A stretch of DNA of 63,090 nt, filler included, from Cercozoa sp. M6MM (taxonomy: Eukaryota > Protista > Endomyxa: Ascetosporea), in NCBI GenBank assembly GCA_040357565.1. It is 12 parts of 12 records of this genome, joined end to end, with 100 filler letters (N's around TTAATTAATTAA, not from the genome) between each part and the next. Parts side by side here need not be neighbours in the genome. Positions count along the whole stretch, not along the records: positions 57,523 to 61,888 come from JBDODJ010001160.1; 11 more parts are not named here. One strand, given 5' to 3'. Positions 1-63,090 of this stretch are shown here, in pieces (the first letter of the stretch is position 1; every line of letters begins with the position of its first letter). The notes beneath the pieces are model-generated. The model did not search any database and was not told where the DNA came from. It saw nothing but the letters and a program-made list of their open reading frames with translations. The position numbers and the translations under genes are program-made.

Positions 1-3150
<3,150 letters not shown>

Positions 3151-3366
3151 ACGCACGCAGTTTGTGACCCTTTGGCACAACCCCAAAGTTCAGGTACGAT
3201 GATGAGTGGTCACGCAAACATGTGCAGGACTGATCACGCAGCCAATCATGATCTCCTCACCACCCAATAGTATTTTCGTTGAAATACAGTTTTGTAGAGG
3301 CACAGACTACTAAGAATAACTTATATACATTTAATTTAAGGTCTCTCGCTTTTTGATTTATTTGCG

Positions 3367-4050
3367 CTACGGTGCTCGTGTCGCAAGCAGCAACGCGACA
3401 AGACAGACAACGAGTGGTGTTGTACCAATCGCCGGAGCGGAGTTGGGTTTCGTGGTGTCGCCAGGCGGCGGTGCTGGAGCAGCGCCGGTGCCGGCAGGGT
3501 CGGCTTCTACCGGCTTAGCCGTTAATGATGGAGAGAGTTTCTTTCCTTCGGTTCCTTCCTGCCCTAGCGACTCGGGAATGGATTGAGTGCTTTACAAGTT
3601 CTGTACGCTTGCGCAACAACTCGTTCCCTTCCTTCTCTTGTCCTGATTGCAAATACTACTGTATCGTATTTACAGTCCTCAATACTATATAAATTTACAG
3701 TATACTCAAAGTAATCTTACGCTTAATAAAGTCTGTCAGTTTTTCTGTTGCTGAAGCTATCTCTTGTTGAGCTACAGCGTCATAGAAATTTACGATACAC
3801 ATTTAGATGATGACGGTAAATTTACCTAAATTACTATCAAATCAGCCAGCAAGCTCCGATACTCGTCTCTGCTAGCTTTCTCGCCCATCACGGTGTCGGC
3901 GACTGCACGTAGGTCAACAGACAGACGCGGTGCATCGAAACTCACCGACAGGTCCTTCGCATCGACGTCGGCAGTGATAGCCGGACATATTGACGCCGCA
4001 ATGGTCAGTTGTAGCACAAGCAGTAACCAGACTGAGAGTTTCACTGTCAT
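3367..4050 (-). CDS. Small secreted, probably GPI-anchored surface protein
   Basis: Signal peptide MTVKLSVWLLLVLQLTIAASIC, helical middle (QQEIASATEKLTDFIKRQEKEGNELLRKRTEL), Pro/Ala linker, and C-terminus NSAPAIGTTPLVVCLVALLLATRAP* typical of a GPI signal. Confidence 0.65.
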
Positions 4051-4269
4051 CCTCGTCGCAGCACTATACAGGCTCTGGCAACTACAAAAGAAAGCGATTA
4101 AAGGGGAGCACGCGCTTGCTCGCACGCTCGAAAGGCGTTCGGATTTTCGGAACTCCCTGACGCTAACTCGGAACTGCGAAGTCAGTTCTTTCAGGGGCAA
4201 TCGATTTGAATTAAATTGTCTGAACAGTTTAATTCGTGATAGTTGCACCACGCGAAAACAGGACTGGAC

Positions 4270-8445
<4,176 letters not shown>

Positions 8446-8597
8446 GTCTAATCTTCTAAGTTCTTGAGAATGACTTGACAGTTTATTTTTTACTGTATCC
8501 CACTGCCATCTTTCGTAATTGCGTTAAGCAAACCTGGTGAAGGTACAAAACGAAAACGAAGGTCACGAAAGTCACCACTATCGTATGAAACGAAAGA

Positions 8598-8826
8598 TTA
8601 GTTCAGGGCCAGGACAGCGGCGACGCCGAAGGCGAACGTGGCCGACACCGAGGCAGCCGAAGAGCACGGACGGATCGTGCGCTTCTTGATCTCGGCGCAC
8701 ACCGTCGGGCTGTCATTAACCTTGCAGTAGGCGTCGTTGCGCTTCTTTTCGGTTTCCATTCCATGCTGCTCCGCCGCGAAGGCCGCGTCGATGACGTGGC
8801 AGCCTCTCGGGACGAGCTCGCCCACC
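8598..8826 (-). CDS. Last exon of a Cys-containing, probably GPI-anchored protein (5' part lost at the contig end)
   Basis: CAG acceptor, then VGELVPRGCH...CSSAASVSATFAFGVAAVLALN*: small-residue omega region plus hydrophobic tail. Confidence 0.55.
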
Positions 8827-8861
8827 TGTCCAAAAAGTGTGTGTGTGTGTATGTATGTATG

Positions 8862-8919
<58 letters not shown>

Positions 8920-8963
8920 NNNNNNNNNNNNNNNNNNNNNNNNNNNNNNNNNNNNNNNNNNNN

Positions 8964-8975
8964 TTAATTAATTAA
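8964..8975. other. Artificial contig linker TTAATTAATTAA flanked by N runs (stops in all six frames)
   Basis: Identical 12-mer between N blocks at 8964, 12380, 21480, 25560, 28424, 33180, 34731, 39191, 55164, 57467 and 61933. Confidence 0.97.
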
Positions 8976-9039
8976 NNNNNNNNNNNNNNNNNNNNNNNNN
9001 NNNNNNNNNNNNNNNNNNNGGGGGGGGGGTAAAAGGTAG

Positions 9040-9286
9040 GAGAACATGACAGGAGGACAGAGTGGCACCTCCTCGAAGGCCTCGTCGACGTCGAAGCAGT
9101 CCCACTTGGAGCCGGCCTCGATGCGCTCGGCAAAGTACTCGCTCTGCTTGTACTCGGGCAGCTCGAGGTCCTCCTGCAGCGACTCGGCCTTGTGCTTCTG
9201 GTCACGCAGCTGCCGCGCCGCTTTACGCATATGCTCCATTTGCTAAACAGACAGGCACACACATATTCATGCACACACATATTCAT

Positions 9287-9352
<66 letters not shown>

Positions 9353-10400
9353 GACAAGTGTACCTCCGGACGCGGGTACATGGGCAGACGTGCGCCGTCA
9401 AAGTGGAACTTGCCGTTACGCTCGTCCTGCGCACCCAAACAATCAGTACAGGATTTAAAAAAACCGGAAGGGGGGGTTAACAAGTTTACATCAATCACGG
9501 CCTCGAGTTGATCGGCGTAGCCACCTATAGGACAGAGGAAGTATCAGACCATAGGTCAAGGGCAGAAGAGGAGAAGAGGAGTACCCATGGTGGCGTTCTG
9601 ATGCTGGTCTCGCTCCTGCAGACCCTCGACGCCTAAGCATAAGGAGGGAATAACGGGAAGTAACACGGAGGGAATAACGGGGGGAGGGGAGATAATAGTA
9701 AGGGGCAAGACACACCAAGCACATGACGCAGACCGGGTTTATGAACCGCGTGCACCGTCTGCGGCTTGTAGCGACGCATGAGTCGCGCGAACTCCGGGTG
9801 GTCCTGCTCACGGGATGAGGGGGTAACACAGAGCCTAGGTGTGTAGATATCGATACAAGGTTGGGCCGTCCACTTTCGTCGAACTTGGACCGCGCCTTGA
9901 GTGTCTATGAGACAAGAGAAGAATGATACAGCACAACCACACAGATATACAGACGGATGCTGTCCTACCTTGTCTCGCGCTTCGGCCTCGCGCTCCTGCA
10001 CAGGCATTGGAACAGTTAAAGCACCCTTCAGACACTACAAAAGCTGCTACCTGCAGTGGCCGGCGATCGAAGGCATCGCGCAACGATTCGTCCATCTCGT
10101 TCCAGTACTACGGCAAGTGTATACAGAGAGGGATACCCAAGGACGCGAGTCCACACGTACCTTGTCCTGCACGCGGCCTGCATTGGCCAGGATCTGCTGC
10201 TGCTCCGGCACGGAGAGTTTGCTCACTAGGCGGCGACCCGCGCACCGCACCGCCTATGAGATAAAGACATCGGAAGGCCAAACAGTCATAGATCTCCAGC
10301 AGCCAATAATCACGCAGAAAACAAAACGATTCACGCTCTGCTGCGCACAGGTCAAACATGGCACAGCTTACTCGCATACTATGCCGTGCTGTGTTGAAAC
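9040..10400 (-). CDS. Multi-exon hypothetical protein, truncated at the linker, divergent from EFL1
   Basis: GC-rich, coding-like exons (MEHMRKAARQLRDQKHKAESLQEDLELPEYKQSEYFAERIE; EQDHPEFARLMRRYKPQ; YWNEMDESLRDAFDRRPLQ) separated by GT-AG introns. Confidence 0.55.
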
Positions 10401-10544
10401 GCCGTGCACTCACACCGTACACCTTGCGGCACACACAGTCACCGGGGGGGTTTGAATCCCCCTTAATCACAATTTTCTGCAGTATAGCACAGGATTTCGC
10501 GAGGTTTAGACGTGTGTGACTACTGTAAACTATCTTTTTCTTGT

Positions 10545-12335
10545 ATGGCGAACCTGCTAAGCAACGAGGAGCTGGAGCTGCTCCAGCGGCAAACGTAATC
10601 CAATCCAATATTATTCGGAGAAGACTTGACTTTTCCATTCTCCTACCTCTCTGAGTAGACAGCAGATTCGCAACGTCTGCGTTCTCGCGCATGTGGTACT
10701 TTGAGACCATAGCGATGAGTATCGCTAGAGGACGGTGATTGTGCGTGCAGGACCATGGCAAGACGACGCTGAGTGACTCTTTGGTGGCCTCGAACGCCAT
10801 CATTTCGCGCAAGCTTGCCGGCCAGTTGCGCTACCTAGTACACCCTTCTTTGACTTTCTAGCTCTACCTCTGTACCCCTTGGGCATCTGTAGGACTCACG
10901 TGCCGACGAGCAGGAGCGTCTGATCACGATGAAGTCGTCGGCCATCTCGCTGCTCTTCCGCGACACAGTTTCCGTTAGCTGCATTTAACCCTGTACTTTC
11001 CTCTGCTCTTACTCCTCTTTATGCCTTTGCCACGACAGACTCGAGAGGACGAAGAGGAGGGCAAGCGGCGTCTGCCGTATCTCGTGAATCTTATCGACTC
11101 GCCCGGGCATGTCGACTTCTCTGGTAGCTGTCACCCGGCCCCCTTGCCCCCTTACCCCCTTACCCCTCACCCCCTCTTGTCCCCTTGTTCCCTTACCCCT
11201 CCCCCTTTACCCAACAGGCGAAGTGTCGGCAGCCGTGCGACTGAGCGACGGCGCCCTCCTGGTCGTCGATGTCGTTGAGGGAGGTATGTGCGCTAGATGA
11301 GCTGAGACATAGACATGCTCTGTTTTTTTTTAAATCAGTGTGCGTGCAAACATTGGCCACGCTGCGACAAGCGTTCAGAGAAGGCGGTGCGTGCTTACTT
11401 TTTTAACCCCCATTCTTACCATTTTACTCCCTCACTCCATTCTACTTCCACAGTGAGAATCGTCCTTGTGCTCAACAAGCTGGATCGCCTGTGGAGTCTG
11501 GTGATTTTCTGATCCCCATTTACCCCACCCTTTACCCCCAGTCCCCGTTTCCTTCCACGTGTGTCTGTGTTGAAGCAGAACATGGACGTTCAAGCTGTCG
11601 CCGAGCACTTGCGCGATCTCGTGCGTGCTCTTTACCTAAACCTAGACCCTCTTTGACCCCCCCCCCCCTCCCCTGTATAGGTCGGGCAGATCAATGCCGC
11701 GATTGCTGCGCTGGTTTCCGAGTCACTCCGTACGTTTCAATGATGCTTTACCCCTCCCCCCACACCACCACCACCTTACCATGTGACCGCGCTTTGCCCG
11801 CTTTTCTTAGAGGATGACATCGAGGACATGGACACGCTGCTGTCCACGTGGCAGGTGTCTCCTGAGCGAGGCACTGGTATTCTCCTGTTGCGCCTTTACC
11901 CCCCCCCCCCCCCCGTTACCCCCTTGTGTTGGCAGTGGTTTTTGCGAGTGCGCGTGATGGCTGGGTACTATCACTTCCTTCTTTTACTCCTCGCAAATCG
12001 TCAGTCTGAGTGTGTAGGCCTTCTCCATTCCTCAAATGGCTGCGTTTTTCTCCGAGCGACTTGGTACATCCGGTCCTTATTCCAACCCCATTTACCCCCC
12101 CCCCTTTTATTCATCTTTCCTGTAACGAATAGGCATGAAAAAAGACGCGCTGCAGCAGGTGCTGTTCGGTCGTTTCTACTACAGCAAGAAGCACAATACG
12201 GTGACACGTCGACCCAAGTAGCTTACCTCTTGCTGTCCCTTTTACTCCCCCTTGCTCTCTGTTACCCCCCTTGGACCCAGGAGCAAGATGGCCTGCACAC
12301 TATTTGAGCAGCTCGTGCTGAGCAACCTGCGACAA
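10545..12335 (+). CDS. EFL1: Elongation factor-like GTPase 1 (EFL1/Ria1), N-terminal G domain, truncated at the gap
   Basis: Spliced translation [10 protein letters not shown]|[29 protein letters not shown]|[20 protein letters not shown]...[15 protein letters not shown]|[22 protein letters not shown]|V...[10 protein letters not shown]. The SN.IIS.KLAG.LRYL motif is EFL1-type rather than EF2-type. Confidence 0.93.
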
Positions 12336-12905
12336 NNNNNNNNNNNNNNNNNNNNNNNNNNNNNNNNNNNNNNNNNNNNTTAATTAATTAANNNNNNNNN
12401 NNNNNNNNNNNNNNNNNNNNNNNNNNNNNNNNNNNGCCCCCCCCCCCAATATGTCTGTTTTGCAGAGGAACACCGTTGGCAGAGCGAGCAATTCCGTGAC
12501 TTCCCTCACTTTGACTAAAAATGGTCGCCAGGTTTTCTACTGTTCGCAAATTCACACCGCACGGTCGTATCATCGATGAGTTTAGATCGAATTGACTTTG
12601 CTCGGTTTCAGTTGATTTATGGTCCCCTATGTCTTCCTCCGTGCTATGCCTAGCAATTTGCCACGCAGAAAAGCGAACTAAGCTGCCGTTTGGCCCAAGG
12701 AGTCGTTGGTCCGTTTTGCTTTTTATTTTTGCTCTTAATTCTTGGACCGTCCCTCGAAAAAATAATAAACGTCAGCACACGCAAATTACAGCCCTCCGGA
12801 GAGCGTGGAGGCTTTACCCAGTACTACAGGTACATTTTTCACCGCCGAAGCAGGGATCGCAGGGTTTTGCAGCACGGTCTGCCTTGTCCGATCGAGTCAA
12901 CAAAA

Positions 12906-14527
12906 ATGGTCTCCTTGCAAGTCGTCGAAGAACTGGTCTCTCGCTTTTCACTGAGCCAGCGCCTGCTGCGAACTCCGGAACTTGTATAATTTTGTAGATC
13001 GACACTTTGAGTCCAGAGGATCGCCAGGTGTTGCTGCAGCGTCTTTTGGCGCGCCATGGCGCCGGAGCAGAACAAGGCCCATCGGCGCATTTGACGAAGC
13101 CGGCTTCTGCACAACGCCGTGTTCCGTCTCCGCGTGCCGAAATCGAAGACATCACGGCTGACGAACTCATGCACGAGGCGGAATTCGAAGCACACGAGCA
13201 TCCTGAGGTAACCTGCTGTTTTGCCGCTTCACCAGTTTAGCTGGATTATGACTCGTTCTGGCAGGCTTATGAATTTGTGGACAAGCACGACGGAAAGCCA
13301 CCGCACTTTGAAAAGAAAACGGTGTTTATTCAAACTGAACATGTGAGCAGGATGGAAGTTTCTTTTTGGTTATGCACAGATTCCGGCCGACATTCCTGTC
13401 GAGGCCGTTGGTCTGTATCTGCCTATCGACGAAGATCCGGACGAAGCGATGCAGTGTGTTATATCTGTGCAACTGTCTTTGACTATCTTTCATTGCTTTC
13501 TGCAGAAAGGCGGAGCATTTACGTGAGGAAGCTCACAAGCGGCATGAACTCGCTGTTGAGCGGCACCGCATGGAGCAGGAGGTTTCTCGACCCGCAGCTT
13601 GTCTTTCTGGTAGTTGATTTGAATTTCTGACTGCAGATGGAGCGCAAGAAGCAAGAACTCGCCAAGAAACAGCGCGCGTTTGAGGAACAGCAACGTCTGC
13701 ACAAGGAGCAGATGGCGAAACTTGCCAAGGAGGTGTTTATGCTGAACTTCCGGGCTTTCGGGCTGTGAAAAAACTTCTGAATATTGTGAAACGTGCTTTT
13801 GACAGAAGCAAGAGAAGGAACGCGAAGAAGAACGCCGACGTCAGTTCGAAGAGTACGAAAAACAACGCGCCTTGGCGGCAAAGGTTTCCCTTTGTTCCAA
13901 CCTTGGTTCAACTGGTTTAACTAAAGCTAAACGAAAGCAGCGACGACGCCAACTCGAGGAGCAGTATCAGCCGCAGCAGCCGCGTGTCTATGTCGAGGAG
14001 CTTTCGGTGCCTTCGTTTGAGTATATGTGTTATTCTGCAATGTAAAGTTGTTTGTATTGGGTTGATTGGACAGGACGCGGTCGTGGTGCACGCGCAGATG
14101 CCGCGTCAGTGGCTGCCGCACCTGCGAGTGACGCGACAGGGACAGGACCTGGTGCTGACGGCCGCTCCGTTCGACTGGCAGCAGTCGGCAGCACTGCCGC
14201 GCTACTGTGACCTCGAACGCGCCTACACCACGCTTGTACACCTGTCGTTAAGTTCATATGATTGGACTAACACGTGCATTCACTCACACATGTACAAATT
14301 CTGCAGAATGAGCGACAGCAGGAGTTGCGCATTGTAGTGCCGTTCCGCGTGCGCCGACAGGTAGTGCGAATGCATATGCTTCCTATGTGGTTGCCTCCTG
14401 GAGGGCACGTGGGTGTCTGTGTGAACAGATCCGCACGGGCATGCAAACGCCACGTGCTCGTCCTGCACGCCGCTCGCGCCGCCGCCCGATGTACACGGCC
14501 GACCCGTTCAGTTTCTTTGGCTGGTGA
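12906..14527 (+). CDS. Coiled-coil protein with C-terminal HSP20/alpha-crystallin-like domain
   Basis: E/K/Q/R-rich helical exons, then DAVVVHAQMPRQWLPHLRVTRQGQDLVLTAAPFDWQQSAALPRYCDLERAYTTL|NERQQELRIVVP, which follows the ACD beta-sandwich pattern. Confidence 0.65.
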
Positions 14528-14712
14528 GTTGGCTGGTGAGTTGGGATTGCACGCGAAGGACTCGTTGTACCGTACGTACTTATGGTGTACGTTACCGATC
14601 CATCATGCTGGCGTGGGGTAATTTACTGACAAATTAAACATCGGAAGAAACAAGGTGGTACGGTAGATTATTGCCAACCGAACTATCACAGTACGGTACC
14701 ACGGTATGTACG

Positions 14713-15300
14713 GTAGTTAGGTAGTTAGTTCAGTCTACTAAGAAACCAAAAGTATGGCGGCGCGGGTTTTCGAGGCAAAATCAGGGGGGTTCGGTTTTGC
14801 TTCGAAAACCCCGCCATACCCGACCATACCCGAATCCGACAAGTAACCCACCGCCCGCTTGGGATGGGCCATCCAACTCCCCTTTTGAAGTTCCGCAGGA
14901 CATCCTCTTCAAGCTTGGGACAGGTGGCGGGCTGTGAGTAGGAGAAGTTCGTCGGCATCGGCCTCTCGCTGTCGTCTGTCGAATGACTTGAAGTCGCCTC
15001 GTCGCCTGTCATTCCCCCTCACCTATTATGACACGCACAGATAAACATAGAAATTGGGCCCGGTGGACCAGGCTATATCGCAGCTGGCTTTCTCGTCCAC
15101 ACCACACTCGCGATGACATGCAAGTGCTACAAGTTGCCGATGACTCTGGTTTGCTTGTCTTGGTTCGATTGCGCGCTACTCAGTTGTCTTGGTGTGCCAT
15201 CAGTTCCTTTGACTCACATTTTAGCGCGTTCTTGTAGTGAGCTGCACTTGTCTGAGTTGTTTAGCTGTACTTGGGTCTGGGGGGCCACGTTTAAGCCACT
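14713..15300 (-). mobile_element. Degenerate 3' fragment of a non-LTR retrotransposon related to the element at 57523-58927
   Basis: The reverse complement aligns with 58600-58927: shared TCAAAAGGGGAGTTG (14874-14888 vs 58795-58809), AGCCCGCYACCTG, AAGCGGGCGGTRG, and terminal TTGGTTTC-N4-WAGACTSAACTA with an NCTA tail. The 5' limit is approximate. Confidence 0.8.
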
Positions 15301-15364
15301 TTAATGATCTCAATGAACTAGGCTGGCACCGATACCGTCAGGCGGGTGACAGCATGCGCGCACT

Positions 15365-17359
15365 TCAATGGTAGATTAGTGCAGACACACGGTGGCAACC
15401 ACGAGTCGTCCAGTGGCAAAAAGCACGTGTAGCACCGCTTCTATTTTTCGTCAGAAAGCACAAACACAGATACACGAGATCGAAGAGAAGAATTCGAAGG
15501 TGTACTGGTACCGTTGGAACGGAGTGCGCGAGTGAGGCACATGCCGCGAATCGGGTCGACAAAGCTGTCATCATCGTCGTTCGCATCGCGAGCACTTTGC
15601 GGCACCAATGCGATCTGACAGAAGCGATGGGTGCCGATGGGACTGTGTCGGGACACGGTATCAGTGTCTCGATTGACCGGGTCGTTGGCACTCTCGGAGG
15701 TGAAATGTTCCGGCACGTGCAGAACAGTGACTTGCGAGGACGCCGATCCGGCAACAAAGGCCAGAGTGACAGGACGGTTGTTGGCTCCGCTGAGAGTGAC
15801 GCTTTCGCAGAACAAGAGACGGTGCAGTGGTCGCAACTGAGTCGACCACGTGCGACTTTCGACACCGACAGTCAGACGCTGTATTTCTTCGTTATTGCCA
15901 CTGTACAGCACGTGCACCTTCCGTTGCGTTGTCTAAGCAGTTGTACAAATCACTAAACCTACAAGAACAACAGAATAAATCTTAAGGAATTAAAGTACAA
16001 ACAACAGTCGCTGCTGAGGTAACACGCGCACACTCCAACCCCAGTGTTGCGTCGGTGCAAGGTCACCACTCGGCTCACTATCCGCTTCGTCCTGATCTGA
16101 CTCACTCGACTCTGTCACTGTTGACCCGTGCAACCGTCCCCATTGCCATGTGCCAGCAATCGACACCGACGCACTCGTTTCGTTTCTGCAATTCTCAAAT
16201 AACGTCAGTTGTATTTTTTAAGCCACAAGCAGCGAAAGCGCACAACATGTCGACGGAAGGAACGTTGTGACGGTGCCGATAGGCCACTTGCGATCGCACA
16301 TGTCTCAGACCCTAAGGTTTCTTTTTGACTCGGTTGCGAAAATACTGCAAACACGCTTGTTTGCTCGATACCTTGTCCCAGGCGAATTCGAGGCCTGCGA
16401 AACCAAGTTCAACTAAAAGTAACAAACTGACAAAGTCAATTGGTACGAGTCACAACGTGTGCGTTGCTGCCAACCAGAATCGTGTGCCCAGACAGGGCAA
16501 TACTCCATGCAGATGGGTCATCTGCGTCGTCCGCGTGGACGCAGACAGTCAGAAACTAAAAAGTAAAAAATCGAACTCGACTTGAATAAAGCAGTGAAAA
16601 GGTACCTCGGGAAGCACTGTGACGTTGTCTGCTTGAGGCTGTTGGTCCAGCAGAATGTCTTCGCACAGTTCAGTGTCGCCGTCATTGTCACCGTCATTGA
16701 CTGAGCGATCACCGTCACTAGCCCTGCGATCAGCGTCATCGGCTGCACTACCGACTGGAGCGACATCGCTTCGACTGCTTGGCAAGCGATCGACCACGCG
16801 AACGAAACCATCATCGCAAGCACAGACCAAAACCGTCACTGATCGAATGGAACCGTCACTTTCTGGAACCTCCAGAACTCCCTGAACAGAGGAAATAAAG
16901 GAGGAGCAAAACGGGAAAAAAAGCAAAATACCGCTCGAATCGCGTTGATTTGCGCTTGGCGTCCGAAGTCGCTGCCAATCACGACTGGCGTTTCTTCGGC
17001 GATTCCTCGACCGTCCGTGCGGAAGTACAGCACTGACACAAGACTTCGGTCAATTTGGCCGTCACTCAAGAAAAGAAAAAACTCACGTCGCGAGTGCGAG
17101 GCAATCACAATGTACTTTCGCCAGAGAGCGATTAGATTCATTCTCTGCCCCAACAATGCGTTTCTTCTCCTGCTTCTGCTTTTAATGATAGAGTACCCAG
17201 TGAGCGAGCGGAGCTACGCCGAAAAACGCCAGCTATTGCACAAAGCGTGTCAGAAACGACTCTACAACAATCACAAAGCGCAAAAACCTCAGCAAATCGG
17301 CCCGCGACAAGACGCAGGTTGCAGTCCATTTCACGCACGCTAACGCGCATGGCTGACAC
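15365..17359 (-). CDS. CRT10-like WD40/beta-propeller protein
   Basis: Ordered motifs NLIALWRKYIVIAS, QINAIR, VLVCACDDGFV, SAWSIALSGHTILVGSNAHVVT, HRHNVPSVD, WGWSVR resemble the fungal Crt10 family pattern (CDDG, SAWG..SN.H, HNIP.V, GW.V). Confidence 0.6.
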
Positions 17360-17809
17360 TTTCCCACGAAATTAACTCTGCTTTCGTACTCGCTTACTCT
17401 AGTTTCGCCTGCTGAAAAACGTGTTTCGGTCAGTTTGTATTTCAGTTGTTCGTTGATTATTTGGTACAGTAACTGCGAACTTCGGTGTAAAAACGGCAAG
17501 CGCTTGAAGAAACCCGATGTTTAAGCTGCAGGCTTCACTTGGATAAAGAGCAACTGTTAAAGCAAGAAAGGTTTGAGCTTCATCGAGCTGGGAATCGAAA
17601 AACGGGCACGTTTCGAGCCGGAGTTGGAGAAGAACTGAATGCGGATCGTTGCAGCAGCTTTGCTGCTCAGCATCGTAACGAGCGCCAATGCGTTGTACGG
17701 GGCCTACGATGGCGGAAGATTCAAGAAACCAATCCAGCAGTTCGCTTTAGATTCATTCCAGTTATTCCATCTGTGACATTCAGCGTTCATTCACCGTGTG
17801 ATTGACTCA

Positions 17810-20800
17810 GGGTCAAGACCCTGGTCACTTTGACCTGCCCTCTGACCTGCCCATCGGGAGAAGGGTGTTTTTGCTTTATAAGCTTTGTGCTGCCTTTAAC
17901 CTGAACGAATTAGCCAATGGACGCCTGTGGCACCTCCCTTTGTCGACACGCGCATCGAGCTGTTCGAGTCGGCTCGCATGACAACTATGGATCAAGTGAG
18001 TTTGTTCTTGTAGGTGAGATGATATAGACCCATCGTCAATCACCAAAGATAAGTTATCTGTCAGAATACTCCGCGTGTTTTTGTCGGTCAATCTCTGCGT
18101 TCGACTTGTAAGACCTTCACCTTGGGTTGATTGTTGTGGAGAAAAGGTAAAGTTACTATTCCACAGGCGTTACGCCTGGGCATAGTGCACATGCCGGCTT
18201 CGAAATAGACAGCATGGATCTCTTGGAACAGGTCTCATGAACGACATCCTTACAAGTTCGATGGACCTTTGTATACTTTAACTGAGCAGGTTGCTGATCA
18301 GGTGTCCAGCTCGGATCCGACGGTCGATCGGTAGTCTTTTCAAACTAGGTGCCCAATCTATGCTATGTGTGAAGTTGGATTTACAGCGACGACATCAAAC
18401 GACGCTCTGTCGTTTCAATTACGGCCTGCATACACGTGCAAGCACCGTCGAGTGGCACGTGTGCCACACAGATCTCGAACAGTCAGTTGCCTGGATTGCA
18501 TATCGTTGGCGCAGATTCGTTACCGCCTTTTGTCGCCGGAACGACCTTGTTGGAGTCGCAGGGTATGCAGCAGTACTATCAGGATATGTACAAGACAGGT
18601 GGCGCTAAAGTTCGGTTTTATGGCGATGTCACCGCCACTTCATAGTACAATATCCTACAATATCCTACTGTAAAGTTAGAATACTACTTTATCGGTGAGT
18701 GTGTGTTTTAGTGGGAAAACAGCTACACAAGGTGGTTCTGGTGCTTGCGCTACCGTCAAATGCGTCAACGACGTGTGCGACGGCAGTTTGTAGCCTGCGC
18801 ATTAGTTGTGCCCACAGTAAGGTTTAATTGTGACGTAATTCAGTCGTTCGTTGACACTGATGCACGACGGCGACGTGGCTGCTGCGGTATCATTTCGCCC
18901 TAAATGCCAGGATACTACTTTGACAGCTTACATAGGTCGACTTGGTTGTTCTTGCATCCGTAACTGTGCCACCTTCATGCCCTAAAACTTGCCGCGAGTT
19001 CATCGAGCGCTACCGCAGTGCTTCCGCTGCCTCTCAGGGCGGTATTACTACTTCCAACTTTGTTCTGTATAACTTACTTACATTTGCTCTTTACAGTCGT
19101 ACTCCTGCCCAACGTGCAATACGCACAAGCACAAGCACCGACGCTGTCGACCAACAGCGTCATGTGGCGTCCAAATCTGCCTTCAGTCGTTCTCAGAGCT
19201 GGCTTGTATGTTGCATTTGACAGGAATGTCTATGTCTTTTACAGTATGCACACTTAGTGACACATGTGTCGACATGCCGGTCAATTGGGGCTTCACTTCG
19301 AACTTTAGCACGATGCAGGTACCTTAAAATCCTACGGGGGTAGTTAATCTGTATCTTTGATATCACGAACTGCAGTTGACTCAGCTGGGCTTCCCCACGT
19401 CTAACACGATCCCTCTCAGAGGTACCATGTGTTACCTAGGTGTGCATATTGAAGTAATGTCTGCACAGTTCCTGTCGGCAGCATGCGCATCTGCATTACA
19501 CTGAACAACGCGCAGGCAGCCGCACATGTGTGCGGTGCAACTGTGCAGGACTTACTGGACACCAACAACAATGCGCTGCCTGTGTTCTCGCCGAGACTCG
19601 CGAATGATAAGTACAGTTGACATTCACTAGAGAGACCTTGTATCATTTAAGGCTCACTTGTGCATTTCGGCAGCATGATGTGTGCCACACTGATTTGCAT
19701 GCCGAATGAGCCTTGCCGCGATTCGCAGAACGGGGCCACGACTGACCAACTCGCCTTCTTGCAGCCTGTATTTTCTCTGTTACTTGTCGAGATGGATAAA
19801 TGTGCTGTCTGCTTAGGTAACCCCTCAGTCAGTGTCGGTGACAGTTCGAACGCAGTTTAGCGTGTATCTTACCTTTCCTACGTCGGGAAGTGTGTGTTAG
19901 TGTATGTGTGGTCAGTGAGGATGTGCAAGTCGTGCTCGCCAGAGCAGGCAGTAACTGCACTGTACCTTGTTCTTTTATCACTGTTTGACATGATACGTAG
20001 TGATAGTGTATCGATACAATGAACATGTACGTGTAGACTTCGGCAGAATGCGTGGCAGGAACTACGTGCGACTCTATGGCAGGTAGTCGAATCAGTCGTT
20101 TTTTGTCTTTTGTCGAACAGTTATGGCTGCAGGACGCTGCGTTCTGCCCGTTAATGGCACGGTAACTTTCTACCTAACGTAAAGAGAGAGTATTTTACCC
20201 ACTAAATTTAGTGCACTAACGACCTGGAGTGTGCTCCTGGCTTCACGTGCAACAGCAACGACGGGCAATGCCGTGCCTTGCAAGGCACCATGTGTGGGTA
20301 CGTTGGCCCCTTCTCTTTGTTACCCAACCTGGGTATCCTAGTTTTTCGCAGTGCAACAGCCGAGTGCAACTCGACGCTGGTCTGTGCCGGTGGTGTCTGT
20401 GATGCCTTTTTTGTGAGTTTCATCCTGGTCAACAACTGAAGTTACAATAAAAAATGCCTACAACTCTACTTCGTACCAGGTGGCACTGGCACCAACGCAA
20501 AGTATCGAAAGCTTGTCGGTCAACAACTCTGGCTGCTACAGGTACTGACATGTTACTCTTAATTGCCTGGGCGGGGACGGGTAGTTTGAACGAGCAGAAT
20601 CGTCGCGGTGGGCGGTCACGGAGGCTTTGCCACCACTGGAGCCACACCGGGCAACGTACACACTTTCCTGACTCTACTATGAATCTCAATGCCAGTTGTT
20701 CTGCAATACAAACATCATGATACCCCCAGGGAGGTAAAGGCGCCGTGGTCGACAGTTTCTTCGAACTCACGCCGTTCGATCAATTGCTGGTACTGTACAA

Positions 20801-21370
20801 AGAGAATTAAGACAGCAAATCACCAGCATTCACTCATTACGGTACAGGTCGTGGTGGCAGGCGATGGAACCAACGGAACCAACAGTGGTAGGTTCACCAC
20901 ATATCTTCGGTCTGCTTAGCAGTCAGTCTTGCCATTGCTGAACAGGAGGAGGTGGGGGTGCCTCCTCGGTTTTTGTGAACAGCACCTCGGTCGCGACGCT
21001 GCTGCTAATGGCCGGCGGAGGCGCTGGTGCTCATACCACAACCATGGATGGGTGCATTTTTTATACTCACCACTTGCGCGACTTTAAGCTCACTGACGAG
21101 CCACAACCCTTTGATCAGTTGCGATGCACGGACCGACTCCTTCGGCGGGGCTAGTGACTGCTCCATGGGAGAGGTAAATTCAACCTTGACACTGTCTAAG
21201 ATAATCGTTTCATTCACTCCACCCTACAGGCGATACCCGACGACGGCGCCGAAGTCTCGACAGGGCTGCCAGCCGACTACAGAGCTTACGCGGGTTTCGG
21301 GCTCGCAAGTCAAATTGCCATGAATTTTGTGGCGAACGGAGCTCTGGGATTGGCGGGAGGCTTTGGAGGT
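17810..21370 (+). CDS. Large extracellular-type protein: Cys-rich modules plus ALK/LTK-like glycine-rich domain (both ends uncertain; truncated at the gap)
   Basis: Exons 20037-21050 splice in frame to ECVAGTTCDSMAGRC...CTNDLECAPGFTCNSNDGQC...CGATAECNSTLVCAGGVC, then SGCYRIVAVGGHGG...GGKGAVVDSFFELTPFDQLLVVVAGDG...GGGGGASSVFVN...LLLMAGGGAG. Confidence 0.7.
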
Positions 21371-21372
21371 TA

Positions 21373-21434
<62 letters not shown>

Positions 21435-21593
21435 GNNNNNNNNNNNNNNNNNNNNNNNNNNNNNNNNNNNNNNNNNNNNTTAATTAATTAANNNNNNNNN
21501 NNNNNNNNNNNNNNNNNNNNNNNNNNNNNNNNNNNCCCCCCCCCCTATTAACGCTGCTCTCAGTTGACATAATTGTTTTGCTGGTCCAATGCA

Positions 21594-21917
21594 GAAGCTG
21601 TGGAAAACGCGACTATAACGCGGGAAGAAGTCGCGTGGAAGGCGCGAAAGCTTCAAACTGGCAGTTCGGACTCTGTGTTGCAGGGCATGCGGAAGGTACT
21701 GATATCTTCCACTCACCAATTCAGGCAACTGAATTGTTTCTTGCTCACTGCAGCTCGGCGTGAAGTCCAAGTCGCCGTCGACGCCGGCCTCTCGTTTGAG
21801 AAGGCTAGGCACTCGCTTTTTCGGCTAATCGAATGTTGTGACGCGACGGCACAGGCAGCCGAGCACGCTCGCTTGGACTCACATTCCAGTCGCTATCGTC
21901 GACTTTCGATCGGCTGA
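21594..21917 (+). CDS. C-terminal two exons of a hypothetical helical protein
   Basis: EAVENATITREEVAWKARKLQ...MRK|ARREVQVAVDAG...LSIG*, joined by a GT-AG intron. Confidence 0.4.
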   Translation, partial: EAVENATITREEVAWKARKLQTGSSDSVLQGMRKVLISSTHQFRQLNCFLLTAARREVQVAVDAGLSFEKARHSLFRLIECCDATAQAAEHARLDSHSSRYRRLSIG

Positions 21918-22424
21918 GTTGCATTCACTCGCATCGAGCTGAACCAGGGATTTATAAATTTATACGCGACGTCAGTCCGTCGCGTCGAGTATTATAACTG
22001 AATCTCGTGCTTTATAGTCCAGTCAGATACGTTACTAGACTCTACGCGACTCCTAATGGACGAAACTGGCTGCGCCGACAGTGCTTCCGCTCGCTCACAT
22101 AAGGAAGCATGGTACAGCACCGGTACCACATGGTAAACTTAGTTTTTAGTATTTTTGAACGAGAAAAATACGTTTACTCTTGTCTATCAAACTACGAGCC
22201 GGCGTGTCGTGCAGGTGCGTAACTGCAACTCGAAAGCCACACCCGCAGAGAGGGAAAAATGCTGGGAGTCACGACGGATGCATTTGTGGGTCTCATTTTG
22301 ATCGGAATCGCCGTGTTCGGCACACTGATATCATGTTTCGTGCGCAAACCACAGTAAATTTGACTCGGTACAGTGTTGTATCTGTCTTTTTGATGCGTCA
22401 CGGTAAATCTCTTCGAGCAGCATC

Positions 22425-22721
22425 GTGTTCACCATCGTGATCGTGGCATGTGCCTCTTCGTGGGGAGTTTACAGATTGATCGTAGATACGAAGTGGACGA
22501 TGGATACGAATCCCGTCACTGGGGTAAGACGAGTCAGCAATTTGGGTGTAGAAACTGAACATGTACTGGTAACTCAGGAAGAAGACTACTCCCACCTAGC
22601 TCGCTTGCTTCTTCTCATTGGACTTTCTGTCTCGGTCGGTATAGGTGCACTGGTGGCCGGCTGGACGGCTCTTTTCACGCAGTTGTACGCCCGGCGACTC
22701 CCCAAAAGCATGGCCGCATGA
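22425..22721 (+). CDS. Small intronless putative membrane protein
   Basis: 98-aa ATG ORF with a hydrophobic N-terminus and a second TM-like segment LLLLIGLSVSVGIGALVAGWTALF. Confidence 0.35.
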   Translation: MFTIVIVACASSWGVYRLIVDTKWTMDTNPVTGVRRVSNLGVETEHVLVTQEEDYSHLARLLLLIGLSVSVGIGALVAGWTALFTQLYARRLPKSMAA

Positions 22722-23060
22722 AATTCATCCTACCGCCGTGCATCGACTGTACGGTGAGTGTCACGCGGCCCACGTGCGACACTGCAAGTCAGGCAGAAAA
22801 GTACTAGACCTACGACGCAGTTCCTTTGTCCAGAATCAGCGCATGGCAGTATAAGTAATAGTCCACCGCCCGTTTACTCAGAGCCCCTAAAAATGTTTGA
22901 AGTCCTCACGCCCCACGCCACTCTTGCATCCATCCTTACTTTTTAAAGTCAGTGCTTGTCCGAAGTCCGGTCCAATGATGGTTGGCCATTGCTGATGACC
23001 GATCGGGGAAGCCGAAAAATACTTCGCTTCGCTCGGCTTACGTTACAAACATACGATAGT

Positions 23061-24439
23061 CTACCATGGCACGCGAACTCTTAGTTGCCCAGCGCGTGTC
23101 ATGTTTCTCAGGTACGCCACTAGAGCACGCACGGAAGCAAGCTTTCGTTCCCAGAATATATAAAACGCGATGCAACTAACCCGACGCGACCCCACCGCAC
23201 GCCAACGAATTCGACGGAGTGCAAGATGATGGAACTGGTGCCGTCACATGCGTGTCAAATCAATTGAAACCGATAATTACGCCGGCAACAGCAGCACCTT
23301 CTCGGACAAAAGCGCACGCGCAAACAGCACGAGTGACTCGTCGGTCATTGCGCCTAAACCAAACCAAGTGAATTTAACCTACGGTATTAAGACGAGACGG
23401 AAAAAGGCGTACCTTGCGCAAATTTATCGAATACATGTGTGATTGATGCCTTGGCCTTCACGAGTACCTTTCGCTTTTTGCTGGGCGGTTCTGAGACAAG
23501 CAAATTTATAGAAGTGGATCTCTTTCTGGTTTGCGATGCAATTGTACCGTTCACTTGATCTTTATCATCGCTGTCGGAGCTATCACTGTCGCTGTCGCTG
23601 TCGCTGCTTTCACTGTCGCTGTCGCTGTCGCTGCTTTCACTGTCGCTGTCGCTGCTTTCATTATCGCTGTCGCTGTCGCTGCTTTCATTGTCGCTGTCGC
23701 TGTCGCTGCTTTCACTGTCGCTGCTATCATTGTCAGCATCGGCACTGCCGCTGCTCTCATCATCTTCGCTGCTGTCGCTATCGCTGCTGTCGCTATCGCT
23801 GCTGTCACTGTCACTGTCGCTGTCATTGTAGCTGTCGCTGTCGCTGCTGTCGCTGCCGCTATCGCTGTCGCTGTTGTCGCTGCCGCTGTCGGAAGACTCA
23901 TCGCTCGAAGAGGAGACGGAGGAATCTTCCGATGAAGAGGAGTCATCGGATGACGAGGAGTCTGAAGAGGAATCTGACTCATCGGACGAAGAAACCGCGT
24001 TCGAGCGACGTCGCTTGCCGTTGGCGTTCTTCTCTGTCTTTTCCTCTTCATCTTTGACTTCCATGGCAGCAGGGAGTGGCGTCGACACCGATTTCTCAGG
24101 AGCAGCGGGCTTCTGCTACAGTATATCAAAAGATAGCGCCACAAAGGTCAACCGCAAATAAATACTAACCTTGTTCTGGCCCTTCTGTCCACCGTACTGG
24201 CCCCACCACTTTTCCTTCTCGGACAAACAACTCGTATGCTTGGCATACTCCGTGCCCCAGAACTCTTTGTGGCAGTCGATCTAAAAACAAATGCGGGGAA
24301 TATCTGAAATATTTAATTGCGTGGGGACGAAGGGAATGGGTACGCAGCTAAAATTCTCCGCGCCGCATCTGTTGTAGTGATTGTCGACTTGCTTTTTGCG
24401 CACCACCGTACCACATCCTCCGCACGTGAAACTCACCAT
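23061..24439 (-). CDS. LYAR: LYAR-type C2HC zinc-finger nucleolar protein with a long Ser/Asp acidic tract
   Basis: MVSFTCGGCGTVVRKKQVDNHYNRCGAENFSC|IDCHKEFWGTEYAKHTSCLSEKEKW is the canonical LYAR double zinc finger; (SD)n tract at ~23570-23990; basic KKRK motif. Confidence 0.88.
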
Positions 24440-24775
24440 CTGGCAAACCCAAGACAAGAAATAATGAAACCGAGTGACCGCTTATTATTATAAAACAGTA
24501 CTGATCAAGACGGCTACGGGCCACTGTCACAAGATAACACAAGAACGCGCTGCACCTTAGGTCCGCGCGACAGCCGACTTTATGTTTATATACACTACAA
24601 TTGTAGTGATCTTTTTTTTTAAATAATCGGTCTCGTCGGTCCTGATCCCAGGAATCCTGGTTCCGTTCAGTTCAACTGGTACAAGTGCAAGCAGCAGGGG
24701 AAGCCCTAGAGCATTGGAAGCAGATTCGATAAATTCTTAGTAGAACAGCTGCGGTACATCAGCCTTTAATTGGCG

Positions 24776-25490
24776 TCAACTGAAACTGTACAAGTACGGT
24801 GACGTGACTGTTCTTTCGACTATGGACTCGCGATTCTGGAAGGAGAGGAATCCGAAGGCTCCAACCACTGGTCTTGCACCTCTTCGGCGACCTAAGCATG
24901 GAGCGAACATGTGTCCAACGTTGTCGTAACATAGAAGGGACTGCTTACGCTTGTGACACTTTTTGTCAGGCGCGCCTTGTGTCTTGAAGTCCGCTTCAGG
25001 ATCATCCCAACAGCTGATAGCGACGGTCTCGTTCGCGGTGTCCACCACGCTGGTTAAAAACAACGGACAGTTCGGGGTACAGCCTGAACGATGAAAACAT
25101 GTCACAATTTTACATTTGCTTTGCCACGTCGGGAAGTTGAGCAGCTTCGAGGAGTCACCATGAGAGCGACAGAATCGTGTGCAGTACGCACAATACTGCG
25201 GCAGACAGTGAGAATAAACACGTACAGTATGAAACAAATTTCATAACCGAAGCCCGAGTCGTACGTACTGTACCTGTTCCCATGCGTACTTGTTCAAAAG
25301 TTTGTGTATTATTTGACTTTCCGACATGTTTTCCGCCAGACTCGATTCGTGCATCTACAGTAGCGGAACACGTCGACACAAAGGGTAAACGGACACTATC
25401 ATGTCTCCACCTGTTTCAAAGTTCTTGCGTCTAACTTGCTCAGAAAGTCGCTTCTTGGAATCTTCAGCAGTTTGCATGTCTGCGAGGGTC
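24776..25490 (-). CDS. 3' portion of a hypothetical Cys-containing protein
   Basis: Probable exons (DMQTAEDSKKRLSEQ; YCAYCTRFC; GCTPNCPLFLTSVVDTANETVAISCWDDP); splicing not fully resolved. Confidence 0.35.
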
Positions 25491-25616
25491 AGTTTGATTG
25501 TGTGGGGGGGGGGGGNNNNNNNNNNNNNNNNNNNNNNNNNNNNNNNNNNNNNNNNNNNNTTAATTAATTAANNNNNNNNNNNNNNNNNNNNNNNNNNNNN
25601 NNNNNNNNNNNNNNNG

Positions 25617-26760
25617 GGGGGCAAAACCAGACGACACGGCGAAGGGCGCCGACTTGCCGCTGATGCGGCGGCGGATGTGAATCACCTTGCCGTAGCGCGA
25701 GCCTTCGAACCCGTCGAGTCGCTGCTTGCCGTCGTTGGCCAGCGACACCACGATCTGCGCGCCGTCCTCCTTGCGACCGTCCTTCACGTAGTCCTGCAGC
25801 GACTTGGCGCGCTGCGTGTCGCGTCCTCGTGCGCCTGGGGGGGGGGGTAAGCTGGGGTAGGACAGGGGAGGGGCAAGACATACCCAGACCGATCTGCAAG
25901 GCACTCAGAATCGCCGACTTGCCGGAGCCGTTCTTGCCGACCTGCACACATGCAGGTTCCCCCTTCCCCCTACCCTCCCCCTAGCCCACTACCCTATGCT
26001 GTACCACAAAGTTAGCGTTCGGACTGAAGTCGATTTCCAGGTTGTCGTGACACTGCACAGGGGTCGCAGGGAGGGGGTTAAGGTAGGTTAGTGGGTGGGG
26101 GTATGGGGGTAAAACCATGAAGTTGCGCAGCCGGATGCGCGTGATGACGCCGGCCAAAGCGCAGCCGTTGGCGTCGGTGGCGTCCTGCGCGATGCCGAAA
26201 CTGCCGGCAGCAGTGGCGTCCTCGTCCTCGTCCTCCTCGTCCTCCTCGAGACCCTCCTCGTGCTCCTCCAAGTGCCGACTGTCGCCCTCACCATCTCGCA
26301 TGGGCACACTGTCCAGACTGCCCGTGCTGGCACCCGTCGTCGTTGCACTCATCACGACACCGCTGCTCGGCTCGTCCAGGTCGTCTAGCAGTTCGTCCAC
26401 TGGGACATATCATCAAACTCATAAGACAGACGGGGTTCATCTGTACCACACATGTCAGAGATACCATCGTCCTCGTTGGACTGCGCCGTGTGCCGCTTGC
26501 GCCGCTTCGGCGACGGCTCCTCCGCGTCCAGCTGCCGCAGGTAATCCTCCGTAGCTGCGCGGTCCGCCTCGTCCATCGTCCTGGCGGCGTCTACGAACTG
26601 TACAGTTTTGTACACAGTCAGTGGTCTCCCACCCAGAGGCAACACAAAAAAAAAAAGAGAACACACCTTTGAGTCAACTGGCAGGCCCAGCTCACGCCAG
26701 ATCGTTCCAACCTGCGTTGGCTCTGCCGCTCGTTGTTCACTGTCGCGCAGGCGTCTCACA
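25617..26760 (-). CDS. SMC6: SMC6, N-terminal ATPase head, truncated at the gap (start uncertain)
   Basis: AGVITRIRLRNFM|CHDNLEIDFSPNANFV|VGKNGSGKSAILSALQIGLG|ARGRDTQRAKSLQDYVK: Walker A plus the SMC6-typical NFMCH and T.R..SL motifs. Confidence 0.9.
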
Positions 26761-26931
26761 GAGAGCCAGCGGTGCTCCCGCCAAAAGGTTTATTGGAATG
26801 GATCAAACCACGAAATCGTCAAATCCGAACGGTCCGTTTGTACGTGTGCCTCAAAAATTTTAGACACGGCCCACGACCTCCTGCTAGTACCCAGTGTGTG
26901 TCAGATACACAACCAGTCACGCCAGACCATA

Positions 26932-27528
26932 ATGCAGGCTCTGCGTCTTGCCCGTTTTTCCGCCCGACGTGTTGCGTCGTTCCGCGCCGTGCAGCCGCGT
27001 GTAACTTTGTGCCTTAAGTGTTGTGAGCAGCACGGCAGCTGTGGCTAGCTTTGCTGGCAATCTGCAGTATTTTTTTTTCGGTGGCAGAGTTATCATGTGT
27101 GCTAACAGTTTTTCGCCGTGCACGACGAGTCGGCCAAAGAACAGGAGATCAAGATTCGCAACACGGGTGATCTTGAGCTGTACTTCAAGGAGCGCGACCA
27201 GCGCCTGATCCACCGTCTGGTGAAAAAGCTGCAGGACGAGTCGCCCAAGCAGGCCGAGATCCTCGAGAAGAAGGGCGGCGAGCAGGTGCCTTCCATTAGT
27301 CCTTTCCTTCCCTTCCTTCCTTCATTCCGTCTTATTTTCTTCCTTCTCTCCTTTCTTCCTTCCTTCCTTCCTTCCTTCCTTCCCTTTTTTTCTTTGCTTC
27401 CTTTCTTACTTAATGGCGACTCTCTTGCTTTTGCAGGGTGTCGAGAAGGCGCTCGACGAGCTCGAGTACGTGCTCGAGATGCACGGCATCCGTATCACCA
27501 AGGTACCCTTTGCACAAACAGCCTGCTG

Positions 27529-27581
<53 letters not shown>

Positions 27582-27647
27582 ATGCGCGTGTGTGATATCC
27601 AGGCCCTGGTTGCTGACCTGGTCGAGTGGTCCAACAAGCAGCACTAA
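26932..27647 (+). CDS. Mitochondrial ATP synthase inhibitory factor IF1-like protein
   Basis: Presequence MQALRLARFSARRVASFRAVQPR; core ELYFKERDQRLIHRLVKKLQ resembles the IF1 E..YF..E...L..L motif; C-terminal LEYVLEMHGI..|ALVADLVEW helices as in algal/alveolate-type IF1. Confidence 0.65.
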
Positions 27648-28327
27648 ATAAAACTGTTTCTTTCGTCGCGTAATGGAGCAGTTAGTAGCACTAACTCGAC
27701 CGTTGTTACCGACGGTACGTTTGTCAGTGAAAAGAACTCAATAAAAGAAGTACCTAGTCGAGGCGACGGAGCGAGGACTTAACATGATTTAGTTTGAAGA
27801 AGCGAAGTGAAGAATTACCCTAGAACGGAGAACGTACGCAAAGCAGCGCGTTCGGGTTTGTAGCGTGGCTTGAGTGACAAGAGCAGCTTTCGCAGTTCCT
27901 TGCGTCAAACTGAGCGTAGACGGAATCGTCCGCCACGGGGAAAAATCGTATCGAAAAACCCCTTTTTTCTACAGCAGCCGGTGCTTACTTGTAGAGGTGG
28001 ACATCAGTACAGACCAGCTACTGCCACGTAGATGAGGTTTTCTCTTTTGCCAACTGGCGGACTAAACTGAACCTACACGGCACAGGCTTTCGTTCGGACA
28101 GGTCCAGTTGCTTTCAATGATAGTATACGAACTGAACTGGTCTGCCTGGGTTCACCCCCGCGGAGACAGTATAATCTGAGATAATCTGAGTCACGTCAGT
28201 CTGTAACAACGGCTCGGCTAGCACCGTCGAGTGAGTCAAGTTTCAGTTTCGCTAGCAACGGCGGCACCAGTTGCTGCTCGCACGCAGCTAGCAGACTCGC
28301 TTCCTTCTGCGCAGTGAACAAATGAGT

Positions 28328-28378
<51 letters not shown>

Positions 28379-28479
28379 ANNNNNNNNNNNNNNNNNNNNN
28401 NNNNNNNNNNNNNNNNNNNNNNNTTAATTAATTAANNNNNNNNNNNNNNNNNNNNNNNNNNNNNNNNNNNNNNNNNNNN

Positions 28480-29892
28480 CCCCCCCCCCGAGCAGGAAGA
28501 GAAGGACACGCATGAGCTGGACCGGGAGCTGCAGGTGGCACAGGCACTGATGCCGCCGGAGCGACTGCCGCCTCGCGTCGAGTCGCCGATGCTGAGTTTC
28601 CTGCACGAGTTCGCCGCCGGTCGGCGCCTCCGCTTCCGCACGGACGAGACTGAGTGATCGGCGGCACGCTTTGACCTTATGTTTTAACTGTGACTGTTAC
28701 GTAGTGATTTAATTTATTTTGATCGATCAACGATTGCTGACTGATCGACCAATAATAGCTAACTGATCGAGTGGTCACTCTGGCTGCTGGTGTCGCTGCA
28801 GCTGCTGCAGTCGCTGCTGTCGGCGTTGCGCGTTCGACGTCGCCGGTGGTGTCGGCACAGACGGTGCTTTCTGTAGGGTCAAATGGACCGGTCGGTTGGA
28901 CAAAAACGGAACAGGACGGAGAACAAACGAACCGCCATTTTCTGCACCGGTTGCACCAGCGAATCGCGCGGCAGTGCGAACAACGTCTCCATCAGTGCAC
29001 GACCTGCGGGGGGGGGGGGAACACAAGGACAAAGAGACGGTAAAAGCGGGAGGAGGGGGGATAAAAGAGGGGGGGGGTAAACCCACCTCGCCGAGTGAAC
29101 ACGAGTGGCAGCGCCAGACACATCGAAGCGATGACATAGTAGGCCGTGCCACTGTGTAGCCAGTTCATTTCCACTGACACAAGGGAGGGTAGGAGTTAGG
29201 GGTCTAAGGGGTAAAGGGGTAAAGGGCAATGAGGTAAAGGGGAAGGGGGTTAAAAAAGTACATGTCGTCAGCGTGCGTGACAAGCGAGTGTCGGCATTTT
29301 CGAGACGCTCCTGCAGCTGCTGCATTGCCTCCTCGTTACCTGGAGGAACATGGGACTAGGGGGGATAAAGAGAGGAGGTACGACTACCTTCCTTTGGCTT
29401 TGTGTTCTTCAGTCGGTCCAGTGCCTGCATACCCCCTTAATCACCCTTGTTAGCCCCCTTAATAGCCTCCATGTAACCACCTTGACCCCCTTAAAAACAC
29501 AAGGCCACAGTGTCGATGTCGTCGAGACTGAAGGTGAGCGCAAAGTCGCTCAGCATCAGCGCGAAGGCCGCCGTGCCGAAACTCGTCGTCCACAGAAACG
29601 CCGACTTCAGTACCGCCGATCGGAGTTCCTGCAGTTGTACCTCCCTCTGTCCCCCTCCCCCTTTACCTCTCTATACCCCTCCTTTACCCCTGCCTTTACA
29701 CCTTGTTTTAAGCCCTACCCGGTAGGCGCTGAGATCCAGCTTCGTGGCACTTTCGGCGGCGACTTCACCGGCCGACTTTTTGGCCGACGCATTCTTCTTC
29801 TGCGCAAACAGTGAGTCGAACGAACTGCGCGTACGAAGCTGCACACGCCGCACAAATGTGTGCCCGTATTTCAATACACGAGGATGCATCAT
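28480..29892 (-). CDS. Multi-exon hypothetical protein, truncated at the linker
   Basis: ATG at 29892; exons ELRSAVLKSAFLWTTSFGTAAFALMLSDF, GNEEAMQQLQERLENADTRL, RALMETLFALPRDSLVQPVQKM. Confidence 0.5.
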
Positions 29893-30058
29893 TTTCGTCT
29901 AAACACTCAACGTTTGGGCACTGAATCGTCAGTTTAATTTCACATAAGTTAAAGCGCCGCTCCGTCTGGCACTCTAGTCTTCTAGGAGCAGTCAGTGTGT
30001 GCGACAGTGTTGCGATAGCGGTGTTAGCTGCCTAGCGCGCTCTAAATTCCCCAATCGT

Positions 30059-32411
30059 ATGGGGCTCGAGTTGTCCCCTGTGCGATCTCTCTCGGTCACC
30101 ACTGAAAAATACAAAAAAGAAGTGACCGTGTGTTTGTGTGCAGTGCGATGAAAAACGACTCAGGCGATATTTTGTGCTCTTCTCGCTGTGCAGTTTCTTC
30201 CCCGTGTCAAGCGTTTTTCTCTTTGTGGACTGTGCGTTTCTCCTCAGGACAAACTATACAAAAAACAAAAACCAACATTCGCTAAGCAGACTTGAAACAC
30301 AAATTTCCGGACGACGATGCGCCATTTTTGGTGAACGCGGCGACTCAGTCGACTCTTTTTTTTGGCACGCTTTTGCAGGTAGTGTTTTATTTTCCGTATC
30401 TTGATTTTTCGTATGTTGTGCGTTTCTCCCAGATGATTTTCAATGTGCACCAATACGCCATGGAGAAACGGTTTTCGGTGGCCTGTTTGATTGCGGTAGT
30501 CGTTGCGCCGCTTGGTAGAGTTTATACCCTACCCTCCCCCTACAGCCCTTAACCCCTTAACCCAGCTCTGGTGCTGCCGGACGTGGCGATGGTCACGACG
30601 GTGGCGGCGCTGATCGGCGCGATTGGCGCCGTGCTCAATTCGGTCAACTCCTTTCTGGGCGGTACTTACCCCCTGTTTACCCCCTTGCTTATCCCCCTCC
30701 CTGTTTGTTCCCTATTTACTTACCTTTTTACCCACCCTCTTTAGCACCTACCTACCCCCTATTTACTTACCTATTTACTTACCTTTTTACCCACCCTTTA
30801 AGCACCTGCTACCCCCTATTTACTTACCTATCTACTTATCTACTCCTATCTACTTACCTATCTACTTACCTATCTACTCACCTATCTACTTGCATATTTA
30901 CTTACCTATCTACTTACCTATCTACTTACATGTTTACTTACCTATCTACTTACCGATTTACCGATTTACTCCGTTACCCCTGTTTAGCCACCTATTTAGC
31001 CACCTATTTAGCCACCTATTGAACCGTCTCTTAACCTCCTTACCCCCCCCCAGGCGCGATGGGCCAGCAGTTCATCGTGCTGGTGTCGTCGATGTTCTCG
31101 ATCACGCAGCTGCTGTTCCTGTCGGTGAAAGTGGCGGCGCGACTGGTGTTGGAGAGCGTGGGACTGAGCACTTCGGACGCCGTGCTGGTGGCCTCCATCG
31201 TGGTGGTCACTGTGGCCGGACTGCTCTACCTGAGTGCTGTCGTTGTGATGCGACGTCGCTTCCTTCGCATGCCTTTCGTGAGGTGGCGACTGCACCTGCC
31301 GCCGCTCAATGAGGAAGTCGTTGTTGCCGACGTTGAGGTGTTTTCCCCTCCTGTTTACCCACCTCTTTACCACATGTTTATCGCCCTTTTTAACTCCTAT
31401 TTACCTCCCTATTTATCACCCTGTTTACCTCTCTGTTTACCTCCATATTTACCCCCTATTTATCACTCTATTTATCACCCTATTTTATCACCCTATTTAC
31501 TCACCTATTTACCCCCTATTTACTCACCTATTTACCCCTATTTACTCACCTATTTATCACCCTATTTACCAACCTATAACCCCCTATTTACTCACCCTAT
31601 ACCCCCCGTTACCCCTCCCCCCACCCCGCAGGAGCAGAGCGATGTGTCAACAGAGTCGCCACCAGGGTCACCGATCTCACAGGAGGAAGGATCGGTCAAT
31701 GTGGTCTCGGAGACAGAGACGGTGCAGAACTACGGCGACGCGTGGTCGAACCGTCGCATGCGCGTGATCTTTTTGACGATGCTGCTGACCATGGTGTGCT
31801 CGTCGGCCTTGTTCCCGGCCACCTTGTCCAGTCTGGACAGTACCAGCGATGCTCTCAACGACGCCGACTGGTTCGCGCAGCTCCTCGTCGGCGTCTTTGT
31901 TTTTACCGACCTCACGGGCCGCGTCGCTGTGCAGAAGTGTATGCCTGACCCCCCTCCCCAACCAACCCAACCCAACCTAAATCTCCCACCCAACCAGCAC
32001 ATCCCCACGTTGACCTTAGATGAAAAAGTGAGAGTCAACAAGCTCGCGCCGCTCTTCGTCTTTGTCTTGCTGCGCTTTTTCGTAATACCCCAATTTTCGT
32101 ATTTTCCTTGACAAATACGAAAATTAATGTCTGAGTGTTTTTCACTCTATTCGTGTGCTTAGATGTGGTGGCCGATCCTGGTGCAGTTCTACGAGGAAAA
32201 CGAGCAGACTGTGCAGCCGATTGTGGTCACAGGCGTTCTTGGGATCACACACGGCTGGCTCAACTCGCTGTGTTTTGCTCTGGCCGTCGACGTGCCGTTC
32301 GAGATCGCCGTGCGCGGCCTCAACTCAGTGCTTGTGCTTGGCGCGGTGCTCGGCGGCCAGTGGGTAGGCTCGCTCATCAGTATCGTGTTCGCACGCACCA
32401 ATTCAAACTGA
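30059..32411 (+). CDS. Equilibrative nucleoside transporter (ENT/SLC29 family)
   Basis: About 11 hydrophobic segments with a large central loop; ENT motifs SALFP, VFVFTDLTGR, LLRFF, GITHGWLNSLCF, GQWVGS. Confidence 0.82.
30665..31050 (+). repeat. Intronic 12-mer minisatellite (CCTATYTACTTA)n and related C-rich tract
   Basis: Direct reading; a related tract in the next intron at 31340-31628. Confidence 0.9.
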
Positions 32412-32578
32412 GGTTAATGAAGGTTAGACATTTATTTCACACTCGATGAAGTGCAAGCCAGTCTCAGCGCAGTCTGCAAAGAGATTTTAGTTTTTATGGC
32501 GGGAAAATTAGAGCAATCATCCAACTTCGAAAAGCTGCGTTTGGATGTGCTTAGTCAGCTTAGTGGCGTGCAGATAGT

Positions 32579-33096
32579 ATGAGCACATCTACGGACACAG
32601 TGCTCGGGAAGCGGCGCCGGCAGTCACTGGATCAGAGCGAGATGGAGACTCAGGCACTTTTCGACACGCTCGATACCGGTTACTCCAGCTTGCTCGTGTG
32701 CCGCCTGTGTGCACAGATTGTTTGTTTCGTGCACAGATGACACTGTTGTGCACGAGCGAGGCGAAGAAATCGGTGAATTCGACCTCCTTTTTTGCATCTC
32801 TCTGCATCCGCGTGGAAGGTTTTGTTGACATTTGCCCAGTGCACCGCGAGTTCTATTACCTCGAGGCGCACTTTAAAGGCAACGTTTTGAGCTCAAAGAA
32901 CAATCTGCAGGATGTGGTACCTCGACTCGTGCAGGAGCTTTGCTTTGTTTCGAAATCGAAAGCTTTGTTTCAAAATTAAAGCTGTTTCGAAATTGAAAGC
33001 TTTGTGTTTGTGCTTCAGGGCCGGGATCGCATCATTGTGGGACGCAACAACAAAGCTTTTCAGAAGTACTTGGGCAGATTCGTAGGCTTTCCAGTT

Positions 33097-33135
<39 letters not shown>

Positions 33136-34650
33136 NNNNNNNNNNNNNNNNNNNNNNNNNNNNNNNNNNNNNNNNNNNNTTAATTAATTAANNNNNNNNN
33201 NNNNNNNNNNNNNNNNNNNNNNNNNNNNNNNNNNNCAAAGAGAGCGGTGCGGACAGGACAAGAAGACGGTGCTGCTGCCGAACGAAGTGATCGATCTCAA
33301 CGTGCCACGTCGGCCGACTCACTCGGTCCTGGGTCGGTACAAATGGACACACACAGTCGGACTAGTTAAGGGGGCGTCTGTGCAGAGAGGAAGCTCCCTG
33401 CGCCTTTGTGGACCTTTGTGTGGCGCCGCTCGATTCCGAAAACTACGTCTGGTCCGTCATTACGGGTGCGTTTACCCCCCTGTTTACCCCCCTGTTTACC
33501 CCCCTGTTTACCCCCCCTATTTACCCCCCCCCCTATTTACTCTCCTATCTACCCCTGTTTAACCCCCCTATTTACCTCCCTGTTTACCCCTATACCCTAT
33601 ATACCCCGACCCCCCTATATCCCCTATATCTACCCCTTCCGCGCGGACAGATGTGCCGCTTGACCGTGTCGGCACTGTGGAGCACTTTGCGCAGCAGCTG
33701 GCGCCGGTACGAGTGTTTACCCCCTCCCCCTTTACCCCCCTCCTTACTCCTACTCTCTGTTGTGTGTGCGACAGGGCATTCAGAACAAGGAAGCAGAACT
33801 CGCGAAAATTCAGCGCATTCGCGATTTGCCTTTCGGTACGCATTGAAAAGTGCTTTGCTTCGAAATCGAGTTTTGCTTTGCTTGCGGGATTGAGTTGCTT
33901 TGCTCGAAATTGAGTTGCTATGTTTCGAAATTGAAAGTGCTTTGAAATCGGAGAGCTTGCTTTGATATGGAAGAGCTTTGCTTCAAAATTGACTTGCTCT
34001 CCTTCGAAATTGAGTTGCTCTGCTTCGAAATTAAAGAGCTTTGCTTCGAAATTTAAGAGCTTTGCTTCGAAATTGGAAAGCTTTGTGTGAAATCGAGTTG
34101 CTTTGCTTTGGAGATTGAGTTGCTTCGCTTTGGAGATTGCGTTGCCTGGGGCAGACAAGGAGGAGAAGGACCTGGAGGCCTGGATCGCGTCGCACCAGGA
34201 GTCGCTGCGGCAGCACGCGCCGCGCAATATCTTCGTGAGTCGCGTCGCTAGAATGAAAGAGCTTTGAGTGTGATTTCGAAATGTGTGCTTTGCGTATGCA
34301 GCTCATGAGTGAAGTGCGTCTGTCGCGTGGCGGTAGTTTTACCCCCCCTCTTACCCCCCTCCTAACCCTATCCCTCTTGCCCCCCCTACCCCCCCCCCAG
34401 GCATCGTGGAGACGGTGCTGTGCAGTCCGGTGCGTCTGGAGAACAAGACGGGTCACGACGTCCGCGCGTACGGTCAGAGGTACAGCTGGACCTCCCGTTT
34501 GGACCTCCCATTTAGACCTGTATATCTGGACCTGTCCATCTGACCTGTCCATGTGTACCGGACTGAGTGTGTGTGTGTGTGTTTGTGTGCAGTGAACACG
34601 TGCCGCTTCTGTGCGCTCAACTGCGCTCGTGGCAGTTCTGTCTCAACGTA
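32579..34650 (+). CDS. Hypothetical protein with possible N-terminal FHA domain (interrupted by the linker at 33180, truncated at 34687)
   Basis: NLS-like GKRRR; RIIVGRNN and ..KKTVLLPNEVIDL resemble the start and end of an FHA domain; the same intronic minisatellite occurs on both sides of the linker. Confidence 0.4.
33850..34145 (+). repeat. Intronic ~21-bp minisatellite, consensus GCTTTGCTTCGAAATTGAGTT
   Basis: About 14 degenerate head-to-tail units; related units at 32937-33005 and 34255-34292. Confidence 0.9.
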
Positions 34651-34849
34651 CGCACGCCTTCTCTGTCCTGGGGGGGGGGGGGGGGGNNNNNNNNNNNNNN
34701 NNNNNNNNNNNNNNNNNNNNNNNNNNNNNNTTAATTAATTAANNNNNNNNNNNNNNNNNNNNNNNNNNNNNNNNNNNNNNNNNNNNCACACACACACACA
34801 CACACATACACACACACACATTAATACAACTAGAAGGAACACATGGCAC

Positions 34850-35865
34850 ACAGGTACATCAGCAGAAGTGCGAGCGGCCAGCAGCAGCGACAGTGCAACG
34901 CGCAGATGCACATCCTGACCCTCGCTCTTGTTGATGGAGTGCGCCACTTGCTCCCACGTCTCCGTGTTCGTACTTGTACTGTACACACGCACACACACAC
35001 ACACACATACACACTGACACAAAGACACGGATGCACACACACGCATAAACACACACAGATGCACACACACACACATACACAGATGCACACAGACCAAGGC
35101 GTATATAGGTGCACCTCAGGAACAAAGCAGCCAGGTCGAGTCGCTGTGCAGCCAGAAAGGCCTGTGTGGCACCTTTGAAATCCAGAGTTGCCGCCTTGAG
35201 GGCACCCAAGACCACTTGCGATATCTGGTACTTTTCCGAGACACCGTCGGTGTCGCTGGCACCGTGATCACTCGAAGTCGCATGCAGCACAGTGTCGATG
35301 ATGCTTTTCCGAGCGGGACGACTGCTCGTGTCACCAACCTCGTCATTCTCACGGTTGCGCAGTGCCGCAAGCAGCGCCTTCTTCCGCGTATTAAAGTCGC
35401 CTGCTTCCAGTTCCTTGTGTTGCTGTAGCACCAGACCCTATCCCCGCTCAGCCCCAGAACAGGACAAAGCAAGCAGTCAACTACCGGAGCAGTTGGAAAG
35501 TGATGCCGACTGTCGCCGAACTTGACGAAACTTGCGCCTCTGTGCACACAACCACAGACACTGCGACAGTCGCTCAGGAAGGCAGCAGTGCGACTACGTT
35601 GACTCTGGAGGCATCGCAGTCAGCAAGAAGGCATTGTTTGAGTCTGTATTTCAGTCCATGTGTTCACACTCACTGCATCAAAGTTTCAACTGAAGGCATA
35701 CCCAGCAATCCAGGTGTGCACAACTGCACCACTCTCTGCTCAACAACATGAAGACATACTACCCCTTAACGAACTAGACAGATGGAAGAAAAGGTACTCT
35801 TCTCCACAAAGCGTCGTAGCGTTTCGCATACCCGAATTTACTAAAGTCAAACGGGATTTCTACTC

Positions 35866-35899
<34 letters not shown>

Positions 35900-37744
35900 G
35901 TCACAATACTCAGCGCAGGATACGTGACTGTTCGATCCAAATCGTGCTGCGTTCGAGTGGCTGCCTTCAAAACACCCACGTTCAGCGAAGCACATGCATG
36001 CACTCTGCTCATACCAACCAACCAACACAGAGTAATTTCACTTGTTCACTCACAGCTGATTTCGAAGCTATTCACCTTCTCCCACAGGCGACTAGTGTGG
36101 TGTGCACATCGGAACAGACATCATGCACAGCCTCTGTGCTAGCATACAAGTCGCTGCCGAATCCATTTTGAGCCAATCGAAGAAACGTTGGGTCGTCCGC
36201 GCGGATGGGTCTGAGGACATGAGATTAAACTCGTCAGAGAATATTGCAGACAATGAGTGTATACCTGGTAAAAGCAGCCGTACGAAGCAAGTTCTCGCAT
36301 CTGACAGTTTTATCTCGCAGCAGCACCGCCTGCTTTCGCCAAAAGGCGATGCGCAGCTTTTCTCCCTGCAAAATCGCAAAATAAAAACTCAAAACTCTCA
36401 AGTGAAAAAGAAGAAAAACATCATTGTTTCAATAGTTTACCCGAAAGCTGCGTTCACTTTCGACGTGCCAGACGAAGCGATCTTCCGTTTGCACAGCACG
36501 CACTACCAAAATTGAAAGCACAGGTTATTTGATTCAAAAGCTGTCAGAATTTGCGGAAGCTTCTTCGAGACTGAAAGCTCGTCCGAGTGACAGTGCTTGT
36601 GAGAGAAACGCAAGTCACCAGTGACCGTTTTGATGATGTCGTTGTTGCGAATTGCGATAAAGATGAGATCGTCCTCCGCGCGGACCGTCTCGATCCGCCC
36701 GGCAGGCAGCATGAGCGTCTTGACGCGCTTCCGCGGCGAAATGAACAGCTGCAGCTGCCGCTCCTGCCTCGCAGAAACAACAACAAGTATAAAAACAACA
36801 ATCAAGAAGAAACAACAAACAGACAGCATAAAACAACAACAACAGAAAAATAGCAATAAGGATTTAAAAAAAGATAAAAACAACGTAAAAGATAAAAGCA
36901 GCGTAGGGGATAAAAACAACAAGATTAATAACAAGAACAAAACAACAAGAAAGAAAAAACAACAAAAAGTAACAAAGCCAGAAACGCGGAAGGGTACAGC
37001 AACACAGGCGATCACTTGCGTCGCCGACTTGCCGCGACCGAGACGCAGAGCGCGCACGAAACGCGGCCGCGCGGAAGGCGAGGCAAAACGCTGCGCCAAT
37101 GTTGTGCGACTGAGTGATCACACACACTTGCAAAAAAAAGGAACGGGTGCAGCGCGAGAGGACTACCCGGACACAGCGTGCACAAGCAGCAGACGTCGCT
37201 CGCGCAGTGCGACGACATGATCCGACCAACGAGGCCAGTAGGCGTCGCCTGTGGGCACAACACGCGCACTTTCGTCCGTCTCGCTCTCGGTGTCGAAGTC
37301 CTCGGGAGCGCAGGCCTCGGGATCGTCCGACACCGTCAGCAGGTCGCAGCGCTGCCGCCGCACCAGAGCCACGCGCAGGCTCACACTGCTGCTGGTGTGA
37401 CCTGCTGCCGTGTGACACATGGCCACTATGCCCGAGTACCGTGCCATCATCTGCAACTCTATCGCACTGCTCGACACGTCCGCGCGCAGCACAACGGCCT
37501 CGCCGTCCGCGCGGACGCACGAGATCGCCAATGCAGACGACTGCGGCCACCCGGACACAGCGACCTGACGCACTGGCACGCCGCCTCTGAGCGCCCACTC
37601 TGCACTCACGTACGGCATCCACGCTTTCGTTGCCGTCTTTTGTCTCGCCGCCTCCCGGCCGATCAAAGCCACCACTAGCGCATCCCCGCGGACGAAAGTC
37701 ACCACCGTGCCAGCAGCACACACGACGGTGTCGCTTTTCGACAT
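34850..37744 (-). CDS. Large protein with beta-rich (propeller-like) N-terminus and helical C-terminal region, truncated at the linker
   Basis: Long coding-like exons (MSKSDTVVCAAGTVVTFVRGDALVVALIG...; LDFKGATQAFLAAQRLDLAALFLR). Architecture is reminiscent of WDR11/WDR17-type proteins but not diagnostic. Confidence 0.5.
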
Positions 37745-38071
37745 TCTCTTTCGTGGGTGACCAAGTGCACACAATGTCCAAATGACACCCGTTCGTCAGA
37801 TTGAACTATTCACGCACCGTACCTGCAAGAAAAGCGTGTTTCTTTTGATTTTGAATCCACCCGGCTCACTTCCGTTGAGCCGAAAATCGTTGTTGCAAAA
37901 ATTGCTAGTTTCGTGTTTCTGAACGACCTACGCTTCTTGTTCACGCTTCAGAGCAGTCTGGAAAGAAGTTTGCTCGATTGACTGCCCGTCAAAGCTGGTA
38001 GACATGATTGTTTTTTGTGGTCGTGTGGCCAACAGCCAACCAACGGTTTTCGGTTTTGTAGGAGATCGGTC

Positions 38072-38364
38072 ATGTCGGAAGCGCAGTTGGCTCTCGCTGT
38101 TGCCGAGAGAGACGCTCTCGCCGAAGAACTGGCGGCACTCGAGCGTGCCGAACAGCCTGAGGCTTCGGCACAGGCACTGGTGAAAACGCTCCAGGTAAAT
38201 TTAAGCTTACGATGGCTGTGACCTGCAAAAAGTTAACGTTCATACAAGATCACACACGAATACTTACGCTTGCCAATGCTATGTAGAGTCGCACAGATCC
38301 ATTGCAGCAAGAGAACGAATGGACTCAACCCGTTGGCGGCGGTGGTTGTTGCAATGTGATGTGA
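38072..38364 (+). CDS. Heterotrimeric G-protein gamma subunit
   Basis: Two exons give MSEAQLALAVAERDALAEELAALERAEQPEASAQALVKTLQ|SRTDPLQQENEWTQPVGGGGCCNVM*: coiled coil, DPL motif, N.W, and CaaX box. Confidence 0.85.
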
Positions 38365-38900
38365 CGGAGGGTGTGAATGTCCCATCGCAACAACAACAAA
38401 AACGACAACTCGCACTGTCGCGATCAATATACATGTGGCCGTGTCTTTTGGGTCTGTGCTGGTGTACTGCTCAATGTAATTGCTATTGTTCGACACGACT
38501 GACGGGAGTTCGTATTTACTGTAGTCATATCAATCCGTTCGACTTGCTGTACTGTACTTAATTTAGTGACTGGCAGTATTGCATGATCCAGCCTGGAGGA
38601 TGGCTTCACCTACTATACAGACGACAGGCATTCATTCAGTTCATTCAGTAGAGTGTATGAAACTAGAAACCGACCTACGTGAAATAGTCTGCTTTCTTTA
38701 CCGCAGCCCTCTCAGATAGGGTACTGCCAGTGATGCGTCCTTGGAGGGAGGGAGAGAGACCAGGCGTCCGTGAAACAGTGAGTCACAGGTCAGGATACAA
38801 GCAAACACGCGTCGAAATCTTCCGCACCGCTATTGAGGTTTTTTGTAAGTCTTAAAGTGGCTTCCGCGCGGATACAGTAGATCATACTGTAACATTTCAC

Positions 38901-39135
38901 TTAGTCCTGCGTCGGCTCGAGCACCGGCGAGAAGTCCGTGGCCGACGGCACACCTGCCGCCGACTGAGCAACGACCGACTCAGGCACATTGATGGGCTCA
39001 CTGATGGGCTCAGTCATGGGCTCAGGTTCCTGCAGGTCGGAGCGCGCGTACGGCTCCTCCTGTGCGGCGTGCGGCGCCAGCGTCGAGTGCACCGAGTCGC
39101 TGCTGTCGATGGTCGGTCTCTTGGCCGTCTCTACC
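38901..39135 (-). CDS. Last exon of a hypothetical protein (Pro/Glu/Ser-rich tail)
   Basis: AG acceptor next to poly-C; open frame to TAA at 38901. Confidence 0.45.
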
Positions 39136-39486
39136 GGGGGGGGGGGNNNNNNNNNNNNNNNNNNNNNNNNNNNNNNNNNNNNNNNNNNNNTTAATTAATT
39201 AANNNNNNNNNNNNNNNNNNNNNNNNNNNNNNNNNNNNNNNNNNNNTACATAGGACTATTTTTGATCGGCCAACTTCACTGCATTTAGCTGTACTTACTG
39301 TACTGCACTGTACAACATACCCGACGATCTGGATACACTGTACATTATGATGTACGCTGGTCAAACTTTTTTAAAGGTGCGGTTTGACTATAAGCACCTT
39401 ACAGTCGATTGCGCGCAACAGCGCACCCATTAGCGTGCCGAAGTGCTAGCCAACACAGATTTTGCTAGAGCGAGTCCGATCAACAA

Positions 39487-40396
39487 ATGCGCGCTATTGC
39501 CCAAGCAGCCCGACGAGCCACATGGCGCCGATCGGCGATGCGCGCTGCGTCCGTAAATGTCGAGAATGCCGCTTTTATCGCCGACGATGTGCGCGTACAG
39601 GTAGGGTTTTCTCGCTTGCTTGCTGGTACCTATATGTCCGTATGTATGCCATATGTATGTCTATATGTATGCAGGACACCGTCTCGCTAGACATGCAGCC
39701 CGACAGCTCGATTTTCTTCAAGAGTTCTGTGCGCGGCGCCGATACTGTGCGGATTGGCGCAAGGTCGTACCAAACACCCCTACCGGGAAAGAAGAAACTT
39801 GTAGAAATGCTACGTGTACTGCAGAAATGTGCAGGACGCATGTGTATTGTTGGCGCACGAAGGCGATGTTGAGGTTGGTGACGATGTGACGATCGGTCAT
39901 GGCGCCACATTGGTTCTTTCTTGATACAACATTGGCACACTTGTGTTGGTACTTTTGTGTATTTTTGCGTCTGCTTGCCTCTAGGTCGCGTGCACGGTCG
40001 AAGATAAAGCAGTGATTGGTAGCATTTGTTCGTTTTGTGTAGTATACTTCCGAGTCAATGTTTCAACCAGGCATCGGAGCCTCGTGCATGAAGAGTTCAC
40101 GCGTGGGTGAGGGAGCCATTCTGGCTGCCGGTGCAGTGCTTAACCCTGGCGACGAGGTACTCTAGTGCACTCATTTTCTGGCCCGTCACTTTATGTTTGG
40201 CTTAGATCCCGGCTGGTGAGCTGTGGGGAGGCAGACCTGCTGCAAAGATTCGTGATGTTACGGTGTGTTTGGAGCTCACTCGTTCTCTCTCGTCTGTCAT
40301 GCAAACTACTTGGTCTTTCTGTAGGAAAAGGAAAGTGCTGCCTTTGCTGCCGGTGTGACTGAGTACGTTTCGCTGGCCAAGGACTACGCCAACTAA
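39487..40396 (+). CDS. Mitochondrial gamma-carbonic anhydrase-like protein (complex I CA domain)
   Basis: Arg/Ala presequence; hexapeptide repeats VRIGARSNVQDAC...VEVGDDVTIGHGATL|VACTVEDKAVIGIGA...AILAAGAVL...IPAGELWGGRPAAKIRD; C-terminal YVSLAKDY helix. Confidence 0.9.
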
Positions 40397-40863
40397 TCAC
40401 TGACAAATGGCGAATTATCACGCCAAGCGGTGCGTGAATCATTTGATCTGAAGCATCCTTTCGCTTCAATTCAAATTGGATCGTCGCGTCCGTCGATCGC
40501 GGCGGGGCTCCGCTCGGACTTTGAAGCTAAAGTCCGATCGCACGGTTGGCGGTAGCGTACTAGTACGTACGGTAAAATATCTAGAGTATGAGGAAAAATA
40601 AATAAACTGATATCTCGAGAGCAATCGATTTCGAGAAATACTGACATTTCCAGAAATTTTTTGACTGTTTCAAATGACGTTTCCAGAAATGCCCACAATG
40701 GATATGCATGTATACCTACCACATACTGGGTATGAAGCGGCTCCAGTTGTCCGGTCACATCAGACAATCCGTGGGTTGTTCGGTTCAATGAATCCACTGC
40801 ACTGGCAGTTCGACAATGCAATCATGCAAAATCGTCCTCATCCGCAATTCTGAATTTTGCTGT

Positions 40864-43402
40864 TCACGCACACCCATGCATAATTTGACAGGTCAAAACA
40901 TCTGGTGTCGGTGAAAAGTGTATCAATGTACAGTCTTCGCTTTCGACCGCATCAGGAGGCAGCATGCGGTCGAGTTCGCGCGACACGAGATCGTCCAAAT
41001 CGACGTCACTGGCGTCTCGTGGCGAGTCGTAGTCATCGTCGCTGTCGTCCAGGTCGGCGTAGTCCACTTGAATGTGTTCGTCCTCGCCTGCGACCTTGGT
41101 GGAGCTACAACACCAGGGGACCTATATATTGAGTAAAATGGGCGAAGGGCAATTACGCAGCAGAGGCAGCAACGGTCCAGTCAGTGCGCCACAGGGTCAC
41201 ACAGAACACGGATGAGCAGAGCAGCGCGCCCACAGAAAGACCAACCAGCAGGCCAGTGCCCTTCCAGTCAAAGTGAAAAGCGAGCAACGATCCCAAAGGG
41301 AGGGCTATAATCCAACTGCAGGGGATATACGAGAGATTAGAAAGGAAGCTGGATAAGGCTGTGTGGTACTATCCCACTACGTTGACATAGGAGCCCATGC
41401 GCAGCATGCCTGCTCCTCTGACGATACCACTGGCAACGCCTTGCAGCACATCGCCCAGTTGCAGAATGCTACACCGAACGAAGATATGTTTGAGCCCAGT
41501 TGTCCCCCATTCCCACGATACCACAGTGGCAGCAAAAGCTTCATGGCGCGCTCCACGACCTCTGCGTCGCTTGTGAAGGCTCGTGCGAGCAAGCGGCGTC
41601 CAAGTACTGCGGTAAGTTATGGTCAATCGAATGCCTCCGCGCAGACAAGCAAATACCTAGCAGACTAATGTTGAAGGTAGCAACGCAGACACTCAACATC
41701 AGCGCCGTTTTCGACGCGGATTTGGCAGCTTTACAGGGAATGAAGAGACGCAAGATGACAAAGAGGAAATGAGGGATACCTGCAGCGTTCTTGGCGCCCA
41801 GCGCATTCGAAACACGTGTAGAAGCCGCGATAGCCATGCTGAGGCGAACATAGATACCGAAGGAAAGGAACAATTAGGCAACTCACCCATAGGTCAGCAT
41901 AAACAACAACGCAACGACGTTCTGTTCACACGCACACGTAGGGTGATGTAAACAAGTCAGAGACTCAACGTACCTGACATGTGGAATACGCGGCCAGCTC
42001 GACCTCGCCAAAGCGACCGCTGAGCACGATTGCGACTTCAAACGCCCACCATTCTGCCACAACCTGTGCCAATATTAACTGTTGTTGAGTTCAAGTTGTC
42101 AGAGAGAAAGGCACCATAACAAGACCAGACAAGGCGAGTTTGACAACTGCCAGAAGGCGTCGTCCTTGCAGCACCTTGGCCCAGAACTTCCTTCTATACA
42201 TCATATATATATCACAGGTGACACCAGAAGATACAGCAAGTAAAAACATAAAACGGTATCATAGCACACCTGGTGACGGCAGGCCAGGCCGGTCGGCACA
42301 ACTGGCGGTAGCGTATAACAGCTACGGCCAACAGAAACTGGGTCCACTCGACCGACACAGTAGCCAAGGCGGCACCCGTGACACCCCAGTCAAGTGCGAG
42401 GACAACAACCTGCCAGAAGTAAAGGATTTAGTACAGACACAAACTGAAAGTCGCAGGAAGTAAAGGATTTAGTACTGCTGACACAACGAGTGAGAACAAA
42501 TTCGACACGAAAGCCAACAGCAACTGCACGCGCACTTCGCCATGTGCTGCCAACTGTAACACACACACACACACAAACACACGCCACACAAACACACACG
42601 CACAGATATGCACACAAATATGCACACAGACGGACAATCCACCCCAGTAGAAAACCTGTACGAAGCGAGCGAGTGCGTCAAAGGCGAAAGCAGGCGGCAG
42701 TGCCGGCACGCACACGCGCATGAAATGAGCACCCATGCGCACGACGTCATCCTCGTGCAGCGAGATCGACATCAGCGACGGTGCGGCAAACAGCCACACC
42801 AGCTGCTCAAAACTTAAGGGTAAAGAAGGGTACGGAAGCATGTGTCCCAGCGGGGTGGAAAAAGACAGCAAGAACCGAGATTGGCAGTGCAGCAAACAAG
42901 GAAACACAGAGTGCGCGCGTCAAGGCCAAAGCGGCCTGTCGTGGTCGACCCGCTCCGTTCGCTTTGCCCACCAGTGAGTCCACTCTTCGAAACGGGTGAA
43001 GGAAAGAAGTGTGCAACAAGGATATCTCAAACATACGCCGCATTTAAACCGAATCCAACTGACAGGCCAGTCACATTCACCAAGGAGAAAGCAAGCGCAA
43101 CAGCGGCATAGGCATCTTTCCCAAGCGCATGTCCGACCATTATGGACGGCCAAAGCACCCTAGGTTGCCACGAAACGCACAAGTGACGGACGAAATGGAA
43201 CAGATATCAGCAATATCAACATCTCGTGCCACGGAAACACAGGCTACGCTACTGCAGGTATAGTAGCACGCGCACTGCAATAGTAGGCCATGCGAGGCGC
43301 CACATCGCACTGACCTCCTCGCGCACCTGAGTCAAGCATAACAACTCAATCAGTGCCTGTGGATGAGTCGTATTATATCTGCAGCTGAGATACCGCACTC
43401 AT
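40864..43402 (-). CDS. MATE family (SLC47-like) multidrug/toxin efflux transporter
   Basis: EEVSAMWRLAWP, LDWGVTGAALAT, VAEWWAFEVAIVLSGRFG, IAASTRVSNALGA, FTSDAEV, DVLQGVASGIVRGAG, IALPLG, WRTDW. Confidence 0.9.
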
Positions 43403-43615
43403 TAAACGCCGTAACTCAATTTAGTTACAACTGGCAGTCTGTTAAAGCGAATACGGCACCCTGAAAACTGGTTGATCGACTTGCAGAACAGGGCACCGCG
43501 CAGAAACGGTACAGCAGACCGTATTTTTGTACATCGCAGTCGACTTCGCCGGAGGCTTATAGTGCGCTCAGACGGGTGCGAACACGTGTAAATACCAGTA
43601 CAGTTACAACGAGCA

Positions 43616-44369
43616 ATGTCATCTGCCGGTGTGGCACGTTTGAAGGAAGCCGAGGAAACGGCGCAGGCCATCATCCAGGAGGCGCGCGAGTGTACGTCAT
43701 TCTGCAATGGGAGTGTTTTGGCCTGTCCATGTTTGGTTTAATTACATCGCAACTTTTGTTGATTCGATCAACACAGAACAGCATTTTTTGCTCCAATTTA
43801 TGTTGGTTTGTATCCAGACCGAATCCAGCACTTGAAGGAAGCCAAGGCGGCCGCCGCTGTTGAGATCGAGGTCAATTTTGTTCTTCTCGGCTGCTGTTGG
43901 ATCGTTACTGCTTGGTTACGCGTAGGCTTTCCGCGAACAGTTGGAACGGGAGCAAGCTCAGCAGACCAGCGAGGGTACTTTGCGTTTCATGACTTTGGAC
44001 CTGTGGGGCGGTGTGTATATGTGCCTTGCGGTTTCGAAGGTGGTGCCAGCAGCGGTGCTTTCGCTTCGAATTTGCAACAGCAGGTCGCGCAGCAACAGCA
44101 GGGTATGCATATGCATATGCGCACGCACCTCGGTCATTCACACTTCCCAAATACGTGGTCATTGCACCGATAGGCATTCGCGACGATGCCGAGCAGTACG
44201 GCAATGCTGTCGTTGATCTCCTGATGCACAACGTGTACGCTGCGTTGTTCAAAGATGCTCAAGTCTGCTCGATTCCTCAATGTGCTTGTGCAGCTGCCGC
44301 GTGTCGCTTAAGGTGGATGACGAGACACTTGAGGCCTACCGCTCCGTGCCGGCCGAGCAGGAGGATTAA
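43616..44369 (+). CDS. ATP6V1G: V-type proton ATPase subunit G
   Basis: MSSAGVARLKEAEETAQAIIQEARE|YRIQHLKEAKAAAAVEIE|AFR...AVVDLLMHNV|CRV. Confidence 0.9.
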
Positions 44370-44701
44370 AGAGCATGTTAATTGCGCTGTCTCCAACTGT
44401 TCATACATGACATTACAATGATCAACGAACTGGAACCGAATGCGCCCGAACGCGTACGGTACGGAACACGGCGCGGAATCGGACGAAATGATTGAAATCT
44501 CGGTCATACTGTATCACGCGACGTCATGAATCCGCCTTCGCTTGCATGGAATTTTGACTTTAACTGAGCCTGTCTGTCGCGTCTTTGACTGTCAGACTGT
44601 ACGTACTCAGAGTCACGCGACTCGCCGTCGAACGGAATAAGCAACCCAAAAACAAACTGTGACTCGACATGCCCATTGTTGTAAAATACACACAAGTGCG
44701 G

Positions 44702-47700
44702 TCATGCGACGTCACGTCTGGTCGCCTCGTAAGTTGCCGCCGCCTCACGATCTGATTGAGTGGAGTCCTTCAGCTGGTCATTCGCGTGATCGTCGTACGA
44801 CTCCTTAGCGCCATCGTCTGAGTCCTCTTCGTCATCGCGATCCGTCGCGCATCGACTGGCGGATTCGATAGAGTCGTCACTGTTCTTGTCGTTTAAGTCG
44901 CCGTCGTTCGAGCCATCGTCGTTCGAGACAACGTCGCAGCCGCTCTTGTCGGCGACAACCCTGTCCACGCCGGAACTGTCGTTGCTGTGATCGTTGTTGT
45001 TGGTGTTGTTGCTGTCGTCGTCGGAGCAGTCGGCGCTGTCTTCTGCACTGCGGCACAGTGGACACCACAGCGTCACGTGCTTCTGCGGCCTGAGCGAGAA
45101 GTACAAGGCAGAGGTGCAAGGGTCAAGCAAACAAAGTACGCTCGTGGGTGCTGCTTGACGTCGTGTTTCCACTACGTTTCAACAGATAATTTGACTGCTG
45201 TTGGTGTCCACTGCATGTGGAGTATCTACCAATGGACACAGGGGTCCTCCCTGACATGCTGGCAGCATCGTGGTCGTCCAGAAGGACGGGTCCTCCTCCT
45301 GTGCACGAATGGAGGATAGAGGAAAGTAGATACGTGCCTGAGACATGTACCTGCTTGGCATGGCACGACTCGCAGTACGCGTGGTCGCTGCAGAACTGAG
45401 TCGCCAGGGCGCAGCCTTTGCACATACATATACATGCATATATCCCTCTCCCTCCCTCCAGAAAGTATGTACGTGCATCTTACAGAAGTCGCACTTGCGA
45501 ATGAACTGACGTGGCTCGTGCTCGCATTGGAGAACGTTAGCACACACCACGCACTCTGCAGATACCCTGTGTTTACCTATACCGGTACCCCTTTGTACTA
45601 AATAGAGTCACCGTAGGTAGTGACAGCTGGTGCAGTGTCGCAGGCAGAGGAACCACCGCAGTAGAAGCCTTGGCATCTGCGCATGGCATGTACACATGTA
45701 CATATGCACACATGAACATTTTCAAGGGGATGGGCGTACCCAGAGCACTCGCACGCACGCAGTTTCACTTTCAACTGCACGACACTATGCTTGTTGCCGC
45801 TCTACAGAGGCGGGGGAGGGGCTTAAAATAGTGGAAGTAAGGGGTTAAGACGGAGTAAAGGCAACCCTGCGTGCTTCTGCGATGCGTCGCTTCAGCTGCG
45901 AAATGCGACGAGATCGCGGCGCAGTCGATACGTTCTTGCAGCTGCAGACACAAGTGGGGTAAGGGGTAACGGGGAGGTAGGGGGAAGGGATAAAGGGGGT
46001 TCTACCGGTAGAAAATCCATTGCATCTCCTTGGCAATCTTGCTGAGCCACTAAAAACACAACAACAAGAAGTACAGGAGTAGATGGCGGGGAGTGGGTGG
46101 GATAAACACACCTCAAACAGAGCAGCACGCATGCGAACTGGCCGATCGTATGCGTCGTTTTTCTATGCACACATACCGGTGTCCAAGACTACAGAGGCAT
46201 AGCAACAAGCAGGGCGCGCCATACGAGAGACTTGATGACTGTCTGCAACGTGTCACTCTCGTGCGAGAAGGTGTTCTGACATTACATGGGAAGGGCATAA
46301 AGGAGGTAAGGGGGTAAAATAAAGGTCATGAGGTTAGAGTGTCCCTACCTTGTTGTAGGCAAGGATCAAAGCGACGTCCGACTCGCGCAACAGTTGGACG
46401 ATGCCTGCGCTCAACAAATTGATCTGGTTGATTTGCCTCCTTCTTGGCCTCCCAGCCAAAAGTACCCAAGAGATCCGAGTTGATGACCTCGGACGAGTCA
46501 TGTGGCGACACTGTGTTAGATGGTAATTATCTTGTAGCCAGTCCAATCACCGGTCCAAATGGACGGAAGGAGAGACGTACAAATGTACCATGCGGAATCT
46601 TGTCGAAATCGAGATCGTCGTCCATCCAGTGCGAGCGCAGCTCCTGTGCCACTACCTGCACAAGGAGTAGGGGTAGGGAGCAAGAAGTAGGGTGTAGGGC
46701 AGGAGTTAACTACCGAAAAGGCCAGCGGCTGCAGTTTTCGGAAGTAGCGCAGTGCTCTCTGAAGCGGTGTCTCTTTGTTGGTGCGCCGCGTTTTCAACGG
46801 CGCACATAGCGAGTGCTACGGGAGGGGGGGGGGGGGTTAAAGCGGGGTAAAGGGTGGGGTAAGATGTAAAGGGAGTAAGAAACCCATGGATTGCGACACG
46901 CTGGGCAACGCAGCAGCAGTGAAATGCCGCTGCCAGACTCTGCATTCTTGAGTTGCTCGTTCACCTACACAAAATAGTTGGCACAGATTCGGTACAAATG
47001 GATTCGTCTTTTTAAAGATACCAATTTAGACAGACACAACGCGTGTAGACCGTACTCGGACTACCAGGGGTAAGGGGGTAGGGGTAAGTGGTAAAGGGGA
47101 GGGGGAAGAAGGTAAAACGTGCAAAGGGGAGAAGGATAGGGGGGGGGGGAAGGGGCAGGAGGTAAAGGGGTAGAGGATAAAGTTACAGAAGGACACGTGC
47201 ACTCCACCGGCAATGGCAACGATGGTAGCGGCATTCGCTCTGGCAGAGATGGCTGTATTGCCTCGTGGCACACCACACACGCACTCTGCCGAAAGGGGCA
47301 AAAAAAAAGTAAAGAGTGGGTAAAAGAGGGATAAAATAGAAGGTGTCAGGGAAAGGGGAAGGGGAAGTGGGTAAATGGGGGGGGGGGGGGGGGTAACGGG
47401 GAACAAGTAAAGAGGGGTAAGGGGCAAAACTACATGGTCACGACGTGCACGATGCCGACAAGTCTCGCCGAGAGCGCGTACGCACACCTTAGACAGCACT
47501 ATCTGATGTGCCTACAGGGGGGAAGGGTAGGGGTAAACACCGACCCTATATCACATCTACCTTCTCAAAGCAGTCCAGTGTGTCGCTTGTCTTTCTGCAT
47601 ATTAGGGCAAAGGGGTAAAGAGGGGTGGGGTGTCTAAGGGTAAAGCGGGGGAGGTAAGGAGGGTTAAGCGAGACTCACAGCCTGACCTCTTCTTCCTTGG

Positions 47701-48129
47701 GTCGCAGTGCCAAACTAAGGGGCGGGGCAAAGCTGGTAAAAGGGAGAGGGTAGAAGGTAGGTAGGGTATAAGGGCTACCACTGGTGCAGCAAGTGTTCAC
47801 AGCACTCCAACGAGTCGCACACGACAAAGTGCGCCATCGGAAGAATCACCTCTTCGTCGGCTTCGCTCTCCAGCAGCAGCCTCTACGGAAAAATACACCT
47901 TTACCCCCAATTTACTTTGCTTTACCTGGGCCTTTTTGTCCAGCAGTTCATTGATCTGACGCAGTTTCTCGACAGCGCTGAGGTATCAAAAGGTGGATCC
48001 GTGCGGACAGGTCAATAGAACAACAATAACAAAAAAAACAACAAGGTACTGTTTGGCGTTTTCCTTCTCGCGCGTCGAGCTGCGATCGGGGACCTTGCGC
48101 AGAAAGTAGTCGTCTGTGGGCGGCCATTC

Positions 48130-48172
<43 letters not shown>

Positions 48173-50460
48173 GGTCATAATGATCGGCCACGTGGCCACT
48201 TGGGGTACCGACACGACCCGGACGCAGTAGACGCATGCTTCGCGACGCCGCTGCTGTCGTCGCGGAGAGGCGACAGGCTCGTTCGTGCCGAGAACAAGGT
48301 TGTGCGGGTCAGTGTCAGAGTCGACAGGAGTGTCCGCGCGGAGAGCAAGGTCGTCCGGCTCGGCGACAACGGCGTTGTCATCAGCAGGCACGACGTCAAA
48401 GTTGTGTACACTGAGGTTGCCGCCGTTTTGCTCACCGACGTGATCGTTGATGTGGTCGTTAGTGCGATCATTGCGACCACCATCTCGATTATTGATGTGA
48501 TCAGTACGATCAGGGTGATCAGGATGACCACTGGCAGCGTTGGCGATGTCCTCTTTCGAGAAGAAGGCATCGCAGGCGCCGCACCAGACGCCCTACACAG
48601 TGCACAGTGTACAAGCACCCAATCACAGGTGACAACGAAAGTAAAACAGGGAGTAAAGATACGCCTTCAATGGGCTCGCCGTTGGCATGGCCGTTGGGAC
48701 AGTTCGCTCCGGCCTGCTGCAGCTCCTTCGCCTCGTGCTGGAGCAGAAACTCCTGCCTGTGAGTACAAGAGGGAGATAAAGGAGGTAAGGGTAATGAAGG
48801 AGAGACGGAGACGGAGGGGGGGGGGTACATCTTCGCGAATTGATTTAGCACGAGACTCCAGTCCGCGCGCGTCAAAGACGGTTGACGCAGCTGCTGGAGC
48901 GTTTGCTTGCACAGACGCTGTACGTCGCGCGTCTCTGCCAGCTCTGGGAAGGTGGCGTACAAGTAGTTGATACAGGTAGATAACAGGGTAGGAGATACAG
49001 GTAGAATATATAGGTAGGACATACAGGGTAGGAGATACAGGTAGGCTGTATTGTGATAAACAAAAGGAACACACCTGCAGCACGAATCATAAGCTGCACA
49101 ATTTTTTCGTACATGGGATGCTTTTTCGGATTCACCCTCTCTTCCTACAGGCAGATGAGTGAAGAGTCAGAGGCAAAGGACAAAAAGGTAAAACGAGACA
49201 AAGGACAAAAAGGTAAAACGAGGCAAGTAGAAGGCACAAGGGAAGCAAAGGATGTAAAAGCCCACAGGTTTCTCTGTCGCAGAATTCGCTGCGACTCTTG
49301 ATCGGTAAGGCGGTTGCTGTCGCTTTTGTTGCTGTTGCTTTCGTTGTTGTTCTTCGCGCAGTTGTCGCAGTTGTCTCTCTCGTTGTTCTTCCGCGTCTCG
49401 TGGTTGTTGTTCCCGCGATTGTTGTCGTTTCCAGTGCTGATGTTGTTCTCGTTCTCGTTGTTCTCGTTGTTCTCGTTCTCGCTGTTCTCGTTCTTGTTCT
49501 CGTTCTCGTTCTCGTCGCTGCTGCTGCTGCCATTGTTGTTGTTCTGGTTGCTGTTGTTCTGGTTGCCGTTGTTCTCGATGCTGTTGTTCTCGTTGTTGCT
49601 GCTGTTGTTGCTGCTGTTGTTGCTGCTGTTCTCGTTGCTGTTGTTGCTGTTGTTGCTGCTGCTGCTGCTGTTGTTGTTGTTGCTGCTGCTGCTGTTGTTG
49701 TTGTTGTTGTTGTTGTTGCTGTTGTTGTTGTTGTTGTTGAGACATGTGACGGCCGCGATACTGTTCATCGCTGCTGTAGCCCCGCTGCCAAGTGCACATG
49801 CTGTCAATTTCTCCACGTCTAGTCACTGCAGTTGCTGCTTCCGCGCGGAAGGACGCCGCGGCGGTCTCGCGCTGATCGACTGTCTTTTCAAGTCGTGCGT
49901 CACGAGGCTTTTGCGCAAGGATGCATAAAAATGCAAGTGCAACCCTTCAAAGTGTCTACCTTCGTTTGCTGAAAACTGTTTGGGCCGACCATTTCGTTGT
50001 ACATATCTTTGAAATACATCCAGGTCAACAGACCACACAGCAAACACAAACAAGCACACCGTAAAGAAGTAGGCAAATCCGTCGGTACACGTCCTCGAAC
50101 TTGTGCGAACTACCGTCTGCCACGCCGCAAGCCTTAAAAACATAGCCAACACAGTTTGAAGACAACAACTGGTACCATTGTAGCCGCTCAAAGCGTCCGC
50201 GCGGAGGTACTGCTGCGCCAGTCGCAGCAACTGCTCGTGCGCCTCGAGACGTTTCACGCGTTCCTACACGCATACACGTGCCCGAAAAAAGTGTTGTTGT
50301 GAGTGATACATCGATTGCAGTCGACGGGACCGCTCGAAGCCGATTCGCCTCTTCGTGCAGCTGCGTCAGAATCGGAGTTGTTGTCGATAAGATTACTTGG
50401 TTCTGGTGAAAAAGGTACCGCATTGAGCTCCTCTCGTGTGGCTGACTGCCACAAAATCAT
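44702..50460 (-). CDS. Large multi-zinc-finger (RING-like) protein with Asn-rich tract and acidic tail; possibly more than one gene
   Basis: Cys/His clusters CPNGH..WCGAC, CVYC, CCEHLLH, LLRCPACRNP, CDFC, CSDHAYCESCH, LWCPLCR; poly-Asn exon 49270-49820; many GT-AG introns. Confidence 0.55.
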
Positions 50461-50741
50461 CGCTCGCGCTGTCTCGCAGCGCGATCTGCAATTCTAATGC
50501 CCGGAGTCACCCCCTAGTGTCGCAGAAGCGCGCGAGACGCGAAAACAGCGGTGGCTACAACTTTGGAACAGAAGCAGAGTTGCTAGAGACCTAAACCACT
50601 CCAGCGTTGTTGAAACACTACCTAAACCTGGTGTTCGCAACGAGAGCAAGCAGGGTTTTGGCTATGATCATTGTTTACCTTTCTCTTTTTATACTCCCCT
50701 TTCTGCAGACTTTTTTGCGAGGCACTTCATGCAGAAAGGAG

Positions 50742-51022
50742 ATGTCTGTAAACTCGACGATATTTGTTAACGGACAACCCGTTTTGTGTCCACATGAGCG
50801 GCAGTTTTTTGAGTGCGACAAAGTGCGGTTCGATGTCGAAGCAGGTGACGGTTTCCCCGGGAACGGCGGTCTTTTCTAGTAGGCTTTTATATGAACCGGG
50901 GGGAGGGTAGGCCTATGCAGACTAATCAATTTACTATGCGTATGTGCAGCGGCTATGGCCGCGTTATTGTGACAAATCTCCGCGTGATCCTGCAAGTCAA
51001 AATGCCAACGGTATCCGGGAGT

Positions 51023-51078
<56 letters not shown>

Positions 51079-52465
51079 TGTGTGTGTGTATATTTATTTG
51101 TACTCAAAAAGGCGGCATTTTCGAGTGCGACGTTGCCGTGGCTGTTGGTGACTCGGGTCGAGCACTCTACAAGTGGTAAACTTTTCCATACCTTGCGACC
51201 TCTTGTTAACTTTCCCCTGCTTGTTTACCACTAGGCTTCCTGTCGTCTCCACGCATTCGCATTCATGCGCAAAATGCGCCGACTGGAGGTTTCCCGCTCC
51301 CTGTGAAGGTGACGCTACATATGCACAAATCCGACACTGGTGATTCTTCTTAGCCATAGTTTAGACACGCTATCAGTCTTTACCTTCCGCGATTTTATCA
51401 GGTGCCTCTTCATCCGATTTGAAGGCGCGACTGGCCTTCCTCGGTAGGACTCTTCCAATATGGTTTTGGTACACTTTAAAGGATGTTACATACACGCAGC
51501 GGACGAAATAACGTCGCACTATCACGCAGCACAAAGTCTACTGCAGGTAGCCTCTGTACTTTGTGTGGGCCCCATCTCTATCTGCTCTGTTCTCAGAACC
51601 CGCATTCGCCGCAAATCCAGCATCTCCAATTCGCTGCCTCTCTTGTACCAGTTTACTTTTGATACGGAACAGGTGTATATACGGCATGTGATAGGTGCCT
51701 TTGCTGCCGCAACAAGCCTTTCCGCAGCAGTTCTTGCAAACATCGATGGTATCGACATGTACACGCGCAGGTCAAGTGTATCTCTTGAGTCCAAACTGAT
51801 GTGTAGGCAATGCAAACACAACCAGCGAACAGAGGCGCTGCTGCCATTATGGGTACTGTCACCCTTTATTTAGTTGCATTAGGCCCTTTAACTCTTCTTG
51901 CCCCGTGACACAGTGCCAGGTGTCTCAGACCTCCCAATTCAGCCGAGTGATGCCTCGCAACCGCCAGTACAACACCTTCATGGCACCGGCATGAACAACC
52001 TTGTGGACGACAATGACATCTCGTCCAATGGACTTGGCTACTCGGCCTTTGCTGCGCCTGCATCGGCGCAGCACGCGGCGCTTGTCGAGCCCGAGAGCAG
52101 CTCGGTGCTTGTGCCGAATCTCACGGCTCCTGTGCAATCGCAACCTCCTGTGTACTCTTTCGCTTTCTGTTATCCCTTGCCTCTCCCACCTGTTACTCCT
52201 TCGTTATCCTAGCGTGTCCACGACTGGCGACATGTACACGCAGCAGTTGCCGCGAAGCGGCACCATCGAAGTACCTGTGCAAGAGTACGCATTCCATACT
52301 GATGCGATCCAATGATAACACGTACCGTACAGAACGCACTTTGAGATGGCCGACATGTCGAACTCGACGTCGCACGAGCGTGTTCCGAATGACGATGAGC
52401 GCGGCCGTGCTTCCGACGAGACGGCAACTCTGCTACGCGATGATCGCCGATCGGCTATCAACTGA
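50742..52465 (+). CDS. WBP2-like PH-GRAM domain protein with low-complexity C-terminus
   Basis: MSVN...GQPVLCPHER...|SGYGRVIVTNLRVIL...|AAFSSATLP matches the WBP2/GRAM N-terminal pattern (G.l.lTn.R.if...f.sf.mP). Confidence 0.65.
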
Positions 52466-52703
52466 CACGGTGACCTTGACCTGGACGGTATCTTCGAGTA
52501 CATTTAGAGCGTCCAAACCAACATGCTTTGGGTGCGCAGTTGCTGAGTGCGCACGGCACTAACACGAAATGCAGTAGGTAGCATGCTTCGGCAAGTGCTT
52601 AACTTAACTTAACTCAGCGTCAGGCGACGCGAAACTGAAACTCGGCTGATCGTACTCGTGGTTCAGTTCCGCGCAACGACTGGTTTTTGGACTAAACCGA
52701 ATT

Positions 52704-55047
52704 CTATCGTCGCCAAAACTTGAGGTTCTTATCCTTGCCGCCCGTAGCGACACGCTGGCCCTACAGCAAAAGCAAGATAACGCATTGCACAAACCGTGAT
52801 AGAACAAGACGCATGTGCATGAGCGAGGGTACATCAGGTGACCAGTCGAGTGCGTAGATCTCATCGGCATGACCAGGCAACTCGCGGCGTAATTTCTTCT
52901 CGCGAACGTCCCAGATCTGATCAAACACTGCGTACAAACAAACCAACAAACACAACAAAGTACACCCATGGATTACCTTGGCAGTACTGTCCTTAGAGGC
53001 CGAAATGCACAGGCGTGAGTCGCCACTCCAGGCCACCTGAGTAAAGAAAGTGCAAGGTGACGACACCAACAGGTACACATACTGTCAGAACAGCCAACCT
53101 GGTACACGGCTCCAACGTGGCCACGCAGCACACCCTTGAACTTGCCCGTGTGTCCTAAATTTAGGCTATGAATCGACAAAAAAAAACAATGCGGAAAACT
53201 AACCATCCCAGAGTCGCACGCTCTTGTCGAAGGAGCCGCTGGCAATCATTCGCGAATCCGGCGAAAACAGTACGTGGTTCACAACAGCTTGGTGGCCCTA
53301 AAAATGAGACATATGAGTGCACCGACCGACAGAGAGGACAAAAAGAAGTGCAACTACCGTCATACGAAGCACAGGTTGCGCCTGCAGAGCGGGACGCCAC
53401 AGGAAGAGAGTATTGTCGTCACTCGCACTCACAAGACGCTCCTGAGGAACAATACCACACAAACATACAGTAGGATAGGGAAAGTAGGTAGTGTATGCTT
53501 TGTCTTGGTACAGCGCAGAAAGTCGACGTGGTGTCGCCGCTCGCCTTGCGCAGCGTGTCACTCACACGCGCAGCAGCGGCAGCAACGATAGCCTTGGCCT
53601 CCTGCATGTTCCCAATAATTAATGTGTGCGAGACAGTAAAGTACAGAGTAGCTACCTCTGACGATGGCATGGCCTGTGCCACAGTGTTCTCGTCGCACTG
53701 CTTCTGAATCTCCTCCTCTGTGTCGACGCACATATGTGTGGATTACAGCACGGGTCAAAAGCGGTACCAGTCAAGTCATCAGCTGCCAGGTGTCTCGGGT
53801 CGACCTTGAGGTTGCCTTCCGTATCGACGGAAGCAACGCGGCCGCGATGATCGAAACAGCCTGTTCGCAGCACGTAGTCCGTGCTGAGTGCCAGGTGACC
53901 GACCTGTACGGGAGGGGTACAAAGAAACAACAAAGACCATTGGTAGAAAGCGTGAGACCCAGTGCGCGTGTCCCTTGAGTGTGCGCACACAGGTGCCATT
54001 GTGTGCATTCCAACACTTGATCTGCGAGGTATAAACCAAATCAAGGAAAGAGACACAAGACGAGAAGCCATGGCTACTGTGCGATCGGCGGAACCAGAGT
54101 AGATCCAACCAGCAGGCGAGTTGGTTTGGTCACTGCGCATACTCGGAAGTGAGCACACCGAAAAGCAAGAACACCGAGGGGTTTGTACTTGTCGCCGATG
54201 CCCCACTTGAGTGCGCGCACGGCGCCCTTATGACTACCGATACACCGAGGTAACATCATTCATACACTACCAACACTCAGTGACTCGTATACCCACTGAG
54301 CGTGATACGTCCTCGCGACGAAAGTCCACCCTACAGAGTGGACCTAGTGTTGGCAGGAACCACATTGATGAGTCAGAGGTACAGTGACTCGGAAGATTCG
54401 CACGGTGCCATCAGCCGAAGCAGAGGCCACACGGTCGCTTACTGCAGGAGGAGAACGCTTGCAGATTCACAATGACACTTTCACACAGACGTGTACCTCC
54501 CAGAGGCGACAAATGCAACGGCTGCCATGCCAGTGCACTCACGTACCTGCCATATACCTATACATGCACTTACCACATAGGCTATAAAAAGGGCAGTACT
54601 TGTTGTGTGCCTGCGTGGTGCCGAGACACTTGCCTGGAGTAGCAGTAGACGTAAAGAAAGGTTGAAAGACAGCACACTCAAAGGGAGGTACCTGTGCGTG
54701 CGCACCAGACCTTGACGGTGCCGTGCTTATCGCCACTTGCGAGACGACGACCATCGGGCGACCAAGCCACAGCCAGGACGTGTCCACTATATCAATGCCA
54801 AGGTACATTCATAGTGTATTAACAGACAGACTTGCTGCTGTGTACCGGTGTCCCTTAAGGGTGTTGTGAGGCATCTCAGCAGCAGCATGCCACACGCGTA
54901 CTGTGCCGTCGCCACTGCCCTACTTCCCCCAGAGACATATCAGTTTACCCCCCCCCCCCGCACCTTACCCTGCTCTAACAATGTACAGTAGCTAGGGCGC
55001 GTCCATCAGGCGAGAAGTGAACCGACAAGATGGCACCAGAATGTCCT
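52704..55047 (-). CDS. NLE1: Notchless homolog (Rsa4/NLE1) WD40 ribosome assembly factor, 5' part lost at the gap
   Basis: [15 protein letters not shown]..|[10 protein letters not shown]; LKGHAHW|[18 protein letters not shown]; [15 protein letters not shown]; RMT|[14 protein letters not shown]; [10 protein letters not shown]|VAWSGDSRL; [16 protein letters not shown]|[11 protein letters not shown]. Confidence 0.95.
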
Positions 55048-55070
55048 GTACAAATGAACTTTATGAAGGA

Positions 55071-55119
<49 letters not shown>

Positions 55120-55219
55120 NNNNNNNNNNNNNNNNNNNNNNNNNNNNNNNNNNNNNNNNNNNNTTAATTAATTAANNNNNNNNNNNNNNNNNNNNNNNNN
55201 NNNNNNNNNNNNNNNNNNN

Positions 55220-55264
<45 letters not shown>

Positions 55265-55293
55265 CTGCCTTGTATCGGTGTGGTTTGTGTACA

Positions 55294-55587
55294 GCCATGG
55301 TGGACTTGCGACACCTGCTGTCGGAGCAGAGCGAAGCAGGCGAAATGGCGCTGTGGCGCCGCCTGCTCGACGAGTGCAACATCAATCTGACTCCAGGCAC
55401 CGTCTCATGTCACTGCAGCACGCCTGGCTTCTTCCGCATGTACCATACCTCTGCTGCTTGTTGTAGACTTTATTGGTGTCTCGTGTGTGGCAACATGACT
55501 TTGTCAAACAGGTGCTTTGCCGCTGTGAGCGACGCTACATTCGACGAAGGCATGCGCCGTCTGCAAACTTTCATGGCCGCGAACTGA
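55294..55587 (+). CDS. C-terminus of an ACC-synthase-like class I PLP aminotransferase
   Basis: VDLRHLL...EMALWRRLLDECNINLTPG..CHCSTPGFFRM|CFA...GMRRL, the characteristic ACS-family C-terminal pattern. Confidence 0.8.
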   Translation, partial: AMVDLRHLLSEQSEAGEMALWRRLLDECNINLTPGTVSCHCSTPGFFRMYHTSAACCRLYWCLVCGNMTLSNRCFAAVSDATFDEGMRRLQTFMAAN

Positions 55588-55849
55588 TTGATTTCCTGGC
55601 TCCGCTTGCTATTAACCTTTTTCCGTTTCTATTAAACGCCAAACCCGCATTTAAACCTCTAAATAGCCCGCGCGAAGACGACAGTCGAGCGGAAAAGGCA
55701 AAAACAGATTGTAGCCACTTGTGGGCTTGCTGCGATTGTTTTTTGCATTTTGCGTTATTGGGGCATCGCGATCGCGTTCACTTCCGTGCAGAGCGCTTGC
55801 TGCAGAGCATTTAGTGGCTTGGCACGGTCGAATTGCCCGTCATTCGGTC

Positions 55850-57220
55850 ATGGTATCAATGGATCCAGTGTTGTTGTTGTTTTTTGTTTGGGAAACGTTG
55901 CCCCTGTAGACGTGGCTGGACCGTGCGCGGCGCGCGACAATGTCGGACTCGCGCACGAATCGCTTCACACTGCGATTCATGGACCCGGTGAGAGAGAATC
56001 ATTCAGTTTCGCGAGCTTGCTTTTTCTAACTGTGATATGCTTTCAGTGGCTCGAGAGGAGGTTTCTGGCGCACGTGAGCCAGTTTTCTTTCATGCAAGGT
56101 ACGAAAGCCTTTATTCACTCATTGGTTTTGCTAAAGGGCAATTTCTACAGTCTCGAGCATCCTGTTGCTGATCTGCTGCGTTCTCGTGGTTGGCGCCTTT
56201 ATGTTCGACGTAAACTGACTTCAAGATCAACTGAATCAGAGTGGGTTGCTAGAACTACCGTATGTCTTGCAGGTCGGCTTTTCGGAAGGCTCGGATGTTC
56301 TCTTTGCGACCGAGGGGGCCGAGTATCTTGAATTAAATGGAAAGATAAGCTCTCACTTTTTTGCAAACACGCTTGTTCGCGCAGACTCAAGATAAGGAGA
56401 TTGCACCCCAAGCCCGGACTTCTGCTTTACTTTCCGTTCTCACTGCTCATGATGATAGCAGGCATTCTTTTTTTCCTGAGTGATCGGGTCTCGCTTCCGC
56501 GCGTCCGGTAAAAAACTGAAAATCGCCAAGAGTTAAAAAAGAAACTCGAGGTGAAAGCGTGTGATCTGCAGGAAATGGGCGTCGGCGGTGTTTTTTGGTG
56601 CCATTCTTGTGACGGTACCTTGTGTTAAAGTGTCGAAGCTGTTGCTTGGACTTGAGTGATCCGCGCGGATGTGTTGTAGCCCTCGATCGGCGTGCTGATG
56701 ATCCCGATGAACAAGGTGGAACTGCACGAGTGTCAGACGGTGCCGCTGTCACTCACAACGGTTGACCCGTTGATGTTCGACGTGCCAGATGCGATGCCGA
56801 GCGTGCCGCCGTCGCTTGTAGAAGACGTGTTCGCGCAGTGCATGGGCAACGGTAGAGCTTTACCCCCTACCCGCTCTTGCCTCGTTTCACCCCTTTCACC
56901 CACTTTCACCCCACTTTCACCACCTTTTACCCCCCTTTACCCCCTCCAGGCACGTGCACACCGAACTCGCGTTTGACGTGCGAACAGACGAGTGGAACAT
57001 TGGCGCTGATGATGCATACCTACGCCTTCCGCCGGGAGGAGGTAGTGAGCCATCGCTAGTGACCCTTGACTAGTGAGCCTTGACTCGTGAGCACGTGGGT
57101 TGACACGTGCCAACGGTGAGTGCAGGACCGTGCGCGACGTGTGCACTCGCGCAGTGTGTTCATCGCGACGGCGACGCTGTTGTTGGGCCGCGTGCGCTTT
57201 CCCGTGCTGCTGATGCTGTA
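55850..57220 (+). CDS. N-terminal part of a multi-pass membrane protein, truncated at the gap
   Basis: Exons RTNRFTLRFMDP|WLERRFLAHV, SILLLICCVLVVGAFMFD, KWASAVFFGAILVT, SVFIATATLLLGRVRF. Confidence 0.45.
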
Positions 57221-57221
57221 G

Positions 57222-57421
57222 CTTTACCCCCCTGTTTACCCCCCCCTTTTACCTCCCTGTTTACCCCCCTGCTTACCCCCCTGCTTACCCCCCCTGTTTA
57301 CCCCCCTGTTCACCCCCCTGTTCACCCCCCTGTTCACCCCTGTTTACCCCCTGTATACCCCCTGTTTACCCCCTGTTTACCCCCTTGGTTATCTCCTGTT
57401 TACCCCCTGTTTACCCCCCTG
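57222..57421 (+). repeat. Intronic C-rich minisatellite (CCCCCCTGTTTA)n
   Basis: Direct reading; the same motif family occurs at 33470-33640 and in many other introns. Confidence 0.9.
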
Positions 57422-57522
57422 CNNNNNNNNNNNNNNNNNNNNNNNNNNNNNNNNNNNNNNNNNNNNTTAATTAATTAANNNNNNNNNNNNNNNNNNNNNN
57501 NNNNNNNNNNNNNNNNNNNNNN

Positions 57523-58927
57523 GAGCAGAAGCGACAGAACTAATCAATCACTACGCTAAAGAGAGCACACTGTGTCTACAAACTGACACCACACCAATTT
57601 CCGCTTGGAGAAGAGCAGCCACAAACCGCAAGATCACCGACGCTGAACTGAGCGAAATACCACATAGAAGGAGAAAGATTCTCGGAAGGATCATCAAGAC
57701 AGTGAACAGACCCAGAGAACACGAGACATGGTCAATATGAAAAACGGATGCTGAACACCAAAGAAAAAGGAGAAACCCGTATCGCACTCCTGATTGACAA
57801 AGGAACAATCTTGCACCTGACAACACCCCAAAAAACAGAGATGGATGAGATTGATGCACAACTGAAGGAATTAACAAAGGACATGCACATCACGGTACAC
57901 TGGGTACCATCACACATCGACATTCACCTCAACGAACTAGCAGACAAAGAAGCAAAGAAAGGAAGGAACAACCACAACAGGAGAAACTGGATCAAAATAA
58001 ACAAAGACCACAAGAAACTGAAAAAGCAGACCCGAAACAGCAAAAACAATGAACCGCAACACCCTCTCAGAAGGGCCAGAGTCAGAGCTCTACGAAAAAC
58101 ACACGTCAGAAACCCCTGGAAACATATCAGGAACTCAAACAAACTACTCAGAATCGCCAAAGAGCGCAAACTCAGCATCGCAGACATCCGCACACTCTCA
58201 AGATTCCTCTGCAACAGACTTGGAAGCTTCAAGTACTACAACTACGCCCAAATACCGCGAAAGTGCAATGAATGCAAAGCCAGAGGCAGACTCAGGACTC
58301 CCAACTGCAAGGGATGCAAACAACGACTACAAAAGCGCGAAGTAAGCGAGTGCCCCGACTGCGCAGGTACCTGGGAAATGCAGAAGACACTCTCGACACG
58401 TACCACCGATTGCTGGAATGCAAAGTAACGGAAGCTATCAGACACAACACCAATGCGGCCCAATGGCGCACAATTGAAGACATACTGGCCAACCCTGAGA
58501 ACCTAGCAACACTCAACAGAATGCACCAAGGCACCAAGATCTCCTGGGACGAGGAAGCAACTGTCGAAGGACAACCAGCCTCCCAGCAGGTAATGGACCG
58601 AGAGGTCCCCGACATAGACTAGGCCACCACTCACAGCAGTGGTGGCCCCAAGTCTATGTCTGATTGCTTGCTTCGTTATCGAGTGGAGAGGCGGGAGGAC
58701 GACGACGGGACGACCGACACCGCCTGCGACGCCTCTCTACTTGTAGCCCGCTACCTGCACCAACCATGAAGTCGACTTCGGTGTCTGGGGAACGTCAAAA
58801 GGGGAGTTGTATGGTCCTACCCTAAGCGGGCGGTAGACACGGCCATGCTCTTGTGACCCACCCCAGACTGGTGCAGGGGAACTAAATTTACATAGTTGGT
58901 TTCCGAGAAGACTCAACTATCTAACTA
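57523..58927 (+). mobile_element. 3' end of an RNase H-containing non-LTR retrotransposon (LINE), frameshifted; 5' part lost at the gap
   Basis: Intronless and A-rich. RNase H C-terminal motif ITVHWVPSHIDIHLNELADKEAK, LSRFLCNRLG, a CCHC knuckle CPDC...EDTLDTYHRLLEC across a frameshift near 58368, stop at 58620-58622, structured 3' UTR and NCTA tail. Confidence 0.88.
58611..58927 (+). ncRNA. Structured cis-acting RNA module (multi-helix with pseudoknot) forming the LINE 3' UTR
   Basis: Helices read directly: 58611-20/58651-60, 58622-30/58639-47, 58680-93/58730-43, 58754-62/58869-77, 58783-90/58861-68, 58809-16/58841-48, 58817-21/58832-36, 58892-98/58914-20; pseudoknot 58746-52/58825-31. Conserved in a second copy. 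Confidence 0.75.
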
Positions 58928-59338
58928 GCAAGCAACAACTCCAAAAGCCAAAACCAATGCAACGACTAGCATACTGCGGTTCAATTGACTTCATTCGGTA
59001 TTTAGCTAGCGTATCGTAATAGACGACTTGGGCATTTATGACTGCGTATTGTAAGTAGCACACTCTCACTTAATGTTGTTTGCTTATCGCTCGTGCACGT
59101 GCCGACGTCAAGCCATACCCACACTGCCGAAAACTGGGTTTAGGAAAGAAACTCAACTTGAGCCAGCGCCAGTCGTTATTCTAGTTGACCTTGTTTTGAC
59201 ATTCACAGGTAGGCTCGACACCGAGCGAGTTTTGCATGTCACAGCAGGCGAGCCAATACTCTCGAGTTTTGGAAATTTACCTAAACTGACAGATATACTG
59301 TCTGTGACAGCAAACACGACTCAAAACTCGCCAAAACA

Positions 59339-60923
59339 ATGCGCTTCCTGATCCACGTGCTTCTGTTGATCTCGTGCGTCGGCGTGCTATCGACGCAGCC
59401 TGCTGCTCCAGCGGCAGCTCCCCAAGTGGGAGCACCGCCAGCTCCAACACCTCAGCCGCAACCTGGCCTCTTTAGTCGAATGCGCAGTACCGTGTCCAGC
59501 GCCATCGCAGGCGTACAAGCCTGGCGGTACCGTAACACCGTCAGAGAAGCTGCCGTACGTGCCCATGTCACCGAGCTCCTTGGTCAAGGCGCCCACATTC
59601 GACGGTGGGACAGCAGTCGCACTCAGACTCTGCCGGAGTACCAGAGTCACCAATACGAGCAGTTCCTTCGGCCTGACTTTGCGAATGAAGTCAACACAGA
59701 AGCAGGTCAGCAAACTGCATGTTGGCATTGGGTGCTATGCATCTTCTTGTAAATATACTACCCCGCGTGTTACAGACAAACGCGTGCGAACAGAAGTCGA
59801 GCGAGCCTTCAACAACGCAGTGCATGAGGCGGCACCACAACTTGCAGGTACTGTGAAAGTATCGTGCAGCCTTAAAGAAGGGCAACTGTGCATCTGGAAA
59901 GTGCAGAAAAGTTATGGACCGACCCTCGTGCGGCGTGGGATTCCCAAAATACGCGGCAGTTGCAAACGTACCAGCATTGGACGCAGCAACACGCTCCCGA
60001 ATGGCTGCAACCTCTGCTTGATGAAACCACCTTTAACGACAGAGTCAAGCAGCGAGCTCGTACTGCCTTTCACTACCTAGGGTACTGTACTATAGTGCAT
60101 GCAATATAGTGGAGCTTGTTCAAGACAAGATTGCGACCAAAAAGAAGGAAGCGGTTAAAGAAGCCAGTGAGCGGCACTTGGGTATTCGAGCCAGATAGGG
60201 AAGTCACAACTACGATCAATGCCCTTTTACTGTAGAGCCCATACTTAAAAACAAGGACGCCGCTTGGACTCAGCAGGACACCGAACACTTGGACTCGTTC
60301 TCGAACTTCAACGGTCACGAGACCTGGAAACAGCAGGTATTTGACAACTTCGAACAGGCCGTGCGCGAAAAAACTGGTGCGGCTATCTATAAAACAACTG
60401 TATGTAGTCCCTTGCACAATAACTCAGTTAATAAATGCAGTGCGCGTGGTTAAACGCAAGGTGAACAGCGACGACTTCTTTCGCCTTGCTGTCACTCAGG
60501 CTTCGGGCATGCGCTTGGATACTGATCACCGTTGGAATAATGAGGACACTCGACAACTCCCAGTGTACCGCCACTGCGGTGGCGACAAGCGCTGGCTAGA
60601 GGAGTCGCGTCTCATGACGCCTGAGTTCAATGAGGCTGTCGAAACTGCTGCAGGTACAGTACTGTGCTCTGGCTTTACTCAAGGAAACTTGTGCCAGTGT
60701 GTCAGTGTTCTGTGACGGGAACCAAAACACTGTATATTCAGGACAACTCGCAACGGGTCTGCTGTCGTCGCTGTCCTACGGGGCAGAAACCCTTGCGCGC
60801 CAAGGACTCACCCAAAGCGCCTCGTCGACCAGTAGCAGTCTTGGTGGCGAACCAACGCGCGTCTACTTTGAAACCGCCGAGCCCAGTGTACCCGAGCAGA
60901 CTCCGACCGCCGGCTTAGGCTAG
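59339..60923 (+). CDS. Secreted tandem-repeat protein (399 aa, 7 exons), candidate effector or surface protein
   Basis: Signal peptide MRFLIHVLLLISCVGVLS, Pro/Ala linker, four W-x4-T-x2-L-x2-[YF]...F-x3-V repeats. Exons 59339-59705, 59776-59847, 59907-60059, 60110-60181, 60236-60376, 60441-60653, 60742-60923 sum to 1200 nt with an open frame. Confidence 0.85.
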
Positions 60924-61599
60924 TAGTCGGAACCACCGAACGTCTTCCGGATGGCTGCACTAGCACCATTGAAACTGAACCCTCCGTCAGAAGCATACTA
61001 AGCCCACCGCAGCTCCGAGTATTTGAATCGCAGGACTGCCGAAACTGAAAACTGTCGTGAAACTGACACTGAAATTGAAACTGAAACTTGCGGTAGTTCA
61101 TGTGGTAGTTCATGCGCTGGATAGACCGAGCTTTGCAAGAAATGGGAGAAATTTGCTTTGCTTTCATAGTACTTCTCGATTAGCTCTTCGCATAGACATA
61201 CCGCGCTATTGTTGCCGCTTTTGCATCTTGTCGTTTATACTAGTGGGTAGGCTATTTGCGTGCCAAGCAGGACATTTAACTAAACTGACAGATAACGTAC
61301 GGTTCCTGAAAGAAATTACCCCAACTTGACTAAGTTCTTACGTCAAACTAGACGGAGTTGTCGACGAATCTTCCGGCACTGAACAGGCCCTCAAACACAT
61401 CCAGTCACAGCCCTGTAGGCAGACTACGGTAACGTACGGTAGAGCCACAAACTCTTATCTCTTCTTTCTCTTTTGCTTGACGTGAATGATGGTAGGATAG
61501 TCTGAGACATTCTTTACACGTACGCGAGGAAAAACGAAACAAGAAACACTCAAATTTAATCTTCAGTTTGACGAACGAACGGAAACCGGAGCAAGCTTT

Positions 61600-61840
61600 A
61601 ACTTAATGAGGCGGACACGGGACAGCAAGCCACTGCGACAGACCGCGCCACTTGCGCCAGAGGTTCGCCGGCGAGAGCTTACAGCATCGACAGCAACTTG
61701 GGCTGCTCCTGCACAAATGAGCGTACACACAAGTGTCCTGGGAGGACATCCCGGTAGGGACAGGCAAAAAAGTACCTTGGTGGCAGCGGGAGCGTTGGCC
61801 TTGTGCTGCAGGTAGTCGAGTGCGGCCTATCCTCACCGAG
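61600..61840 (-). CDS. Exon fragments of a hypothetical protein next to the linker
   Basis: GC-rich segments bounded by AG/GT (AALDYLQHKANAPAATK|); downstream frame unresolved. Confidence 0.3.
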
Positions 61841-62339
61841 TGATGAGACCACACACACACGCACACACACTGGCACAGGGGGGGGGGGNNNNNNNNNNNN
61901 NNNNNNNNNNNNNNNNNNNNNNNNNNNNNNNNTTAATTAATTAANNNNNNNNNNNNNNNNNNNNNNNNNNNNNNNNNNNNNNNNNNNNCCCCCCCCCCCC
62001 CCAGCCAATTAAAAGATCCAGAAAAACCAAACAATGATCATGGATTGGAAACGTTAAGAACCACGTAATTAACTTCACGTACCGTCACGCGGCTTGTAGT
62101 GCCACTTAACATGGACAGAAATGACGATCGATTCTGTGAAAAAATGCCACGCTGTCACGCCCGCGTTCACCGCTCTGGTGCCCGTCTTTTAGTGCAAACA
62201 CCAATGTGAGTACACCAGGTGCCACACAAAACGTCAAACAAATAGATTTGAGTCGATCTTGATCAGAAGGACTCAAAATTATTATTACAGCAGCGGTGGG
62301 CGGCAAGATTTAAGCCTTCGTGCACTAGAACAGAGTGTA

Positions 62340-63090
62340 ATGCTACCACAGGCACAAAATGTCGTGCGTACGCCGGGTTTTATGGGCCAGGCCGTGGAGT
62401 GGTCGATGTTCGAGCCGGGTGTCGTTGCTGTGGCGGCGTCGCAGCACTTTGGCATTGTCGGGAATGGCCGTTTGTTCATTTTAAGATACTCGCCATCGGT
62501 AAAGCTTCAAATCAAATGGTCTAACGTTGCTCAGTTCGTGTTATCGTCGGAGATATGTGGCAGGGAACACGTATCGAGCGGCATTTCGACACCAACAATG
62601 CCGTAGGCAGCTCTAGCGACCTGTCGGGGCGGGTGTGACTCAAGTGAAACAGTGTGTGTGTTTAGTGCTTTGACGTTGCGTGGAACGAGCAGCGGCGAAC
62701 GCAGTTAGTTGCAGCCTGTGGCGACGGTTCCTTGCGTCTATTCGACACCAAGGTATCTGGGGGGAATAGGGGGCTAAAGGGGTAAAGGGGGATAAATGGA
62801 GAGGTAACGGAGGAGGGTGGGGTTAATAGGGGTAAAGAGAAGAGGTAAGGGGTAAACGGAGTTATGTGAGGGCAGAGCCAGGAGACAAGGCCACTGGTGG
62901 CATATTCAGAACACGCGGCGGAAGTGACGTCGGTGGCATGGAACACACGGCGACAGGAGCGTTTCGCCAGTGCCTCCTGGGACACCACCGTCAAGCTATG
63001 GACCACTGGACGGCCACACTCGTTTCAGACACTTGTTGGACACGACGACTGCATTCATGAGGTCGCCTGGCTTACGGCTGGTAGGGCTTT
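62340..63090 (+). CDS. PEX7: Peroxisomal PTS2 receptor PEX7 (runs off the right edge)
   Basis: RTPGFMGQAVEWSMF...AASQHFGIVGNGRLFIL; CFDVAWNE...LVAACGDGSLRLFD; EHAAEVTSVAWN...FASASWDTTVKLW. Confidence 0.95.

What the first reader, a model, noticed from the sequence alone, without database searches (positions are those of the whole stretch)
58611..58927. Large pseudoknotted RNA module at the 3' end of an RNase H LINE: candidate new structured RNA
Seen, 5' to 3': (i) a hairpin over the stop codon, GACATAGACT/AGTCTATGTC plus GGCCACCAC/GTGGTGGCC; (ii) a 14-bp stem 58680-93/58730-43 with two G-U pairs; (iii) a three-way junction of CCTGCACCA/TGGTGCAGG, a GAAG-TCGA-CTTC hairpin and GTCTGGGG/CCCCAGAC; (iv) a long arm GTCA/TGAC, GTATGGTC/GGCCATGC, CTACC/GGTAG whose 10-nt loop (AGCGGGC, 58825-31) pairs with GCCCGCT (58746-52) just 5' of the junction, forming a long-range pseudoknot; (v) a terminal stem-loop ATAGTTG/CAACTAT followed by an NCTA tail. 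Mismatches are mostly G-U on this strand, which points to RNA. The purine-rich internal segment GGAAC.TCAAAAGGGGAGTTG is conserved in the second copy. Known: stringent LINEs use a 3' stem-loop plus tandem tail, R2 elements use structured 3' UTRs for template selection, and some retroelements carry ribozymes. I do not recognise this fold as HDV, hammerhead or another family I know. Inference: a dedicated RT-recruiting template module, a nuclease-resistant element, or a new ribozyme.
Basis: partly seen in the sequence, partly recalled or inferred. Interest (0 to 1): 0.82.

Follow-up and report, generated by a model that had tools for sequence, protein, structure and literature searches.

The report
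Highly structured LINE 3' UTR RNA
The roughly 320 bases after the stop codon of a decayed, very divergent RNase H-bearing LINE retrotransposon fold into an unusually stable multi-helix RNA that matches no catalogued RNA family, and it is most likely the tag by which the element's reverse transcriptase recognises its own RNA, although no second copy could be found to test this.

Summary
The + strand of 58605-58935 folds at -152.4 kcal/mol, z -7.9 against dinucleotide shuffles.

I add three features:
- a 9-bp closing stem (58664-72/58927-35);
- a three-way junction with no linker nucleotides;
- a sharp composition island.

The ORF upstream is the frameshifted tail of an RNase H LINE. It is cut by the piece's edge and has no close relative among 1.84 billion representative proteins. 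Rfam 15 gives nothing, including R2, ribozyme and xrRNA models.

- The 7-bp pseudoknot is energetically plausible but only borderline against chance (p about 0.05).
- The G-U strand argument is thin. Both strands fold with 8 G-U pairs, and the junction domain scores the same on both.
- The "NCTA tail" is two units and not detectable as a repeat.

No other copy could be fetched. Covariation, conservation and the element's 3' end are therefore untested.

Verdict: a real, strongly structured LINE 3' UTR, probably a stringent-type RT-recognition module. It is a new member of a known kind. Interest is moderate.

The parts
57525..58622 (+). 3' tail of a LINE ORF2, cut at the piece's 5' edge and read in two frames. 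Frame 3 covers 57525-57731, frame 1 covers 57748-58428, and frame 3 again covers about 58366-58622. It contains the RNase H C-terminal half (HWVPSH...NELADKEAKKG), a Cys-rich stretch with three CX2C pairs, then H-x4-C and a short tail. The stop TAG is at 58620-22.
   Evidence: Translations are. Pfam RNase_H gives E 1.7e-4, below the curated cut-off. The HMMER search of 1.84e9 representatives gave 9 weak hits, all on the RNase H motif. BLASTP against P0004, an RNase_H + zf-RVT LINE tail, gives E 2e-12. The Atlas neighbours carry RNase_H/zf-RVT. AT skew is +0.4 to +0.76. The CCHC reading across the frame change is by eye.
58611..58660 (+). H1: a 20-bp bipartite hairpin (10 + 10 bp, 6-nt loop) that encloses the stop codon.
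   Evidence: MFE -35.0 kcal/mol, z -8.8. All pairs are Watson-Crick, so the minus strand folds equally well (z -7.1).
58664..58935 (+). A domain closed by the 9-bp stem H0 (TTGCTTGCT 58664-72 / AGCAAGCAA 58927-35). It brackets H2, the three-way junction and H9.
   Evidence: It is in the MFE and centroid and is exactly complementary. Pair probability is 0.96 in all contexts. On its own, a 9-mer complement within 330 nt is not rare (about 0.2 expected).
58680..58743 (+). H2: a long hairpin with a 14-bp stem containing 2 G-U pairs, plus a weakly paired G/A/C-rich apical part.
   Evidence: z is -5.6 on the + strand and -2.8 on the minus strand. This is the only domain with a clear + strand preference.
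58746..58752 (+). GCCCGCT, the 5' strand of the candidate pseudoknot. It lies in the linker between H2 and the junction.
   Evidence: It is the exact complement of 58825-31. The duplex energy is -13.3 kcal/mol, and keeping both strands free costs 3.0 kcal/mol. Chance p is about 0.05.
58754..58877 (+). Three-way junction domain. H3 (9 bp) closes it, H4 is a short hairpin with a UCGA loop, and H5-H6-H7-H8 form a long arm. H3, H4a and H5 abut with no unpaired nucleotide between them.
   Evidence: MFE -58.4 kcal/mol, z -3.1 (1 of 200 shuffles as good). Helix probabilities are 0.77-1.00.
58798..58808 (+). Purine-rich asymmetric internal loop AAAGGGGAGUU, opposite UCUUG (58849-53). It has alternative registers (AAGG/UCUU or GGGAG/CUCUU).
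   Evidence: sequence and MFE. Conservation was not checkable here.
58822..58831 (+). 10-nt apical loop CUAAGCGGGC of the long arm. Positions 58825-31 form the 3' strand of the candidate pseudoknot.
58892..58920 (+). H9: terminal stem-loop ATAGTTG/CAACTAT (7 bp). It is preceded by an A/U-rich single strand at 58878-91.
   Evidence: z -2.2, 7 of 200 shuffles as good. Probability is 0.65. This is the weakest helix.
58936..58970 (+). An A/C-rich, CAA-rich tract (CAACAACTCCAAAAGCCAAAACCAATGCAA...). It is the possible degenerate tail and 3' end of the element.
   Evidence: AT skew returns to +0.36/+0.22 at 58873-59022 and is lost beyond about 58975. No tandem repeat is found by TRF. The boundary is inferred, not mapped.

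Best explanation
Positions 58611 to about 58935 are the 3' untranslated region of a non-LTR (LINE) retrotransposon of the RNase H-bearing, APE-type kind.

In the element's sense RNA this region folds on its own into the following parts:
- a 20-bp hairpin that encloses the stop codon;
- a domain closed by a 9-bp stem, which holds a long G-U-containing hairpin;
- a linker-free three-way junction with a long arm, interrupted by a purine-rich internal loop;
- a terminal hairpin preceded by an A/U-rich single strand.

An A/C-rich tail follows. The tip of the long arm may pair with the strand just 5' of the junction to form a pseudoknot.

The most likely role is that of a stringent-type LINE 3' tail. 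The element's own ORF2 protein binds this fold and so picks its own RNA. It places the RNA's 3' end at the nicked target, so that target-primed reverse transcription starts there.

Shown here: the helices, their exceptional stability, their autonomy from the surrounding sequence, the composition island, the LINE identity of the ORF, and the absence of any catalogued RNA family. Inferred: that the structure is under selection, that the pseudoknot forms, where the element ends, and the protein-binding role.
For: - Helices are exact: 87 WC + 4 G-U pairs and no mismatch.
- z is -7.87 for the + strand. Domain z values are -8.8, -5.6 and -3.1.
- All but one of the 150-nt windows with z below -3 in the piece lie here. 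Helix probabilities do not change in larger contexts.
- The LINE's strong A-over-T skew (+0.4 to +0.76) collapses to about 0.1, with GC rising to about 0.6, exactly from the stop codon to about 58870. The skew then returns until about 58970. A segment that must pair with itself would show this pattern.
- The ORF tail is LINE-like: RNase H followed by a Cys/His tail.
- The + strand folds better than the minus strand: -152.4 vs -145.8 kcal/mol and z -7.9 vs -5.6.
- The pseudoknot duplex is worth -13.3 kcal/mol against a 3 kcal/mol cost.
- Precedent: ORF2 proteins of stringent LINEs strictly recognise their cognate 3' stem-loop (PMC4176376; PMC1636434). R2 proteins bind a structured 3' UTR element, pseudoknotted in birds, with an A-rich single strand leading into the RT active site (PMC12222951; PMC12503042).
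Against: - There is no comparative evidence at all. No second copy or relative could be fetched, so conservation and covariation are untested.
- The copy looks young: only about two frame changes in 1.1 kb. Intact helices therefore say nothing about selection after insertion.
- Strand preference is modest. H1 is a perfect palindrome, the junction domain scores alike on both strands, and G-U counts in the MFE are equal.
- The pseudoknot has p about 0.05 under a loose null.
- There is no tandem-repeat tail, and the element's true 3' end is not mapped.
- Only the last ~1.1 kb of the ORF is present, so APE and RT were not seen.
Confidence: 0.5

Rival explanations
1. The fold is real and RNA-level, but its role is stability or 3'-end definition, not RT recruitment. 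For example, it might block 3'-5' or 5'-3' exonucleases in an xrRNA-like way, or substitute for a poly(A) tail.
For: The module has a three-way junction and a candidate pseudoknot to the strand just 5' of the junction. It is very stable. There is no clean poly(A) or repeat tail.
Against: No match to any Rfam xrRNA or other model at E up to 10. The pseudoknot is only borderline. No such element is known to me in LINEs (own knowledge). The topology differs from flaviviral xrRNAs, where the 5' end is ringed by the junction (own knowledge).
Confidence: 0.13
2. The helices are DNA-level palindromes or a by-product with no function. They might be inverted duplications or a small foldback insertion in one decayed copy, and need not be a selected RNA structure of the family.
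For: H1 is a perfect inverted repeat and folds equally well on both strands. The junction domain has equal z on both strands. G-U counts are equal on the two strands. No conservation data exist.
Against: H1 encloses the stop codon, so it is integral to the element. Twelve nested, mismatch-free helices forming one closed domain are not what simple inverted duplication gives. H2 and the whole region prefer the + strand.
Confidence: 0.2
3. The module contains a self-cleaving ribozyme that processes the LINE transcript.
For: Ribozymes are known in non-LTR elements: HDV-like in L1Tc/R2 (PMC3185411) and twister variants in Schistosoma elements (PMC8501958). This module is a compact multi-helix fold with a possible pseudoknot.
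Against: No hit to HDV-like, hammerhead, twister, pistol, hatchet or hairpin models, even at E up to 10. The HDV-like ribozyme of L1Tc sits at the 5' end of its mRNA (PMC3185411); this module sits at the 3' end, where cleavage would remove the template's tail.
Confidence: 0.04
4. H1 and/or H2 are hairpin precursors of small RNAs (miRNA/siRNA-like) that silence the element.
For: H1 is a 20-bp near-perfect hairpin. The only Rfam hits are to miRNA hairpin models on the minus strand.
Against: Those hits score 25.7 and 19.6 bits against gathering scores of 93 and 100, so they reflect generic hairpin shape only. There are no small-RNA data. This reading does not explain the junction domain.
Confidence: 0.05

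Closest known systems
3' tails of stringent-type LINEs (eel UnaL2, zebrafish ZfL2-1/ZfL2-2; L2 clade)
   Same: Both are structured RNA at the 3' end of an APE-type LINE that the cognate ORF2 protein must recognise (PMC4176376, PMC1636434). In both, a stem with an internal loop matters. Both lack a plain poly(A) dependence.
   Different: The known tails are single short stem-loops of tens of nucleotides, followed by short tandem repeats. This module is about 320 nt with about 12 helices, a three-way junction and a possible pseudoknot, and has no detectable tandem repeat. The clade also differs: this is an RNase H-bearing element. Binding and function are untested here.
R2 retrotransposon 3' UTR RNA (Bombyx R2Bm, avian R2Tg; Rfam R2 element)
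   Same: Both are multi-helix 3' UTRs of a few hundred nucleotides. In R2 a compact element, pseudoknotted in birds, is bound by the RT/N-terminal extension, and an A-rich single strand leads to the active site. Here a pseudoknot candidate and an A/U-rich single strand (58878-91) precede the last hairpin.
   Different: R2 has a restriction-like endonuclease, no RNase H, and inserts into 28S rDNA (own knowledge). This element has RNase H and a short Cys/His tail, and lies beside an ordinary gene. There is no Rfam match and no detectable sequence or fold homology.
RNase H-bearing APE LINEs with an RNase_H + zf-RVT C-terminus (I/Tad1-like group in the broad sense)
   Same: The ORF tail has the WxPSHxxIxGNExAD RNase H motif followed by a Cys/His motif and a short tail, as in P0003 and P0004.
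   Different: The match is very distant: at most 38% identity over 40 residues to anything among 1.84e9 representatives. There is an extra Cys-rich insertion with three CX2C pairs. RT and APE were not seen, so no clade can be assigned.

Membership tests
RNase H-bearing APE-type LINE (non-LTR retrotransposon) | RNase H domain downstream of the RT | tested here: met
   The C-terminal half of RNase_H matches PF00075 at E 1.7e-4, which is below Pfam's cut-off. There are nine HMMER hits on the same motif. BLASTP to the RNase_H+zf-RVT tail P0004 gives E 2e-12. Only the C-terminal half is in one frame.
RNase H-bearing APE-type LINE (non-LTR retrotransposon) | Reverse transcriptase and APE endonuclease domains | not testable with these tools
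   The piece starts at 57523, inside the ORF2 tail. Upstream sequence is absent.
RNase H-bearing APE-type LINE (non-LTR retrotransposon) | C-terminal CCHC (zf-RVT-like) motif | tested here: inconclusive
   CPDC (frame 1) and H-x4-C (frame 3) are readable by eye across a frame change. Pfam does not detect zf-RVT in either piece.
Stringent-type LINE 3' tail | Structured stem-loop at the extreme 3' end of the element RNA | tested here: inconclusive
   Structure is shown from the stop codon to 58935. The 3' end of the element is only inferred from composition, at about 58960-58980. No target-site duplication or second copy is available.
Stringent-type LINE 3' tail | Short tandem repeats after the stem-loop | tested here: not met
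   TRF finds nothing at minimum score 30 in 58600-59340. There are only two NCTA units and a loose CAA-rich tract.
Stringent-type LINE 3' tail | Conservation among copies or partner SINEs, and requirement for retrotransposition | not testable with these tools
R2 3' UTR RNA | Match to the curated covariance model, and an R2-type element (restriction-like endonuclease, 28S rDNA target) | tested here: not met
   No Rfam hit at E up to 10. The ORF tail carries RNase H, and Pfam detects no endonuclease domain in it. The flanking DNA gave no rRNA match in the Rfam scan and holds an intron-containing ORF with a signal-peptide-like start.
Small self-cleaving ribozymes (HDV-like, hammerhead, twister, pistol, hatchet, hairpin) | Match to the family's conserved core (covariance model) | tested here: not met
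   cmscan against all 4227 Rfam 15 families with permissive filters gave only two far-sub-threshold miRNA-hairpin hits in the module, both on the minus strand.
Exoribonuclease-resistant RNAs (xrRNA) | Match to known xrRNA models; ring-forming pseudoknot around the 5' end | tested here: not met
   No Rfam hit. The ring topology cannot be tested by sequence tools.

The most novel reading that the evidence does not exclude
An APE-type, RNase H-bearing LINE lineage from an essentially unsampled eukaryote carries a large, autonomously folding 3' domain as a conserved functional module. The domain has a stop-codon hairpin, a closed domain with a linker-free three-way junction, and a long-range loop-to-junction pseudoknot. 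This would be an R2-like complex RT-recruiting RNA evolved independently outside the R2 clade, or one with an added nuclease-blocking or catalytic role. It would define a new structured RNA family.
Probability: 0.18. Interest if true: 0.65.

Novelty: new member of a known kind. Interest (0 to 1): 0.4.

Why it matters
Most LINEs are thought to pick their own RNA through a structured 3' tail. The RNA-protein recognition is understood in detail only for R2 and a few L2-clade fish elements. If this module is conserved, it would be an independent, much larger example in an RNase H-bearing APE LINE. It would offer a new RNA fold for Rfam and a further template-recognition module to compare with the R2 3' UTR elements now used for transgene insertion. 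As it stands it is a single, unconserved-until-shown sequence, so its value is as a lead.

Tried and rejected
**Searches for other copies (all negative)**
BLASTN shows none extends beyond 15-24 nt, so they are chance hits. This used the single metagenome scan.
- A 25-base structural pattern of the junction core gave 0 hits in prokaryote genomes and in viral contigs.
- The H1b palindrome pattern gave 7 viral loci with no further similarity.
- Protein-guided locus searches in genome contigs and viral contigs gave no relatives.

**Protein searches**
- The word search with the 226-aa ORF found nothing.
- The full HMMER search gave only 9 weak RNase H hits and no family member.
- Cluster look-up gave no informative source for the best hit.

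**Host identification**
- Exon 1 of the neighbouring gene has no homologue and no Pfam domain. The host remains unknown.

**Readings rejected**
- tRNA or tRNA-like: ARAGORN found 0.
- Any Rfam family, including rRNA, snRNA, ribozymes, R2 and xrRNA.
- A tandem-repeat tail.
- G-U asymmetry as strong proof of the RNA strand.

I did not build a covariance model, because there is only one sequence.

Full report
**What the piece is.**
Only 57523-61888 is real sequence. Its first 1.1 kb is strongly A-rich on the + strand, with AT skew +0.4 to +0.76. It reads as the tail of a LINE ORF2 in two frames: frame 3 for 57525-57731, frame 1 for 57748-58428, and frame 3 again from about 58366 to the TAG at 58620-22.

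The frame-1 ORF carries the C-terminal half of RNase H (HWVPSH...NELADKEAKKG).
- Pfam PF00075 scores E 1.7e-4, below its cut-off.
- The full HMMER search of 1.84 billion representatives returned only nine weak hits, all on this motif.
- Two of them, P0003 and P0004, are RNase_H + zf-RVT tails typical of LINEs. P0004 aligns pairwise at E 2e-12.
- The ESM Atlas neighbours are eukaryotic RNase_H/zf-RVT clusters.

After RNase H come three CX2C pairs. Across the frame change there is an H-x4-C, which I read by eye as the usual LINE C-terminal Cys/His motif. Pfam does not confirm it.

The word search found nothing. No protein closer than 38% identity over 40 residues exists in the libraries, so the family is essentially unsampled. 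The neighbouring gene (59339-60920, intron-containing, signal-peptide-like start) has no homologue or domain either. The host is unknown. Nothing suggests it is human.

**The observation.**
The helices are perfectly complementary apart from four G-U pairs: 87 WC, 4 G-U, 0 mismatches.

- A 9-bp stem H0 (58664-72/58927-35) closes everything from H2 to the terminal hairpin into one domain.
- An ACC/GGT extension of the small hairpin means H3, H4 and H5 meet with no unpaired nucleotide, giving a 'perfect' three-way junction.

Stability is far beyond chance.
- The whole region gives z -7.87, with 0 of 100 shuffles as good.
- By domain: stop-codon hairpin -8.8, H2 -5.6, junction domain -3.1 (1 of 200 shuffles), terminal hairpin only -2.2 (7 of 200).
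- In a 150-nt sliding scan of the whole piece, the windows below z -3 are those over 58523-58772 plus one window in the neighbouring gene. The junction domain is split by that window size.
- Helix probabilities are 0.65-1.00 and identical in 336-, 751- and 1301-nt contexts. The module therefore folds independently of its flanks.

The LINE's A-over-T skew collapses to about 0.1 and GC rises from about 0.47 to about 0.6, exactly between the stop codon and about 58870. An A-rich composition then returns until about 58970. A composition island that coincides with the helices is what self-pairing demands.

The return of the skew suggests that the element runs on through a CAA-rich tract (58936 to about 58970) before host DNA begins. 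That boundary is inference.

**Weaker points.**
1. *Pseudoknot.* AGCGGGC (58825-31) and GCCCGCT (58746-52) are exact complements. The duplex is worth -13.3 kcal/mol, and forcing both strands single costs only 3.0 kcal/mol. However, when the unpaired nucleotides are shuffled, a loop-to-single-strand Watson-Crick run of 7 or more appears in 5.3% of trials. The null is loose, because it treats the 36-nt top of H2 as loop. The pseudoknot is plausible but not established.
   - The minus strand folds at -145.8 kcal/mol with z -5.6.
   - Its MFE has the same number of G-U pairs, 8 vs 8.
   - H1 is a perfect palindrome.
   - The junction domain scores -3.1 on the + strand and -3.5 on the minus strand.
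   - Only H2 (-5.6 vs -2.8) and the overall z favour the + strand.
   - The better argument for the + strand is simply that it is the LINE's sense RNA.
3. *Tail.* The 'NCTA tail' is TCTA+ACTA only, and TRF finds no repeat at the lowest threshold.
4. *Age.* The copy has only about two frame changes in 1.1 kb, so it is young. Intact helices do not show purifying selection after insertion.

**Known families.**
Rfam 15 (4227 models, permissive filters, E up to 10) gave only two hits in the module. Both are miRNA-hairpin models on the minus strand over H1, at 25.7 and 19.6 bits against gathering scores of 93 and 100. That reflects generic hairpin shape.

Nothing matched R2, HDV-like, hammerhead, twister, pistol, hatchet, xrRNA, rRNA or snRNA models. 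ARAGORN finds no tRNA.

**Search for relatives.**
This is the decisive missing evidence.
- DNA patterns from the module found only chance matches in viral and metagenome contigs.
- They found nothing in prokaryote genomes or viral contigs for the junction core.
- Protein-guided locus searches were blank.

Conservation and covariation could therefore not be tested, and I built no covariance model from a single sequence.

**Mechanism.**
The best reading is a stringent-type LINE 3' recognition module.
- In zebrafish and eel L2-clade LINEs, the ORF2 protein strictly recognises its cognate 3' stem-loop, and this is required for retrotransposition (PMC4176376; PMC1636434).
- In R2, the protein binds a structured 3' UTR element, pseudoknotted in birds, with an A-rich single strand feeding the RT active site (PMC12222951; PMC12503042).
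- By analogy, the closed domain here would be bound by ORF2. The purine-rich internal loop is the most obvious protein or tertiary contact site. The A/U-rich strand, H9 and the A/C-rich tail would be positioned at the nick for priming.
- The stop-codon hairpin could help the newly made protein meet its own RNA. This is speculation.

Rivals are a stability or exonuclease-blocking element, non-functional DNA-level palindromes, a ribozyme, and small-RNA hairpins. They are listed with odds in the Rival explanations section.

**Verdict.**
It works like, and is best filed as, a new member of the known kind 'structured LINE 3' UTR / template-recognition RNA'. The specific family-level tests (tandem tail, R2 model, ribozyme cores) were not met, and conservation is untested. 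Interest is moderate (0.4). It would rise if copies show covariation, especially for the pseudoknot.

Noticed in passing
window 59271-59295 and 61270-61294: A 25-nt direct repeat, GGAAATTTACCTAAACTGACAGATA, occurs twice at 92% identity and 2 kb apart. The first copy lies 44 nt upstream of the ATG at 59339 of the neighbouring gene. It may be a core-promoter or regulatory motif of the unknown host.
   Followed up: no
window 59339-60920 (+): A gene with several short GT-AG introns and a signal-peptide-like N-terminus (MRFLIHVLLLISCVGVLS...). It appears to have internally repeated Trp-containing modules. There is no Pfam domain and no homologue for exon 1 in the word search, so it is a lineage-specific secreted protein candidate.
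   Followed up: partly
window 61845-61888: The piece ends in an imperfect (CA)n run followed by G10. The poly-G looks like a short-read sequencing or assembly artefact at a contig end.
   Followed up: no
window 58261-58372 (+, frame 1): The LINE ORF tail has an unusual Cys-rich insertion with three CX2C pairs (CNEC, CKGC, CPDC) before the usual H-x4-C. Relatives such as P0003 and P0004 have a single C-x-C...H-x4-C motif.
   Followed up: partly
window 60473-60622 (+): This is the only other 150-nt window in the piece with a folding z below -3 (z -3.5 on the + strand, -1.1 on the minus strand). It lies inside the neighbouring gene.
   Followed up: no
protein P0001 (ENA, 674,836-bp contig): This was the best HMMER hit (E 1.8e-9). 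The protein consists of four tandem repeats of the RNase H C-terminal motif (CHLTFTWCPSHCVVRGNELADVATKEG...). It is an odd repeat array and not a normal RNase H.
   Followed up: no
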